Notes under the pieces: generated by a model
What the model was told of the DNA's origin: nothing
The model's database searches: none
The model's input: the letters and a program-made list of their open reading frames with translations, nothing else
Position numbers and translations under genes: made by a program
In this document: positions 1-64,000 of the stretch, piece after piece
Numbering within the stretch: the stretch's first letter is position 1
Layout: each line of letters starts with the position of its first letter
Assembly (NCBI GenBank): GCA_963813535.1
Contig: CAWEZH010000003.1
Coordinates: 384,001 to 448,000 of the forward strand
DNA from: an uncultured Chloroflexia bacterium
GTDB lineage: Bacteria; Chloroflexota; Limnocylindria; Limnocylindrales; CSP1-4
Reading direction: 5' to 3'
Length of the DNA stretch: 64,000 nt

Positions 1-113
1 GGTACGGGTGGCTGGGTGGGCGGTTGGGTAGGCGATGGGGTCGGCGACGGCGCCGGCGTGCAACCGAGCACCACCGACATGATCGCGCAGGTCAAGCGCA
101 ATCGCCCCCGCAT
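1..113 (-). CDS. Lipoprotein N-terminus (partial, runs off window start)
   Basis: Read manually: MRGRLRLTCAIMSVVLGC-TPAPSPTPSPTQPPTQPP, i.e. basic N-region, hydrophobic core, lipobox VLGC and a Pro/Thr linker. Confidence 0.6.
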   Translation of the reverse strand, partial: MRGRLRLTCAIMSVVLGCTPAPSPTPSPTQPPTQPPV

Positions 114-191
114 CACATGCAGTTTGACGCACCGTTCACCGTCGTGTGGCGACGTACCATGCATGCCCCCGACTATGCTTCAGAGGCCACG

Positions 192-1919
192 ATGACCGAC
201 CCCGTCTCGTCCGCCGTCCAGCCGCCCATCCTCGAGCTCGGTGACGCCGCGGGCGCCTATCGGGCGACGGTCGAGCAAGCACGCGACGGGGAGTGGGCCA
301 CCCGCCTGTTCGATCGTGACGTGACCCTCTGGACCGACGATCCCGGGATCGGGGCGGCCATCGCCGAGCGGCTCGGCTGGCTGGAAGCGCCGATCGACTT
401 CCTGGACAACATCCCGGCGCTCGAAGGATTCGGCGACGCCATCGTCGACGCCGGGGTCACCACGGCGGTCGTGGCGGGGATGGGTGGCAGCAGCCTCGCC
501 CCCGACGTCCTCCACCGGACCTTCGGGACGACCGAGGGCTACCTCGAGCTGCGCATCCTCGACTCCACCGACCCGCAGGCCGTCGGCGCCGTCCTCGACG
601 ACCTCGACCCGCTCCGGACGCTGGTGATCGTGGCCAGCAAGTCCGGCACCACCGTCGAGCCCAACGCGTTCATGGCGGCCGCCTGGGACCGCGCCGAGGG
701 CGCGCTCAAGCAGGTGCGGCACCACGTCTACGACCGGCCGGGCGAGATGTTCGTCGCGATCACCGATCCGGGCAAGAGCCTCGAGGCGATCCCGCACCGT
801 GACGACCTCCGCGAGGTGTTCCTGAACCCGCCGGATATCGGCGGCCGGTACAGCGCGCTGACCTACGTCGGGCTCTTGCCAGCCTCGCTGATCGGGCTCG
901 ACCTGGACGCCCTGCTGGCGTCCGCGTCGGCCATGCTCGGGGCCTGCCGGGAGCCGGACCCGGACGCCAATCCGGGCGTGTCGCTCGGCATCGCGATCGG
1001 CACGCTCGCCCGGGACGGCCGCGACAAGCTCACCTTCCTGCCCGACGACGAGATCTCGTCATTCGGTGCGTGGGCGGAACAGTTGATCGCCGAGAGCACG
1101 GGCAAGCACGGCGTGGGGATCGTGCCCGTGGACCTCGAGCCGCTCGGCCGGCCGGACAGCTACGGCGAGGACAGGGTCTTCGTCCGCCTCCGCCTCGATG
1201 GCGGCACGGATGGCGGTCGCGATGCGCTCGCGGACGCGCTCGAGGTCGCCGGCCAACCGGTCATCCGCATCACGATCCCCGATCCGATCGATCTCGGCGG
1301 CGAGTTCGTCCGTTGGGAGGTCGCGACGGCGATCGCCGGGGTCGTGCTCGGCATCGATCCGTTCGATCAGCCCAACGTCGAGGAGGCCAAGCAGCTGACC
1401 CGCGACGTCCTCGCGAAGGCGGAGCGGGGAGACGCGGCGGCGTCGGCCGTGCCCGCGATTCGCGCCGACGATGTCGCCCTGGCCGACCGCCTACGCGAGC
1501 ATCTCGCGCGTCGGGGATCGACCGCGTACCTCGCTCTCCAGGCGTTCATCGCTCCGACCAGCGACCGAAGTGAGGCCATGGCCCGCATCCGGGCGCGACT
1601 GCGCGACGCGACGCGCAACGCCACCACCGCCGGCTATGGCCCACGCTTCCTGCACTCGACCGGTCAGCTGCACAAGGGCGGTCCGCCGATCGGCTGGTTC
1701 CTCCAGCTCACGGCCGACCACCCGAACGACCGGCCGATCCCGGGATGGCCGTACACCTTCGGGCGCCTGATCGACGCCCAGGCCGATGGCGACCACGCCG
1801 CCATCGCGGCGCACGACCTGCCCGTCCTGCGAGTCAACCTCGGGGCCGACCCGGAGGCCGGGCTGGCCGCCCTGGAGCGCGCCATCGACGCGGCGCTCGA
1901 TACGACGACGGAGGGTTGA
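192..1919 (+). CDS. pgi: Glucose-6-phosphate isomerase (PGI domain of Tal/Pgi type)
   Basis: Motifs GMGGSSL, ASKSGTTVE, DIGGRYSAL, QLIAESTGK, PFDQPNVE, YGPRFLHSTGQLHKGG; start at MTDPV. Confidence 0.85.
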   Translation: MTDPVSSAVQPPILELGDAAGAYRATVEQARDGEWATRLFDRDVTLWTDDPGIGAAIAERLGWLEAPIDFLDNIPALEGFGDAIVDAGVTTAVVAGMGGSSLAPDVLHRTFGTTEGYLELRILDSTDPQAVGAVLDDLDPLRTLVIVASKSGTTVEPNAFMAAAWDRAEGALKQVRHHVYDRPGEMFVAITDPGKSLEAIPHRDDLREVFLNPPDIGGRYSALTYVGLLPASLIGLDLDALLASASAMLGACREPDPDANPGVSLGIAIGTLARDGRDKLTFLPDDEISSFGAWAEQLIAESTGKHGVGIVPVDLEPLGRPDSYGEDRVFVRLRLDGGTDGGRDALADALEVAGQPVIRITIPDPIDLGGEFVRWEVATAIAGVVLGIDPFDQPNVEEAKQLTRDVLAKAERGDAAASAVPAIRADDVALADRLREHLARRGSTAYLALQAFIAPTSDRSEAMARIRARLRDATRNATTAGYGPRFLHSTGQLHKGGPPIGWFLQLTADHPNDRPIPGWPYTFGRLIDAQADGDHAAIAAHDLPVLRVNLGADPEAGLAALERAIDAALDTTTEG

Positions 1920-1924
1920 CCCTG

Positions 1925-2830
1925 ATGCGGCTCGGCTTCATCGGTCTTGGTCGGATGGGCGCCAACATGGTGCGCCGGCTCGTCCGCGACGGGCACGAGA
2001 TCATCGTCTACAACCGGACGCCGGAGAAGGCGAGGGAGATCGAGGCCGAGGACGAAGGAGCCAAGGCGACCTTCTCGATCGCGGAGCTCGTGGCCGCGCT
2101 GGAGAAGCCGCGGGCCGTCTGGGTCATGGTCCCTGCCGGCGACGCCACGGAGGCGCAGATCGAGGAGCTGCTCGAGCACCTCGAGCCGGGCGATACGATC
2201 ATCGACGGGGGCAACACCAACTTCCATGACGACGTTCGGCGCCACGCCGCGCTGAAGGAGAAAGGCATCCACTACGTCGATGCCGGGACGTCGGGCGGGA
2301 TCTGGGGTCTGCAGGTGGGCTACTGCCTGATGGTCGGCGGCGATCGCGAGGCGGTAGAACCGCTCGAGCCGATCTTCACCGTGCTGGCCCCGGCCGGCGG
2401 CTATCTCCACGTCGGCGGCCCGGGCGCGGGCCACTACGTGAAGATGGTCCACAACGGCATCGAGTACGGGCTCATGCAGGCCTACGCCGAAGGCTTCGAG
2501 ATCATGCACGCGAGCGACTACGACCTCGACCTGGCGGCCGTCTCCGAGCTGTGGATGCAGGGCAGCGTCGTCCGATCGTGGCTGCTCGAGCTGCTGGGCC
2601 GGGCATTCAAGTCGAACGGCCAGGACCTCGAGCACCTCAAGGGCTGGGTCGCCGATTCGGGCGAGGGCCGCTGGACGGTCCAGGAGGCCATCGACCGCGA
2701 CGTCCCGGCGCCCGTCATCACGCTCTCGCTCCTGACCCGCTTCCGCTCCCGCCAGGACGACTCGTACGGAGGCAAGGTCCTCGCGGCTCTCCGCAACGAA
2801 TTCGGCGGCCACGCGGTGAAGACGGAGTAG
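1925..2830 (+). CDS. gnd: 6-phosphogluconate dehydrogenase (decarboxylating, short YqeC type)
   Basis: GFIGLGRMG, DGGNT, DAGTSGG, KMVHNGIEY, DSGEGRWTV, LRNEFGGH. Confidence 0.95.
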   Translation: MRLGFIGLGRMGANMVRRLVRDGHEIIVYNRTPEKAREIEAEDEGAKATFSIAELVAALEKPRAVWVMVPAGDATEAQIEELLEHLEPGDTIIDGGNTNFHDDVRRHAALKEKGIHYVDAGTSGGIWGLQVGYCLMVGGDREAVEPLEPIFTVLAPAGGYLHVGGPGAGHYVKMVHNGIEYGLMQAYAEGFEIMHASDYDLDLAAVSELWMQGSVVRSWLLELLGRAFKSNGQDLEHLKGWVADSGEGRWTVQEAIDRDVPAPVITLSLLTRFRSRQDDSYGGKVLAALRNEFGGHAVKTE

Positions 2831-2841
2831 GGGGCGGACCC

Positions 2842-4527
2842 GTGGCCGCGACGAAAGCGCCCGCCAAGGACCCGGCGCCGTCCGAAGCGCCGCCGGACGA
2901 GCACATCCCTGCCCAACCCGCGCCGCGTCCCAAGGACGCCCCGACGACGATGCGCGAGCTGCGCGAGTCGCGGCAGGGCAAGCGACCGTCCCGCGCCAAG
3001 CCCACGGAGAACGTCCTGCGCGAAGGCCTGCGCCTCGAACGCGTGCCGGACCCGGCGATCCTCGTGCTCTTCGGGGCGACCGGCGACCTCGCCCATCGCA
3101 AGGTCATCCCGGCGCTCTATCACCTGTGGCGGAACAACCTGCTGCCGCATGAATTCGTGCTGCTCGCGATCGGCCGGCGATCGTTCGACGACGACAGCTT
3201 CCGAGACGAGGTCAGGAAGTCGCTCGAAGAGTTCAGTCGCGTCCTGCCGCTGGACGAGCCTGCGTGGCGCGCGTTCAGCAAGCGGATCCACTACCAGGTG
3301 CTCGACTTCGGCGATCCGAGCGGCTTCGACGCGCTGCCGGCCACCCTTGACGAGTACGACACGGCCGATGGCACGCGCGGGAACCGCCTGTACTACCTCG
3401 CGACCCAGCCGTCGCAGTTCGCCGAGATCGTCACGCAGCTCGGGCGGGTCGGCCTGGACCACGAGCGGCACGACGGTGGTTGGCGGCGGACCGTGATCGA
3501 GAAGCCGTTCGGGTACGACCTCGAGTCGGCCAAGAAGCTGAACCGTGATATCGGCAAGGTCTTCCGCGAGTCGCAGGTCTATCGCATCGACCACTACCTC
3601 GGTAAGGAGACGGTCCGCAACCTGCTGGTCTTCCGCTTCGGGAACGGGATCTTCGAACCGCTGTGGAACCGGCGCTACGTCGATCACGTGCAGATCACGG
3701 TGGCCGAGTCGATCGGGATCGAAAGCCGGGGCCGGTTCTACGAGGAGACCGGGGCGGTCCGCGACGTCCTCCAGAACCACCTGCTGCAGCTCGTCAGTCT
3801 CGTGGCGATGGAACCGCCGGCGACCTTCGAGGCCAACGCCCTGCGCGACGAGAAGGTCAAGGTCCTGCGTGCCATCGGGACCCACCCGGCCGACCCGGCG
3901 ACGGAGGTGGTACGGGGCCAGTACGGGCCCGGCTGGGTCGCGGGGCAGCCGGTCCCGGGCTATCGCGAGGAGCCCGAGGTCGACCCCGAATCAGAGACCG
4001 AGACCTACGTCGCTGCCCGACTCACGATCGACGACTGGCGCTGGTCGGGTGTCCCGTTCTACGTCCGGACCGGCAAGCACCTTCCCAAGCGCTCGACCGA
4101 GATCGCGATCCAGTTCCGCGCGGTCCCGCACCACCTCTTCCGCGACACGGCCGCGGAACCTGATGCGAATCTGCTGGCGATGCGCATCCAGCCGGACGAG
4201 GGCATCATGCTGCGCTTCGGGGCCAAGGTCCCGGGTCTCGGGCTCGACGTCCGATCGGTGACGATGGATTTCACCTACGGCTCGGCGTTCAGCGTCGACT
4301 CCCCGGACGCGTACGAGACGCTCATCCTCGACGCCCTCCAGGGCGATGCGTCGCTGTTCACCCGCGCCGACGAGGTCGAGGAGGCGTGGGGCATCGTCGA
4401 CCCGTACATCCAGGCATGGGCGAATGGCCCGCCGCCCGACTTCCCGAATTACGAAGCGGGCACCTGGGGGCCGGCCGCATCCGATGAGATGCTGGCTCGC
4501 GAGGGCCGCCGATGGAGGCGGATCTGA
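2842..4527 (+). CDS. zwf: Glucose-6-phosphate 1-dehydrogenase with Pro-rich N-terminal extension
   Basis: FGATGDLA, EKPFG, RIDHYLGKE, WSGVPFYVRTGK; GTG start inferred. Confidence 0.95.
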   Translation: MAATKAPAKDPAPSEAPPDEHIPAQPAPRPKDAPTTMRELRESRQGKRPSRAKPTENVLREGLRLERVPDPAILVLFGATGDLAHRKVIPALYHLWRNNLLPHEFVLLAIGRRSFDDDSFRDEVRKSLEEFSRVLPLDEPAWRAFSKRIHYQVLDFGDPSGFDALPATLDEYDTADGTRGNRLYYLATQPSQFAEIVTQLGRVGLDHERHDGGWRRTVIEKPFGYDLESAKKLNRDIGKVFRESQVYRIDHYLGKETVRNLLVFRFGNGIFEPLWNRRYVDHVQITVAESIGIESRGRFYEETGAVRDVLQNHLLQLVSLVAMEPPATFEANALRDEKVKVLRAIGTHPADPATEVVRGQYGPGWVAGQPVPGYREEPEVDPESETETYVAARLTIDDWRWSGVPFYVRTGKHLPKRSTEIAIQFRAVPHHLFRDTAAEPDANLLAMRIQPDEGIMLRFGAKVPGLGLDVRSVTMDFTYGSAFSVDSPDAYETLILDALQGDASLFTRADEVEEAWGIVDPYIQAWANGPPPDFPNYEAGTWGPAASDEMLAREGRRWRRI

Positions 4528-4531
4528 TGCG

Positions 4532-5798
4532 ATGACCGCCGCCGCCGAGCCGATCGCCGTCAACGAGCCGGTCCTGCGCTGGTCGGCGCGCGCTCGAAGC
4601 ATCGCCGACGTCGAGAAGGAACTGGCACGGATCTGGGCGAAGCAGGACCTGACGACCGAGGTCGATGGCCAGCCGGGTCGCCATGTCGCCGCGCGCACGA
4701 GCGTGATGAACCTCGTCGTGATCGCTCGGCGGCCCGAGATCGCGGAACGCGGAGCGGCCACGATCCAGGCCCTCACCGGCAAGCATCCCTCGCGGACGAT
4801 CGTCGTCCAGTCGGCCGACCCGGATGGCCCATCCTGGATCGACGCTCGCGTCGAAGCGCACTGCATCATGCCGCGAGAAGATGCTCCCGAGACGTGTGCC
4901 GAGACCATCCACCTGACCGCGGGCGGCGAGGCGGGCCGTCATCTCGCTGCGATCGTCACGCCGTTGGTGATCCACGACCTGCCGGTCACGGTCTGGTGGC
5001 CGGGCGAGCCGCCATTCGCCTCGCGAGCCTCGCTCGACCTGTTCAAGGCGGCCGACCGCCTGGTCGTCGACGGCTCGACGTGGAACGGCGACGGGCTCGC
5101 CCGACTCGGGGAGCTGGCCGCGACCGCGGAAACGACCGAGATCGCGGTGAGCGACTTCGCCATGGTCCGCCAGTCTCGCTGGCGCGAGGCGATCGCGTCG
5201 ATCTTCGACGACCCGGACTTCCTGCCGTACCTCCGCTCGCTGCGGCGCATCGCGGTCACGTACGCGACACACGACGAGTCCGGCGCCCCTGGCTCGACCA
5301 ACCTCGTCAAGCCCGTGTACCACGTCGCGTGGCTGGCGTCGCGCCTCGGGTTCAGCGTCGTCAAGCCGCTGGCGCTTGTCACAGGCGGCGGTCACGCGCC
5401 GGCGTCGAAGGCGCGGTCTGGGTCGGGCACACGCCCGGCCGTGAGTCGCGGGATGGCGGCGACGCTGTCCGACGGCCGCGCCGAGGTGGGCATCGTGATC
5501 CGTCCGGTCGTCTCGCCGATGCCGTCTGGGACCACCCTGCGTATCGAGCTGCTGTGCGATCGGCGGGGGTCCGAGCTGCGGGCGGACGTCACGGCCGAAG
5601 CCGAGACCGTCCACGTCCGGGTGTGGCAGGACGGCGTCGAGTGCCTGGAGCGGCACTTCCTCGCCGCCCGGCGCGGCGACGTCGATCTCCTCGCCGAAGC
5701 GATCGAAGCGGGCCGCCGCGACCTCGTCTCGGCCGGGACCTTGCGGATGGCAGCCAAGCTGGTCGACGGCGGATCCGAAAGGGGCGCGCGCGTCGTGA
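4532..5798 (+). CDS. opcA: G6PD assembly/effector protein OpcA (3' end uncertain, frame disturbance at pgl junction)
   Basis: Directly after zwf; RTSVMNLVV, HPSRTI, DLPVTVWWPG, DRLVVD, RWREAIASIFD. Confidence 0.85.
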
Positions 5799-6596
5799 GC
5801 GGGACCCGAGATCGTCGTCGTTCCGGATGCTGCGGAGGCCTCGCGCCGGGCGGCCGAGGTGATCGCCGGGGCCCTCCGGGAGCGGGTCGCGGCGGTGGGC
5901 CGCGCCGACTGGGTGACGACCGGCGGTTCGACACCGATCGGCGTCTACAACCAGATGGTCGAGATGGGACCCGGAGCCATCCCATGGGATGCAGTCCACA
6001 CCTGGTGGGGCGACGAGCGGTTCGTCCCGGCCGACCATCCCCTCTCGAACGCCCGCCCGTTCGAGGACATCCTTCTCGAGGCAGGAGCATGGGAGAGCGG
6101 CCATTCGGACGACGATCGCGGCCGTACGCTCGTACCCGCCGCGAACGTCCATCCGTTCCGGACGGGCAGAGCGATCGGGGCTGATGGCAGCGCCGACGAC
6201 TGTGCAGCGTGGCTCGAGGAGGAGCTTCGCTCGGCCGAGCTGGAGGAGCGCGACGGATGGCCCGTGTTCGACCTCATGTTCGTCGGGGTCGGGGGCGATG
6301 GCCACATCCTCTCGGTGTTCCCCGGGTCGTCGGCGTTCGACTCGACGCGCTGGGCGATGGCCATCCCGGCCCCGACCCACATCGAGCCGCACGTCCCCAG
6401 GGTGACGCTGAACCCGGCGACCGTCGGCGTGGCGAGGCGCGTCCTGGCCGTCGTGCTGGGTGGATCCAAGTCGGAGGTGGTCGGGCGGCTATTCGATGGG
6501 GAACGGGACCCGGCCGCACTGCCAGCGCAGCTCGCGATCCGCGACGGGGCGACCTGGATCCTCGACGAGGCCGCCGCCGCCGACCTGCGACGGTGA
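5795..6596 (+). CDS. pgl: 6-phosphogluconolactonase (probable +1 indel just after GTG start)
   Basis: TGGSTP, WGDERFVP..HP.SN, GVGGDGHILSVFP, RVTL; removing one G near 5801 gives MSGPEIVVVPD. Confidence 0.9.
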
Positions 6597-7066
6597 CGGC
6601 CGCCGCCGCCGAGCGGCTGGTCATCCGGCGCGCGACCGCAGACGACGCGACCGGCATCGGCGATGTGTGGCTCACGTCCTGGCGCGCGACCTTCGACTTC
6701 CCGCCGTCCCACCCCGACGACGACGTGCGGCGCTGGCTGAGCCAGGAGCTCGTGCCACGGTCAGAAGCGTGGGTCGCCACCGATCCGACCGCCGACGGCC
6801 GGGTGGTGGCGCTGATGGCACTGTCCGACGACAAGGTCGAGCAGCTGTACGTCGCGCCCGACTGGATCGGACATGGGGTCGGGCGGCGGCTGATCGAGCT
6901 CGCAAAGCGTCGGCGTCCGGAGGCCATCGAGCTGTATTGCTTCCAGGTCAATGCCCGGGCGCGGCGGTTCTACGAGCATCACGGGTTCGTGCCGGTCCGG
7001 TACGGCGACGGGTCGGCCAACGAAGAGCGCCAGCCGGACGTGCTCTATCGATGGCAGCCGAGCTGA
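6593..7066 (+). CDS. GNAT family N-acetyltransferase
   Basis: IRRATADD, QLYVAPDWIGHGVGRRL, NARARRFYEHHGF; GTGA overlap with pgl. Confidence 0.85.
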   Translation: MTAAAAERLVIRRATADDATGIGDVWLTSWRATFDFPPSHPDDDVRRWLSQELVPRSEAWVATDPTADGRVVALMALSDDKVEQLYVAPDWIGHGVGRRLIELAKRRRPEAIELYCFQVNARARRFYEHHGFVPVRYGDGSANEERQPDVLYRWQPS

Positions 7067-7881
7067 CGTCGACGCCCGCCCGGGTCGTCGCGTCGCGCGA
7101 TGGGACGCCGATCGCGGTCTTCAGCAGCGGTGATGGCCCGCCGCTCGTCCTGGTCCACGGTGCGGCCGCCGACCACACCACGTTCCGGGTCATCGGCCCA
7201 CGGCTCGCCAGCCGCTACACGGTCCACGCGATCGACCGGCGGGGTCGCGGCCGGTCGGGCGACACGCTGCCCTACGAGATCGAACGCGAGTTCGAGGACG
7301 TGGCCGCCGTCGCGGAGTCGGTCGCCAAGGGAACCGCGGGCGGCGTCGCCGTGATCGGTCATTCCTACGGCGGGCGCTGTGCCTTGGGCGCGGCGCTCTT
7401 GACCGATGCCATCGACCGGGTCGTGTCCTACGAAGGAGCACCGACCCCGCCGGGCGTGGAGTACGGCGACGCGACGTTGGCCGACGAGCTCGCGACGCTC
7501 GCCGCGGCCGGCCAGGACGACCTCGTGCTGGAGACGTTCGTCCGCCGCGTGGTCGGCATGGATGACGCGGCCATCGCCGCCTATCGCGCCGATCCGGTGT
7601 GGCCGCTGCGAGTCGCCGCGGCGCACACCATCCCGCGCGAGCTCGTCGCCGAAGGCCGCGCGGGCGCCGCTGGTCTCGACGTCCTGGCTCGGGTCCGTCA
7701 ACCGGTGCTCCAGGTGCTCGGCGGCGACAGCCTGCCGTCGTTCGCCGAGGCCACGACGGCATTGCACGACCGGCTCATCGACGGCCGGATCGTGGTCATC
7801 CCGGGCGCCCGCCACGCCGCCCACCACACCCATCCCGACGCGTTGATCGAGGCGATCGACACGTTCCTGGCCGGCGGCTGA
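7051..7881 (+). CDS. Alpha/beta fold hydrolase
   Basis: LVLVHG, DRRGRGRS, GHSYGG nucleophile elbow, C-terminal His. Confidence 0.9.
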   Translation: MAAELTSTPARVVASRDGTPIAVFSSGDGPPLVLVHGAAADHTTFRVIGPRLASRYTVHAIDRRGRGRSGDTLPYEIEREFEDVAAVAESVAKGTAGGVAVIGHSYGGRCALGAALLTDAIDRVVSYEGAPTPPGVEYGDATLADELATLAAAGQDDLVLETFVRRVVGMDDAAIAAYRADPVWPLRVAAAHTIPRELVAEGRAGAAGLDVLARVRQPVLQVLGGDSLPSFAEATTALHDRLIDGRIVVIPGARHAAHHTHPDALIEAIDTFLAGG

Positions 7882-7918
7882 ACCACGTCGACAGGTGTGA
7901 GCGTGGGATACTCGGAAC

Positions 7919-8179
7919 ATGCCTGACTTCGGCCTCATCGAGTGGATCGTCGTCGGTCTGATCGCCGGGGCGATCTCCGGCGCCGTCGTCGGCGGGCGGA
8001 CGGCGCGGGGCTGCCTGCCCAACATCGTGGTCGGCATCGTCGGTGGTGTCATCGGCGGCTGGCTGGCCCAGCAGATGGGCTTCGGGCCGGTGAACGGGCT
8101 GATCGCGGTCATCGTCGTCGCGACGCTCGGGTCGATCGTCGTACGGCTCATCCTCAACGCCATGGACGGCAGGTCGTGA
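7919..8179 (+). CDS. GlsB/YeaQ/YmgE (transglycosylase-associated) membrane protein
   Basis: WIVVGLIAGAI...NIVVGIVGGVIGGWL pattern, 86 aa. Confidence 0.85.
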   Translation: MPDFGLIEWIVVGLIAGAISGAVVGGRTARGCLPNIVVGIVGGVIGGWLAQQMGFGPVNGLIAVIVVATLGSIVVRLILNAMDGRS

Positions 8180-9312
8180 CCGATTCGCCGCCGGCCGACG
8201 CTCCGACCGAGACCTCGGTCCAGGCGACACGGCCCTACTCCCCGGGCCTCGAGGGCGTCATCGCCGGCGAGACCAGCCTCTCGTACATCGACGGTGCGGC
8301 GGGTCGCCTGCTGTACCGCGGGTACCGCATCGGCGACCTCGTCGAGCGCGGCACCTACCCAGCCGTCGCGAACCTGCTCTGGACCGGGGAGTGGGACGCG
8401 TCGCACCGTCTCGCGACCGCCCCCGTGCCGCCGACCGTCCTCGACGTGCTTCGGGCGATGCCAGCGGATACGAAGCCGATGGACGCGCTGCGGACCGCGG
8501 TCTCGGCGTGGGGCGCCACGCAGGACCTGCCCTGGCCGCCGACCGTGGAGCAGGCACGGGCGCTGACGGCCTTCTCGCCGTCGGCGCTCGCGGCGTTCGC
8601 GCGGATGCGATCCGGCAAGGACCCCATCGAGCCCGACCCGGAGCTGGGCCTCACGGCCGGCTTCCTGTACCAGCTCACCGGGGAGCGGCCCGAGCCTGGC
8701 ACCGCCCGGGCGCTGGATGCCTACTTCATCGTCGGTGCCGAGCACAGCTTCAACGCCTCCACGTTCACGGCACGCGTCATCGCGTCGACCCGCTCGGATA
8801 TCGCCTCGGCGGTGGCGGGAGCGATCGGGACGATGAAGGGACCACTCCACGGCGGCGCCCCGTCGGAGGTGGTCGACCAGCTGTCACAGGTCGGTTCGGC
8901 CGAGCACGCCGAGGCATGGATCCGCGAGACGCTCGAGAAGGGCGAACGCCTCATGGGCTTCGGGCACCGCGTGTACCGCGCATACGACCCACGGGCCGCG
9001 GCGCTGCGCACCGTCGCGGAGGGCATGGAGCACAAGCCGGAGTGGCTCAAGCTGGCGACCGAGGTCGAGGATGTCGCGCTGCGGATCCTCGCGGAGAAGC
9101 ACCCCGAACGACCGATCCGGACCAATGTGGAGTTCTACGCGGCGCCCGTCCTCATGGGCGTCGGGCTGTCGCCCGACCTGTTCCCGGCCACGTTCTCGCT
9201 TTCGCGCCACGCCGGCTGGACGGCCCACGTCCTCGAGCAGGCCGCCAACAACCGACTGATCCGGCCGGACGTGAACTACGTCGGCCCAGACGAGCGCGAC
9301 CTCCCGGGTTGA
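8176..9312 (+). CDS. Citrate/2-methylcitrate synthase
   Basis: GLEGV, LLYRGY, EHSFNASTF, GPLHGGA, MGFGHRVY, NVEFY. Confidence 0.92.
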   Translation: MTDSPPADAPTETSVQATRPYSPGLEGVIAGETSLSYIDGAAGRLLYRGYRIGDLVERGTYPAVANLLWTGEWDASHRLATAPVPPTVLDVLRAMPADTKPMDALRTAVSAWGATQDLPWPPTVEQARALTAFSPSALAAFARMRSGKDPIEPDPELGLTAGFLYQLTGERPEPGTARALDAYFIVGAEHSFNASTFTARVIASTRSDIASAVAGAIGTMKGPLHGGAPSEVVDQLSQVGSAEHAEAWIRETLEKGERLMGFGHRVYRAYDPRAAALRTVAEGMEHKPEWLKLATEVEDVALRILAEKHPERPIRTNVEFYAAPVLMGVGLSPDLFPATFSLSRHAGWTAHVLEQAANNRLIRPDVNYVGPDERDLPG

Positions 9313-9316
9313 CCCG

Positions 9317-10426
9317 TCACCCGGCCGGAGCGGTCTCCAGCGCCCGGCCACGACGCGCGGCGGTCGCTCGCTCCACGATGCGGTCGACGACATACGCCGC
9401 GTCGCGGGATGCGCCGTCGATGAGCATCGACGTGAGGCCGTACTGGAAGGGGACGCCGAGGAAATACAGCCCGGTCGTCGATGCGACGCCGCGATGCTGG
9501 ATCGGCCATCCGTCGGCGGCGAGCTCGGCAGGCTCGACCCAGGCGTAGTCGGGTCGGAAACCCGTCGCCCAGATGACGTTCGCGACGTCCACGACGGCAC
9601 CATCCTCGAGGACCGGCATGCCGTCACGCACACCCGAGATCCTGGCCCCGTGCAGCTCTACGCCCGCCTGCCAGAGCTCGGATCGGCGCACACGCAGCAG
9701 GGGTGCCGGGAGCACGCGCGAGGTCGCCGACGCTCGACGGCCGATCGGCGTGCGGATCGTGAGCACGTGCTGCTCGACGAACGCGAGTAGTGGCAGGAAC
9801 AGTCGAGCACGCCACGTGTCGAGCACGGGGAACGGCAGTTCGCCGTGCGGCGTGCCGGAGAGGATCGTCCGATGGGTGGCGGCCACCTCGAACGCGATGT
9901 CAGCCCCGGAGTGCCCGACCCCGACGACCAGGACCGGCCCGTCGGCGAGCTGTGACCGGTTTCGATACTCGCTGGAGTGGATCTGACGGATCGCCGGGTC
10001 GAGCCGACCGGCGACGTCCGGGATCCTCGGCCGCGAGAACGCGCCGGTCGCCACGATCACCTGGCGCGCCCGGATCCGGCCGACGGGCAGCACCGCGATC
10101 AGGTCGTCGCTGCCGTCCTCCGACCGGATCAGGCGCTCGATCCGCGTGTCCATCCGGACGGGGAACCTGGACGCGGCCGCGTACGCCTCGAGGTAGTCCC
10201 CCATCTGGCGTCCCGTCGGGGAGCTCCATCCCGGCGCGGGGAACGGCATGCCCGGGAGCGCGTCCCAGCGAGCCGGACTGAACAGACGAAGCGAGTCATA
10301 GCGGTGACGCCACTGGTCGCCGATCCGCTCGCTCGCATCGACGATGAGGAACGAACGGCCGTGCCTCGACAGGTGGTAGGCCGCAGCCAGGCCCGTCTGC
10401 CCCGCGCCGATGATCAATGTGTCCAC
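9317..10426 (-). CDS. Flavin-containing monooxygenase (CzcO/TrkA-like flavoprotein)
   Basis: IIGAGQTG, WRHRYDSL, ATG, IHSSEYRN, VGVGHSG, IWATGF; SD-preceded GTG at 10454 is one base out of frame. Confidence 0.85.
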   Translation of the reverse strand: MDTLIIGAGQTGLAAAYHLSRHGRSFLIVDASERIGDQWRHRYDSLRLFSPARWDALPGMPFPAPGWSSPTGRQMGDYLEAYAAASRFPVRMDTRIERLIRSEDGSDDLIAVLPVGRIRARQVIVATGAFSRPRIPDVAGRLDPAIRQIHSSEYRNRSQLADGPVLVVGVGHSGADIAFEVAATHRTILSGTPHGELPFPVLDTWRARLFLPLLAFVEQHVLTIRTPIGRRASATSRVLPAPLLRVRRSELWQAGVELHGARISGVRDGMPVLEDGAVVDVANVIWATGFRPDYAWVEPAELAADGWPIQHRGVASTTGLYFLGVPFQYGLTSMLIDGASRDAAYVVDRIVERATAARRGRALETAPAG

Positions 10427-10508
10427 TCGTTCGGGTGCGCTCGGTCGGATCCACGCTGGCCTCCCGCTGTCTGTCGGAGGCGACCGACAGGGCCGGTCGC
10501 CGTCGACG

Positions 10509-10554
10509 ACGCTAGGCGCGCGCGGGCGGACGGCGCATCCGCCGAACTACCCAA
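10509..10554 (-). promoter_or_regulatory. Putative LuxR-family operator plus -10 (TAGCGT) for the monooxygenase
   Basis: TTGGGTAGTTCGGCGGATGC followed by CCTAGCGT between the LuxR gene and its downstream gene; function inferred from position. Confidence 0.3.
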
Positions 10555-10588
10555 AGTGTTCGCCGACGACGAATGGGTACCGGGCGGG

Positions 10589-12220
10589 TCAGCTCATACG
10601 ATGTTCGACCGCGAACGCCGTCGCGGCGGCACGCGACGTCACGCCGAGCTTCACGAAGATGTTGCTGACGTGACGATCCACGGTCCGTTCGCTGATGCCG
10701 AGCGCCGACGCGATCGCTCGATTCGTCCGCCCGGCAGCCACCAGGCCAAGGACCTCGGCCTCCCTGGTCGACAATCCGCCGGGTGCTCTCGGGGGTCGGT
10801 CGGCCAGTCGTTCGACGCGTCTGAGGTCCGGCTCGGCGCCGAGCTCTCGGAAGATGCGCAGCGCCGCATCGAATTCGAGCGCCGCGGAGTCGGCATCACC
10901 GAGCGCCTGCAGGGCTTGCCCAAGGTCCGCGCGGACTCTTGCCACGTCGTACGGCGCCTCGAGCGCGTGCCAGCCCGACTCCGCCGAGCGAAGTCGGCGA
11001 AGCGCCTCTCGCGCATCGCCCGTGGCCAGACAGACTTCCCCCTCCAGGCGGGCCAGGATCGCGTCGAGCATCGGAGCCGGGCGGTCCCGGTCCGCGGCGG
11101 CCAGCCCTTCCACAGCCTGGCCCGCTCGGTCGATGTCACCGGTCGCGAGCGCGATCTCGCCCAGGGCCGGCATGAGCCGGACGCGTGCGATGTCATCGGC
11201 AGCCTCCTCGAGCGCACGCTCGATCATCGATCGAGCCGCCTTGCCCCTGCCGCGGGCGAGCAGCAGGAGCGCGAGACCGGGCTCCGGGCGACGGCCCCAC
11301 TGGCTCGCCTCGCGGTAGGCGGTCTCGGCGGCGGCGAACTCGCCACGCAACCGATGCAGCTCACCCTGCTCGTAGTAGGCCTCGCCGACGGCGGGCTCCG
11401 GCGGTGGCCGGAGCAGCCACGCCTCCGCCCGTCGGGCTTCGTCGAACGCCGTCGCCCAATCCCCGTGGAACCGCATCAGCTCGCTCCGGTACACCAGGCA
11501 GCGGCCACGGAACGGGAGGCGGTCGGACTCGCGCGCGCTCCATTCGGTCAGCGCCTGGGTCCAGTCCTGTGCTCGACGGAGGTCGAAGATCTCGTTGAAC
11601 GCCTCGATGGCGGCGCAGTAGACGATGCCCGTCACGAGCGGTGATAGCTCGTCCGACGTCACCGCGACCATGGCATCGTCGAGCAGGGCCACACCCTCCT
11701 CGGTCTGGCCGAGGCCGATCAGCGAACGACCCTTGCCCAGTCGTGCCAATGCGCCGAGATCGGCGTCGTCGAATCGTGCGGCGTAGGTCGCGGCAATCTC
11801 GAACGCGGCGAGCGCCGCCGCTGGATCGGGCTCGACCTGGCGGATGCCGTCCGGGATGGCCAGATAACCCCGCTCGACGGTGTCGAGATCGTGCTCGTCG
11901 AGCAGGCGCGCCGCTCGACCGATCCAGCCGCCGCCCTGGGTGACATCGCCGCGCTGCAGGAACGCCATCCCGAGCCAGAACGCCATCCGTGCCGCGCGCA
12001 CGAAATCTCCCGCGGTCATGGCCGCGCGATGGATGCGGGCCGCCAGCTGACCGGCCACCTCGTCGTGCCCGCAGTACTGCGCTGCGAACCCGGCCATCTC
12101 GAGGTCGTCGAGCCCGAGCGGCGCCACCCGGTCCGCCTCGGTCAGCAGGTCGAAGGCCTCGGACCACGCTCTCCGGGCGTACGCCGCGCGGCCGCGCTCG
12201 ATCCGGTCGTCCACCGTCAT
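10589..12220 (-). CDS. LuxR-family transcriptional regulator (helical repeat region plus C-terminal HTH)
   Basis: C-terminal LSTREAEVLGLVAAGRTNRAIASALGISERTVDRHVSNIFVKLGV. Confidence 0.92.
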   Translation of the reverse strand: MTVDDRIERGRAAYARRAWSEAFDLLTEADRVAPLGLDDLEMAGFAAQYCGHDEVAGQLAARIHRAAMTAGDFVRAARMAFWLGMAFLQRGDVTQGGGWIGRAARLLDEHDLDTVERGYLAIPDGIRQVEPDPAAALAAFEIAATYAARFDDADLGALARLGKGRSLIGLGQTEEGVALLDDAMVAVTSDELSPLVTGIVYCAAIEAFNEIFDLRRAQDWTQALTEWSARESDRLPFRGRCLVYRSELMRFHGDWATAFDEARRAEAWLLRPPPEPAVGEAYYEQGELHRLRGEFAAAETAYREASQWGRRPEPGLALLLLARGRGKAARSMIERALEEAADDIARVRLMPALGEIALATGDIDRAGQAVEGLAAADRDRPAPMLDAILARLEGEVCLATGDAREALRRLRSAESGWHALEAPYDVARVRADLGQALQALGDADSAALEFDAALRIFRELGAEPDLRRVERLADRPPRAPGGLSTREAEVLGLVAAGRTNRAIASALGISERTVDRHVSNIFVKLGVTSRAAATAFAVEHRMS

Positions 12221-12239
12221 GGACGCTCCAGCCTACCGC

Positions 12240-13241
12240 CTAGAGCCAGCCTCGGCGACGGAACAGGATCACGAGCGCGACCAGCAGCACCGCCATCAGG
12301 ATGAGGATCAGGAAGAACGTGGCCACTTGACCCTCGCCGGGGAACGCCACGTTCATCCCGAAGATGCTCGCGATGAGGGTGAGCGGGAGGAGGACCACGC
12401 TCGCTGCGGTGAGGATCCGGAAGGAGTCGTTCAGTCGGTGCGACAGCACCGCCTCGTTCGTCGACTCGAGGCCCTCGATGACCTCCTTGTAGTTCTCGAG
12501 GGTGTCCCAGATCCGCTCGGCCGCGTCGGAGATGTCGTCGAAGTAGATCTCGAGCTCTTCCTGGAGATAGCGCTGCTTGGTGCGCTCGAGGTCGCGCAGC
12601 ACCGCGCGCTGCGGCCGGACGATCTTCCGGAAGTTGATGATCTCCTGCTTGGCCTCCGAGATGTCCCGGACGATCTCCGACGAGCGACCCTCGAAGATGT
12701 CGTCCTCGAGCCGCTCGAGCTTCAGCCCGGTCTTGCGCAGCATGGGGAACGACGCGTCCACCAGGGTGTCGACGATCTTGTACAGGAGGTAGCCGGTGCC
12801 CTTCGAGAAGACTTCTTCGCGCAGGTCCGGCTTCTCCCGATAGCGGTCGAACATCGCCGAGAGGGGCGGCAGCGCGATGTTGGGCAGCGTGATCAGGAAG
12901 TCCGCACCCAGGAACAGATCGAGCTCGGCGGTGAGGATGCGCCCGCTGTCCTTGTCGAACAATGGGAAGTGCAGCACGATGAAGACGTAGTCGTCGTACT
13001 GGTCGAGCTTCGGGCGCTGGTTGCGCGAGAAGACGTCCTCGTAGTCGAGCGGGTGGAAATCGAAGTGCTCTTCCAGCCAGTCGCGGTCGGCGGTACGCGG
13101 GGATTCGATATGGATCCAGCGGATGCCCGCGGCCTCGATGATCTCGGGATCCGCGACCGTGTCGGGCATGACGACATCGACCTCGCCACCGGAACGGCGG
13201 CGAGGGCGCGGCAGCGGACGCGGGAACGGCAGATTGGGCAC
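12240..13241 (-). CDS. corA: CorA-family Mg2+/Co2+ transporter
   Basis: FHPLDYED, QRPK, PLTLIASIFGMN signature, two C-terminal TM helices. Confidence 0.92.
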   Translation of the reverse strand: MPNLPFPRPLPRPRRRSGGEVDVVMPDTVADPEIIEAAGIRWIHIESPRTADRDWLEEHFDFHPLDYEDVFSRNQRPKLDQYDDYVFIVLHFPLFDKDSGRILTAELDLFLGADFLITLPNIALPPLSAMFDRYREKPDLREEVFSKGTGYLLYKIVDTLVDASFPMLRKTGLKLERLEDDIFEGRSSEIVRDISEAKQEIINFRKIVRPQRAVLRDLERTKQRYLQEELEIYFDDISDAAERIWDTLENYKEVIEGLESTNEAVLSHRLNDSFRILTAASVVLLPLTLIASIFGMNVAFPGEGQVATFFLILILMAVLLVALVILFRRRGWL

Positions 13242-13264
13242 GGCGGAATGGTACGGCACAGGGT

Positions 13265-14170
13265 GTGGTGACCGGACGCCTGGGCGAGCGGGTCGGGCCG
13301 CGGTTCGCTGCGCGGGTCGACGGCCTCGGCCGCTGGCTCGACGAGCACCCGTGGGTCGGGCCGAGCCTGGCTGCCGTCGCCTGGTTCGTGATCGTCGTCC
13401 TGTCCTCGCCGTGGGGTCGCCTGTGGGGAACCGGCCAGGACGCGTACTGCTACTGGTTCCCGTCGCTGGACGACCCCTACGCCCGCTCCGACTGGACGGA
13501 CCCGATCGCCTACGTGTACTCGCCGGCCTTCCTGCAGCTGCTGCAGCCGATCCGGATCCTGCCGTGGCAGGCGTACATGGCCGCCTGGACGCTCATCCTC
13601 CTCGGCGCGTTGGTCGTCCTGACCGGGCGTCGGTGGCTGGCCGTCGGCGTGGTGCTGGGGCTGATGGAGCTCGCAGGCGGCAACATCCACCTGCTGATCG
13701 CGGCGGCCATCGTGCTCGGCTTCCGCCATCCATGGACGTGGTCGATCGTGCTGCTGACGAAGATCACCCCAGGGATCGGTCTCTTGTGGTTCGTCGTCCG
13801 GCGCGAATGGCGGAACCTCGCGATCGCGCTGGGAGCCACCGCTGCGATCGTGCTCGTGTCCTTCGTCGTGATGCCGGATGCCTGGCGGTCCTGGGGCGAG
13901 GTGCTCAGCCGGGTCGCGGGCCGGGACGGCACATGGGCAGCGGTCCCCATCCCGTTCGTCGTCCGGTTCCCGGTCGCCGTCGCGGTGGTCATCTGGGGAG
14001 CGTGGACCGGTCGGCGCTGGACGGTCCCGGTGGCCTCGATGCTCGCGCTGCCGGCGTTGTGGTACGGCGGCCTGTCGATGCTCCTGGCGGTCATCGCGTT
14101 GCGCGAGAACGTGGAGCCGGTGCGCCCATCGGGTAGGCCGGTGGGGAGCCCGGCGGTCGCCCGGACCTAG
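13265..14170 (+). CDS. GT-C (GT87-like) polytopic membrane glycosyltransferase
   Basis: D..CY, YVYSPAF, GNIHLL, KITPG motifs; multiple TM segments. Confidence 0.75.
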   Translation: MVTGRLGERVGPRFAARVDGLGRWLDEHPWVGPSLAAVAWFVIVVLSSPWGRLWGTGQDAYCYWFPSLDDPYARSDWTDPIAYVYSPAFLQLLQPIRILPWQAYMAAWTLILLGALVVLTGRRWLAVGVVLGLMELAGGNIHLLIAAAIVLGFRHPWTWSIVLLTKITPGIGLLWFVVRREWRNLAIALGATAAIVLVSFVVMPDAWRSWGEVLSRVAGRDGTWAAVPIPFVVRFPVAVAVVIWGAWTGRRWTVPVASMLALPALWYGGLSMLLAVIALRENVEPVRPSGRPVGSPAVART

Positions 14171-14305
14171 GGTCGCAAGCCGCACGTGGACACGCCGGTC
14201 ATCCAAGTCGCGCGCGGCCGCGTATGGATGGTCAAACCCGTGCTGTTCCTCGCGCCGACGGTCGTCCCGGGGGGGAGGCCGTCGGCGCCTCCGCCTTCAG
14301 GCTGG

Positions 14306-15577
14306 TCACGGCCCCGTTGCGCTCGTGGCGGGACCCGGATCGCGGACGCCACCTCGAGCCCTCGTCGCGATCACGATGGCACCGACGATCAGCACCCCGC
14401 CGCCGACCAGGAAGGGCGCGGGCACGCCACCGACGCCGACCACGACTGCACCGACCGACGGTCCGACGATCCCGGCCGCGTACAGCGGCAGGTAGACGAG
14501 GTTGAGCGTCGCCGAGCGTCGGTCCGCGGGTATGTCCGTCGCGAGCATCCCGAAGATCATGGCGCTGACCGTGGCGGTGGCGGCCGCGAAGACGACCGCC
14601 AGGCCGGACAGGGCAGGCACGGCCGAAACGAAGGGCATCGACGCGAGCACCGCACCGCCGCCCGCAAGGGCGGCGACCAGGACCGGTCGGAACCCGACGC
14701 GATCGCCGAGCACGCCACCGAATGGAGCGATCAACCCCCCGACGAGGGCCGACGTGCCCATCACCAGCGCGATCGCCGACGCGAGACCGGGACCGGTGCC
14801 GACCAGGTCCTCGACGACGACGGGCAGGTAGGGACGACTCATCTGGGTCGCCAGGAACGACACGCCGAAGATCGCGAAGATCCGCCGGACGGCCGGATCG
14901 GCGAGCACGCTGCGCAGCGCGCCGTACGCGAGGGCGAGCACCGGCCCCACCGGGACCACCGACGGTCGCACCTCTCGCGATCCGACCGCAACGAGCAGCG
15001 CCGTCCCGACCGAGAAGGCGGCCGACAGCCAGAACACGGCCGGTAGCGTCCAGCCCAGACCGTCGATGAGGATGCCGGCGAGGGTCGGTCCGAGCGCCAT
15101 CCCGACGACGGTCGACGCGCCGAAGATGCCCATGACCGTCCCCAGCCTGGCCAGGGGCGTCACGTCGCGGATGCCGGCGAGCATCACGCCGGTGTTGCCG
15201 AGCTGGAAACCGATCAGCAGCATGCTCAGGGCGAGCTGCCAGGGCTCGCGCGACAGGGCCACGCCCGCGAACACCACCGCCTCGACGAGCGCGCTGCGGA
15301 TGATGACGGCCTTGCGGCTGTACTTGTCGGCCCACACGCCCCACAGCGGGACGAGCGGCATCCCCACGACGAAGATCAGGGCCGTGAACAGGCCGACGAA
15401 CGCCAGCCGCTCGTCCTGGGGCACACCCATCTGCCGCAGGTAGGTCGGGACGAGGGCGAAGATCTGGCTGACCCCGAGGCCCTCGACCATCGAGGTGATC
15501 CAGAAGACCGCCAGGAGGACGCGCCAGTCCTGGCCGGACCGGGGCAGATCGTCGGGTCGAGGGATGCCTGCGCTCAC
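14306..15577 (-). CDS. MFS transporter (DHA1-like)
   Basis: PLWGVWADKYSRK and GVLGDRVGFR motif A copies; about 12 TM. Confidence 0.9.
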   Translation of the reverse strand: MSAGIPRPDDLPRSGQDWRVLLAVFWITSMVEGLGVSQIFALVPTYLRQMGVPQDERLAFVGLFTALIFVVGMPLVPLWGVWADKYSRKAVIIRSALVEAVVFAGVALSREPWQLALSMLLIGFQLGNTGVMLAGIRDVTPLARLGTVMGIFGASTVVGMALGPTLAGILIDGLGWTLPAVFWLSAAFSVGTALLVAVGSREVRPSVVPVGPVLALAYGALRSVLADPAVRRIFAIFGVSFLATQMSRPYLPVVVEDLVGTGPGLASAIALVMGTSALVGGLIAPFGGVLGDRVGFRPVLVAALAGGGAVLASMPFVSAVPALSGLAVVFAAATATVSAMIFGMLATDIPADRRSATLNLVYLPLYAAGIVGPSVGAVVVGVGGVPAPFLVGGGVLIVGAIVIATRARGGVRDPGPATSATGP

Positions 15578-15609
15578 CGCTCCGAGCGTAGCGGAGCGCA
15601 CACTAAAGC

Positions 15610-15792
15610 GCCCGAAGGAACTGGTGGGAGGACCACCTGTCGGCTCGCAACGGCTCCGAACAAGTCCGGAGTCATTACGCTCCGCCCGGGTCCCTCGCTC
15701 ACTGGCCTTGCGGCCAGCGAACCCGGCTCCCGGGACCGTCCCGAGGATCGCTCCTCGATGCGGTCTGGCGGTTCGCACCTGCCCCTTCGGGC
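15610..15792 (-). ncRNA. ssrS: Structured 183-nt non-coding RNA, 6S RNA candidate
   Basis: 5' GCCCGAAGGGGC pairs with 3' GUUCCUUCGGGC and extends as an irregular stem; GGGAGCC...GGGACCC internal motif; apical GCAA tetraloop; -10 TACATT 7 nt upstream. Confidence 0.55.
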
Positions 15793-15799
15793 AAGAGGA

Positions 15800-15948
15800 A
15801 ATGTACCGGCCGGGGCCACGGACCCACAACCGCCTTATCCACGAACTTCGCGGAAACCGCGGCGAGCTTATCCCCGACTTTCCGACCGATGTGGACGAGA
15901 TGTGGACGGCCCCTCTCTGAAACACCGATGCAACATCCATTGCCCACG
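15800..15948. promoter_or_regulatory. Divergent promoter region with -10 (TACATT, minus strand) and DnaA-box-like cluster
   Basis: TTATCCACG 15835, TTATCCCCG 15868, TGTGGACGA 15890, TGTGGACGG 15901, TTGCCCACG 15940. Confidence 0.45.
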
Positions 15949-15981
15949 GCTCAGGCGTAGATTTCGATGGGAGGTAGGCCC

Positions 15982-16854
15982 GTGGCACGTCTGTTGGCCC
16001 GGCTCGTGGCCGTGAACGACGGGTGGGCGCGCCCGTTCGGTGCGTTCAATCTTCGCTGGACCCGCGCGGTCTTCCGTGCGATGACGCCGGTCCGCGACCT
16101 CCTCAACGGGCGCTGGCTCGGCCATCCGCTCCACGCGGCGACGACCGATATCCCGATCGGGTTGCTCCTCGGGTCGGTCCTCCTGGACCTGATCGGGCAA
16201 CCGACGGCGGCCGACATCACGCTCGTCGCGACCATCGTCTTCATGGTGCTGTCCGCCCTGTCGGGGCTCGCCGACTACAGCGAGACGACCGGCACGGCCC
16301 TCACCCGGGCCACCCTCCACGCCTCATTGATGACGGTGGCCCTCGTCATCCTGATCGTGTCGGCAGTGCTGCGAGGCGGCGCCCCGGCCGACCGGACGGT
16401 GCCGATCGCCCTGTCGATCGTCGGGTTCCTCTTGGTGACGGCCGGCGCATTCGTCGGCGGGGACGTCGCCTATGTGCTCGGGAACATGGTGAGCCGCCAC
16501 GCGTTCCGGGGCGCCGGCACGAAATGGGTACGCCTCGATACGGGCGACATCGGCGATCTGACCGCGCTTCCCGAGGCCACGCCCACGAAGATGCGCGCCG
16601 GGATCAACGACGTCCTGGTCGTCCGGATCGGCGACCGGCTCCACGCGCTGCACAACGTGTGCGCGCACGCGGGCGGGCCATTGAACGAAGGCCGTCTGGT
16701 TGACGGCTGCATCGAATGTCCGTGGCACTACTCGCGGTTCGACCTGGCCGATGGTCAGGCCAAGCGCGGCCCGACGGTCTATGACCAACCGAGCTACGAG
16801 ATCCGGAGCGCCGACGGTGGCGGATATGAGGTGCGCCGCGCCGCGACCGCCTGA
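15982..16854 (+). CDS. DUF2231-like membrane domain fused to Rieske [2Fe-2S] domain
   Basis: GHPLHAA..DIPIG, four TM, then CAHAGGPL and CPWHYSRF; SD GGGAGG. Confidence 0.88.
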   Translation: MARLLARLVAVNDGWARPFGAFNLRWTRAVFRAMTPVRDLLNGRWLGHPLHAATTDIPIGLLLGSVLLDLIGQPTAADITLVATIVFMVLSALSGLADYSETTGTALTRATLHASLMTVALVILIVSAVLRGGAPADRTVPIALSIVGFLLVTAGAFVGGDVAYVLGNMVSRHAFRGAGTKWVRLDTGDIGDLTALPEATPTKMRAGINDVLVVRIGDRLHALHNVCAHAGGPLNEGRLVDGCIECPWHYSRFDLADGQAKRGPTVYDQPSYEIRSADGGGYEVRRAATA

Positions 16855-16920
16855 TCGCGAGCGCCCCATCGTCTCGCAGCGGCCACCACGCGTCGTCGCC
16901 CCCGCGGCATCATCCGACCG

Positions 16921-17442
16921 ATGGCGACCGTCGTCCTCCGCGATCCAAGCCTCGTCGTGCTCATCGGCGCGGCGGGCTCGGGCAAGTCGACGCTCGCCGC
17001 GCGGTCGTTCGCTCCCGACGAGATCGTCTCATCGGATGCGCTCCGAGCCGTGGTATCCGGTGACGAGGCGGACCAGAGCGCGACGCGTGTAGCGTTCAAG
17101 ATCCTCCACCACACCGTCGCGCGGCGCCTGGCCGCTGGACAGCTGACGGTCGTCGACGCGACCAACGCATCGGCGTCCGACCGACGCCCACTCGTCTCGA
17201 GGGCGCGCGCGGCCGGGATCCCCGTTACGGCCATCGTCCTCGACCTCGAGCCAGGAACTGTGCATGTCCAGAACGCCCGTCGACCTCGAGTCGTCGCTCC
17301 TGACGTCGTCGATCGGCACCTGGATGCCGTCCGAAGAACTGTCGCTGGCGATCAGCTGGCGACCGAGGGATTCGACCAGATCGTCGTTCTGCGTACGCCG
17401 GCGGAGGCCGCTGCCCTGTCGATCGAGCGGCGGAACGCCTAG
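16921..17442 (+). CDS. P-loop kinase (AAA_33, polynucleotide-kinase-like)
   Basis: LVVLIGAAGSGKST, SSDALR, VVDATN. Confidence 0.85.
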   Translation: MATVVLRDPSLVVLIGAAGSGKSTLAARSFAPDEIVSSDALRAVVSGDEADQSATRVAFKILHHTVARRLAAGQLTVVDATNASASDRRPLVSRARAAGIPVTAIVLDLEPGTVHVQNARRPRVVAPDVVDRHLDAVRRTVAGDQLATEGFDQIVVLRTPAEAAALSIERRNA

Positions 17443-18272
17443 GCTGCCCCGCCGAACCCGATCAACGCGATGGACGCACCCGCGAGACCGATGCCGACCG
17501 TGTGGTCGCGGGTGACCGGTTCGCGCAGCACGACGGCGGCGAGAAGGACCGTCACGACCGGGTACATCGCCGACAACACCGAAGCGATCGCCAGCTGTCC
17601 GGTCTGGATCGCGGCGAGGTAGAACCCGTTCCCGGCCGTATCGAGGACGCCGATGAGGACCAGGGGAAGGATGAGGTTGCCGGGACGCCACGCAGAACGT
17701 GTCGCCACGATGGCGATGACGACCAACAAGCCCTGCACGAGCCGGATCGTGGCGAGATCCGCGAACACGTCGCCCTGGCTGAGCTGCGCGATGACCACCC
17801 CGAACAGGCCGATCGCCGTCCCCCCGGTCAGGGCCTCGAACAGTCCGCTCCGGCCGCCGGTCTCGTCGGCGACGCGGGATACGAGGATCACGGCAACCAC
17901 GGCAAGGCCGATCCCGACCACGACGAGCGGCGGCGGCAGGCCTTCGGTCAAGAAGCCGGCGACCACCGGGATGACCGCCGCCAGGACGCCGGTCACCGGT
18001 GCGACGATGCCCATCCGACCGATCGCCAGGCCCCGGTAGAGCATGGTGATGCCGAACGCACCCAGCGCACCGGCGATCGCGCAGATCAGCAGATCCCCGC
18101 CCGCGGGGAATGACTGGCCGAGGATGAGTGCGAGCGCGATGCACATCACCGAGCCGGTCGCCTGTGACACGAGCACGACGGCATAGACCGCCACGCGCCG
18201 ACTGGCGAGGCCGCCGCCGAAGTCGCCGGCGCCCCAGGCGATGGCGGCGGCAAGCCCGAAGATCACGGTCAC
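17439..18272 (-). CDS. EamA/DMT family transporter
   Basis: AWGAGDFGGG, MGIVAPV, SVLSAMYPVVTV; about 10 TM. Confidence 0.88.
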   Translation of the reverse strand: MTVIFGLAAAIAWGAGDFGGGLASRRVAVYAVVLVSQATGSVMCIALALILGQSFPAGGDLLICAIAGALGAFGITMLYRGLAIGRMGIVAPVTGVLAAVIPVVAGFLTEGLPPPLVVVGIGLAVVAVILVSRVADETGGRSGLFEALTGGTAIGLFGVVIAQLSQGDVFADLATIRLVQGLLVVIAIVATRSAWRPGNLILPLVLIGVLDTAGNGFYLAAIQTGQLAIASVLSAMYPVVTVLLAAVVLREPVTRDHTVGIGLAGASIALIGFGGAA

Positions 18273-18295
18273 GGACGCCGCCGGGAACCCGTCGA

Positions 18296-20506
18296 TCAGG
18301 CCGGGGCTCCGCTTCCGGTCTCGACCGGCCGAAGCGACGGGTCATCGACCCCATCGTCGACGGTCGCCGGCCCCGGCAGCTCGACCACCGCGTGGGCCGC
18401 CGCGTCGTACCGGTCGGACGTCGTCAGGTAGATGATCTGGAAGTCCTCGGCGACCCGCTTCAGGAGCGCGAGGGCCCGAGTGGCGCGCTCGTCGTCGAGC
18501 GTCACGAACGGGTCATCGAAGATCAGGGGTGGCCGGCGATCCCCAGTGACGAGCCGAACAAGCCCCAACCGCGCCGTGAGGTAGACCAGGTCGAGCGTGC
18601 CCTGGCTCAACGTGCTCACGGGCACCCAGTCGCCTCGTTCGGGTGCATGAACGTCGATGTCCAGCGTCTTGTCGTCGACCCGGACGCGGCGGTAGCGACC
18701 GCCGGTCACCGACGAGACATCGCGGACCATGTGGCCCTCGAGATAGCGCGTCGCGGTCTTCATCGTCGCCGCCTCGGCCGCTTCGATCGCGCGGAGCGTC
18801 GTCTCGAGCACCCGGTATCGGCGCTGGGACAACGCCAGCTGCTCGCGCCACACGGCCAGACGCTCGGCATCTGCCGCGACCTGCTCGGCGTCGACTGCGA
18901 TGTTCTCGACCCGAGCCCTCGTGTTCGCTTCGTCGTCGCGCGACCGGTCGAGCGCCGCCTCCTGATCGCGGACCTCGACCTCGAGCCGCTCGCGCGCCCG
19001 CGGCTCCTTGGCGATCGGCCCGAGCGACTCCATCGCGCTCGTCTTCTGCTCGATCTCGAGGGCCGCCGCGTCGCGCAGCGGCGGCAACGTCTCGCGCGGC
19101 TCCTTGCCGACCAGGCCGTCGAGCTGGGCGGAGAGCTGGTCCATGCGCGCGACGTGTGCTTCCTCGCGCGCCAGGAGGTCTTCGGCAGCGGGGACGTCGT
19201 CGAGGCCGAGCGTGCCGAGCTGCTGCTCGGTGTCGACTTCGGCCTGGTGCAGCTCCGCCTCCATCTCCGACCGGCCGCGTAGCCGCCGATCGATCTCGAC
19301 ATCGCGCAATTGTTCCTGCATCTGCGAATGGCGACGCAGCCACACCGCCACAGCGCTGAGGATCCCGCCGATCAGCGCCAAGGCGGCACCAAGGAACAGC
19401 GGCGGCATGCCGAGATCGGCGATACCAAGGACGTCGAGCACGATGCTGCCCCCCGCGAGGAGGACGCCGATCAGGACGGCGATCAGACCCAAGCGCGACA
19501 GCGGCCGCCAGGTCGGTTCCGGCGCGACCTCGAAATTGACGTCGATCTCCCCGGCGAGCGAGGCACGGAGCTCGCGCATCCGGGAGTCCAGCACGCGCAG
19601 CCGCTCGACCGCCTGGCGGATGACTGGCAGGGGATTGGGCGATGGATGGGTCTGGGCAAGCTCGTCGAGCTCGGTGGCGACCTCGACCGCTTCGCGGAAG
19701 CGTTCATAGCGCTCGCGAGCCGCGGTGCGCTCGGCGTCGAGCCGCTCGGCCTGGCGGGCCTTCTCGAGCATCGCGCGCTTCTCTGCCAGTCCACGCTCGG
19801 ACTCGAGCCGCCGTTCGCGCGCCGTCGACAGCGAGTCGCGGTCACGCTCGAGCTGGGCCAGGTCGAGCTCGCCCTTCTCGACCGTGGCGGCAGCCTCGGC
19901 CACGGCGGCCTCGGACAGCTTGAGCCGACCGGGATTCTTGTCGCCCTTCGTCGTCAGCTCATAGATGGCCCGCTCGAGACGCTTCTTCACCCGGCCCGTA
20001 CCCCGATCGGCACCGCTGATGCTGGCCTGGAGCCGATCGCGCAGGGCCGCCTCGTCGCGGGCGAGGTCGCTGAGCTCGTGATGGCGGACCGACGCCGTCG
20101 AGCGGAAGAACGATTCGTTGGCGATGCCGGACAGCTCGGCCAGGACCTGGTCGGCAAGCGCGGGATCGGTGACCCGCTGGCCGTCATAGACGAGGTCGAC
20201 GGTCCCCTTCTGCCCGCCGAACCACTTCTCGAGCGTACCGGTCGCGAGTCGCCCGTCCTCCTCGTCCTGCTCGAACTCGATGGCGACCCACGGGCGGGCA
20301 TCCGGTCCGGCGTCCCACGGCCGGAGCGATTCCAGGTCCGCCGCGTTGCTCGTGACGCGCCGGGTCAGGGCAAGCTCGATGGCTCGCTGGATCGTGCTCT
20401 TGCCGGCCTCGTTCGGACCGCGCACGACCGTGACGCCGGGGGCCAGGTCGATGTCCAGCTCGCGGTACCGGCGCAGGTCACGGACCTGCAGTCGGCGGAT
20501 CCTCAC
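18296..20506 (-). CDS. SMC/Rad50-like coiled-coil ATPase (YhaN/SbcC-like) with central hydrophobic hairpin
   Basis: GPNEAGKST, long coiled coil, LSQGT, IFDDPFVTLD. Confidence 0.88.
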   Translation of the reverse strand: MRIRRLQVRDLRRYRELDIDLAPGVTVVRGPNEAGKSTIQRAIELALTRRVTSNAADLESLRPWDAGPDARPWVAIEFEQDEEDGRLATGTLEKWFGGQKGTVDLVYDGQRVTDPALADQVLAELSGIANESFFRSTASVRHHELSDLARDEAALRDRLQASISGADRGTGRVKKRLERAIYELTTKGDKNPGRLKLSEAAVAEAAATVEKGELDLAQLERDRDSLSTARERRLESERGLAEKRAMLEKARQAERLDAERTAARERYERFREAVEVATELDELAQTHPSPNPLPVIRQAVERLRVLDSRMRELRASLAGEIDVNFEVAPEPTWRPLSRLGLIAVLIGVLLAGGSIVLDVLGIADLGMPPLFLGAALALIGGILSAVAVWLRRHSQMQEQLRDVEIDRRLRGRSEMEAELHQAEVDTEQQLGTLGLDDVPAAEDLLAREEAHVARMDQLSAQLDGLVGKEPRETLPPLRDAAALEIEQKTSAMESLGPIAKEPRARERLEVEVRDQEAALDRSRDDEANTRARVENIAVDAEQVAADAERLAVWREQLALSQRRYRVLETTLRAIEAAEAATMKTATRYLEGHMVRDVSSVTGGRYRRVRVDDKTLDIDVHAPERGDWVPVSTLSQGTLDLVYLTARLGLVRLVTGDRRPPLIFDDPFVTLDDERATRALALLKRVAEDFQIIYLTTSDRYDAAAHAVVELPGPATVDDGVDDPSLRPVETGSGAPA

Positions 20507-21693
20507 AGCGAGACCTCGTGTCCGGCCAGCAGGAGCCGGCCAAGACGGAGGGCGTCGCGCAGCTCGCCGGCCTCGACCGAGGTGTCGGTGCCACCGTCGG
20601 CGGACGGTGCCGCCTCCAACTCGGCGATGCGCGCCTCCATATCGCGGATGAAGGCGCCGGCGATCGTGTCCGGTGAGGGCAGGGTCCCTTCGGTCAGTGG
20701 CGGCACGCTCACGTCGCGCACGCGGACCTTGAGGAACGACGGGGCCAATGCGTTCTCGATCTCCTCCGGGTGGAGGTCGAGGTCGTCAGGACGCACGCCG
20801 ACGATGCGAACGTCGAGCACGAGATCCGGGTTGCCCTTGCGGTTGAGGCTTTCGATGAAGGCCGGCTGGGTCGTGACGCCCGCGGCATCGAGATCGAGCT
20901 TCTCGAACCGGGTCTTACCGACCGACCGCTCCGTGACGGTCACGTTGCGCCCGGTGGGCGTGTCCTCGAGCTGGACACTGAGGACTTTGCCGGCGCGATC
21001 CTGATCGACCGCGATGGGCTCGGGTGCGCCGGCATACGCGTATGTCACGGTGCCCGCTCGGGCCTGCTGCGCCGAATGCCAGTGCCCGAGCGCCAGGTAG
21101 TCGAGCCCGCTCGCGGCGATCTCATCGGTGGTGATGACGACGTCGTCCCGGTCCGTCTTGCCCGGGATGGACAGCGCGCCGTGCACCATCCCGACCTGCC
21201 AGGCGGCCTTCGCCCTCTGGCCGGCCACGTCCAGGTCCTGCAGCGGGCTATGTGGTGCACGCTTCGTCGCGAACACCGGCCCGTGGACCACGACGTCGCA
21301 TGAGGTGATATGGATGGACGGCCGTTCCGGGGTCAGGACCGTCACCCAGTCGTCGTCCGGCGTGCTGCCGGACAGCGCCTTGAGGTCGTACGCCCGATAG
21401 ATCGACGAGCGATCGTAGGCGTCGTGCGTCCCCGGGATGACGACGGTCCGGATCTTCGCCGCGGCGAGGCGCTTCAGTTCGGCGGCGACGCGCTCGACCG
21501 ACCGGCGAGGCTGGACGTTGCTGTCGAACAGGTCGCCGGCGATCAGGACAAGGTCGGCCTTCTCCGACAGCGCCAGGTCGATGGTGGCGACGAAAGCGGC
21601 GAATTGGCGTTCGCGCTGCGCGCTGGCCTGTTCGCCGAGGTCGTCATGACGGGCGCCCAGATGGACGTCCGCGGTATGGATGATCCGTAGCAT
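20503..21693 (-). CDS. Mre11/SbcD-like metallophosphoesterase (YhaO-like)
   Basis: HTADVHLG, AGDLFD, PGTHD, HG, YLALGHWH; GTGA overlap with ATPase. Confidence 0.9.
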   Translation of the reverse strand: MLRIIHTADVHLGARHDDLGEQASAQRERQFAAFVATIDLALSEKADLVLIAGDLFDSNVQPRRSVERVAAELKRLAAAKIRTVVIPGTHDAYDRSSIYRAYDLKALSGSTPDDDWVTVLTPERPSIHITSCDVVVHGPVFATKRAPHSPLQDLDVAGQRAKAAWQVGMVHGALSIPGKTDRDDVVITTDEIAASGLDYLALGHWHSAQQARAGTVTYAYAGAPEPIAVDQDRAGKVLSVQLEDTPTGRNVTVTERSVGKTRFEKLDLDAAGVTTQPAFIESLNRKGNPDLVLDVRIVGVRPDDLDLHPEEIENALAPSFLKVRVRDVSVPPLTEGTLPSPDTIAGAFIRDMEARIAELEAAPSADGGTDTSVEAGELRDALRLGRLLLAGHEVSL

Positions 21694-22057
21694 CCGCTCG
21701 GGTCTGCCCTCTCAGTGTTGACGGGTCGGGCGGTCTCGATCCGGTGCTACCCCTGGGTGGTATGGCGCGAGCGAGGCGCCCCCATGACTCCCCGCTCGCC
21801 GACCCGGATCCTCGCGCGCCATTGTGACAGGTACGTTGTCACGCTCGCCAGCCCGTATCCGGCCGTGCGATGTCAGATTCGAAGGGGCGTTGTATCCTGC
21901 GCCGCACTACAGAACCGGTGCGCCCGCAGACAGGGACTCCACATCGGCACCTGGGTCGCTGGGGCCCGGCTTCTTCGCCAGCCTCGCTTTCCTGACTGCC
22001 GATACGGTCGCCCTCCGCAAGCGCGCCCGCCGACCAACGCGCCCCCGGAGGAGCATC

Positions 22058-22396
22058 GTGACATACGCTGATCGGACCCTCACCTGTGTCGACTGTGGCG
22101 TCGAGTTCATCCACTCCGCCGCCGATCAGGAGTACTACGTCCAGAAGGGCTTTGCCTCGGACCCCAAGCGATGCACGAGCTGCCGCGCCAGCCGGCGGGC
22201 CGCCCGCGAGGGCGGCGATGACCTCCACGATATCGGCGGGCCGCGCGGCTACGAGCGCAGCGTCGAGCGTCCGGACCGGGAGTACTTCGCTGTCGTCTGC
22301 TCGTCATGCGGCAACCAGGCCCAGGTGCCGTTCCGGCCGCGCATGGACCGCCCGGTCTACTGCTCCGATTGCTTCCGGACCGTCCGCCCGGACTGA
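22058..22396 (+). CDS. Zinc-ribbon protein with CxxC-x17-CxxC domain
   Basis: DRTLTCVDCG..F...QEYY..KGF...PKRC..CR and CSSCG....VPFRPRMDRPVYCSDCF; SD GGAGGAG. Confidence 0.9.
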   Translation: MTYADRTLTCVDCGVEFIHSAADQEYYVQKGFASDPKRCTSCRASRRAAREGGDDLHDIGGPRGYERSVERPDREYFAVVCSSCGNQAQVPFRPRMDRPVYCSDCFRTVRPD

Positions 22397-22438
22397 CAGT
22401 CCGGCGGGAAGCCGGCTCGTCGCGCGATCGCGACTCGC

Positions 22439-23146
22439 CTAGACCCTGAACACCTCGCCGGCACGAAAGCGCTCGCGCCGGCGACCGCGCCAGACCGTGA
22501 CGCGCGACTCGCCGTGGACCTGCCAACCGCCATCGTGACCGACGACAGCGGTGTCCTCGTCGATGCCCAGCACGACCGCGCCGCGCGGCGCCTGGAAGGC
22601 GATCAAGGCGGAGAACGGCTCCGGCCACGCGTCGTAGTGCGGCACGACGGTCACCCCGCCGGCGAACCCGAGCCCGCTCCGCCAGCGCAGCGGGAAGGGC
22701 ACGAGCCTGACCCGGAAGTCGAACGACGAGGCGGCCAGCGCCATCGCTCCGGCCGAGCATCCGGCGAGGACGGCGCCTCGTTCATGTGCAGCGACGAGGC
22801 CGTCCCCGACCGCGGTGCCGGCGAGCGCGGCGATCAGGTATCCGGGCTTCCCGCCCGACAGGTAGATGAGGTCCGCCTCGCCGAGGGCCTGGGCGGCGGC
22901 GGGATCATCGGCCCCGGAACGGTCGCGCACGAGGACGGGTTCGACCTCGGCACCGAGCGCCGTGAAATGCGAGACGCCCATCGCCGCCCAGCGCTGGAAG
23001 ACGACCTCCCCGTCCGGGTACGAGGCGGTCGGCAGGATGACCACCCGGGGGCGCGTCACCCCGGTCGTCGCGAGCAGGCTCGCGTCGAGTGCCGACATCG
23101 TCGGGAGGAACTCGCCGGCGCCCACCAGCGCCACAGGTCCGGGCAT
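22439..23146 (-). CDS. Peptidase S51/cyanophycinase-like protein
   Basis: ILPTAS, IYLSGG, GCSAGAM, PHYD, GIDEDTA. Confidence 0.85.
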   Translation of the reverse strand: MPGPVALVGAGEFLPTMSALDASLLATTGVTRPRVVILPTASYPDGEVVFQRWAAMGVSHFTALGAEVEPVLVRDRSGADDPAAAQALGEADLIYLSGGKPGYLIAALAGTAVGDGLVAAHERGAVLAGCSAGAMALAASSFDFRVRLVPFPLRWRSGLGFAGGVTVVPHYDAWPEPFSALIAFQAPRGAVVLGIDEDTAVVGHDGGWQVHGESRVTVWRGRRRERFRAGEVFRV

Positions 23147-23178
23147 AGCGCCGAGAGTCTATCTGCGACACTGCCGCG

Positions 23179-24753
23179 ATGACGCCGCGCCAGCGTTGGA
23201 CCCTCATCGCGACGATCATCGGATCGGGTGCGGTGTTCCTCGATGGCACGGTCGTGAACTCGGCCCTGCCGAGGATCGGCCGCGAGTTGCCGGCCACCGT
23301 GGTCGGTGTCCTCGAGGGCCAGACCTACGTCATCAGCGGATACCTGGCGGTACTCGCGGCGTTGCTGATCCTGGCGGGGGCGCTGTCGGACCGCTACGGA
23401 CGGCGCCGGGTCTACGCCATCGGTCTGGCCGGCTTCGCCATCACCTCGGCTCTGTGCGGGCTCGCACCGAGCCTCGAAGTGCTGATCGTGGCGCGGCTGC
23501 TGCAGGGCGCGGCTGGCGCACTCATGGTGCCCGGCGCGCTCTCGATCATCACCCAGACTTTCCCCGAGAACGAGCGCGGTCGGGCCTTCGGCTTGTGGAC
23601 TGCCGCAACGTCGGCTCTGTCCCTTGTCGGTCCGCTCGTGGGCGGCCTGCTGGTCGACACGATCGGGTGGCGGGTCGCGTTCCTCATCAACGTGCCGATC
23701 CTTGCCGTGGCCCTGGTGATCACGCTCCGCCACGTCCAGGAGACCCGCGACACCGACACCGACCGCCGGTTCGACTGGCTCGGCTCGATCGTGGCGGCGG
23801 TCGCCGTCGGCGGCCTGTCGTTCGGGGTGATCCGCGGCAGCGAACAGGAGTGGCGCGACCCCGTCGCCTGGGCGGCCATCGCCGTCGGCGCGCTGGCGCT
23901 CGTCGCCTTCCCGATCCTGATGAGCCGCCGACGCGATCCGCTGGTCCCGCTCGGGCTCTTCCGCTCGCGGGCGTTCACGTCGATCAACCTCGCGACGTTC
24001 TTCGTCTATGGCGGCCTCTACGTGATGCTGAGCTATCTGAGCATCACGCTCCAGGGTGCGCTTGGGTACACCGCGCTCGCCGCGGGTGCCGCCGTGCTGC
24101 CCATCGGGATCTGCCTCATCGTGCTGTCGCCGCGCATCGGCACGATCGCGGGAGAGTCCGGCGGTGAAGGCGCTCGACGGTTCCTGACGATCGGCCCGGC
24201 ACTCATGACCGCTGGCCTGCTGTGGTTCACGAGGCTGCCCGCGGACTCACCGGCGTGGCCCGCCAGTCCCGAGCATCCTGCGTCGCTGATCCCACCCGCG
24301 GGCTTCTTCGTCGACGTGCTGCCGGCGGTCGGCCTGTTCGGGTTGGGCATCGCGTGTGTCGTCGCACCGCTCACGAACACGCTCATGGGCTCGATCCCGG
24401 AGCGGTTCTCCGGGCTCGGTTCGGCCATCAACAACGCGATCGCTCGGGTCGGACAGCCGTTGCTCGGCGCCCTGATCTTCGTCGCGCTGAGCGGCACCTT
24501 CTACGCGGCCCTGTCGTCGATGGCCCCGGACCTGGACGTCACGTCGCCGGAGATCCGAGCCGCCTTCCCGCCGCTCAATCCGCCGCGCATCGAGGCCACG
24601 CCGGCCCAGGTCGACGCCGCGGCGCGCGCGTCGATCGAGGCGTTCCACCAGGCGATGGCAGTCGCAGCCGGCCTCGTCGCGATCGGCGGGGCGGTGTCGT
24701 GGTTCGGCCTGCGCGAGCAAGCACCCGTCCGCGAGCAGGTGCCGGCCGCCTGA
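23179..24753 (+). CDS. MFS transporter (DHA2/EmrB-like)
   Basis: FLDGTVVNSALP, GALSDRYGRRR, RLLQG, GPLVGG; about 14 TM. Confidence 0.9.
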   Translation: MTPRQRWTLIATIIGSGAVFLDGTVVNSALPRIGRELPATVVGVLEGQTYVISGYLAVLAALLILAGALSDRYGRRRVYAIGLAGFAITSALCGLAPSLEVLIVARLLQGAAGALMVPGALSIITQTFPENERGRAFGLWTAATSALSLVGPLVGGLLVDTIGWRVAFLINVPILAVALVITLRHVQETRDTDTDRRFDWLGSIVAAVAVGGLSFGVIRGSEQEWRDPVAWAAIAVGALALVAFPILMSRRRDPLVPLGLFRSRAFTSINLATFFVYGGLYVMLSYLSITLQGALGYTALAAGAAVLPIGICLIVLSPRIGTIAGESGGEGARRFLTIGPALMTAGLLWFTRLPADSPAWPASPEHPASLIPPAGFFVDVLPAVGLFGLGIACVVAPLTNTLMGSIPERFSGLGSAINNAIARVGQPLLGALIFVALSGTFYAALSSMAPDLDVTSPEIRAAFPPLNPPRIEATPAQVDAAARASIEAFHQAMAVAAGLVAIGGAVSWFGLREQAPVREQVPAA

Positions 24754-25493
24754 TGCCGCGCGACTGGGATGCGCGGACGTACGACCGCGTCGCCCACCCG
24801 ATGACGCGCTGGGGACTGGCCGTGCTCGACCGCCTGCCGCTCGCAGGTGGCGAGCGAGTGCTGGATGCCGGCTGCGGGACGGGTCGCGTCACGGAACGCC
24901 TGGCCGAGCGCCTGCCGGACGGCCACGTCATCGCCCTGGATGGATCGCCGGCCATGGTCGACGGCGCGCGCCAACGCCTGGCGCGGTTCGGCGATCGGAT
25001 CGAGTACGTGGTCGCGGACCTCGGCCGGCCCCTGCCGATCGCGGATCCGGTCGACGCGATCGTCTCGACCGCGACGTTCCACTGGGTGCCGGACCACGAC
25101 GCGCTGTTCCGGAACCTTGCCGCCGTCACGAAGCCGGGCGGCCGGCTCGTCGCCCAGTGCGGCGGGGCCGGCAATATCGCGTCGGTCCTTCGCGTGCTTG
25201 CCACGATCGGCGACGGCTGGCTCGGTCCGGTGCATTTCGAGACGCCTCACGACACGGAACGACGTCTCGCCGCGGCCGGCTACGTGGACATCGGCTGCTG
25301 GCTCTCGGAGGAGACAGAGCGGTTCGAGGCCGGCGAGCCGTTCGAGTCGTATCTGCGGACGGTCGTCCTGGGCGCCCACCTCGAGCGCCTGCCGGCGACG
25401 GAGCACGATGCCTTCGTGCTCGCTGTCGCCGACGGTCTCGGGAAACCCGTGATCGACTATGTCCGGCTGAACATCACGGCGCGGCGAGGCTGA
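24753..25493 (+). CDS. Class I SAM methyltransferase (trans-aconitate methyltransferase-like)
   Basis: WDARTY, VLDAGCGTG, STATFHWVPDH, DYVRLNITAR. Confidence 0.85.
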   Translation: MPRDWDARTYDRVAHPMTRWGLAVLDRLPLAGGERVLDAGCGTGRVTERLAERLPDGHVIALDGSPAMVDGARQRLARFGDRIEYVVADLGRPLPIADPVDAIVSTATFHWVPDHDALFRNLAAVTKPGGRLVAQCGGAGNIASVLRVLATIGDGWLGPVHFETPHDTERRLAAAGYVDIGCWLSEETERFEAGEPFESYLRTVVLGAHLERLPATEHDAFVLAVADGLGKPVIDYVRLNITARRG

Positions 25494-25926
25494 TCGCGCT
25501 GAGCTGGATCGTCGGGGTCGCGCCCGACGCATGGAACGTGCCCGTCACCTCGACCCAGCCCCACATCGCCTGGGCCAGACCGGGTTCGCTGGCGCGGTCG
25601 AGCCCGGCGACGACGTCGGCCGGGATCTCGCCCGCGATGGCGACCGTGCCGCCGCCGCACTGGGGCGGATACGACTCCAGCACGAGCGAGCACAGGCTGG
25701 CGCCGTCATCGATGGCGAGCAGGAACCCTTTGACGCGAACGGACTGGCCGTCATTGGCGGCCGCTCCCGCCATCAGGGCATCGGTGTCGATGGCCGTGGC
25801 CGGCGCGCTTGCGCTCGGTGCGGCGGACGGACCGGCAGCCGACGGTGGTGGCGTGACCGATGGCGTGCTCGCGCTGTCGCACGCGGCAAGCAGCATGGCG
25901 ACGACGATGCCGAAGAGGAGGCGCAT
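25474..25926 (-). CDS. Hypothetical lipoprotein (possible OB-fold)
   Basis: MRLLFGIVVAMLLAAC lipobox, Pro/Ser/Ala linker, LC...LESYPPQCGG. Confidence 0.7.
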   Translation of the reverse strand: MRLLFGIVVAMLLAACDSASTPSVTPPPSAAGPSAAPSASAPATAIDTDALMAGAAANDGQSVRVKGFLLAIDDGASLCSLVLESYPPQCGGGTVAIAGEIPADVVAGLDRASEPGLAQAMWGWVEVTGTFHASGATPTIQLSAISLAAP

Positions 25927-25991
25927 GGAGGACCTCGGTGGCGGGTGACGGCTGATCCGCCCGCTCGACGCGCAGCGGCTGGAGCCGGTTC

Positions 25992-26540
25992 CTAGCGCTC
26001 CACCGCGAACGGGCCGCCGTGGCCGGGGATGACCACATCGGCGACACCCAGCACCCGGGCGCGACCAGCCATGATCGCGTCCTGATCGTCGCAATACGGA
26101 TCCAGGTCCGGCGATCGGTCGGCGTGCCACCACAGGTGGGTCATCGCGTAGACGCCGTCGTCCGCCTCGACGATCAGTGACGCGTCCTCGGCGGTATGCC
26201 CAGGCGTGAGCCACAGCTGGGCCTTCGGCGACAGCCGGTACCCATCGCCCGGCATGTCGAGCCACAGGTCGTCCTTGTACCGCGCCCAGAAATCGACGAC
26301 CTCGGCGTTGGGGAACAGGGCGACGTTCATCGTGTGGTCGGGATGGTGGTGGCTGAGGAAGACATGCGTCACGGCCTCCGCAGCAACACCCATCTCGGCG
26401 AGCGGATCGAGGATCAGTGAGCGCCGGGCGACCATCCCCGGATCGACGACGATCAGCGCATCACTGTCGCGCACGAGGGCGATGGACGAGGCCGTCCGCT
26501 CGCCGGTGTACCCAGCGTGGAGCAGGTGGACCGATGTCAT
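25992..26540 (-). CDS. MBL-fold metallo-hydrolase
   Basis: VDPG, SHHHPDH, TPGHT, IPGHG. Confidence 0.88.
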   Translation of the reverse strand: MTSVHLLHAGYTGERTASSIALVRDSDALIVVDPGMVARRSLILDPLAEMGVAAEAVTHVFLSHHHPDHTMNVALFPNAEVVDFWARYKDDLWLDMPGDGYRLSPKAQLWLTPGHTAEDASLIVEADDGVYAMTHLWWHADRSPDLDPYCDDQDAIMAGRARVLGVADVVIPGHGGPFAVER

Positions 26541-26615
26541 GGCCGGCGATGCTACGCCGTCGCGCCGGGTGGGATGCAGTCGAGGCGCACGGCGCGACGC
26601 CTGCAGACTCCACCG

Positions 26616-28273
26616 ATGACGACTGACCAGCCCGCCGACCTCGTCCTCCGTGGTGGCCGGATCGCGACCATGGACGCGGCACGGTCGTGGGCATCGGCTG
26701 TGGCAGTGCGCGACGGACGGCTCGTGGCCGTCGGCCCCGACGCGATCGTGGCTGAGCGGATCGGACCGCGCACCCGCGTGATCGAGCTTCGCGGGCGCAC
26801 CGTGACGCCCGGGTTCCAGGACGCACACGTCCATCCGGTCCATGGGGGGCTGGCGATGCTGCGGTGCGATCTCCACGCCGATGCGCAGACCGGTTCCGAG
26901 ATCGATGTGATCGAGGCGTATGCACGATCGCACCCGGACGAGGCATGGATCCGCGGCGGTGGCTGGTACATGGCGGCGTTCGAGGGCGGGACCCCTCGAC
27001 GGGAGGAGCTCGACCGGATCCTCCCCGACCGCCCGGCCTTCCTCACGAGCCGGGATGGCCACAGCGCCTGGGTGAACACCAAGGCGCTGGAACTCGCCGG
27101 CGTGACCGCCTCGACACCGGATCCATCCGACGGACGGATCGAGCGCGACCCGGACGGAACCGCGAGCGGCACACTCCAGGAAGGTGCGATGGACCTGGTC
27201 GCCCGGTTGCTGCCCGGACGACACGCCGGCTGACCTCGAGGAAGCCCTCCGCCTCGGCCAGCGGCACCTCCACGGGTTCGGGATCACCGCCTGGCAGGAC
27301 GCGATCGTCGAGCCGCACAACGAGGAGCGTGCGTACGTGGCGCTGGCTGCCCGCGGCGAGTTGACAGGTCGCGTAGTGGGCGCGTTGTGGTGGGAGCATC
27401 ACCGCGGCGCCGAGCAGATCGAGGAGCTGGTCGAGCGGCGGCGCGCCACGGCGATCGGGCGGTACGCCCCGACGAGCGTCAAGTTGATGATGGACGGCGT
27501 CCTCGAGAACTTCACCGGTGCGATGCTCGAGCCGTATCTCGACGGCGACGGGTCCCCGACGGACAACCGGGGCCTGCTCCAGATCGACCCGGAGGGACTG
27601 GCCAGCTGGGTCCCGGCGCTCGATGCGCTCGGGTTCCAGCCACATTTCCATGCCATCGGCGACAGGGCCATCCGGGCATCGCTCGATGCGGTCGAGGCGT
27701 CTCGACGGGCCAACGGCCCATCCGACACGCGGCCGCATATCGCCCACATCCAGGTCATCCACCCCGACGACATCCCACGATTCCGCGACACTCGATGTCG
27801 CCGCTAACGCTCAGCCCCTGTGGGCGGCGCACGACGATCAGATGGACGTCCTGACCATCCCGTTCATCGGTGAGCGATGGCGCTGGCAGTACCCATTCCG
27901 CTCGCTTCGAGCCGCAGGCGCCGTCCTCGCGATGGGATCTGACTGGAGCGTCTCGAGCGCGAACCCGATCTGGGAGATGCATATCGCGGTCGAGCGCCAG
28001 GCACCCGCCTGGTACGCCGGCGATCGCGGCGTTCTCCTGCCTGAGGAGCGACTCGACCTGATCGATGCGCTCGCGGCGTTCACCTCTGGGTCGGCCTACG
28101 TGAATCATCTCGATGCGGATACCGGAACGCTCGAGGTCGGCAAGTTCGCCGATCTGGCGGTCCTCGATCGCGACCTGTTCGACCGCCGGGCCGGCGAGAT
28201 CCTCGATGCCACGGTCGTCGGCACGTTCGTCGAAGGCGTGGCCGTCCACGAGACCCCGGAGCTCGAGGGCTGA
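26616..28273 (+). CDS. Amidohydrolase 3 (YtcJ-like); two +1 frameshifts near 27215 and 27790
   Basis: PGFQDAHVH, DGHSAWVN, KLMMDG, HAIGDRA, GSDWSV and GTLEVGKFADLAV spread over three consecutive frames. Confidence 0.85.
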
Positions 28274-28409
28274 CGAGACACCGCGGACGCATGGACGGAT
28301 GACGATGTCGTTTCGGCATCGAACGTCGGTATCGACGGCGAGCCGCGACAGCGATGCTCCTGTTGCGCACCGGAACGATCCGGCAGACGCAGAAAGGAGC
28401 GAACCAGTC

Positions 28410-28616
28410 ATGAACGCACTCGCGATCCTGTACGTGAACGCCCACCTGCAGGACATCCTGGATGACGCTGCTGAGCGCCGAGCCCAGGTCGACCGGCCTT
28501 CCGTGATCGATCGGATCCGCTCCGCTGCGTCGGGCGCCAAGGCCATGCTGGCCACGCCCCTCGACAACCGCGGGACGATGTTCCCGACGCTCGACGAGTC
28601 GCCCAACCGGAGCTGA
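28410..28616 (+). CDS. Small hypothetical protein (68 aa)
   Basis: Strong SD GAAAGGAG, GC3-rich codons, own intrinsic terminator. Confidence 0.7.
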   Translation: MNALAILYVNAHLQDILDDAAERRAQVDRPSVIDRIRSAASGAKAMLATPLDNRGTMFPTLDESPNRS

Positions 28617-28646
28617 GGCCTCCTCCCTTCAGCTTCGTCCATCACC

Positions 28647-28687
28647 GACGACGACCCCCGTTCCTCCGACGGGGGTCGTCGTCTTTT
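28647..28687 (+). terminator. Rho-independent terminator
   Basis: GACGACGACCCCCGT...ACGGGGGTCGTCGTC followed by TTTT. Confidence 0.85.
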
Positions 28688-28724
28688 CGCGTCCGGGTGA
28701 GGCATCCAGCTCGCCGCCGACCAA

Positions 28725-28900
28725 GGTGTGTCTGGCAGTCAGCACCGGTGCACCCAAGGACCCGGCATGCCGGCCCTCAGGCACGATCCGTGTCTGGGAG
28801 TCACACCCAGGGTCTCGAACGGGCGCGGCCAGCCGTCCCGACCTCCTGGTGTTGACTGGCACGCACCAGCCGCACGTCACGTGGAGGAGCGGCAACGACC
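28725..28900 (+). ncRNA. Structured non-coding element, possible orphan IS110-type non-coding end
   Basis: CAGUCAGCACC/GGUGUUGACUG and GGUGUGU/ACGCACC closing stems with G-U pairs favouring + strand; internal stem-loop-stem; GGAGGA at 28883 with no start codon. Confidence 0.45.
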
Positions 28901-28916
28901 TCTCCGGCGATCACAC

Positions 28917-29489
28917 CTAGCCGGGCAGGTCGTCCTGGACGTCGACGTCGCGGAGCGTCTGGCCGGTCGGGTCGAGCGGGCGCCACGTCGCTGGCGGGAC
29001 CACGTCGACATCCAGCGCCAGGAGCAAGGCCCGGAGTCGTCGTTCCCCACTGGCGATGAGGCGGTCGGCAGCTGGCGACGCGACCGACCGACGGGTCGCC
29101 ATCGGGAGCGGGCGAGGTCCGTCCTCGTCGGCGAGGACCGACGCCTCGCGCCGCTCGAGGGCGGCCACGAGTCGCTCCAGGACTGCCGGCACCATCGTCG
29201 GCATGTCGCCCCCGACGACGAGGACGCGCTCGACGGCTGGGTCGAGGGCATGGAACCCGGCCGCCAGCGCGGCGAGCGGCCCCTCGAACGGAAGCTCGTC
29301 CCGCACGGCGGTCGCACCGGGTCGTTCGACGGAGGGCCCGACGACCACGATCTCCGTCGCAACCGCGCTGACTGCGTCGATCGCGTGGTCCAGCATCTGC
29401 CTGCCGTCGATCGGTTCCACGAGCTTGTCGCGTCCGAACCTGGACGAGCGGCCCCCGGCGAGGACGATCGCCGCGACCCGCTCGCTCAC
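28917..29489 (-). CDS. mobA: Molybdenum cofactor guanylyltransferase
   Basis: IVLAGGRSSRFGRDK, GPLAAL, GGDMP, DVD...DL; downstream of selB. Confidence 0.88.
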   Translation of the reverse strand: MSERVAAIVLAGGRSSRFGRDKLVEPIDGRQMLDHAIDAVSAVATEIVVVGPSVERPGATAVRDELPFEGPLAALAAGFHALDPAVERVLVVGGDMPTMVPAVLERLVAALERREASVLADEDGPRPLPMATRRSVASPAADRLIASGERRLRALLLALDVDVVPPATWRPLDPTGQTLRDVDVQDDLPG

Positions 29490-29505
29490 GGCGCGACGTG
29501 TGCGG

Positions 29506-31270
29506 TCATCGCGCGACGGCGGCGGGCGCCTTCGGGCCGGGGACGTGCCCGTCCGGCGTCCGGCGCAGGATCGCTCGGCGGTCGAGGTCCTCGAGGATGG
29601 CCATCACGTACTTGCGACTGGTGCCCGTCGCATCGCGGAATGCGGCGGGCGTCAACGGTGCGGTCGACGCCATCGCGAGCGCGGTGCCGATGATGTCGCG
29701 GTACGTCGACGAGGCATAGGCGAGGTCCGCATCGAGCACGACGATCCGGCCGGCCCGCTCCAATGCGCGGATGCCGGCGGGTGGGCAGCCGGCGGCCTGC
29801 GCCGCGTCGGCAAGCGGTGGGGGCGCGACGACGGCAAGGGCCGCCTCGAGGCGATCCATGGCGGCCGTCAGGGTCGGGTCCTCCGCAGGTGCGGCGGTCC
29901 CTGGACGCCGAACCGTCTCGCCGTCGCGGACCAGCAGGCCGGCCTCGACGACCCGATCCACGACCATGGCCGCGGTCGCCGCTGCCAGGTCCGGGCGGAG
30001 CGTCAGGTTGCGCCGGAGCGCGCGCGCGACAGCGTTTCGAACGGCCACCAGCGGCGTCGCGTCGCCCACCGCCCGGAGCGCCGCCTCCTCCGCGATCGAT
30101 GCGACATCGGGCGCCAGCTCGCCGCCGTCGATGCCGTGCAGATCGCGACGGGCGCCCGGTGCGCCGGCCGCCAGGGCCGAGACCCGATCCTCCGTCTGGC
30201 GTCGCCGGGCGGTACCGCGCGGCGGCTGCGGATCGAGGACGACGCCACCGACCGGCGGGAAGGTCGTCCCCCGGCGCACGACGAACCGGTCCCCGGCCCG
30301 CAGCGGGATCGGCCGGTCGAGACGCACGATGCCCGCCGGTCGACCGTCGCCGAGCGTGATGGCGTCCCGACCACTCCGGCCGATCGTCGCCTCGGCTGCC
30401 GACGTGGCGGCGTGGACCCGCCCTCGCGCGCGATCCGAGATGGGCCGCCCGAACGCGGCAAGGACGCGATCTGTCGCGACCACGGTCGGATCGGCCGTCA
30501 GCGTCATCCCTCGATGCAGCTCGCCCGCCTCGACACCGCCAAGGTTGAGCGCGGTCCGGCCGCCTCCGTCGACGATGTCGACCCGCACACCGCGAACCTG
30601 GATCTCGCGGATCCGGACCTCGCGGTCACCGGGAAGGAGTCGGAGCGACGTCCGGGCCGTCAGCGGGCCACCCCGCAGCGTGCCGGTCACGACGGAGCCC
30701 GCGGCCCTTGACCGAGAAGACCCGATCGATCGCGAGGGTCGGTGGGCGCGCGGGCGGCTCGACGTCCGCCCGAAGCGCGATCAGCGCTCGTCGTACATCG
30801 TCGATCCCGTCCCCGCTGACGCCCGACGCAGCAAGGATCGCCGAGCCCGCGAGGGAGGTGCCGGCCAGCACGCCTCGGACGAGCTCCGTGACGTCGTCCA
30901 CGCGTTCGGGTGGCACGGCGTCGACCTTGGTGATCACCGCGATACCGGGGGTCACGCCGAGCGCGTCGAGCAGTGCGAGGTGCTCGAGCGTCTGGGCCCG
31001 CGGGCCGTCGTCCGCGGCGACGATCAGCAGCGCGGCATCGATCTCGCCAGCGCCGACCAGCATGTTGCCGACGAGTCGGTCGTGGCCCGGCACATCGACG
31101 AAGTCGATGACATCGCCGTCGTCGAGCGTCAGGTGGGCGTACCCGACATCGATCGTCATGCCCCGCCGGCGCTCCTCGGGCAGGCGGTCGGCATCGATAC
31201 CCGTGAGGGCACGCAGGAGCGTCGTCTTGCCGTGATCGATGTGGCCGGCCGTGCCGACGACGAGGGTCAT
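29506..31270 (-). CDS. selB: Selenocysteine-specific elongation factor SelB; +1 frameshift near 30700
   Basis: GTAGHIDHGKT, DRLPEERRRGMTID, DVPGH, TKVD; C-terminal winged helix FRDATGTSRKYVMAILEDLD. Confidence 0.92.
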
Positions 31271-32632
31271 CGCAGGACGGCGCTCAGCGCGGTCGCCAGT
31301 CGCGCGTCCGCTTCGGGCGGCACCGTACGCAGGTCGATGATCACCCGGTCGTCATCGATCCGGGCGACGACCGACGGCGTGCCGCGTCGCAAGGCGGCGA
31401 CCGTCCGGGTCGCCGAGCGGGTCGTCAGCGCAAGGCCGACCGACGGCAGGGTCTCACCGGGCAGCGAGCCGCCGCCGATCGTGGAGCGGGTGTCGACCGG
31501 CTCGACCGGCGCTCCGAGCGAGGTCGATGAGGGCCGCGGCCCGGGCGCGCAGCTCGTCGACCGACGTTGCGATCATCCGCCACACCGGGATCTCGGCCGT
31601 GGCCCGCCCGGCGCGGTAGAGCCCCAGCGTCAGCGCGACGCCAGCCATCGTCGCCTTGTCGGGTCGCATGGCGCGCGCGAGCGGATCGCGCCGCATCCGC
31701 GCGATGAGATCCGACCGGCCGACGACGAGGCCGGCCTGCGGCCCGCCCACGAGCTTGTCGCCACTGAACGTCACGATGTCGGAGCCAGCCGCGAGCCGTT
31801 CTGATGGCGATGGCTCGTGGGCCAGCCCGAAGGCCGCGGTATCGATGAGTGCTCCGGACCCGAGGTCGTCGATGACGACCGCGCCGTGGCGATGTGCCAG
31901 GTCCGCGACCGCCCGATGGTCGGGCGCCTCCGTGAAACCGGACATCGCGAAGTTGGACGGATGCACACGGAGCACGGCGCGCGCGGCGCCGTCGGCCAGC
32001 GGCCCCTCGAAGTCGCCGGTCCGAGTGCGGTTCGTCGTACCGACCTCGATGAGACGCGCGCCGGCGCGGCGGATGATCTCGTGGATGCGGACGCCGCCCC
32101 CGATCTCGACCAACTCACCGCGCGATACGAGCACCCCGCCGCGACCCACCAGCGCGACCGCCAGCGCGAGGGCCGCGGCATTGTTGTTGGTGACGAGGGC
32201 ATCCTCGGCGCCAGTCAGCGCGATGAGGTGGTCCTCGGCGACCCGTGCCCTGGCCCCGCGCCGGCCCGTGTGGCGATCGAGCTCGAGCAGCAGCGCATCG
32301 CTGGTCAGGTCGGCGACGGCCCGCGCGACCGACGGCGGCCACGGCGCCCGACCGAGGTTGGTGTGGATGAGCACGCCGGTCGCGTTGATGACGGGCACGA
32401 GGCCCGCATCGGCGAACCCATCGAGCCGAGCCCGCGCCTCATCGGCGAGCGCGTCAGGGTCGCGCGGATCGTCGCCGGCGGCGAGTCGCGAACGCTCCTC
32501 GCCGACGACCTCGCGCACGACCGCGACCAGTGCGTCCGGGTCGAGGCCGTCGAGCGACGCCCGCAGGCGTTTCAGGACGGTCTCGACGCTCGGCGGACGT
32601 GGACCCGCGCGGACGGCCGGCTTCGACGACAT
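31267..32632 (-). CDS. selA: L-seryl-tRNA(Sec) selenium transferase; +1 frameshift near 31517
   Basis: INATGVLIHTNLGRA, NNNAAA, SRGELVEIGG, EVGTTNRT, FSGDKLVGGPQAG; continues as IGGGSLPGE in the next frame. Confidence 0.93.
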
Positions 32633-32642
32633 CGGTCCTCCG

Positions 32643-32739
32643 TGGCGGGAACGCGTGGGAGTCGAACCCACCACGCCACGCCGAGCGCGGCATCACCGGT
32701 TTTGAAGACCGGGGGACCCACCGGGGCCCAACCGCTCCC
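32643..32739 (-). tRNA. selC: tRNA-Sec (anticodon UCA)
   Basis: 6-bp D stem with 4-nt loop, CCGGU-CU-UCA-AA-ACCGG, 9-bp variable arm, GUGGG-UUCGACU-CCCAC, G73, encoded CCA; 10 nt upstream of selA. Confidence 0.97.
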
Positions 32740-32835
32740 ACGCGATGGTAATGCGGACGCCCAGGAGCGGCCGATCCGTGCGTTGCCGCCTCCGCGCCGG
32801 CGGTGGTCCAACGAACGCCGCCATATCATCGAGAC

Positions 32836-33885
32836 ATGACGACGCTCTCCGACGTGCCGAGCCTCCGTCTCACGACGCTCACCGATTGCGGCGGGTGTGC
32901 GGCCAAGCTCGGTGCCGACATGCTGTCCGAGGCGCTGGCCGGCCTCGGTGCGGTGGCGGCACCGGCGGAGCTCATCGCCGGCCTCCAGCCGCCGGACGAT
33001 GCGGCGGCGTATCGGGTCAGCGACGACCTCGCGATCATCGGCACGGTCGACTTCTTCCCACCGCTCGTCGACGATGCCCGCACATTCGGCGAGATCGCCG
33101 CCGCGAACGCGATGAGCGACGTGTTCGCGATGGGTGGCCGCGTCCTCTTCGCCCTGTCTATCGCAGCATTCCCCGAGGAGCTGCCGCGGGACGTGCTGGC
33201 GGAGATCTTCGACGGGGCTGCGGCCAAGGTCCGCGAGGGCGGCGGCACCCTTGCCGGCGGCCACACGATCCACGATCCCGAGCCCAAGTACGGCCTGGCC
33301 GTCGTCGGCGCGGCGCATCCGGACCGATTGCTACGCAAGGGTGGCGCCCGGCCAGGCGACACGTTGATCCTGACCAAGCGGCTGGGCACGGGCGTCCTCG
33401 TGAGCGGCGCGCGGCAAGGCCGGACGAAGCAGGACGACCTGGCCGCGGGCATCGACGAGATGCGCACATTGAACCGCGCCGCGGCCGAGGTCCTCGTCGC
33501 CGAGGGTATCAGCGGGGCGACCGACGTCACGGGTTTCGGACTGTTGGGTCACGGGCTCGAAGTAGCCCGCGGATCGGGCGCCCGACTCGTGTTCGACGCT
33601 GATGCGCTACCCGCGCTCCCCGGGGCGCTCGAGCTGGCCCGGGCCGGCGTCGAGACCGGCGGGGCGGCGCACAATCGCCGGTTCGTGGTCGGCAGCCTTG
33701 ACCTTGCCGATCGGCTGCCGCCCGAGGTCGTCGTGCTCGCCCACGACCCGCAGACGAGCGGCGGGCTGCTCGCGTCGATCCCCGAGGACCGGGTGACGCG
33801 AGTGACCACGGCGCTGCGCGATGCGGGCGTCGATCACTGGCGGGTGGGTCGGGTCGAGACGGGCAGCGGGGTCGCGCTCGCCTGA
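32836..33885 (+). CDS. selD: Selenide, water dikinase (Cys form)
   Basis: RLT...CGGCAAKL, DDAA, TVDFFPP, ANAMSDVFAMGG, TDVTGFGLLGH, DPQTSGGLL. Confidence 0.95.
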   Translation: MTTLSDVPSLRLTTLTDCGGCAAKLGADMLSEALAGLGAVAAPAELIAGLQPPDDAAAYRVSDDLAIIGTVDFFPPLVDDARTFGEIAAANAMSDVFAMGGRVLFALSIAAFPEELPRDVLAEIFDGAAAKVREGGGTLAGGHTIHDPEPKYGLAVVGAAHPDRLLRKGGARPGDTLILTKRLGTGVLVSGARQGRTKQDDLAAGIDEMRTLNRAAAEVLVAEGISGATDVTGFGLLGHGLEVARGSGARLVFDADALPALPGALELARAGVETGGAAHNRRFVVGSLDLADRLPPEVVVLAHDPQTSGGLLASIPEDRVTRVTTALRDAGVDHWRVGRVETGSGVALA

Positions 33886-33919
33886 TCGAGAGCATGGCAG
33901 GTCGCGATCGCGACCGGCC

Positions 33920-34501
33920 CTAGCGAAGCCGAACTACCGCGCCGACGACCGTCGCGCCGATGCCGATCAGGACCTGCGGGATGTTGTCGAACAGGAACGC
34001 CTCGAACGGATAGACCGGTTCGCCGGCCTCGGCGGCGACGGCCGCGAACATCTGGATGTCGCTCCACATCCCGCCCAGCGAGAACCCAGCGCCCATCAGC
34101 CCACCGACCACGATGCCCGCCGCCGCGATGGCGGCGATCCGCGGCCCGCGCTTGATCCCGATCGACCGATCGATCACCTCGGCGATGAGCGTACCGGCGA
34201 AGAAGCCGAGCACGATCATCAGGAACCCAAGCTGTGCCCCGATCCAGGCGGCTGCGGCGCCGAGCCCCAGGGCGACCGCGAACCCGATCCCCATCTGGCT
34301 CGACTTGAGTGACGTGAGGGCGTCGCGCGACGGCTTGCCGCAGGTCTTGCAGCGAAGCCCGACCGGACCCTGCATCGCACATCCGGTGCAGATGGGCTGG
34401 TCGCAGCGACCGCAGCGGACCCACGTTTCGCGGTCCGGATGGCGATAGCAGTAAAGCGGCGGCGGTTCGGTCAGCTCGGCGGCGACGGCGTTGGTCGTCA
34501 T
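33920..34501 (-). CDS. B-box-like zinc finger membrane protein
   Basis: CYRHPDRET..RCGRCDQPICTGC......G.RCKTC followed by hydrophobic helices. Confidence 0.8.
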   Translation of the reverse strand: MTTNAVAAELTEPPPLYCYRHPDRETWVRCGRCDQPICTGCAMQGPVGLRCKTCGKPSRDALTSLKSSQMGIGFAVALGLGAAAAWIGAQLGFLMIVLGFFAGTLIAEVIDRSIGIKRGPRIAAIAAAGIVVGGLMGAGFSLGGMWSDIQMFAAVAAEAGEPVYPFEAFLFDNIPQVLIGIGATVVGAVVRLR

Positions 34502-34600
34502 GCTCCCCTCGGGGCGGAATCGATGGGAGGGTGCCGTCCGAGTCGACGCTCGTCAAGGGGTACACTCGGACGGTCGTCATCCCCGCAGGAGAGTCACCCC

Positions 34601-36514
34601 ATGGGGAGACCCTACGTTCGGCTGACCCAGCCCCTGGTCCGCGATGGGAAGGGCAGTGACCTTCGCCCAGCGACATGGGACGAGGCACTCGACCGCGTGG
34701 TCGTCGGGTTCCAGGCCGCCAAGGCGGCTCACGGTCCGACGACCTTCGGCACCTTCAGTTGCAGCAAGGCGACCAACGAGGTCAACTTCGCCGCACAGAA
34801 GTTCAGCCGGCAGGTCCTGGGCAGCAACAACATCGACAGCTGCAACCGCACCTGACACGCCCCAAGCGTCGCCGGTCTGGCGACCGTGTTCGGTGCCGGT
34901 GGTGGCACGAGTTCATATCGTGAGGTCGAGGACACCGATCTGATCGTCCTCTGGGGCAGCAATGCCCGCGAGACGCATCCGATCTTCTTCCACCACGTCC
35001 TCAAGGCCGTGCACAAGGGCGCCCGCCTGATCGCGGTCGATCCGCGGCGGACGTCGAGCGCCGAGTGGGCCGACAGCTGGCTCGGGCTCGACGTCGGCAG
35101 CGACATCGCGCTCGCCAACGCCGTCGCGCGGGAGATCATCGTGTCCGGCCTCGAGAACCGCGAGTTCATCGAGCGGGCGACCTCCGACTTCGAGGCGTAC
35201 ACGGCGAAGGTCGAGTCGTACACGCTCGAATACGCGGAACGGGAGACCGGCGTCCCGGCCGAAGCGATCCGTGACCTCGCGCATGCGCTGGCGACCGCGC
35301 CGCGGGCGATGATCTGCTGGACGCTGGGCATCACCGAGCACCACAACGCCGTCGACAACGTCCTCGCCCTCATCGACCTGGTGCTGCTCACCGGCCACGT
35401 GGGCCGGTATGGAAGTGGCGTCAACCCGCTCCGCGGCCAGAACAACGTCCAGGGGGGCGGCGACATGGGCGCGCTCCCGGATCGCTTGCCCGGGTTCCAG
35501 CATGTCGAGAACGACGAGCTCAGGGCCAAGTTCGACGCCGCATGGGGGACGACCATCCCACCGAAGCGAGGTTGGCACCTGTCCGGCATGTTCGATGCGA
35601 TGGAGCGGGGCGAGCTGACGGCCGTCTACTGCATCGGCGAGAACCCCGTCCAGTCCGAGGCCGATCAGAAACGGGCCATCCACCTGTTGAGCGGCCTCGA
35701 CATGCTGGTCGTCCAGGACCTGTTCCTGACCAAGACCGCCGAGCTCGCGGATGTCGTGCTGCCGGCGTCCGCAGCATGGGCCGAGGGTGAGGGCACCGTC
35801 ACGAACTCCGAGCGACGCGTCCAGCGGGTCCGCAAGGCCGTCGAGCCGCCGGATGGCGCCCGCGACGACCTCGCGATCATGTTCGAGATCGCCGACCGGA
35901 TGGGCGCGGACTGGGGCGAGGCATCCGCGGAGCGGGTCTGGGACGAGCTCCGGTCGCTGTCGCCGGTCCACGCCGGCATGAGCTACAAGCGGCTCGAGGA
36001 GCTGGGGGGCATCCAGTGGCCGTGCTACGACGAGACCCATCCCGGCGAGCTGTTCCTGCACAGCCGGCTCTGGGAGGACCCGGTCCCCGGCAATCGCGTG
36101 CCGTTCGTCCCGGTCGATCACGATCCACCGGTCGACAAGCTGACCGACGACTTCCCGATCCGGCTCACCACGGGCCGCCGGCTCGACTCCTACAACACCG
36201 GTGTGCAGACCGCGGGCTACACCTCGCCATTGCGCCGCGGCGAATCCCTCGACATCTCGCCCGAGGACGCCGAGACCTACGGCTTCGCCGACGGCGAGCG
36301 CGTCCGCGTCGTGTCTCGCCGCGGCCAGGTCGAAGCGCCCGTCCGCATCGACCCATCGCTGCGGCCCGGACTCACGTTCATGACGCTCCATTTCCAGGAC
36401 GACGTCGCAACGAACCTGCTCACGATCGACGCGACCGATCCGAAGTCCGGCACCGCCGAGTTCAAGGCGACGGCCATCCGGATCGAGAAGCTGCAGGAAG
36501 CCGTGCCGGCCTGA
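34601..36514 (+). CDS. fdhF: Selenocysteine-containing formate dehydrogenase catalytic (Mo/W-bisPGD) subunit
   Basis: ORFs ending 34855 and starting 34886 share a frame; in-frame TGA at 34853-34855 in NNIDSCNRT-U-HAPSVAGL; LRGQNNVQG, TNSERRVQ, DPKSGTAEFK. Confidence 0.93.
34856..34888 (+). promoter_or_regulatory. Bacterial SECIS element
   Basis: After UGA: CACG...GUCGCC-GGUCU-GGCGAC-CGUG, with the upper hairpin starting 12 nt downstream, placed like the E. coli fdhF SECIS. Confidence 0.8.
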
Positions 36515-36516
36515 CC

Positions 36517-37368
36517 ATGCCCCCGGAGACCGCGCCCGACGACGCAGCCGTGCCCGACCACGCGCACGACGAGGAGCCTGACGACTCGGCGAGCGAGGGC
36601 CCGTTCGTCTCGGACCCGCAATGGCGGGCCATCCTCGACGGGACGGACAAGGGCTTCGTCGCCGGCCGCGGCTTCTTCCGGCGGCTCCCGAGCTCGCCTC
36701 GTTGCAAGCTCTGCGCGGCACCGTTCGCCGGTCCGAGCGCGCCGTTCATGCGCATGATCGATCGCGGGCCGTGGGCGAAGAACCCGAACATCTGTGGCCT
36801 GTGCTTCAAGGAGCTCGAGAAGGGACGCGGCGGGGCCGAGATCGAGCTCAGCCTGCTGTTCGCCGACGTTCGCGGCTCCACGGGACTCGCCGAGCGGATG
36901 GGGCCGGCCGCCTTCCGCCGCTTGCTCGATCGCTTCTATCACGAGGCGACCGAGATCCTCGTGGCGCACGACGCCGTGGTGGACAAGTTCGTCGGCGATG
37001 AAGTGGTGGGCCTGTTCATCCCGGCGCTGAACGGGGCCAACCACGCCCGCGACGCCGTCGTGACCGGCCGCGCCCTGCTCAAGGCGACGGGCCACGGCCG
37101 GCCGGAGGGACCGTGGATCCCCATCGGCGTCGGGATCCACACGGGTGTGGCGTATGTCGGGACGGTGGGCGATACCGTGACGGACTTCACGGCGCTCGGG
37201 GACAGCGTCAACGTCGCGGCGAGATTGGCCTCCGCGGCGGCATCCGGCGAGATCCTCGTCAGCGCGGCGTCGGCTGACGCGGCCGATCTCCAGGATGCGG
37301 CCGAGACGCGCACCCTCACGCTGCGCGGCCGCACGGAACCACTCGACGTCCGCGTGCTCCGGGTCTGA
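36517..37368 (+). CDS. Class III adenylate/guanylate cyclase with N-terminal Cys4 motif
   Basis: CKLC...CGLC, FADVRGST, DKFVGDEV, DFTALGDSVNVAARL, LRGR. Confidence 0.92.
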   Translation: MPPETAPDDAAVPDHAHDEEPDDSASEGPFVSDPQWRAILDGTDKGFVAGRGFFRRLPSSPRCKLCAAPFAGPSAPFMRMIDRGPWAKNPNICGLCFKELEKGRGGAEIELSLLFADVRGSTGLAERMGPAAFRRLLDRFYHEATEILVAHDAVVDKFVGDEVVGLFIPALNGANHARDAVVTGRALLKATGHGRPEGPWIPIGVGIHTGVAYVGTVGDTVTDFTALGDSVNVAARLASAAASGEILVSAASADAADLQDAAETRTLTLRGRTEPLDVRVLRV

Positions 37369-37397
37369 CGGGAGACTCGCGGCTACACTCGACCTCG

Positions 37398-39245
37398 ATG
37401 GACCTCCACGTCATCGGGCCGCTCGCTTCCCCTGCCGAACGAGCGGCGGTCGACAGCGTCCTCGGTTCCCCGGAGTCCGGCTGGGTGGGTGGTCCACGCC
37501 ATCCGGGCGTGGACGGCCATGCCTCCCGCGGCGGCCACGCGTTGCGATCGCGGCGCTCGGAGCTCATACCCGCGCTGCACGCGGTCCAGGATCGGGTCGG
37601 CTGGATCAGCCAGCCCGCGCTGAATTACATCTCGCGGCGTCTCGCGGTCCCGCCGGCCGAGGCCTACGGCGTGGCGACGTTCTACGCCCTCTTCGCGACG
37701 AAGCCCCGGGCACCGCTGATGGCCCATGTCTGCGACGACATCGCGTGCCGCCTTGCCGGCGCGGAGAGCATCTGTGACGACCTGACCAGGACGGTCGGGC
37801 CCGAGGGCGGAGCGAACGCCGACGGGCGGGTGGGCTGGCTGCGATCGCCCTGTCTCGGTCTGTGCGAGCAGGCCCCCGCAGCGCTGGTCACGGACGCCGG
37901 GGAACATGCACGCGTCGCGAGCGCGGCACCGGTCGATGCGGCCGGTGTCGTCGCGCGGCTGGATGGCGGTGGGGCACCGCGGCGACCTCTCGCGATCCCG
38001 CAGCACGGCGACCCATCGCTCCGCCTCCTGCGCCGGGTCGGGGTCGTCGACCCGGCATCGCTCGACGACTACCGGGCGCATGGCGGCTACGCGGGGCTGC
38101 CGAAGGCACTCGACATGGGCGGTGAGGCGGTCATCGCGGAGATCACGGCATCCAAGCTGATGGGCCGTGGCGGTGCCGCGTTCCCGACCGGCCGGAAGTG
38201 GGCAGCCGTCGCCGGGCAGCCCGCCCAGCCGCACTACCTCGTGTGCAATGCCGACGAGTCGGAGCCCGGCACGTTCAAGGATCGCGTACTGATGGAAGGT
38301 GACCCGTTCGCGGTCGTCGAGGCCATGACGATCGCCGCCGTCGCGACCGGCGCGAGCCAGGGGTACATCTACATCCGGGGCGAGTATCCCGAAGCCGATG
38401 CGGCCATCCGCGGCGCGATCGCCGCCGCGCGCGCCGCCAACCTGCTCGGTCCCGACATCCTCGGGTCGGGCGTCTCCTTCGACATCGAAGTCCGACGTGG
38501 CGCCGGCGCGTATATCTGCGGCGAGGAGACCGCCCTCTTCGAGTCGATCGAGGGCAAGCGCGGCGAGCCGCGCAACAAGCCGCCATTTCCCGTCGAGGTC
38601 GGTCTCTTCGGGAAGCCGACCGTGGTGAACAACGTCGAGACGCTCGCGAACGTCCTGCTGGTCCTCGCGATGGGTGGCGAGACGTATGCCGGCATCGGCA
38701 CCGAGGGCTCGACCGGACCCCGGCTGTTCTGCCTGTCCGGACACATCGGGCGGCCCGGGGTCTACGAGGTCGAGTTCGGGACGACACTCGGCGAGATGAT
38801 CGAGATGGCCGGCGGCGTGTCCGGCGGCCACGCGATCCGGGCGATCCTGCTCGGTGGTGCGGCGGGTGTCTTCGTCGGGCCGGACGCCCTGGCCATGCCG
38901 CTGACATTCGAAGCGACGCGCGCGGCAGGGGCCACGCTGGGCTCCGGGGTGATCATGGTGTTCGACGAGACCGCGGACCTCGTCGGCACGATGCGCCGGA
39001 TCGCGCAGTTCTTCCGCGATGAGTCGTGCGGGCAATGCGTCCCGTGCCGGGTCGGCAGCGTCCGCCAGGAGGAGCTGCTCACGCGACTGGCCTCCGGGTC
39101 GCAGATCCGGTCTCGGGACGAGGAGCTGATCCTCCTGCGCGAGATCGGCCAGGCCATGCGCGACGCCTCGATCTGCGGTCTCGGTCAGACCGCCTCGTCG
39201 GCGATCGAGTCGGCCGTCCGGCAGCCCGAACTGGTGGCGCTGTGA
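37398..39245 (+). CDS. NuoE-NuoF-like fused diaphorase subunit of NAD-linked formate dehydrogenase
   Basis: GVATFY, CDDIAC, CLGLC, GRGGAAFPTG, NADESEPGTFKDR, GAGAYICGEET, ESCGQCVPCR, SICGLG. Confidence 0.92.
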   Translation: MDLHVIGPLASPAERAAVDSVLGSPESGWVGGPRHPGVDGHASRGGHALRSRRSELIPALHAVQDRVGWISQPALNYISRRLAVPPAEAYGVATFYALFATKPRAPLMAHVCDDIACRLAGAESICDDLTRTVGPEGGANADGRVGWLRSPCLGLCEQAPAALVTDAGEHARVASAAPVDAAGVVARLDGGGAPRRPLAIPQHGDPSLRLLRRVGVVDPASLDDYRAHGGYAGLPKALDMGGEAVIAEITASKLMGRGGAAFPTGRKWAAVAGQPAQPHYLVCNADESEPGTFKDRVLMEGDPFAVVEAMTIAAVATGASQGYIYIRGEYPEADAAIRGAIAAARAANLLGPDILGSGVSFDIEVRRGAGAYICGEETALFESIEGKRGEPRNKPPFPVEVGLFGKPTVVNNVETLANVLLVLAMGGETYAGIGTEGSTGPRLFCLSGHIGRPGVYEVEFGTTLGEMIEMAGGVSGGHAIRAILLGGAAGVFVGPDALAMPLTFEATRAAGATLGSGVIMVFDETADLVGTMRRIAQFFRDESCGQCVPCRVGSVRQEELLTRLASGSQIRSRDEELILLREIGQAMRDASICGLGQTASSAIESAVRQPELVAL

Positions 39246-40348
39246 GCGACGACACGCGCGGGCTGTCGATGAGCCGCGACCCGGCGCCGGACCCGGCCAC
39301 GCCGCACGCCGGCCAGGCGCCGGCCGCGCAACCGTTGACCGAGATCGTCCTCAGCCCGCCGGCCCGGCCATCGCGGCCACCCGTTCCGCCACCCGTCGAT
39401 CCGCCACCGTCGATCGAGCTGACCATCGACGGCCGGACCGTCACGGTCCCGGCCGGCACGACCATCCTCGGTGCGTGTCGTGCCCTCGGCATCGATACGC
39501 CGACCCTCTGTTACGCCGAGAACCTGACGCCGGTCAACGTCTGCCGGGTCTGCGTCGTCGAGGTGGCCGGCGCGCGTGTCCTGGCCCCGGCCTGCTCGCG
39601 CACGGTCGAGGCCGGCATGGATGTCCAGACAGACAGCGACCGAGTCCGCACCTCGCGCAGGGTCGTGCTGGAGTTCCTGGCCTCGTCGGTCGATGTGTCG
39701 CTCGCCGGTCCGGCCGTGCCGGACGGGACCATCCACGACTACATGGACCGCTATGACGCGGATCCGGGTCGCTTCGGGGAGCCGGCCCGTCCGGCCGCGG
39801 CCGGGGAGCGCGATGCCCATGAGCCCGGTCATCACCATGCGCCGTCGGCTGAGGAAGCCGGGTATGCCGCGACCGTCGCCCAACCGACCAAGGTCGACAA
39901 CGAGCTCTACGTCCGCGACTACTCGAAATGCATCCTCTGCTACAAGTGCGTCGAGGCGTGCGGCGAAGACGCCCAGAACACCTTCGCGATCGCCGTCGCG
40001 GGGCGCGGGTTCGACGCTCGCATCTCGACCGAGCAGGCCGTCCCGCTGCCCGAGTCGGCCTGCGTGTACTGCGGCAACTGCATCGGCGTCTGTCCGACCG
40101 GCGCACTGATGGCCAAGACCGAATACGACATGCGCGCCGCCGACACGTGGGATCCCTCGGCCCAGACCGTGACGTCCACGATCTGCCCGTACTGCGGCGT
40201 CGGGTGCGTCGTCGACCTCCACGTGCAGGACGACCGCATCCTCAAGGTGACATCGCCGTTGGACTCGACCGTCACCGAGGGCCACCTCTGCGTGAAGGGC
40301 CGGTTCGGCTTCGAATTCGTCAACGAGCGTCCGAAGCCGTCGGCGTGA
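39242..40348 (+). CDS. Fe-S subunit (NuoG/FdsA N-terminal part: 2Fe-2S, two 4Fe-4S, plus molybdopterin-oxidoreductase Fe4S4 domain)
   Basis: PTLC, CRVCVV, CILCYKCVEAC, CVYCGNCIGVCP, ICPYCGVGC...LCVKGRFG. Confidence 0.92.
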   Translation: MSDDTRGLSMSRDPAPDPATPHAGQAPAAQPLTEIVLSPPARPSRPPVPPPVDPPPSIELTIDGRTVTVPAGTTILGACRALGIDTPTLCYAENLTPVNVCRVCVVEVAGARVLAPACSRTVEAGMDVQTDSDRVRTSRRVVLEFLASSVDVSLAGPAVPDGTIHDYMDRYDADPGRFGEPARPAAAGERDAHEPGHHHAPSAEEAGYAATVAQPTKVDNELYVRDYSKCILCYKCVEACGEDAQNTFAIAVAGRGFDARISTEQAVPLPESACVYCGNCIGVCPTGALMAKTEYDMRAADTWDPSAQTVTSTICPYCGVGCVVDLHVQDDRILKVTSPLDSTVTEGHLCVKGRFGFEFVNERPKPSA

Positions 40349-40776
40349 CCCTGTCGCCCGCAGAGCGCGACCTCCTGGCCGACGCTCGTCGCGCCACGCT
40401 CGGCACGATCGACCCGGACGGGCGACCCCGCCTCGTGCCGATCTGCTTCGTCGTGGTCGAGGACGTGCTGTGGACGCCGCTCGACGAGAAGCCCAAGACC
40501 GTCGCCGATCCGCGTGCGCTCGCCCGCGTCCGAGACATCGAGGAGCGCCCGGAGGTCACGTTGCTGGTGGATCACTGGTCCGAGGACTGGTCGGAACTCG
40601 GGTGGCTCCGTCTCCGCGGCCGCGCCACGGTCATCGAGCCGGAGCGGGTCCCGGACGGGATCGTCCCGGCCTTGCGCGCCAAGTACCCGCAGTACGAGCA
40701 GCAGGAGTTGGAACATCGACCCGTGATCCGGGTCGAACTGGACCGCGTCACGAGCTGGTTCGCCGCCAGGCCGTGA
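40345..40776 (+). CDS. PPOX-class putative F420-dependent oxidoreductase (Rv0121-like)
   Basis: ATLGT..PDGRPRLVPICF, DEKPK, DHWSEDWSELGW, KYPQY; GTGA overlap. Confidence 0.8.
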   Translation: MTLSPAERDLLADARRATLGTIDPDGRPRLVPICFVVVEDVLWTPLDEKPKTVADPRALARVRDIEERPEVTLLVDHWSEDWSELGWLRLRGRATVIEPERVPDGIVPALRAKYPQYEQQELEHRPVIRVELDRVTSWFAARP

Positions 40777-40803
40777 CCTGACAGGGCGGATCGACCTGTC
40801 CGC

Positions 40804-41676
40804 TCAGCCCCAGCCGGTGAGATCGCGCAGGTCGATCCTTCGGTCGTGGCAGTAGACGTTGAACCCGTCGGCCCGGAGGAAGCCCACGAGCGTCGCGTCC
40901 AGCCGCTCGGCCGTCTCGATCGCCAGGTCCGACGGCGCCGACACGGCGGCGATGATCGGGATCCCGGCGACTGCCGCCTTCTGGACGATCTCGAAGCTGA
41001 CCCGGCCCGACACCATCAGGATCCGTTCGTTGAGCGGCAGCTCCCCGGCCAGCACCTGCGAGCCGATCACCTTGTCGAGCGCGTTGTGCCGACCCACGTC
41101 CTCACGGATGGCGATCAGCTCCCCGGCCGGTGAGAACAGTGCCGCGGCGTGGAGGCCGCCGGTCTCGTCGAAGGCCCGCTGGGCCGCCCGCAGCAGATCG
41201 GGCAGGGCCAGGATCACCGTGCGCGAGACCACGGGGCCGTCGGGCAGCGGGTCGACGCGCAAGGCGACCTCGTCGATGGATGCCTTGCCGCAGATGCCGC
41301 ATGACGCGGTCGCCACGAAATGGCGTTCGGCCACGGCCGAGTCGTCGAACGGCCGCGACAGGCGCACGACGATGGTGTCATCAGGCTGGTTGAGGGTGAC
41401 CGGGTCGCCAGTCTCGGTGCCGACGACCTCGGACCCATCGATGAGCCCCTCCGTGCGCAGGAACCCGATCGCGAGTTCGGCCTCGTGGCCCGGCGTGCGC
41501 ATCGTCACCGCCACCGCCACGGGGTCCTGTTCGGGCCCTGCCGCACGGATCTCGAGCGGCGCCTCGCCGACGATCCGGTCGGGGCGCACCTCGAGCGACG
41601 GCCCGCGCACCGCCACGATCGATCTCGTCGTGATGTGACGGATCGGCGGATCTGCCCGTTCGACGTGCTGCGCCAT
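40804..41676 (-). CDS. fdhD: Formate dehydrogenase accessory sulfurtransferase
   Basis: TMRTPG, SCGICG, TGGLHAA, REDVGRHNALDK, SGRVSFE, SAPS. Confidence 0.95.
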   Translation of the reverse strand: MAQHVERADPPIRHITTRSIVAVRGPSLEVRPDRIVGEAPLEIRAAGPEQDPVAVAVTMRTPGHEAELAIGFLRTEGLIDGSEVVGTETGDPVTLNQPDDTIVVRLSRPFDDSAVAERHFVATASCGICGKASIDEVALRVDPLPDGPVVSRTVILALPDLLRAAQRAFDETGGLHAAALFSPAGELIAIREDVGRHNALDKVIGSQVLAGELPLNERILMVSGRVSFEIVQKAAVAGIPIIAAVSAPSDLAIETAERLDATLVGFLRADGFNVYCHDRRIDLRDLTGWG

Positions 41677-41787
41677 CACCGGCGAGTGTACTGGCCGACC
41701 CCGGACCGTCGGATGGTCGCCCGGCGCTGTGGGTCACCCCATACTCGCGCCCCCGGTCGAGGACCGGGCCGAACAAGGGGGACCTCT

Positions 41788-42495
41788 GTGAACGATTGGG
41801 TCTGCGGAAACTGCAAGTCGATCAACCGCCCGTCCGCGAACTCGTGCTACAGCTGCGGCGGCGCCAGGGAGATCGTGGCCGTGCCCGATCCGCGTTCCGC
41901 GCGGCCGACCGCTGCCAGCGCCGATGCACTCGGTGTCAGCGCCGCCGGCGTGGGTGCGCTGAGCGCGCCACAGACCCAAGGGGCACCACTCCCGGCGCCT
42001 GCCACTGACCTGCGCACCGCGGCCCCCGTCGCCACGCCGCCCCGTCCCGCCAGCATGTCCGACATCCTCGGTGGCTTCCTCGCCGGCCTCGTCGCGGCGG
42101 TCATCGCGAGTGCCGTCTGGTACGGCGTGGTGGCCGTCAGCCATTTCCAGGTGGGCATCGTCGCCATCGCCGTCGGCTTCCTGGTCGGCCAGGGCGTCGT
42201 CCTCGGCGCACGGCGTCACGGCTCGATCGCCCTCGTGGCGATCTCCGTGGTCCTGACCCTGTTGGCCCTCGTGGTCAGCGAATACCTGATCATCGCCCAC
42301 TTCGTCGGGCAGGAGCTCGGCATCCAGGTCGAGCTGCTCCAGCCGCCGGACTTCGTCGCCAGCGTCGTGGCGGAGTCGGTCCAGGCCGACCCGCTGACGC
42401 TCGTGTTCTGGGCGATCGCCCTCTTCCAGGCGTTCGTGATCCCGTTCCGCCTCGTTCGCAGCGGTACCGCCGAGACCCCGGCCTACGCCTCCTGA
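41788..42495 (+). CDS. Membrane protein with N-terminal RanBP2-type zinc finger
   Basis: WVCGNCKSINRPSANSCYSCG, Pro/Ala linker, four TM. Confidence 0.75.
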   Translation: MNDWVCGNCKSINRPSANSCYSCGGAREIVAVPDPRSARPTAASADALGVSAAGVGALSAPQTQGAPLPAPATDLRTAAPVATPPRPASMSDILGGFLAGLVAAVIASAVWYGVVAVSHFQVGIVAIAVGFLVGQGVVLGARRHGSIALVAISVVLTLLALVVSEYLIIAHFVGQELGIQVELLQPPDFVASVVAESVQADPLTLVFWAIALFQAFVIPFRLVRSGTAETPAYAS

Positions 42496-43724
42496 CGCGT
42501 CAGGAAGACCGCGCCCCCGGTCGGTCGCAGACAGTGCGTGGAGCTCATCGCCTGGTGATAACCGCCGGCGTTGAGTAGCGCGACGACATCGCCCTCTTCG
42601 ACGGGCGCCATCGGGTAGTCCTCGGCGAACACGTCGCTCGCCTCGTTGATGTGGCCGGCCACGGTGACGCGCGTCGTCCGGTCCCGCGCGGGATCGCGGC
42701 ACGGGACGATCTCCTGGGCAAAGCCGTAGATGAAGTACGCGCAGTTGACGTTCCAGCCGATATCGAGCCCGACGAACGTCACGCCGCGACGCGTCTCGAC
42801 GGTGACGACCTCCCCGAGGAGGATCGCCGCGTCCTTCGTGAGCGCGTCGCCCGGCTCGGCACCGACGGTCACGCCGAGCGGACCCAGGTGGCGGGCGACC
42901 ACGTCGGCGTAGGCCTCCAGGTCGACGCCCGCCTCATCGGCACGGGCGGGGACGCCGAGACCACCGCCGATGTTGACCTCGCTGATCGCGTGCCCGGCTG
43001 CCCGCGCCCTGACCACGGCCTCGACCGCCGCGGGCAGCGCTCGCTCGAACCCGGCAAGGCCGCCGGCGAGCCAGCCTGATCCGGCGTGGAAGTGGATGGT
43101 GTCGACCGCCAGGTCGTGGCGGGCCACCGCGGACAGGGCGTCGTCGAACCGTTCGAGCTCGATGCCGAACTTCGTCGGGCGGTCGCCGCTGTACTCGAGG
43201 TGGGGCGTGTATCCGGCGCCGCTGCCCGGGTCGATGCGGATCCCGATGCTCCTTCCCGCCGCACGCCGGCCGTACCGCTCGATCTGGCTGATCGCGTCGA
43301 GGTTCAGATGGATCCCGTGCTCGAGCAGGACGTCGAGGTCGCGGTCCGAGACGTTCGTCCCCGTGTAGCTGATCTCGCTCGCCTGCCATCCGCACTCGAG
43401 GGCACGCAGCACCTCACCGGGTGAGCAGGCGTCGATGCCGACGCTCTCGACCGTGCCCGGCGCCCCGAGGCCACGGAAGACCGCCAGGACCTCCGGCAGC
43501 GGGTTCGCCTTGAGCGCGAGTCGCAGCCGGAACGGGACGCCCGTCCTCGCGAAGGCGGCCTGTAGGGCGCGCGCGTTCTCGCCGAAGCGGGCGAGGTCGT
43601 AGGCGAACAGCGGGGTGCCGTGCCGGCGCGCGAGCGTCTCGGCGTCGTGGCCGGCGATCGACAGGCGATCCTCGGTGATGTCGAGGCTGGGCCGGACCCA
43701 CCACGGAGCGGCGACCGTGGTCAC
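42483..43724 (-). CDS. lysA: Diaminopimelate decarboxylase-family PLP enzyme
   Basis: GTPLFAYD, ALKAN, TKFG, HFHAGS, NIGGG, EPG, AGGY; HINEASD has N where LysA has the catalytic C. Confidence 0.75.
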   Translation of the reverse strand: MTTVAAPWWVRPSLDITEDRLSIAGHDAETLARRHGTPLFAYDLARFGENARALQAAFARTGVPFRLRLALKANPLPEVLAVFRGLGAPGTVESVGIDACSPGEVLRALECGWQASEISYTGTNVSDRDLDVLLEHGIHLNLDAISQIERYGRRAAGRSIGIRIDPGSGAGYTPHLEYSGDRPTKFGIELERFDDALSAVARHDLAVDTIHFHAGSGWLAGGLAGFERALPAAVEAVVRARAAGHAISEVNIGGGLGVPARADEAGVDLEAYADVVARHLGPLGVTVGAEPGDALTKDAAILLGEVVTVETRRGVTFVGLDIGWNVNCAYFIYGFAQEIVPCRDPARDRTTRVTVAGHINEASDVFAEDYPMAPVEEGDVVALLNAGGYHQAMSSTHCLRPTGGAVFLTRQEA

Positions 43725-43978
43725 GCTCCGTAATGGATCACGCCATCGCGTCCTGTCCAGTGGTTCGGGCCATCCTCGATGTCGACGCCGATCGCCTCGA
43801 CGAGGCGCCGGCTGGCTGCCGCGACCTCACGGATGGCCGAATCGAAGGCGTCCTGGTTGCGGGCGCTCGGCTCGCGATAGCCGCTCAACTTGCGGACGTA
43901 CTGGCGGGCGGCTGCCTCCAGTTCGCCGGTCGTCGCCGCTTCACCCGGACGACGGAGGGTCTTGATGCTCCTGCACAT
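43721..43978 (-). CDS. DUF2277-family small protein
   Basis: MCRSIKTLR...AARQYVRKLSGYREPS..N..AF. Confidence 0.85.
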   Translation of the reverse strand: MCRSIKTLRRPGEAATTGELEAAARQYVRKLSGYREPSARNQDAFDSAIREVAAASRRLVEAIGVDIEDGPNHWTGRDGVIHYGA

Positions 43979-43996
43979 GTGGTTACGGTAGGGCGC

Positions 43997-44894
43997 ATGG
44001 CCGTCCTTCGCCACCCGGCGCGGCTGCTCCTCGCCGTCGTCGCCGGCCTGCTCCTTGCGCTGCTCATCGATATCGCCAGGGTCGGCGGTCCGGGGGTATG
44101 GCTGCTCCGCCATCGACTCCAGCCGCTCCAGGCGGGCGCCGGCGAACGATTCGATGTCGGCGGACACGCGCTGTACATCGACTGTCGCGGCACGGGTTCG
44201 CCGACGATCGTGCTCGAGGCCGGGATGGGCGACGGGGTGGCGGGCTGGGCCCCGGTGGTCGATGGGATGGCCGAGACGACGCGGACGTGCGCATACGACC
44301 GCGCCGGACGCGGCTCCAGCGAACCCCGCGGACGGCACACGGTGGCCGACGCCGCGGATGACCTGCGGACCCTCCTCTCGGCTGCCGGTGAGTCACCGCC
44401 GTTCATCGTCGTCGCCCACTCGCTCGGCGAGGTCCATGCGCGCGTGTTCGCCGACCGCTATCGAGACGAGGTGGCGGGTCTCGTGCTCCTGGATGGCTTC
44501 AGCGTGGACCTCGAGGCCGACTGGATCCATCCGCTGCTCGGCGACCTGCGCCCCGAGTACGAGGCAGGAGCACAGCACTTCCGCGACCTGATCGCCGGGG
44601 TCGAGGACCTCGACTGGGCGACATCCGAGGAACAGCTCCGCGCCACCGACATCAGCGGGCATCCCGATCGTCGTGCTGCAGGCGCCACGTGTCGAACCGC
44701 GACTCGACGGCCCGACGAACGAGCGGATCGCCGCTGCCTGGGAGGCCGCGTTCAAGGCCTTGTCGCCGGGCCGAGTCCGCTACGAGATCGCCTGGGGCGC
44801 CGGCCACATCGTGCAGGCCGACCGACCCGACCTCGTGATCTCGGCGGCTCGCGAGCTGGTGGAGTCGGCACGCGCCTCGGCCCCTCCGCGTTGA
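43997..44894 (+). CDS. Membrane-anchored alpha/beta hydrolase; +1 frameshift near 44658
   Basis: CRGTGSPTIVLEAG, YDRAGRGSS, AHSLG, then AGHIVQADRPD in the next frame. Confidence 0.82.
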
Positions 44895-45034
44895 CCTCCG
44901 TCACCAAAAGGTCGCTTTGCAAGGTGCGATTCCAGTTTGGTCGCGTATCCTGCTACCCCTGTCGTCCTGGGACCATGCACATCGATGGTCCTACGGGAAT
45001 CGGACTCATCCATATCTTGGGGGACCCATCGCAG

Positions 45035-47444
45035 ATGCTTTCCGCCACGCGCCCAATGCGTCGCCTTGCGACGATCCTGACCTCGCTCGGTCTGACCGCG
45101 ATCGTCGCGACGAGCTCCGTGCTCGCCGGGACACCGGTCACGAACGGCTATCGCGACCACGCCTATGGCGGCGGTGCGACCCGACCCGCCGGTGACAAGC
45201 CGCAGTCGAAGCTGTGGTACACGGACGAGGGCGGCGGCACCGTCCAGTGGTGGGGCGGCATGTTCCGCTACAGCACCTCGCCCCCGCTGTCGGAGTTCCG
45301 CATCTTCAAGATGAGCGCGGACAAGACCTCGTGGAACCCGACGACGACGATCGTCGATCGACGTGACGCCTCGCATGGCGACTACCTCTGGGACGAGGCG
45401 GCGAACACGCTCTACGTCGCATCGATCCCGGTCCCGAACAACACCGCCCCGTTGACCGCGCCGACCACGCCGGACGACGTCCGGATCTTCCGGTACACGT
45501 ACAACGCGGCCACCGATACGTACACGCAGATCGGCGGCAGCCTCGCCTACAAGCCGATCGCCGGGACGGCAACCACCGTCGGTCCCGACTTCCGCGGCGG
45601 CGCCTGGACCGTGTCGATCGACAAGGACTCGACCGGTCGCCTGTGGGTCGTCTGGCCGCAGGGCACCCAGGTCCGCTACAGCTTCTCGGACGACAACGGC
45701 GAGACCTGGTCGGCCGCCGCGCAGGTTCCTGCGCAGGCCGCCAACTCGATCAACTTCGAGACGCTGTCCCGCAGCGACTCGGCCTCGGTCATCGCCTTCG
45801 GCAGCCCCACCAAGGACACCGTCGGCGTCATGTGGAGCGACCAGGACAACCTGCCCGCCCAGGCCGACAACGGCTACTACTTCGCGACCATCGCGGCCGG
45901 GGCCGACCCGACCCAGGCCGGCAACTGGACCACCGTCGAGCTGCCCAAGCTCGCGAACCTCACCAACAACGAGGCCGACAACCACATCAACATGAAGACC
46001 ACCAGCGATGGCTCGGTCTACATGGTCGGCAAGACCCGCGCCGAGACGACCCTGTGCGCGACCAACAAGAACCGGCCGAACATCCCGTTCTTCCGGCGCA
46101 CCCCGGGTGGCACCTGGAACACCTATCTCGTGGCGACGGTCGGTGACTGCGATACGCGGCCGCAGGTCGTCATCAGCGAGCAGCTCGACGTCGCCTATGT
46201 CTTCCTCACCACCCCGAACGGTGGCGGCACGATCTATCGCCGATCGGCGCCGTTGACCGGTCCGGATGCCTTCGTCTTCCGCGGCCCGGCCGACGAGATC
46301 GTCAACCGTGGCGTGCCGTTCATCAAGAGCACGACCGAGACGCTGATCGACGACTCCTCGACGACCAAGCAGGTCGTCTCGTCCGCCAGCGGCATCGCCG
46401 TCATCTCGAACAACCTGACGTCGTCGACGTCGTCGAACACGAAGGTCTATCTCCACAACTACATGGCGCTCCCGTCCAGCGATGCCGCCGCGCCGAGCGG
46501 CACGGTCACGATCGCCGGCGGGGCCGCGAGCACCAGCGCCCAGACCGTCAGCGTCGCCGTCCCGGCGACGGATACCGGCAGCGGCATGAGCCTTGTCCGG
46601 CTGTCGAACAACTCGGACATGAGCAACAGCACGACGTACCTCTACACGACCCCGATCAGCTGGACGCTCAGCGCCGGCCTCGGGACCAAGACGGTCTACG
46701 TCGAGTGGCGCGACGCGGCGGGGAACTGGTCCTCGACCGCCAGCGACACCATCGAGCTGACCGACGACGTCACCGCACCCAGCGCGCCGACATCGGTGAG
46801 CTACCGGATCTTCGGATCGGGCCGCTTCGGCATCCCGGTGCGCGTCGAGTGGCCCGCCGCCAGCGACAACGCCGGTGGTAGCGGCATCAAGGAATACGAG
46901 GTGCACAGGTCCGTCAACGGCGGTGCGCTCGCGCCTTACGCGGTCGTCCCCGCATCGTCGGCACCCGGCCTGTCGCTCGACCTGCCGAACTCGGCCATCA
47001 CCTACCGGTTCTGCGTCAGGTCCGTCGACAACGGCGACAACCTGAGCGCGCTTCCGCTGCAGCGCGACGTTCAAGACCGTGAGCGTGAGCGAGTCGAGCG
47101 CGGCGATGCACTTCACGGGCTCCTGGTCGCTCTCGAGCTCGTCCGTGTACGTCGGTGGCAAGGCACGCATCTCGTCCACCGCCAATTCGAGCGCCTCGGT
47201 CAGCTTCCGCGGCAACCGCGTCGGCTGGTACAGCCGGCTCGCCCCGACCAACGGGCAGGCCAAGGTGTACATCGACGGTGCCCTGATCAAGACCGTGAAC
47301 CTGAACTCGGCGACCGTCGTCGACCGGAAGCTCGTCTTCACCCACACGTGGACGGCAGTGGGCAACCACTCGATCCGCATCGTGGTGAACGGGACGGCCG
47401 GCCACCCGAAGGTCGTCGTCGACCAGATCTTCTATCTGCAGTAG
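45035..47444 (+). CDS. Large secreted protein: Asp-box propeller-like domain plus Ig/FN3-like and jelly-roll-like domains; +1 frameshift near 47050
   Basis: Signal peptide, KPQSKLWY, Asp-box SDDNGETW, D..APSGTV.I, GTKTVYVEWRDAAGN, GQAKVYIDG. Confidence 0.75.
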
Positions 47445-47532
47445 TCCCTACTGCACCCCGAGCGCGACAGCGGAGGATAGCCGTTCCGCGGCTATCCTCC
47501 GTTCATGCCCGGTCCGGTCGAGCGCGATCGGG

Positions 47533-48157
47533 TCAGCGCGGTGCGCGCTTCCAGTACAGCGTGCCCGTGTAGCAGTGGTCGAGCTTCACGCACAGCCCAC
47601 CGGTCATGTCCCACTGCCGACCGCTGACATACGGGCCGCGGTCCACGACGCGTGCCGTGACGATCCGGCCGTTGTCGGGGTTCTTGAACGTGACCCGCGT
47701 GCCGCACGGCAGCGTCCGGTGCGCGACACCGATGAGCGTCCGGGTCATGGCCTGACCGCACGCGGTGCGCTTGCCGTAGAAACCCGGGCCGTACCAGGAC
47801 ACGTTGCGGTCGAGTCGCCAGCGCGGCTTCACGACCACGTCGGCCTTCGCCTCGGGTTGGGCAGCCTTCGGCCGAGCCTGTGGCGGCTCGTTCGCGGTGT
47901 TCGGCTCGTACAGCTTCGAGCGTTGATCCTGAGCACCCGCGGAGCGGGCGCGTGGATCCAGGGGCAAGGTCTTCGTCACCGGCCCACGGACAGCAGCGAC
48001 CATCTCGACTTGCGCGGAGAGATCGACGGAGGGGGTTCGGTTCGGGCTGGGGACCCATGAACCCACCGGTCCGGGGACGGCGACCGCGGCGAACATGGCG
48101 ATGAGCGCCATCCTCGCGACGACCCTTGGGCGTCGCACGTCTTGGCGACAGTAGCAT
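47533..48157 (-). CDS. rlpA: RlpA-like (DPBB) lytic transglycosylase; probable +1 frameshift near 48125 (in-frame ATG at 48111)
   Basis: SWYGPGFYGKRTACG, VAHRTLPCGT, VVDRGPYV.GR..D. Confidence 0.85.
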
Positions 48158-48224
48158 CGTCCGGGGTTTCGTGGCTTGCGTGCACCGCCATGACCGCATA
48201 TCGCAGACGTGACAGACTCGCGAC

Positions 48225-49136
48225 GTGCCCCGTCCCGACGCCACCGTCGACATCGACCTGGACGGCCCGCTCGACCTCGTCCGGTCGCTCGGTCCGCTCG
48301 TCCGGGGGAACGGGGATCGGACGATCCGGTTGGCGCGCGATCGGGCCTGGTGGGCGACCCGGACCACCGATGGACCGGCGACCGTCCGGTTGACCCTCGA
48401 CGGACGGCGGCTCCAGGCGGACGGCTGGGGCGCCGGCGCGGATGCAGCACTGCAGCGCATCCCGCGGCTGTTCGGAGCGGGCACCGATGCCCTCGCCGAG
48501 ACCGCGGACACGCGCATCGCGCACCTGTCCCGACAGCGTCCCGGCGTCCGCATCCTGCGGACCGGCGCGGTCATCGAATCGCTCGTCGCGGCGATCCTCG
48601 AGCAGAAGGTCACGGGTACCGAGGCCCATCGCGCCTGGCACGGCCTCGTCCACAGGTACGGCGAGCCCGCCCCGGGACCCGCCGAGGTCGGGTTGCGCCT
48701 GCTCCCCGCGCCGGCGACGCTGGCGGCACTCCCCTACTGGGCATATCACCCGCTCGGCGTGGAACGCCGCCGGGCCGACCTCATCCGGGCTGTCGCCCGC
48801 CAGGCATCGACGTTCGAGGGGCTCGTCGACGCCCCGTTGCCGACCGCCTATGCGCGGCTCCAGGCCGTCCCGGGGATCGGGCCGTGGACCGCGGCCGAAG
48901 TCGGCGTGCGGGCGCTCGGGGACATCGACGCGGTGAGCGTCGGCGACTTCCACCTGCCGCACCTCGTCGCCTACGCGCTGGCCGGGGAGCCGCGAGCGAC
49001 CGACACCCGCATGCTCGAGCTGCTCGAGCCGTACCGCGGACGGCGCGCGCTGGTGGTCCGTCTACTGGAACTCAGCGGGGTGCGCGCGCCGCGCTACGGA
49101 CCGCGCCTGGCGCCGCGTCGCATCGAGGGCATCTGA
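48225..49136 (+). CDS. alkA: AlkA-like HhH-GPD DNA glycosylase
   Basis: AILEQKV, VPGIGPWTA, GDIDAVSVGDFHL. Confidence 0.8.
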   Translation: MPRPDATVDIDLDGPLDLVRSLGPLVRGNGDRTIRLARDRAWWATRTTDGPATVRLTLDGRRLQADGWGAGADAALQRIPRLFGAGTDALAETADTRIAHLSRQRPGVRILRTGAVIESLVAAILEQKVTGTEAHRAWHGLVHRYGEPAPGPAEVGLRLLPAPATLAALPYWAYHPLGVERRRADLIRAVARQASTFEGLVDAPLPTAYARLQAVPGIGPWTAAEVGVRALGDIDAVSVGDFHLPHLVAYALAGEPRATDTRMLELLEPYRGRRALVVRLLELSGVRAPRYGPRLAPRRIEGI

Positions 49137-49164
49137 CGCAGCGACGGAAAGCAGGGAGGTCGCC

Positions 49165-49509
49165 ATGCCGACATTCGAGAAGTCGTCACCCGAGCTGGTC
49201 GCGCGGTTCGACGCGACCGCGGCGCGCTTCCCTGAGGCGCAGCGCCGCAAGATGTTCGGCTACCCAGCCCTGTTCGTGGGCGGCAACCTCGTCACCGGGC
49301 TATTCGCGGAGTCCTGGATGATCCGCCTCCCGGACGACGACCGATCCGAGCTGCTGGCGCTCCCGGGAGCCGCCCCGTTCGAGCCGGCGCCCGGCAGGAC
49401 GATGAAGGGCTACGCGACGCTGCCCGACGACGTCGTGGCGGACGATGCGGCGCTCGACGGTTGGATCAAGCGGGCGATCGCCCTCGGGAAGACCCTCCCC
49501 GCGAAATGA
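49165..49509 (+). CDS. TfoX N-terminal domain protein
   Basis: RKMFGYPALFVGGN, PFEP.PGRTMKGY, LPAK. Confidence 0.85.
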   Translation: MPTFEKSSPELVARFDATAARFPEAQRRKMFGYPALFVGGNLVTGLFAESWMIRLPDDDRSELLALPGAAPFEPAPGRTMKGYATLPDDVVADDAALDGWIKRAIALGKTLPAK

Positions 49510-49510
49510 C

Positions 49511-49541
49511 GACGCCGGCCTCTCGGATGAGGGCCGGCGTC
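49511..49541. terminator. Hairpin between convergent genes
   Basis: GACGCCGGCCTCTC-GGAT-GAGGGCCGGCGTC, no U tract. Confidence 0.45.
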
Positions 49542-49561
49542 GAACACGACGGAGATGCGGG

Positions 49562-50971
49562 TCAGGCGACCGACGCCGCGGGTGCGATGTTCTGGTTGAG
49601 CCGGAACAGGTTGGTCGGGTCGTAGCGGCGCTTGACGTCGGCCAGACGTCGATATGTCGCCTGCGGATAGGCCTCGCGGATGCGATCCTCGCCCTCGACC
49701 TCGAGGAAGTTCGAGTAGACACCGGTGGCCCGCGGGCGGAGCGCTTCGAAGTACTCGTGCGTCCAGGCGGCGTGCACGGGCGCTTCCGCCAGATCCTCGA
49801 ACGGGGTGATGATCACCACCATCACCTTGGCATCGCGATGGGCGAAGGCCGTGGCCTCCGCCGGGACCCGGGCCAGCGCGCCACCGAGGATGCGGATCTG
49901 CGTCATCGCCGCCGGTGAGCTCGGCGCGGCCATGTATTCGAGGATGGTGTCGACCGCGTCGTCGTCGAGCGAGTCGAGGAACAGCGAGCGGTGCGAGGCC
50001 GGGGTCCGCTGCTCGGCATCCTTGAGCATCTCGTAGATACCGACGTAGGGCATCGGCATGACCAGCTCCGCCATCGGCGTCGCCAATGCGCGGAACGGCG
50101 CGAGTGCCGTCTGGCCCGCCTCGGGATCGCCGTCGTAGACGAACATCACCGCGAGCGTCATCTGGCCGTGGATCGCCTCGGGGATGAACGGCGCCGGCGG
50201 GGCCGGCATCAGGAACGAGATGGTCGTGAGCGCCTCGGGTGCGTTCGCGGCGGCCGACTCGAGACCGCGCAGGACCTCGGGCGTCGGCGGCATGAAGAGG
50301 GCTCCACCGAGGACGGTCGAGACCGGATACAGCCGGAACTGGAAGCGCGTGACGACGCCGAAGTTCCCGCCGCCACCGCGGACGGCCCAGAACAGGTCGG
50401 GGTGCTCGGTCGCACTGGCGATGACGATGCGGCCGTCGGCCGTGACGATCTCGACCGACACCAGCGCATCGATCGCGAGGCCGTACTTGCGGACCAGCCA
50501 GCCGATGCCGCCGCCGAGCGTCAGACCGGCGATCCCGACGCTGCCGGTGTCGCCGAACGGCGTTGCCAGCCCATGCGCCGCGGCCGCAGCGGTATATTCG
50601 CCGGCGCGCAGGCCTGCCTGGGCCCAGGCGAGGCGCCGAGCCGGATCGATGTGGAGACCCTTCATCTGGCCAAGGTCGAGAACGATGCCGCCCTCGCTGG
50701 TGCCGTACCCGGCGAGGCTGTGAGCGCCGCCACGGACGGCCAGCTCGAGGCCGGTCTCACGCGCGAAGACGACGGTCCGCGCGACGTCGGCAGCCGAGAC
50801 CGCCTGGACGATGCACAGCGGGCGTCGATCGATCGTGGCGTTGTGGACCTCCCGAGCCTGGTCGTAGCCCTCGTCCTCGGGACGGATGACGGTGCCGCTG
50901 ATGCCGGCGGCGAAGGCCGCCAGATCATAGGGACCGGAGACGTCGAAAGCGGGGATGCGGGCGAGGGCCAT
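49562..50971 (-). CDS. FAD-binding oxidoreductase (BBE-like)
   Basis: VRGGAHS, VGIAGLTLGGG, DLFWAVRGGGGNFGVVT, KRRYDPTNLFRLNQNI; SD GAAAGGA. Confidence 0.92.
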   Translation of the reverse strand: MALARIPAFDVSGPYDLAAFAAGISGTVIRPEDEGYDQAREVHNATIDRRPLCIVQAVSAADVARTVVFARETGLELAVRGGAHSLAGYGTSEGGIVLDLGQMKGLHIDPARRLAWAQAGLRAGEYTAAAAAHGLATPFGDTGSVGIAGLTLGGGIGWLVRKYGLAIDALVSVEIVTADGRIVIASATEHPDLFWAVRGGGGNFGVVTRFQFRLYPVSTVLGGALFMPPTPEVLRGLESAAANAPEALTTISFLMPAPPAPFIPEAIHGQMTLAVMFVYDGDPEAGQTALAPFRALATPMAELVMPMPYVGIYEMLKDAEQRTPASHRSLFLDSLDDDAVDTILEYMAAPSSPAAMTQIRILGGALARVPAEATAFAHRDAKVMVVIITPFEDLAEAPVHAAWTHEYFEALRPRATGVYSNFLEVEGEDRIREAYPQATYRRLADVKRRYDPTNLFRLNQNIAPAASVA

Positions 50972-51173
50972 CGTGGAGATCCTTTCGCTGGCGTATGGGA
51001 GCTGGGGGTACCGCGATGTTCCATCCCCACGGTGGGGCGTCGATGCGGGCAAGGGTCGTCGCGCGCACCCCGACGGATGTCGACCCGGATGCGACGGATG
51101 ACGATGCTCGGACTCACGCGGGCCGCGGCCGCTGAATCGGCCGTCCCGGCCGTGATGGGGCACACTCGTGGGG

Positions 51174-51914
51174 ATGACCGACCGCGACGAGACCCAGCGG
51201 ACCAGCGGCCCGGCCCGACGCCCGAAAGTGGACGCGGTCGGGCGGATGGAGCGCGTCGCGCGGCCGGCGCGGGACGCACTTGCCACACTCACGGACGGCG
51301 TGGCGGCCGCCGCAGAACCACTCGTCGAGCGTGTCGGCCAGGCCGTCGAGGGGGTCGAGCGGACGTTCGCCGAGAGGCCGGGCGCGCGCGTTCGACGCGT
51401 CCGGCGTCGTGGCGCGGACCCGCTGCCGTACCTCGAGGACGTCCACCCCGACGTCCGGATGGCCCGACCCGTCCAGGTCGGCCTGCGGACGATCCCCGTC
51501 GACGAGATCGCCGGCACCGCGGTCGGGGGCGGCGATCAGCGGGGCGGGGATTTCCTCCCGCTCAAGCCGTTCCGTGGCGGCAACTGGACGGGTCGCTGGC
51601 AGCGCCTCAACCGCGCCCAGGACGCGCTCGCGATCCTCCCGCCCATCGAGGTCGTGAAGCACGGTGGTCGGTATTGGGTCATCGACGGCCACAATCGGGT
51701 CGCGCTCGCGCTGTACAGCGGCCAGCCTGAGGTCGACGCCTCGATCGTCGAGCTCGTCAAGCCGGGCGAGCGCCGCAGCGAGCCGGTCCTCGACCTCGCA
51801 CCGACCCTCTCGGGGTCGCGAACGTTGCGCACCCGCGGCGAGGGGCGTGCCGCCAGCGAGGCGCTCGCCCACGAGGATCGAGTCGGTCCCGACTCGACCA
51901 GGGACCGCGCATGA
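51174..51914 (+). CDS. ParB/Sulfiredoxin-like N-terminal domain protein
   Basis: GLRTIPVDEIAGT, LPPIEVVKHGGRYWVIDGHNRV; no HTH domain. Confidence 0.75.
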   Translation: MTDRDETQRTSGPARRPKVDAVGRMERVARPARDALATLTDGVAAAAEPLVERVGQAVEGVERTFAERPGARVRRVRRRGADPLPYLEDVHPDVRMARPVQVGLRTIPVDEIAGTAVGGGDQRGGDFLPLKPFRGGNWTGRWQRLNRAQDALAILPPIEVVKHGGRYWVIDGHNRVALALYSGQPEVDASIVELVKPGERRSEPVLDLAPTLSGSRTLRTRGEGRAASEALAHEDRVGPDSTRDRA

Positions 51915-52615
51915 CCCGGCGGCTGACCGTCGAATGGCCCGATCCCCGACCCTTCGTGGACCGTGGTGGGGCACCGATCCGCCTGCTGGCGGCGTCGGAT
52001 ATGGTCGATCCTACGCTGGATCATCCGACGAATCGCGCGCAGCTCGGCCACATCGACGCGATCATCGGCTGTGGCGACCTCGAGCCCGATTACCTCGGGT
52101 TCCTCGCCGACGCATTTTCGGCGCCGATCGCCTACGTCCGTGGCAACCATGACCGCGGCGGGCCATGGGCGGGCTCCCCGACACCGGCGCCGATCCCCCT
52201 CACCAGCGGGCGCCTGACCGATGTCGGCGGCATCACGGTCGTCCCGCTCGAGTGGCCGGGGCTCGGTCACGACCAGGCGCCGCGCGACGAGTTGCGCGCG
52301 TGGCTCGACGTCATGCGGGCCGAAGTGGGTCTGCTGCGCCGTGGTCCGCGAAGCCGGGCAACGCCGATCCTCGTCGTCAGCCACGCGCCACCCCGTGGCA
52401 TCGGCGACACGGCCGCTGACCCGTATCACGTCGGGTATGCGGGTTATCGCTGGCTCCTGGAACGACATCACCCGCCCTTGTGGCTGCACGGCCACACGAC
52501 GATGGCGAGCGTCCAGGACTGGCGTGACCGCCTTGGCCCGTCGACCGTGGCGAACGTGACCGGCTCGACGCTCGTCGAGCTCGTGCCGCCCGCCGCGGAG
52601 CGCGCGGCCGCCTAG
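51911..52615 (+). CDS. Calcineurin-like metallophosphoesterase
   Basis: ASD, GCGDL, VRGNHD, SHAPP, LHGH; ATGA overlap with upstream gene. Confidence 0.88.
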   Translation: MTRRLTVEWPDPRPFVDRGGAPIRLLAASDMVDPTLDHPTNRAQLGHIDAIIGCGDLEPDYLGFLADAFSAPIAYVRGNHDRGGPWAGSPTPAPIPLTSGRLTDVGGITVVPLEWPGLGHDQAPRDELRAWLDVMRAEVGLLRRGPRSRATPILVVSHAPPRGIGDTAADPYHVGYAGYRWLLERHHPPLWLHGHTTMASVQDWRDRLGPSTVANVTGSTLVELVPPAAERAAA

Positions 52616-52627
52616 GGCTGGGCGACG

Positions 52628-53050
52628 ATGGTCGACACGCTGATGGCACGGCGCTTCCCGATCGAGCTCGGCAGGCGGTCCCGTCCGCTCCTGCGCCTGC
52701 TGTTCCGGGTGAGGCCCGAGACCGCGTACGTCGACCTGGGTGAGGAGCTCGACGCGCGGTTCGGCTTCGGCCACCTGCGAACGCGCGTCGAGAACATCGC
52801 CTCGTGGCGGATCGAGGGCCCGTGGCTCTGGATCACGGCGATCGGCATCCGCCGAAGCATCCGCCACGGGGACATCACCTTTGCCGGGACACCCAAGGGC
52901 GGCGTTCGCGTCGACTTCCGAGAGCCGGTGAAGACAATGGGCTTCCGTGTGCCGGCGCTGTACGTCAGCGTGGAGGATCTGCAGGGATTGGCGGCAGCAC
53001 TGGCCGAGCGGGGCATCCCCGGCGAGGACGCTCGCCGCGGGCGGTCGTAG
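52628..53050 (+). CDS. Hypothetical protein (possible bacterial PH-like fold)
   Basis: Typical codon usage; LDARFG, LYVSVED pattern. Confidence 0.65.
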   Translation: MVDTLMARRFPIELGRRSRPLLRLLFRVRPETAYVDLGEELDARFGFGHLRTRVENIASWRIEGPWLWITAIGIRRSIRHGDITFAGTPKGGVRVDFREPVKTMGFRVPALYVSVEDLQGLAAALAERGIPGEDARRGRS

Positions 53051-53119
53051 GTCCGCCCCCACCGGGGCGGCCGCAACGACGCGATGGCGAACGGCGTGAG
53101 CGTCTAGCATCGCCGCCAC

Positions 53120-54826
53120 ATGGCACCGCCCAGCTTCGACTACATCATCGTCGGGGGCGGGTCGGCCGGATCCGTGCTGGCCAACCGCCTGACCGAGGAC
53201 CCGCACACGCGCGTGCTGGTCCTCGAGGCTGGCCGGTCCGACTGGCGCATCGATCCGTTCATCCACATGCCGGCCGCGCTGACGTTCCCGATCGGCAGCC
53301 CCTACTACGACTGGCAGTACGAGTCGGAGCCCGAGCCGTACATGGACGGCAGACGCATCTACCACGCACGCGGCAAGGTCCTCGGCGGCAGCAGCAGCAT
53401 CAACGGCCAGATCTTCCAGCGCGGCAACCCGCTCGACTACGAGCGGTGGGCGGCCGATCCGGGCATGGAGACGTGGGACTACGCCCATTGCCTCCCCTAC
53501 TTCAAGCGGATGGAAACGGCGCTGGCGGCCGAGCCCGACGATCCATGGCGAGGGCACGACGGGCCACTGGTCGTGGAACGGGGCCCGGCCACGAGCCCGC
53601 TGTTCCGGGCCTTCTTCGAGGCCGCCCAGGAGGCTGGCTATCCGCTGAGCGACGACGTGAACGGCTATCGCCAGGAAGGATTCGCGCCGTTCGACCGGAA
53701 CATCCATCAGGGCCGCCGCCTGAGTGCCGCACGCGCCTACCTGCACCCGATCCTTCGTGCGCGGGCGAATCTCGCGGTGTGGACGCGCCGGTTCGTGACC
53801 CGGCTGCTGTTCGACGGATCGCGGGCGGTCGGAGTGGAGGTCGCACGCGGCACGGGCAGCAGCGGCGTCGAGCGGCTGCTGGCCGGCGAGGTGATCCTCG
53901 CCGGCGGCTCGATCAACAGCCCGCAACTCCTGATGCTGTCCGGGATCGGTCCGGCGGACGAGCTCGAGGCGCTCGGGATCCCGGTCCTCGCGGATCGGCC
54001 CGGCGTCGGCCAGAACCTGCAGGACCACCTCGAGGTCTATGTCCAGTACCAGAGCCTGCGACCGGTCTCGATGCAGCCATCGGCGACGCAGCTCTGGCGA
54101 CGGCCGTTCATCGGAGCGCGATGGATGTTCCTGCGCTCAGGCCCAGGCGCGACGAACCACTTCGAGGGCGGCGGCTTCGTCAGATCGAATGACGACGTCG
54201 CGTATCCGAACCTGATGTTCCACTTCCTGCCCCTGGCCATCCGCTATGACGGGACGGCCGGCGCCAAGGGGCACGGCTACCAGGTCCACGTCGGGCCGAT
54301 GTACTCCGACGCGCGCGGGACGTTGTCGCTGCGGAATACCGATCCGCGCGAGCATCCACAGCTGCGCTTCAACTACCTCTCGACCGACCAGGACCGGCGC
54401 GAATGGGTCGAGGCGGTTCACGTCGCACGACACATCCTGAACCAGCCGGCGATGGACGAGTACAACGGCGGCGAGACGTCACCCGGTCCCTCGGTGTCGA
54501 CCGATGCACAGATCCTCGAGTGGGTCGCTCGCGACGCCGAGACGGCGCTCCACCCGTCGTGCACGGCGCGCATGGGCGTCGATGAGCTGTCCGTGCTCGA
54601 TCCGCTGACGTTGCGGGTGTACGGAGTGGACGGACTGCGCGTGGTCGATGCGTCGGCCATGCCCTACGTCACCAACGCCAACATCTACGCGCCGGTGATG
54701 ATGCTCGCCGAGAGGGCCGCCGACCTCATCAAGGGCGACACGGAGCTTCCGCCGGAACCGCTCGAGTTCTACCGCCATGGGGTGTCACCGCCGCCCCCGA
54801 TCCGTACCGAGGCGGCTGTCGGCTAG
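53120..54826 (+). CDS. betA: Choline dehydrogenase (GMC oxidoreductase)
   Basis: [47 protein letters not shown]. Confidence 0.9.
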
Positions 54827-55025
54827 CCGGTAGGGGTAGGCCCGGTCAAGGTCATTCCAGCGATGCGTCTGGGGGCCGGAGTAGGGGTGTGCCCCAATGG
54901 TCACGGTTGACGGGTCGTCGCGACCCGGCCCAGACTTTCCCCACTGCGGCCGCTGCGCGAGACGACCGGCCCGACGACATCCACGGGCGGTGATCGCGCA
55001 TCGTAGGCCGATCGGAGGAGGCCCC

Positions 55026-56543
55026 ATGCGCAAATTCTTCGCGCCCCTCGTCGCCCTGACACTGGTCCTGGCACTGGCTGGTCCGGCGTCCGCCGTCGAC
55101 GACATCGACAGCTCGAAACTCCGCCAGGCAGTGACGGTCGGCGGGATCCTCGCCCATGAGCGGGTGTTCCAGCGGATCGCAAACCAGAACGACGGCACGC
55201 GCGCGTCCGGTACGCCCGGCTACGACGCCTCGGCCGCGTACGTCAAGAAGGCCCTCAAGAAGGCCGGCTACAAGGTGACCGAGCAGGCGTTCACGTTCCC
55301 GTTCTTCCGGGAAGTCGCCCCGGCCGAGCTCGAACAAGTGACGCCGACGGCCACCCCGTATGAGACCGGCACGTTCGACTTCTCGGGCAGCGGCGATGTC
55401 ACAGGGCAGCTCGTCCCGATCGACGTCGTGATCCCGCCGACACCGGAACCGTCGTCGACCTCGGGTTGCGAGGCGGCGGATTTCCCGCCGGCGTCCGCCA
55501 CCGAACCGCAGGTCGCACTGATCCAGCGCGGCACATGCTTCTTCGAGGACAAGGCGAAGAATGCGGAGGCGGCCGGCTACGACGCGGCGATCATCTTCAA
55601 CGAGGGCCAGCCGGGCCGCGACGAGCTCTTCATCGGGACCCTCGGCGTGCCGGTCGGCATCCCGGTGGTCGGGCTTAGCTTTGCCGACGCCGCCGCGCTG
55701 TATGCACAGACGCAGGCCGGGCCAGTCGTCGTCCACGTGGCGACGACGACCGAGGTCAACCTCGACGCCCAGACCACCAACATCATCGCCGACTCGCCCG
55801 GCGGCGATGCCAACAAGGTGCTGGTCGTCGGCGCCCACCTCGACTCGGTGGTGCCCGGCCCCGGCATCAACGACAACGGCAGCGGCGCCTCCACGATCCT
55901 CGAGATCGCCGAGGAGATGTCGGAGCTGAAGATCAAGCCGCGCCAGAAGGTGCGCTTCGCGTTCTGGGGTGCGGAGGAATCCGGCCTTCTCGGGTCCGAG
56001 CACTACGTGAACAGTCTCAGCGACGCCAACCTGGCGAAGATCTTCGCGAACCTGAACTTCGACATGGTCGGCTCACCGAACTACGTTCGCTTCGTCTATG
56101 ACGGCGACGGCTCGGACACGCCGGATGCGGGACCGCCCGGCTCGGCCGAGATCGAGGAGGTGTTCACCTCCTACTTCGCGTCCCAGGGCCTGGCGTCCGC
56201 ACCGACCGCCTTCGACGGACGATCCGACTACGGACCGTTCATCGCCGTGGGTATCCCGGCCGGCGGCCTGTTCAGTGGCGCCGAAGGCATCAAGACGGCC
56301 GAGGAAGCGGCCGTGTACGGCGGTACCGCCGGCGTGGCGTACGACGTCTGCTATCACCAGGCGTGCGACACGATCAACAACGTCAACACCGACGCCCTTT
56401 TCGAGCTTGGCGATGCGGCGGCCGACGCCGTCCTGACCCTGGCCCGCACCAAGTCCGGGTTCTTCCCTGACGGCAGCCTCCGGCAGACCGCCCGGGCCGC
56501 CGCCCAGGACGCCGATTTCAAGGGGCACAGCGCGATCCGCTGA
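55026..56543 (+). CDS. Secreted M28 aminopeptidase with PA domain
   Basis: Signal peptide, LIQRGTC, GAHLDSV, GINDNGSG, GAEE, NFDM, GRSDY, CYH..CD. Confidence 0.92.
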   Translation: MRKFFAPLVALTLVLALAGPASAVDDIDSSKLRQAVTVGGILAHERVFQRIANQNDGTRASGTPGYDASAAYVKKALKKAGYKVTEQAFTFPFFREVAPAELEQVTPTATPYETGTFDFSGSGDVTGQLVPIDVVIPPTPEPSSTSGCEAADFPPASATEPQVALIQRGTCFFEDKAKNAEAAGYDAAIIFNEGQPGRDELFIGTLGVPVGIPVVGLSFADAAALYAQTQAGPVVVHVATTTEVNLDAQTTNIIADSPGGDANKVLVVGAHLDSVVPGPGINDNGSGASTILEIAEEMSELKIKPRQKVRFAFWGAEESGLLGSEHYVNSLSDANLAKIFANLNFDMVGSPNYVRFVYDGDGSDTPDAGPPGSAEIEEVFTSYFASQGLASAPTAFDGRSDYGPFIAVGIPAGGLFSGAEGIKTAEEAAVYGGTAGVAYDVCYHQACDTINNVNTDALFELGDAAADAVLTLARTKSGFFPDGSLRQTARAAAQDADFKGHSAIR

Positions 56544-56567
56544 CAGCGCCCTGACCGCGTACATAGC

Positions 56568-56598
56568 AACGGCCCCGTCGCACCGCGACGGGGCCGTT
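56568..56598. terminator. Probable bidirectional terminator hairpin
   Basis: AACGGCCCCGTCGC-ACC-GCGACGGGGCCGTT between convergent genes. Confidence 0.7.
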
Positions 56599-56626
56599 CA
56601 CATGCCGTGGGGGGTTGCGTCCCGCG

Positions 56627-57037
56627 CTAGATGCCGCCGGTGCCGGGATCGGCCTCGCCGAACGCGACCTTGACGTCATCGGAGCTCAGATACCACAGGA
56701 TGAGCGCCGGCATGAGGACCATCGCCAGACCGACACCCGTACCCGGGAACTGGAAGAACGCAAGGACGGCCTCGAAGACGCCGATGCCGGCGATGACCTG
56801 GGCGAACAGCCGGGCCCACGGCTGCAGCGACCAGAGACCGAAGGCCGCGGCGAGCCAGAGGATCCCGGTCAAGATGGCAAGCCAGCCCCAGAGCCCGACC
56901 GACTCGTAGGCGGGCAATTCGCCGAGCACGCCGAACCAGTCGAAGCCGAGGACCCTGAGGCCGAAGAACAGGTAGCCGAATCCCGCCAGGACTCCGAAGA
57001 AGCCAATGACCGATATGAGAATGGGCGGATTCTTCAT
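56627..57037 (-). CDS. Small 4-TM hypothetical membrane protein
   Basis: GLWSLQPWAR, ILWYL...DVK.AF pattern. Confidence 0.75.
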   Translation of the reverse strand: MKNPPILISVIGFFGVLAGFGYLFFGLRVLGFDWFGVLGELPAYESVGLWGWLAILTGILWLAAAFGLWSLQPWARLFAQVIAGIGVFEAVLAFFQFPGTGVGLAMVLMPALILWYLSSDDVKVAFGEADPGTGGI

Positions 57038-57132
57038 GGGGGTGAATCCCTCAAGCGCGGCCAGCGCGCACGCCGTGGCGGCGAACGAACACCAGCATCC
57101 ATCTCCGCCTCCCTCGGCGGACGGGGCCAATA

Positions 57133-58362
57133 CTAGACACCGGGGGAAGCCCGGAACAAGCGGATCTGCTCAGGGCCGAGTTCCGCGATGCTTCGCGACC
57201 CGAGAAGCTGCATCGTTCGGACCAGTTCTGTTCGCAGGAGCTCGCCCGCTCGCGCTACACCGCGCTCGCCGCCGGCCATCAGGCCGTACAGGTAGGCCCG
57301 GCCGACCAGGGCGGCACGCGCTCCGCACGCAACCGCCGCGACCACATCGGCTCCGCTCAGGATCCCACCGTCGACGTAGACCTCGGCCCGATCCCCGATT
57401 GCAGCCACGATCGAGGGCAGCTGCTCCAACGGTGTGGGAGCACGATCCAGCTGTCTGCCGCCATGGTTCGAGACGACGACGCCGTCAGCACCGGCGTCCA
57501 CGACCATGCGCGCATCGTCGACCGTCTGGACACCCTTGACGACGATCGGCCCGTCCCAGTCGGCGCGGATCCAGCCGAGGTCGGCGATGGTGATCGTGGG
57601 GTCGAACACCCGGTTGATCAAGTCCGCGACCGTGCCTTCGGTCTCCGTGAAGACGGCGAATCGCAACGGTTCCGTCGTGAGCAGGTTGAACCACCACCCT
57701 GGGTGGAGGGCGATGTCGAGGACGGTCCTCGGCGACAGCGTCGGGGGGATGGTGAAGCCGTTGTGGACGTCGCGGATCCTCGCGCCGGCGACAGGCGTGT
57801 CGACGGTGAGGACCAGGGTGCTGAACCCGGCCACCCGGGCGCGGCGAACGAGCTCTCGCACGGCCGTTCGATCGTTCCAGATGTAAAGCTGGAACCAGCG
57901 GTTCGTGTCGGGCGCCGCGGCGGCGAGATCCTCCGGTGACGTGGTCCCGAGCGTCGACAGCGCGTATGGGATGCCGAGGCGGGCCGCCACCCGTGCCACG
58001 GCGCTCTCCCCATCGTGGTGCATGAGGCGCGTGAACCCGGTCGGCGCGAAGACGATCGGCAACGTCGAGGGTCGACCGAGGATCGTCGTGGACGTGTCGA
58101 CCTTCGATACATCGCGCAGGACGTGTGGTACGAATTCGACGCGCGCGTAGGCCTCGCGGGAGCGGCGCAGGCTCGTCTCGGTCTCGGCGGCGCCGTCGGT
58201 GTAGTCGAAGACCGCCCGGGGCACGTGTCGTCGTGCGATCGACCGGAGATCCCAGATGGTCGCCGCCGACGCGAGCCGACGTTCGACCGGTGAGAGACGG
58301 ATCGGCCCGGTCCGCAGATACGGACGAAGCTCGTGCCAGCGTGGGACCCGTCGTCGGACCAT
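57133..58362 (-). CDS. lldD: FMN-dependent alpha-hydroxy acid dehydrogenase (L-lactate dehydrogenase-like)
   Basis: FDYTDGAA, WFQLY, LTVDTPV, SNHGGRQLD, DGGI, VGRAYLY. Confidence 0.88.
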   Translation of the reverse strand: MVRRRVPRWHELRPYLRTGPIRLSPVERRLASAATIWDLRSIARRHVPRAVFDYTDGAAETETSLRRSREAYARVEFVPHVLRDVSKVDTSTTILGRPSTLPIVFAPTGFTRLMHHDGESAVARVAARLGIPYALSTLGTTSPEDLAAAAPDTNRWFQLYIWNDRTAVRELVRRARVAGFSTLVLTVDTPVAGARIRDVHNGFTIPPTLSPRTVLDIALHPGWWFNLLTTEPLRFAVFTETEGTVADLINRVFDPTITIADLGWIRADWDGPIVVKGVQTVDDARMVVDAGADGVVVSNHGGRQLDRAPTPLEQLPSIVAAIGDRAEVYVDGGILSGADVVAAVACGARAALVGRAYLYGLMAGGERGVARAGELLRTELVRTMQLLGSRSIAELGPEQIRLFRASPGV

Positions 58363-58367
58363 GACGG

Positions 58368-59813
58368 TCAGTGGGCGACGCTGGCGGATCCCCGCACGGG
58401 CATGTACGTGCGGAGTTCGTGGGTCCCTCGGACGAGCGCGCGCATCGTCTCGAGACCGCCCGCCAGGAAACCTCGCGAGCGGGCTTGGACCAGGACGTTG
58501 CCGATCGCGGTCGCCTCGACCGGGCCGGCGATGACCGGCAGGCCGCAAGCGTCGGCCGTGAGCTGACAGAGCGGCTCGTTCAACGATCCACCGCCGACGA
58601 CGTGCACCGCGGTCACCTCCTGGCCGGAGACTCGCTGGGCATCGGCGATCGCCTGTGCGTACGCCTGCGCGAGGCTGTCCAGGATGCACCGCACCAGGGC
58701 GGGCCGGGACGCAGGCACGGGCTGGTCCGTTCGTCGGCAGGCGTCCTCGATACGCGTCGGCATCTCTCCGGGCGCGAGGAACGCTTTGTCATCGGGGTCG
58801 ATGACGGGACCGCCGCGCGGCAACGCTGCCGCCGCGGCCAGCAGCCCATCAAGGTCGTCCGGGGAGCCTGATCGGTCCCAGGCGCGGAGCGATTCCTGGA
58901 GTAGCCACAGGCCCATCACGTTGCGGAGGAACCGGATGCGCCCGTCGACACCACCCTCGTTGGTGAAGTTCGCGGCCCGGCTCGCCTCCGACAGGATCGG
59001 CTGGTCGAGCTCCAGGCCGACGAGCGACCACGTGCCGCTCGAAATGTAGGCGAACCGATCGTCCGACGCCGGCACAGCGACGACGGCAGAGGCGGTGTCG
59101 TGCGAGCCGACGAGGCTGACGGTCATCAGCTCCGAGACTCCGGTCGATGCCGCGACCTCCGGTCGGATCCGACCGAGGTCGTCACCGGGGTCCCGAAGCG
59201 GTGGGAACAGCGCACGCGGGAGCTCGAGGTCGTCCATCAGGTCCCACGCCCATTCGCGTGTCCTGGGGTCGACCAGTCCCGTGGTCGAGGCGTTCGTCCT
59301 CTCTGCGGCCATGACCCCGGTGAGCCAATAGCCGAACAGATCGGGCATCAACAGGAACGTCCGGGCGACGGCGAACGAGGGCGATCCACGAGCCGCTGCG
59401 AGCTGATACAGGGTGTTGAACGGCAGGAATTGAAGGCCGTTCCTCGGATACAGGACATCGTGCGGCGTCCGGGCATGGACGGCCTCGACTCCGCGGTCAT
59501 GCCGGGGGTCGCGATAGTGCGCGGGCGCCCCGACGAGCGACCCGTCGGCATCGAGGAGACCGCCGTCGACGCCCCACGTGTCCACGCCGACGCTGGCCGG
59601 AGTCGCGCCGCCGCGGGCGGCGATCCGGAGGCCGGTGAGGATCTCCTGGTACTGGCCGAGAGCATCCCAGCGAAGGCCCTCGGGCAGCTCGACTGGATCG
59701 TTCCGGAACCGGTGGATCTCGTCCAACCGGAGCATGTCCGGACCGACGTAACCGAGGATGACTCGCCCGCTCGAGGCTCCGAGATCGACCGCGGCCACGG
59801 ATCCTGATATCAC
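58368..59813 (-). CDS. rhaB: Rhamnulokinase
   Basis: DLGASSGR, FNTLYQL, GSHDTASAV, SSGTWSL, RFLRNVMGLW, GPVEATAIGN. Confidence 0.92.
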   Translation of the reverse strand: MISGSVAAVDLGASSGRVILGYVGPDMLRLDEIHRFRNDPVELPEGLRWDALGQYQEILTGLRIAARGGATPASVGVDTWGVDGGLLDADGSLVGAPAHYRDPRHDRGVEAVHARTPHDVLYPRNGLQFLPFNTLYQLAAARGSPSFAVARTFLLMPDLFGYWLTGVMAAERTNASTTGLVDPRTREWAWDLMDDLELPRALFPPLRDPGDDLGRIRPEVAASTGVSELMTVSLVGSHDTASAVVAVPASDDRFAYISSGTWSLVGLELDQPILSEASRAANFTNEGGVDGRIRFLRNVMGLWLLQESLRAWDRSGSPDDLDGLLAAAAALPRGGPVIDPDDKAFLAPGEMPTRIEDACRRTDQPVPASRPALVRCILDSLAQAYAQAIADAQRVSGQEVTAVHVVGGGSLNEPLCQLTADACGLPVIAGPVEATAIGNVLVQARSRGFLAGGLETMRALVRGTHELRTYMPVRGSASVAH

Positions 59814-61917
59814 CGGAGGAATGCGGCCGCCACCCCGGCGTCGACGGGGATGTGGAGCCCTGTCGTCTGCGAGAGGTCACCACCAACCAGGGCGAAGACG
59901 GCAGCAGCGACGTGCTCGGGAAGGACTTCCTTCTTGAGGAGGGTCCGCTGGGCGTAGAACTCGCCAAGCTTGTCCTCCGGCACACCGTAGGTCCGGGCTC
60001 GATCGGCACCCCAGCCCTTGGCGAAGATGCCGGACCCGCGAACGACACCGTCCGGATTGACCCCGTTCACGCGGATCCCGAACTCGCCGAGTTCGGCAGC
60101 AAGGAGCCGGACCTGATGTGCCTGGTCCGCCTTCGACGCGCCGTATGCGACGTTGTTCGGACCCGCGAACAGCGCGTTCTTGCTCACGACGTAGACGAGG
60201 TCCCCGCCAAGCCCTTGCTCGCGCATGACCCGCGCCGCCTCGCGCGATACGAGGAATGACCCGCGCGCCATGACGTCGTGTTGAAGGTCCCAGTCCTCGA
60301 TCGTCGTATCGAATAGTGACTTGGAGATCGAAAGGCCGGCGTTGTTGATGACGATGTCCACGCCCCCGAATGCCAGGATCGCGTCGCGGAGCGCTGCCGC
60401 CACCTGCGCCGGATCGGTGACGTCACATCCGACGCCGATCGCGACATCCGATCCGCCGATCTCGCGGGCGACCGTCTCGGCGCTCCCAGCGTCGATATCC
60501 GCGACGACGACACACGCGCCCTCGGTCGCGAGGCGAAGAGCGATCGCCCGGCCGATCCCGGAGCCGCCACCGGTCACGAAGGCGATCCGGGCCGCCAAGG
60601 GCTTCCGCTTCGGCGCTCGCGCGAGCTTGGCCTCCTCGAGCGACCAGTACTCGATGCGGAACTTCTCCGACTCCGGGATCGGGTCGTAGGTAGAAAGCGC
60701 CTCGGCGCCACGCATCACGTTGATCGCGTTGACGTAGAACTCGCCTGCCACGCGTGCCGGTCTGCTTGTCCGTGCCGAAGCTGAACATCCCGACACCGGG
60801 AACCAGAACGATGGCCGGATCGGCGCCGCGCATCGGCGGGCTGTCAGGGGTCGCATGCCGCTCGTAGTAGGCACGGTACGCGTCGCGGTACTCCACGTGC
60901 AGGGCACGCAGGCGGGTCTCGACCTCCTCGAGCTCGGCCGTGCCGGGCAGATCCAGGACGAGGGGCCGGACCTTCGTGCGGAGGAAGTGGTCGGGACACG
61001 ACGTGCCGAGCTCGGCCAACCTCGGCATCGACGCACGGGCGACGAAATCGAGCACGACGTCGGTGTCCGTGTAGTGGCCGACCTGCGGTCGGTCGGTCGA
61101 GGCGAGGCCGCGCAGCAGTGGCAGGAGGGCCGCGGCACGATCGTGGCGAACGGCCTCGGGGAGCGGTTCGTGGCCCTCGACGAGTGGCCCGAATGGCTCG
61201 GGTCGGCCGTGGTCGGCGATGAAGCGCTCGGCGGTCCGGATGATGTCCAGCGAGTTGGCCTCGCAGGCCGCGGACGTGTCGCCCCAGGCCGTGATGCCGT
61301 GGCCACCGAGCACGACCCCGATCGCTTCGGGCCGGTCGCGCCGGATCGCCGCCACGTCCAGCCCGAGTTGGAAGCCGGGTCGCCGCCACGGCATCCAGGC
61401 GACACGATCGCCGAAGCAGTCGCGCGTCAGCCGTTCGCCGTCGGCTGCGGTGGCCAGCGCGATGCCCGAGTCCGGGTGCAGGTGGTCGACGTGGTCCGCC
61501 TCGACGAGCCCGTGCATCGCGGTGTCGATCGATGGCGACGCGCCGCCGCGCCCGAAGAGGCAATGGTCGAACGCCGCGACCATCTCGTCCTCGCTATCGA
61601 CGCCCGGGTAGACATCGACGAGCGCACGCAGACGGTCCAGCCGGATGACGGCGAGCCCGGCCTCGGTCAGCGTGCCGAGGTCGCCACCGGAGCCCTTGAC
61701 CCACAGCAGCTCGACCTCCCGGCCGGTCACCGGGTCGGTGGCGGCGCCCTTGGCGGACGTGTTGCCGCCCGCGTAGTTGGTGGTGCGCGGAATCGGCGCC
61801 CAGACGACGCGACCGCTCGACGAGCTGGTCCACGACGGAATGGGTGCGCCGCCCGGGCTCGGAGGAGGTGAGACCGGGCGGCGTTGGGCTGATGGCGCGG
61901 GTGCGGGTCTCGCTCAT
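59810..61917 (-). CDS. rhaD: Bifunctional rhamnulose-1-phosphate aldolase/short-chain dehydrogenase; +1 frameshifts near 61790 and 60760
   Basis: NYAGGNTS, KGSGGDL, DHLHPD, CPDHFLRTK, IEYW.LEEAKL, TGGGSGIG, YGASKA across three frames. Confidence 0.9.
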
Positions 61918-61980
61918 TCGTCTCGAAGCGTACTCCGGGCCGGCGCCCCGGCATCTGCTGCCCCGTCAGCGTGGCACAGG

Positions 61981-62057
61981 TTTCGTTTGATTTCAATCAT
62001 ATTCTTGACATTGCGAAGAAGCGTCATCTACCTTGCCTTCTCGCAAGGGTTCGAAAC
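61981..62057 (+). promoter_or_regulatory. Sigma70-type promoter and probable DeoR operator region of the rhamnose cluster
   Basis: AT-rich patch; TTGACA 62005 and TACCTT 62029 (18-bp spacer); inverted repeats TTGATTTCAA and TTGCGA...TCGCAA. Confidence 0.65.
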
Positions 62058-62082
62058 CGCCGACGAGGGACCGTCCGCGCCA

Positions 62083-62931
62083 ATGGATCCTCGGTATGAG
62101 ACCCGTGCCCACTTCGCCTCGGAACGCCAGCAGCTGATCGCACGGCTCGTGCAGGAGCACGGCCGAGCCCGTGTCGGCGATCTGGCCAGGCGGTTCGGCG
62201 TGTCTGCCGTCACGATCCGCAAGGACCTCCAGGCACTCGAGACGCAGGGACGCCTCGTCCGCGCCCACGGCGGGGCCATCGCCGCGGCAGGTAACCGCCC
62301 CGAGAGCGCGTTCGAGGTCCGCGAGCGCGTCCAGCCCGACGCGAAGGACCGTATCGGGCGGCTGGCGGCGGGCATGGTCGTCGACGGGGAGAGCATCGCC
62401 TTCGATGCCAGCACCACGGCGCTGGCGGTGGCGCGTCATCTGCGCGCTCGGGGCGGCTGGGTCCACCTCACTGTCATCACCAATGGCCTGCGGATCGCCC
62501 AGGAGCTCGCCGGCATCCCGGGCATCACGGTCGCCATGCCCGGCGGGTTCGTCCGCTGGGAGGCGCTGTCGGTCGTGGGGCCGCTCGGCGACGGGCTGTT
62601 CCGCAAGGTCAACGTGCAGCGAGCATTCCTCGGCGCCGCCGGCTTCAGCCTCGAGTCCGGACTGAGCGATGCCACCGAGGAAGAGGCGCAGATCAAGCGC
62701 TCGATGGCCGACGCTGCTCGGCAGGTCATCGGCATCGTCGACAGCACGAAATGGGGACGCTCGGCGTTCGCGACGTTCTGCCGGCTGTCCGACCTGTCGG
62801 CGGTCATCTCGGACGATGGAGCGCCGCCAGCCACGGTGGCCGCGCTGCGCGCGCGCGAGATCGACGTCCACCTCGTTGGCGACCCCGCTGAGGACATGGC
62901 CGTCGACGCCGTCTCGAGGGTGGAGTCGTGA
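62083..62931 (+). CDS. DeoR/GlpR-family transcriptional regulator
   Basis: ERQQLI, FGVSAVTIRKDL, RAHGGA, DASTT, DSTKW. Confidence 0.93.
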   Translation: MDPRYETRAHFASERQQLIARLVQEHGRARVGDLARRFGVSAVTIRKDLQALETQGRLVRAHGGAIAAAGNRPESAFEVRERVQPDAKDRIGRLAAGMVVDGESIAFDASTTALAVARHLRARGGWVHLTVITNGLRIAQELAGIPGITVAMPGGFVRWEALSVVGPLGDGLFRKVNVQRAFLGAAGFSLESGLSDATEEEAQIKRSMADAARQVIGIVDSTKWGRSAFATFCRLSDLSAVISDDGAPPATVAALRAREIDVHLVGDPAEDMAVDAVSRVES

Positions 62932-64000
62932 CGGTCGCGGAAGCGCCGGTGTCGACGGCACGGGCCTCACTGGTCGGCGTCGCGAAGCGTTTCGACGCGA
63001 CGCAGGCGCTCGACGATGTCTCGCTCGACCTTCGACCGGGTGAGGTCCACGGGCTGGTCGGGGAGAACGGCGCCGGCAAGAGCACGCTCGTCAAGATCCT
63101 GGCGGGCGTCCATCAACCCGACAGCGGCGCGGTCCTGCTCGACGGCGAGGAGATCACGCTCCACGGGCCGGCCCAGGCGCGAGCGCTCGGCATCGCCGTC
63201 GTCCACCAGGAGCCACGCCTGTTCCCGGACCTGACCGTCGCCGAGAACGTGTTCATCGGGCACGCCCCGGGCGGTGCGCTCGGCACGATCGACTGGGGCG
63301 CGATGCGGCGACAGGCGGTGGCGATCTTCGCGGGGCTCGGCGTGCGGATGGACCCCGGCGCCATCGTGCGCGGCCTGTCGATGGCCGACCAGCAGCTCAT
63401 CGAGATCGCCAAGGCGCTGTCGATCGAGGCCCGTGTCCTGATCCTGGACGAGCCGACCGCGTCGTTGTCGGCGCATGAGGTGGAGCGCCTGTTCACGATC
63501 GTGCGCCAGACGCGCGACCGTGGCGTGGCCGTCCTGTTCGTGAGCCATCGGCTCGACGAGGTGTTCGAGCTGTGCGACCGGGCGACGGTGCTGCGCGACG
63601 GCAAGCACGTCGTGACCGCGGCGACCTCGGATCTCAGCCCCGCGGACCTGGTGCGCCACATGGTCGGTCGGACCGTGTCCCTGTTCCCCAAGGTCGAATC
63701 GCCGGTCGGCGACGTCCTGCTCGAGGTCGACGGGCTGTCCCGCGGCGACGCCTTCCGCGATGTGAGCTTCTCGGTCCGGGCCGGGGAGATCCTGGGCTTC
63801 GCGGGTCTGGTCGGCGCGGGCCGGACGGAGGTCGCCCGCGTGCTGTTCGGCATCGACCGCGCCGATGCCGGCGAGATCCGGCTCGGCGGTCGGGCGGTCT
63901 CCTTCGCCAGCCCGTCCGCGGCGCTCGCTGCCGGGATCGCGTACGTGCCGGAGGATCGCCACCAGGACGGTCTCGTCCTCGACTTCCCGATCGCCTCGAA
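62928..64000 (+). CDS. Sugar (rhamnose) ABC transporter ATP-binding protein, partial
   Basis: Read manually: GENGAGKSTL, EIAKAL, LILDEPT, VSHRLDEV, GLVGAGRTE, YVPEDR; runs off window. Confidence 0.92.
   Translation, partial: MTVAEAPVSTARASLVGVAKRFDATQALDDVSLDLRPGEVHGLVGENGAGKSTLVKILAGVHQPDSGAVLLDGEEITLHGPAQARALGIAVVHQEPRLFPDLTVAENVFIGHAPGGALGTIDWGAMRRQAVAIFAGLGVRMDPGAIVRGLSMADQQLIEIAKALSIEARVLILDEPTASLSAHEVERLFTIVRQTRDRGVAVLFVSHRLDEVFELCDRATVLRDGKHVVTAATSDLSPADLVRHMVGRTVSLFPKVESPVGDVLLEVDGLSRGDAFRDVSFSVRAGEILGFAGLVGAGRTEVARVLFGIDRADAGEIRLGGRAVSFASPSAALAAGIAYVPEDRHQDGLVLDFPIAS

Follow-up and report, generated by a model that had tools for sequence, protein, structure and literature searches.

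In the window, i.e. the whole stretch of 64,000 nt that was analysed, an MFS transporter gene and a divergent DUF2231/Rieske gene leave a gap of 390 nt between them, and this gap harbours a structured RNA of 183 nt. Read on the minus strand from 15792 to 15610, the RNA begins with GCCCGAAGGGGC and ends with GUUCCUUCGGGC, and its sequence, coordinates and strand match the description in an earlier sequence-only reading, which had proposed a divergent 6S RNA or a new class of non-coding RNA and had kept a role as cis-acting leader in mind. The features of the locus are the following:

15610..15792, minus strand: mature structured RNA, 183 nt; RNA position 1 is 15792 and position 183 is 15610
15599..15609, minus strand: conserved U-rich tail GCUUUAGUGUG after the closing helix, with similar tails after all paralogues
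15800..15829, minus strand: promoter-like block with TTGTGG (15829-15824), a variable spacer of 18 nt, TACATT (15805-15800) and 7 nt to the first base of the RNA
15834..15845, minus strand: upstream box TTCGTGGATAAG, with the core GTGGAYAA at 15842-15835, 5 nt before the -35 element
14306..15577, minus strand: MFS transporter gene, downstream (Pfam MFS_1, 4e-32); outside the RNA unit
15967..16854, plus strand: DUF2231/Rieske gene, divergent (Pfam); synteny within the genus only; outside the RNA unit

The RNA ends 32 nt before the GTG start codon of the MFS gene at 15577, close to the roughly 30 nt noted previously, and the two lie on the same strand with no classical terminator between them. 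This arrangement would suit a cis-acting leader or a riboswitch of the transporter gene, but the comparison of neighbourhoods contradicts such a role. The nearest relative possesses an RNA that is 98% identical, and what follows there is a GT87 gene on the other strand and CorA, not an MFS gene. Several genus-mates, and every other genus examined, likewise have no MFS gene behind the RNA, and within the genus the distance of this gene to the RNA varies from ~30 to ~590 nt. Searches by tblastn with the MFS and the Rieske protein of the window matched 81 and 88, respectively, of 195 oriented loci (a number that includes duplicates of one place and loci with only 300-nt flanks), and all of these matches showed the genus-like synteny. 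In other genera, the RNA is accompanied by a DnaB-like helicase with an (inorganic) pyrophosphatase, by RDD with a nucleoside phosphorylase, by MoaA, a thymidine kinase, a response regulator, CorA or a VWA/BatA protein. No gene is constantly found beside the RNA across the genera examined, and the constant position upstream of one gene class that characterizes leaders and riboswitches is not seen across lineages. As the neighbouring genes differ between genera, and as the RNA contigs described below stop at 15605-15610, we regard a leader of the MFS gene as refuted and any leader or riboswitch function for this gene as extremely improbable.

The locus represents a stand-alone gene for a stable and very abundant non-coding RNA of 183 nt. 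Metatranscriptome contigs from 4 runs of 3 studies cover the RNA locus only at 15605-15792. There are no joints or internal ends in these contigs; they end at 15605-15610, and 15792 is the highest matching coordinate, with the reservation that strand, level and exact ends cannot be proven by contigs. A stretch of 24 A directly follows 15609 in one contig, which places a 3' end one base past the closing helix, and one contig continues beyond 15792 for 57 nt whose letters do not resemble the window. The flanks have a cover of 0, except for one contig of depth 3 at 15447-15533, and a lack of RNA cover in parts of the window is no evidence of silence. The summed k-mer depth reaches ~2x10^5 in an rRNA-depleted library, and judged by contig depth, which is a rough measure, the 183-nt RNA is among the most abundant non-ribosomal transcripts in the libraries examined.

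The conserved unit extends from about 55 nt upstream of the RNA to about 11 nt downstream and no further. Its promoter-like block is kept in 30 of 30 genus sequences, with the TACATT that had been noticed before indeed 7 nt ahead of the first G at 15792, and the same layout recurs in other genera and in the paralogues described below. The core GTGGA.AA of the upstream box is also invariant in 30/30 genus sequences. Since a simple consensus scanner calls neither a consensus promoter nor a classical terminator at the RNA locus, the latter in agreement with the absence of a clear terminator before the MFS gene in the sequence-only reading, we infer both roles from the letters: the conserved block is a putative promoter, and the U-rich tail probably acts as a termination signal that is trimmed off in the mature RNA.

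Fold and conservation of the 183-nt RNA

The 183-nt RNA is structured beyond chance. Its minus strand reaches -121 kcal/mol versus a mean of -81.9 kcal/mol in dinucleotide shuffles (z -8.59; 0 of 200 shuffles as good), whereas the plus strand attains only -97 kcal/mol (z -4.05). The minimum-energy fold is a compact four-way junction, in which P1 closes the molecule and P2, P3 and P4 form the arms:

15767..15792, minus strand: P1, 5' strand; opens with the near-invariant closing helix (12 nt, GCCCGAAGGGGC), extended by GGUG and GAACCGCC
15734..15765 (RNA 28-59), minus strand: P2 hairpin with lower stem, 2x2 internal loop, CGAGGA/UCCUCG stem and GCGA loop
15686..15733 (RNA 60-107), minus strand: P3 apical arm with two 2x2 purine-rich internal loops and the conserved tip CCGCAAGG
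15641..15684 (RNA 109-152), minus strand: P4 hairpin, capped by CUUG in the genus of the window
15610..15637, minus strand: P1, 3' strand; ends in GUUCCUUCGGGC; two of its pairs with the 5' strand are conserved G-U pairs

P1 thus consists of the 12-bp closing helix, GGUG/CACC and GAACCGCC/GGUGGUC. These three parts had already been recognized in the sequence-only reading, as had the side hairpins CGAGGA-GCGA-UCCUCG and CUCCGGA-CUUG-UUCGGAG and the apical arm with its GCAA cap, and all six helices are present in the minimum-energy fold. The seventh helix proposed there, CGCA/UGCG, is absent, because its bases make the lower stems of both side hairpins (P2 and P4), and it is these lower stems that are backed by covariation. 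The two G-U pairs that are conserved in P1 uphold the earlier use of such pairs to fix the strand. In the RNA of the window, the arms end in the tetraloops GCGA (P2) and GCAA (P3), both of the GNRA type, and CUUG (P4), the junction linkers comprise 0-3 nt, and the longest unpaired run of the whole fold is 4 nt. The best conserved inner element is P2, with the consensus CCG..CG..GAG..AUC..CG..CGG, and in several other genera P4 bears a conserved loop of 11-13 nt, GAUCACAUCAAG. 

The own assembly (3.28 Mb, 93% complete) contains a single copy of the stretch, and blastn finds it in 34 of 36 genus-mates with identities of 75-98%. A covariance model (R1), which was built on alignment A1 with 30 genus sequences, gave a single full-length match in each of 21/21 genus genomes. 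In an order-level sample, the same model found always one full-length match in 44 of 108 genomes of the own family and none in 42 genomes of the small-genome sister family. The carriers in the family include many genera beyond the own one. These counts are lower bounds, and closer searches regained at least one missed genome. In the search across the phylum, with a second model (R2) and 17 first-look candidates scored per genome, family members were missed, and the zeros of that search are weak because closer or pattern searches found members that R2 had missed. The long form was not found in a close search of 5 genomes of family f3 and 1 genome of family f2, and the five f3 genomes yielded only shorter relatives. 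Public records with the long form are almost all titled as MAGs of Chloroflexota or Candidatus Limnocylindrales.

Homologues and their covariation had been suggested as a check of the RNA, and the relatives do conserve the fold, with compensatory changes in 52/71 pairs. For all of the following counts, the covariation alignments were fitted to the model. In the genus alignment (28 distinct sequences), 92.5% of the cells are paired and 20 of 71 pairs change on both sides, versus 8.5 in shuffles. With 25 multi-genus sequences aligned to the model, both sides change in 52/71 pairs versus 31.9 in shuffles, and with 74 distinct multi-genus sequences again in 52/71 pairs versus 39.2; in the latter set, 88.7% of the cells are paired versus 30-49% when the partners are slid. 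The both-side changes amount to 9/12 pairs in P2, 15/18 in P3 (model helices 3-5) and 17/17 in P4 (model helices 6-7). P1 shows them in 11/24 pairs, all of which are inner ones, and the outer 12 pairs almost never vary. It should be added that the pattern by which 68 of the 78 sequences of alignment A4 were gathered demands the closing helix, and that the models were built from sequences that bear it, so that the invariance of this helix in the long form is partly given by construction. Alignment A2 contained reverse-strand matches and was left out. Overall, the conserved parts of the RNA are helices and internal loops.

A superfamily of end-clamped RNAs confined to one class

The 183-nt RNA is the largest member of a superfamily that is confined to the taxonomic class of the window. 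Its members share the GTGGAYAA box just upstream of the -35 element, the closing helix GCCCGAAGGGGC/GUUCCUUCGGGC, here called the clamp, and the U-rich tail, and the body between the two helix strands is composed of one to three hairpin modules. The forms include single hairpins of 58 nt, double hairpins of ~145 nt and the long form of roughly 180 nt, and the members overall range from 58 to ~190 nt. The covariance model also gave weak matches to short elements with the same two helix strands. The own genome contains exactly three perfect clamp pairs and two variants with one mismatch, i.e. 5 members, and those other than the 183-nt RNA are:

contig 2, 666819-666896 and 667070-667149: two tandem paralogues of 78 and 80 nt, loop GGUGUUUACAU, z -5.4 and -7.7
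contig 2, 1795698-1795770: paralogue of 73 nt, loop GGAGAUCGCAUCAACG
contig 3, near 115629: paralogue of ~74 nt, loop GAGAUCACAUCAAGG

Each of these four paralogues (73-80 nt) has the layout of box, -35 and -10 and a similar tail. In paralogues, pair 6 of the closing helix switches from A-U to G-C (GCCCGGAGGGGC with CCUCCGGGC). This exchange also bears on an RNAalifold consensus that had been computed on a MAFFT alignment and in which columns 10-12 pair with 24-26, so that the 5' end folds locally and the molecule is left unclosed. That consensus was set aside because 30/30 single-sequence folds close the helix and because the paralogues carry the change from A-U to G-C at pair 6.

In the family sample, the clamp pattern occurs in 104 of 121 genomes (103/120 without the unpublished genome G336), usually 1-6 times, and a backwards control gave 9 matches in all. 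In the phylum sample it is present in 12/16 genomes of family f1 and in 15/15 genomes of f3, a second family of the class; none of the 3 genomes from the small-genome family f2 contained it. Outside the class, 9 of 266 genomes contained the pattern, which is no more than the 18 matches of the control. The GTGGAYAA box is exact in 16 of the 20 superfamily members counted, which come from two families (two further loci were left out), and has one mismatch in the other four. A mobile repeat of the MITE or REP type was considered for these elements and rejected, because the 3.28 Mb contain no more than 5 copies, all of them preceded by the shared promoter block, and because the long form is syntenic within the genus and covaries.

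The box has an apparent likeness to the DnaA box consensus. The 8-mer TTATCCAC occurs 11 times in the own genome, and 6 of these occurrences are at the promoters of these RNAs and 2 at the parA-parB promoter. A replication origin as explanation of the box was rejected, with dnaA located elsewhere and no origin-like box cluster; the assembly contains no cluster of at least 3 near-consensus boxes within 500 nt.

Two loops recur in the superfamily, GAGAUYRCAUCAA and GGUGCUUGCAUC. The former, with its 11-13 nt, is found in paralogues as well as in the P4 loop of several genera, and it shares GAUCAC.UC with the 3' end of the 16S rRNA of the own genome, which could mean that the loop pairs with Shine-Dalgarno regions. 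Shared promoter boxes are moreover typical of multi-copy sRNA regulons. The 183-nt RNA could from this perspective be a base-pairing regulatory sRNA like its small paralogues, whose loops pair with mRNAs and whose clamp serves only for stability. What speaks against this is that the RNA of the window, like those of its entire genus, has tetraloops at all three positions and no unpaired run of more than 4 nt, and that conservation is centred on helices and internal loops. We therefore consider the sRNA explanation unlikely for the 183-nt RNA, while the conserved P4 loop of 11-13 nt in some genera could be a candidate base-pairing seed in those members.

A compact and almost fully paired molecule with GNRA loops and tandem purine internal loops, which often make tertiary contacts, and with such a high abundance might also be a catalytic or otherwise self-contained RNA, i.e. 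a ribozyme or a ligand-binding RNA that works in trans, with an active core built by the junction and the tetraloops. We think that this is very unlikely: no known ribozyme or riboswitch family matches, the RNA contigs are free of joints and internal ends, and a simpler common function is suggested by the existence of single-hairpin paralogues.

Relation to 6S RNA and other known families

The comparison with Rfam that had been recommended in the sequence-only reading did not assign the RNA to 6S or to any other family. At gathering score, Rfam 15 recognizes only tRNA-Sec in the whole window, and a scan of 15300-16100 up to E=10 returned noise only. The chance matches in the Rfam scans were mir-673, BTH_s19 and sR32. 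At the paralogue loci, no Rfam family reaches the gathering score and none was found at E<=1, except for one chance match to a snoRNA.

With respect to 6S, model RF00013 (gathering score 46.4 bits) matches nowhere in the genome at E<=10, and the genome does contain SRP RNA, RNase P RNA and tmRNA at other places. The model also gave 0 matches in 15 further genomes of the class (f1 0/4, f2 0/1, f3 0/10). A lineage without a recognizable 6S and with a single-copy RNA of 183 nt that is very abundant in RNA libraries seems to invite the view that this RNA is the functional 6S of the lineage, i.e. a divergent RNA polymerase-binding RNA, whose bubble strands form P2 and P4 and unfold on the enzyme. 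The absence is weak evidence, though, because 116 of 151 other Chloroflexota genomes have no Rfam 6S match either; RF00013 finds 6S in the remaining 35, and 28 of these are over the cut-off.

The structure can be compared with the canonical 6S architecture. According to PMC8414754, this comprises an outer closing stem, a large single-stranded 5' central bulge with the pRNA start and an apical stem, and a hairpin facing the bulge is normal. In the 183-nt RNA, P1 can be matched with the closing stem, P3 with the apical stem and P4 with the hairpin facing the bulge position; all three covary, and P4 alone would fit a 6S RNA on this basis. Its size is within the ~180-200 nt of 6S RNAs and its abundance is high, as far as the rough measure of contig depth allows. 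The position of the bulge, however, is filled by P2, a hairpin of 32 nt on the 5' side of the junction (RNA 28-59), in which 9/12 pairs covary. With no more than 3 unpaired nt on any strand of the junction, there is no template bulge. Canonical 6S RNAs of Chloroflexota are the usual rods with a bulge of the GUUUUGAGCCAACAC type, and they have no motif, promoter or helix in common with the 183-nt RNA. Moreover, the clamp and the promoter are common to the RNAs of 58-145 nt with single or double hairpins, which cannot be 6S, and the long form was not found in the 5 f3 genomes and the 1 f2 genome that were searched closely. In summary of the likeness, both RNAs are of ~180 nt, single-copy, stand-alone and very abundant, and both combine an apical arm with a long stem that closes the molecule and with a hairpin located 3' of the centre; they differ in the match to the model, in the covarying hairpin that takes the place of a pRNA-template bulge, and in the clamp and promoter that the 183-nt RNA shares with small hairpin RNAs. 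The divergent 6S of the sequence-only reading is not supported by this comparison, and we rate it as rather improbable.

In the way it would work, the 183-nt RNA is most like abundant stand-alone RNAs that bind proteins, such as 6S, the Y RNAs and decoys of the Csr/Rsm type, and by those of their features that could be checked here it belongs to none of these. Y RNAs occur as several paralogues, in which the 5' and 3' ends form one conserved stem and the bodies differ. The five RNAs of the own genome resemble the Y RNAs and YrlA, the partners of Ro60 and Rsr, in sharing a clamp stem that is formed by the ends. Unlike these systems, the own genome has no TROVE protein, and the RNA has no tRNA-like module, no rsr neighbour and no match to the Y RNA families of Rfam. 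An identity as Y RNA was rejected on the basis of 0 matches to PF05731 (TROVE) in the 93%-complete genome, with Deinococcus and Bacteroides detected as controls.

RsmX/Y/Z, CsrB/C and Qrr1-5 are multi-copy sRNA regulons with a common upstream site. The likeness here lies in RNAs of different lengths that are built of repeated hairpin modules behind one conserved box, but the Chloroflexota set is devoid of GGA loops, has a helix that clamps the ends, and belongs to another lineage with another box. The raiA motif and OLE are orphan structured RNAs of bacteria that came from comparative genomics. They are similarly conserved, supported by covariation, restricted to lineages and without an assigned function, whereas the RNA described here has no match in Rfam 15 and is part of a paralogue family with a shared clamp. 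A literature search with the names of the lineage and RNA terms found no paper on a small or non-coding RNA of this lineage, and the available parts of the literature on 6S RNA and Chloroflexi contained none that deals with the 183-nt RNA. The 183-nt RNA fits no described RNA family and is a new lineage-specific one; the other proposal of the sequence-only reading, a new class of non-coding RNA, is thereby borne out. What is new, besides the family, is the evidence of expression, the rejection of the 6S and leader roles, and the superfamily of paralogues.

Possible mode of action

The best reading is a trans-acting, stable and probably protein-bound RNA of a new family, which we favour tentatively and with somewhat less than even confidence. 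Transcription would start at the first G of the closing helix and stop at the U-rich tail. The tail would then be trimmed back to the closing helix, which may clamp and protect both ends and thereby confer stability. The RNA would act in trans and bound to protein, as a scaffold or a decoy. This mode of action is proposed because there is no single-stranded seed, because the conserved parts are helix and loop elements (a helix in which two G-U pairs are fixed, a hairpin with a tetraloop cap, and internal loops of purines), and because the abundance is high. Possibly, one factor recognizes the common clamp helix, and the body provides the specific surface. As to the protein partner, the candidate TROVE was not found in the own genome, and no gene constantly beside the RNA points to another one. 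The invariance of the clamp could also stem from the constraints of transcription start and termination alone.

Judging by the box that they share, all members may be driven by one regulator; they would then constitute a co-regulated regulon that is possibly read by DnaA. A more far-reaching idea joins these elements and assumes that the class has replaced a 6S-type regulator by a regulon of end-clamped RNAs with promoters that resemble DnaA boxes. The 183-nt RNA would be the master member and would bind a core machine, either RNA polymerase or the ribosome, and the small members would have loops that imitate the 3' end of 16S rRNA. In this way, global transcription or translation might be coupled directly to the state of the replication initiator, and the usual global regulator of the 6S type would have been replaced in this class of Chloroflexota. 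We consider this joint idea quite unlikely. If the 183-nt RNA did take the place of 6S in this lineage, RNA polymerase decoys would prove to be structurally more diverse than known so far.

The relatives of the RNA display an unusual design principle: around exchangeable hairpin modules, a single promoter box and a single clamp helix are used again and again. The lineage, with the public label Candidatus Limnocylindrales, turns up in soil and freshwater sequencing and is represented by uncultured genomes only. Soil metagenome DNA runs are listed as carrying the sequence, a listing from which no firm conclusion on habitat is drawn. The set of RNAs is a ready comparative system for finding the factor that binds the clamp and the regulator that reads the box, and the clamp design offers a natural stable scaffold for RNA engineering.

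Small paralogues in the same genome

The genome from which the window derives encodes four small paralogues of the window's RNA, each of 73-80 nt, and all four have in common with it the promoter box (GTGGAYAA upstream of the -35 element), the clamp, i.e. the near-invariant closing helix of the superfamily, and the U-rich tail that follows this helix. Two of the four are arranged in tandem.

Small paralogues in the window's own genome
Contig 2: 666819-666896, minus strand, small paralogue
Contig 2: 667070-667149, minus strand, small paralogue
Contig 2: 1795698-1795770, plus strand, small paralogue
Contig 3: near 115556-115629, minus strand, small paralogue

Their loops are of two types, GGUGUUUACAU and GAGAUCRCAUCAA. 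The conserved small-paralogue loop GAGAUCACAUCAA, which reads GAUCACCUCAA in some genomes, has GAUCAC.UC in common with the 3' end of the 16S rRNA, GGAUCACCUCCUUUCU (contig 2: 45110). This overlap could be due to chance, or it could represent mimicry of the anti-Shine-Dalgarno tail.

The promoter box at other places

At two further sites in this genome the box occurs with the -35/-10 layout of the superfamily and without a clamp helix behind it, and these may mark additional RNAs or regulated genes; Rfam gave no match at either site except one chance snoRNA. The divergent promoter region that separates a parA-parB operon from a carboxyl-transferase gene contains a pair of TTATCCAC boxes that overlap each other, in keeping with the idea of the box as a DnaA-type site. 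Three more box-like sites are found upstream of the promoter of the window's RNA, on the strand of that RNA (window 15868-15909, minus strand).

Further box sites
Contig 3: 952587, minus strand, box with -35/-10 layout, no clamp helix
Contig 2: 1145501, minus strand, box with -35/-10 layout, no clamp helix
Contig 2: 296780-296784, overlapping pair of TTATCCAC boxes
Window 15909-15901, minus strand, box-like site CCGTCCACA
Window 15898-15890, minus strand, box-like site TCGTCCACA
Window 15875-15868, minus strand, box-like site GGGGATAA

Other genes in the window

The sole Rfam match at gathering score within the 64-kb window is a selenocysteine tRNA gene, and no connection with the window's RNA was seen for either of two protein genes near its locus.

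Other genes
Window 32647-32739, minus strand, selenocysteine tRNA gene (Rfam tRNA-Sec, 72.4 bits, E 7e-13)
Window 18296-20506, minus strand, SMC/SbcC-like ATPase gene (AAA_23, SMC_N)
Window 13265-14170, plus strand, GT87 glycosyltransferase gene

Canonical 6S RNA and doubtful records among relatives

Among 151 sampled Chloroflexota genomes, 116 gave no match to the Rfam 6S family. Other Chloroflexota genomes (L211-L222) do carry canonical 6S RNAs, 167-185 nt in length, and these cluster in certain families of the phylum; in some of them, for example, every sampled genome has one (10 of 10, 5 of 5 and 4 of 4).

Two public MAG contigs, L089 and L115, both bear the window's RNA, one being titled 'Patescibacteria group' and the other 'Thermomicrobiales'. 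In the former record the RNA has the Rieske and MFS neighbours typical of the window's genus, and in the latter the MFS gene stands at a contig end; both taxonomic labels look wrong. In G309, a genome of the second family of the window's class, contigs C36 and C43 share one 135-nt clamp RNA, in both cases at positions 30-164 from the contig start; the assembly has probably duplicated this region or split it wrongly.
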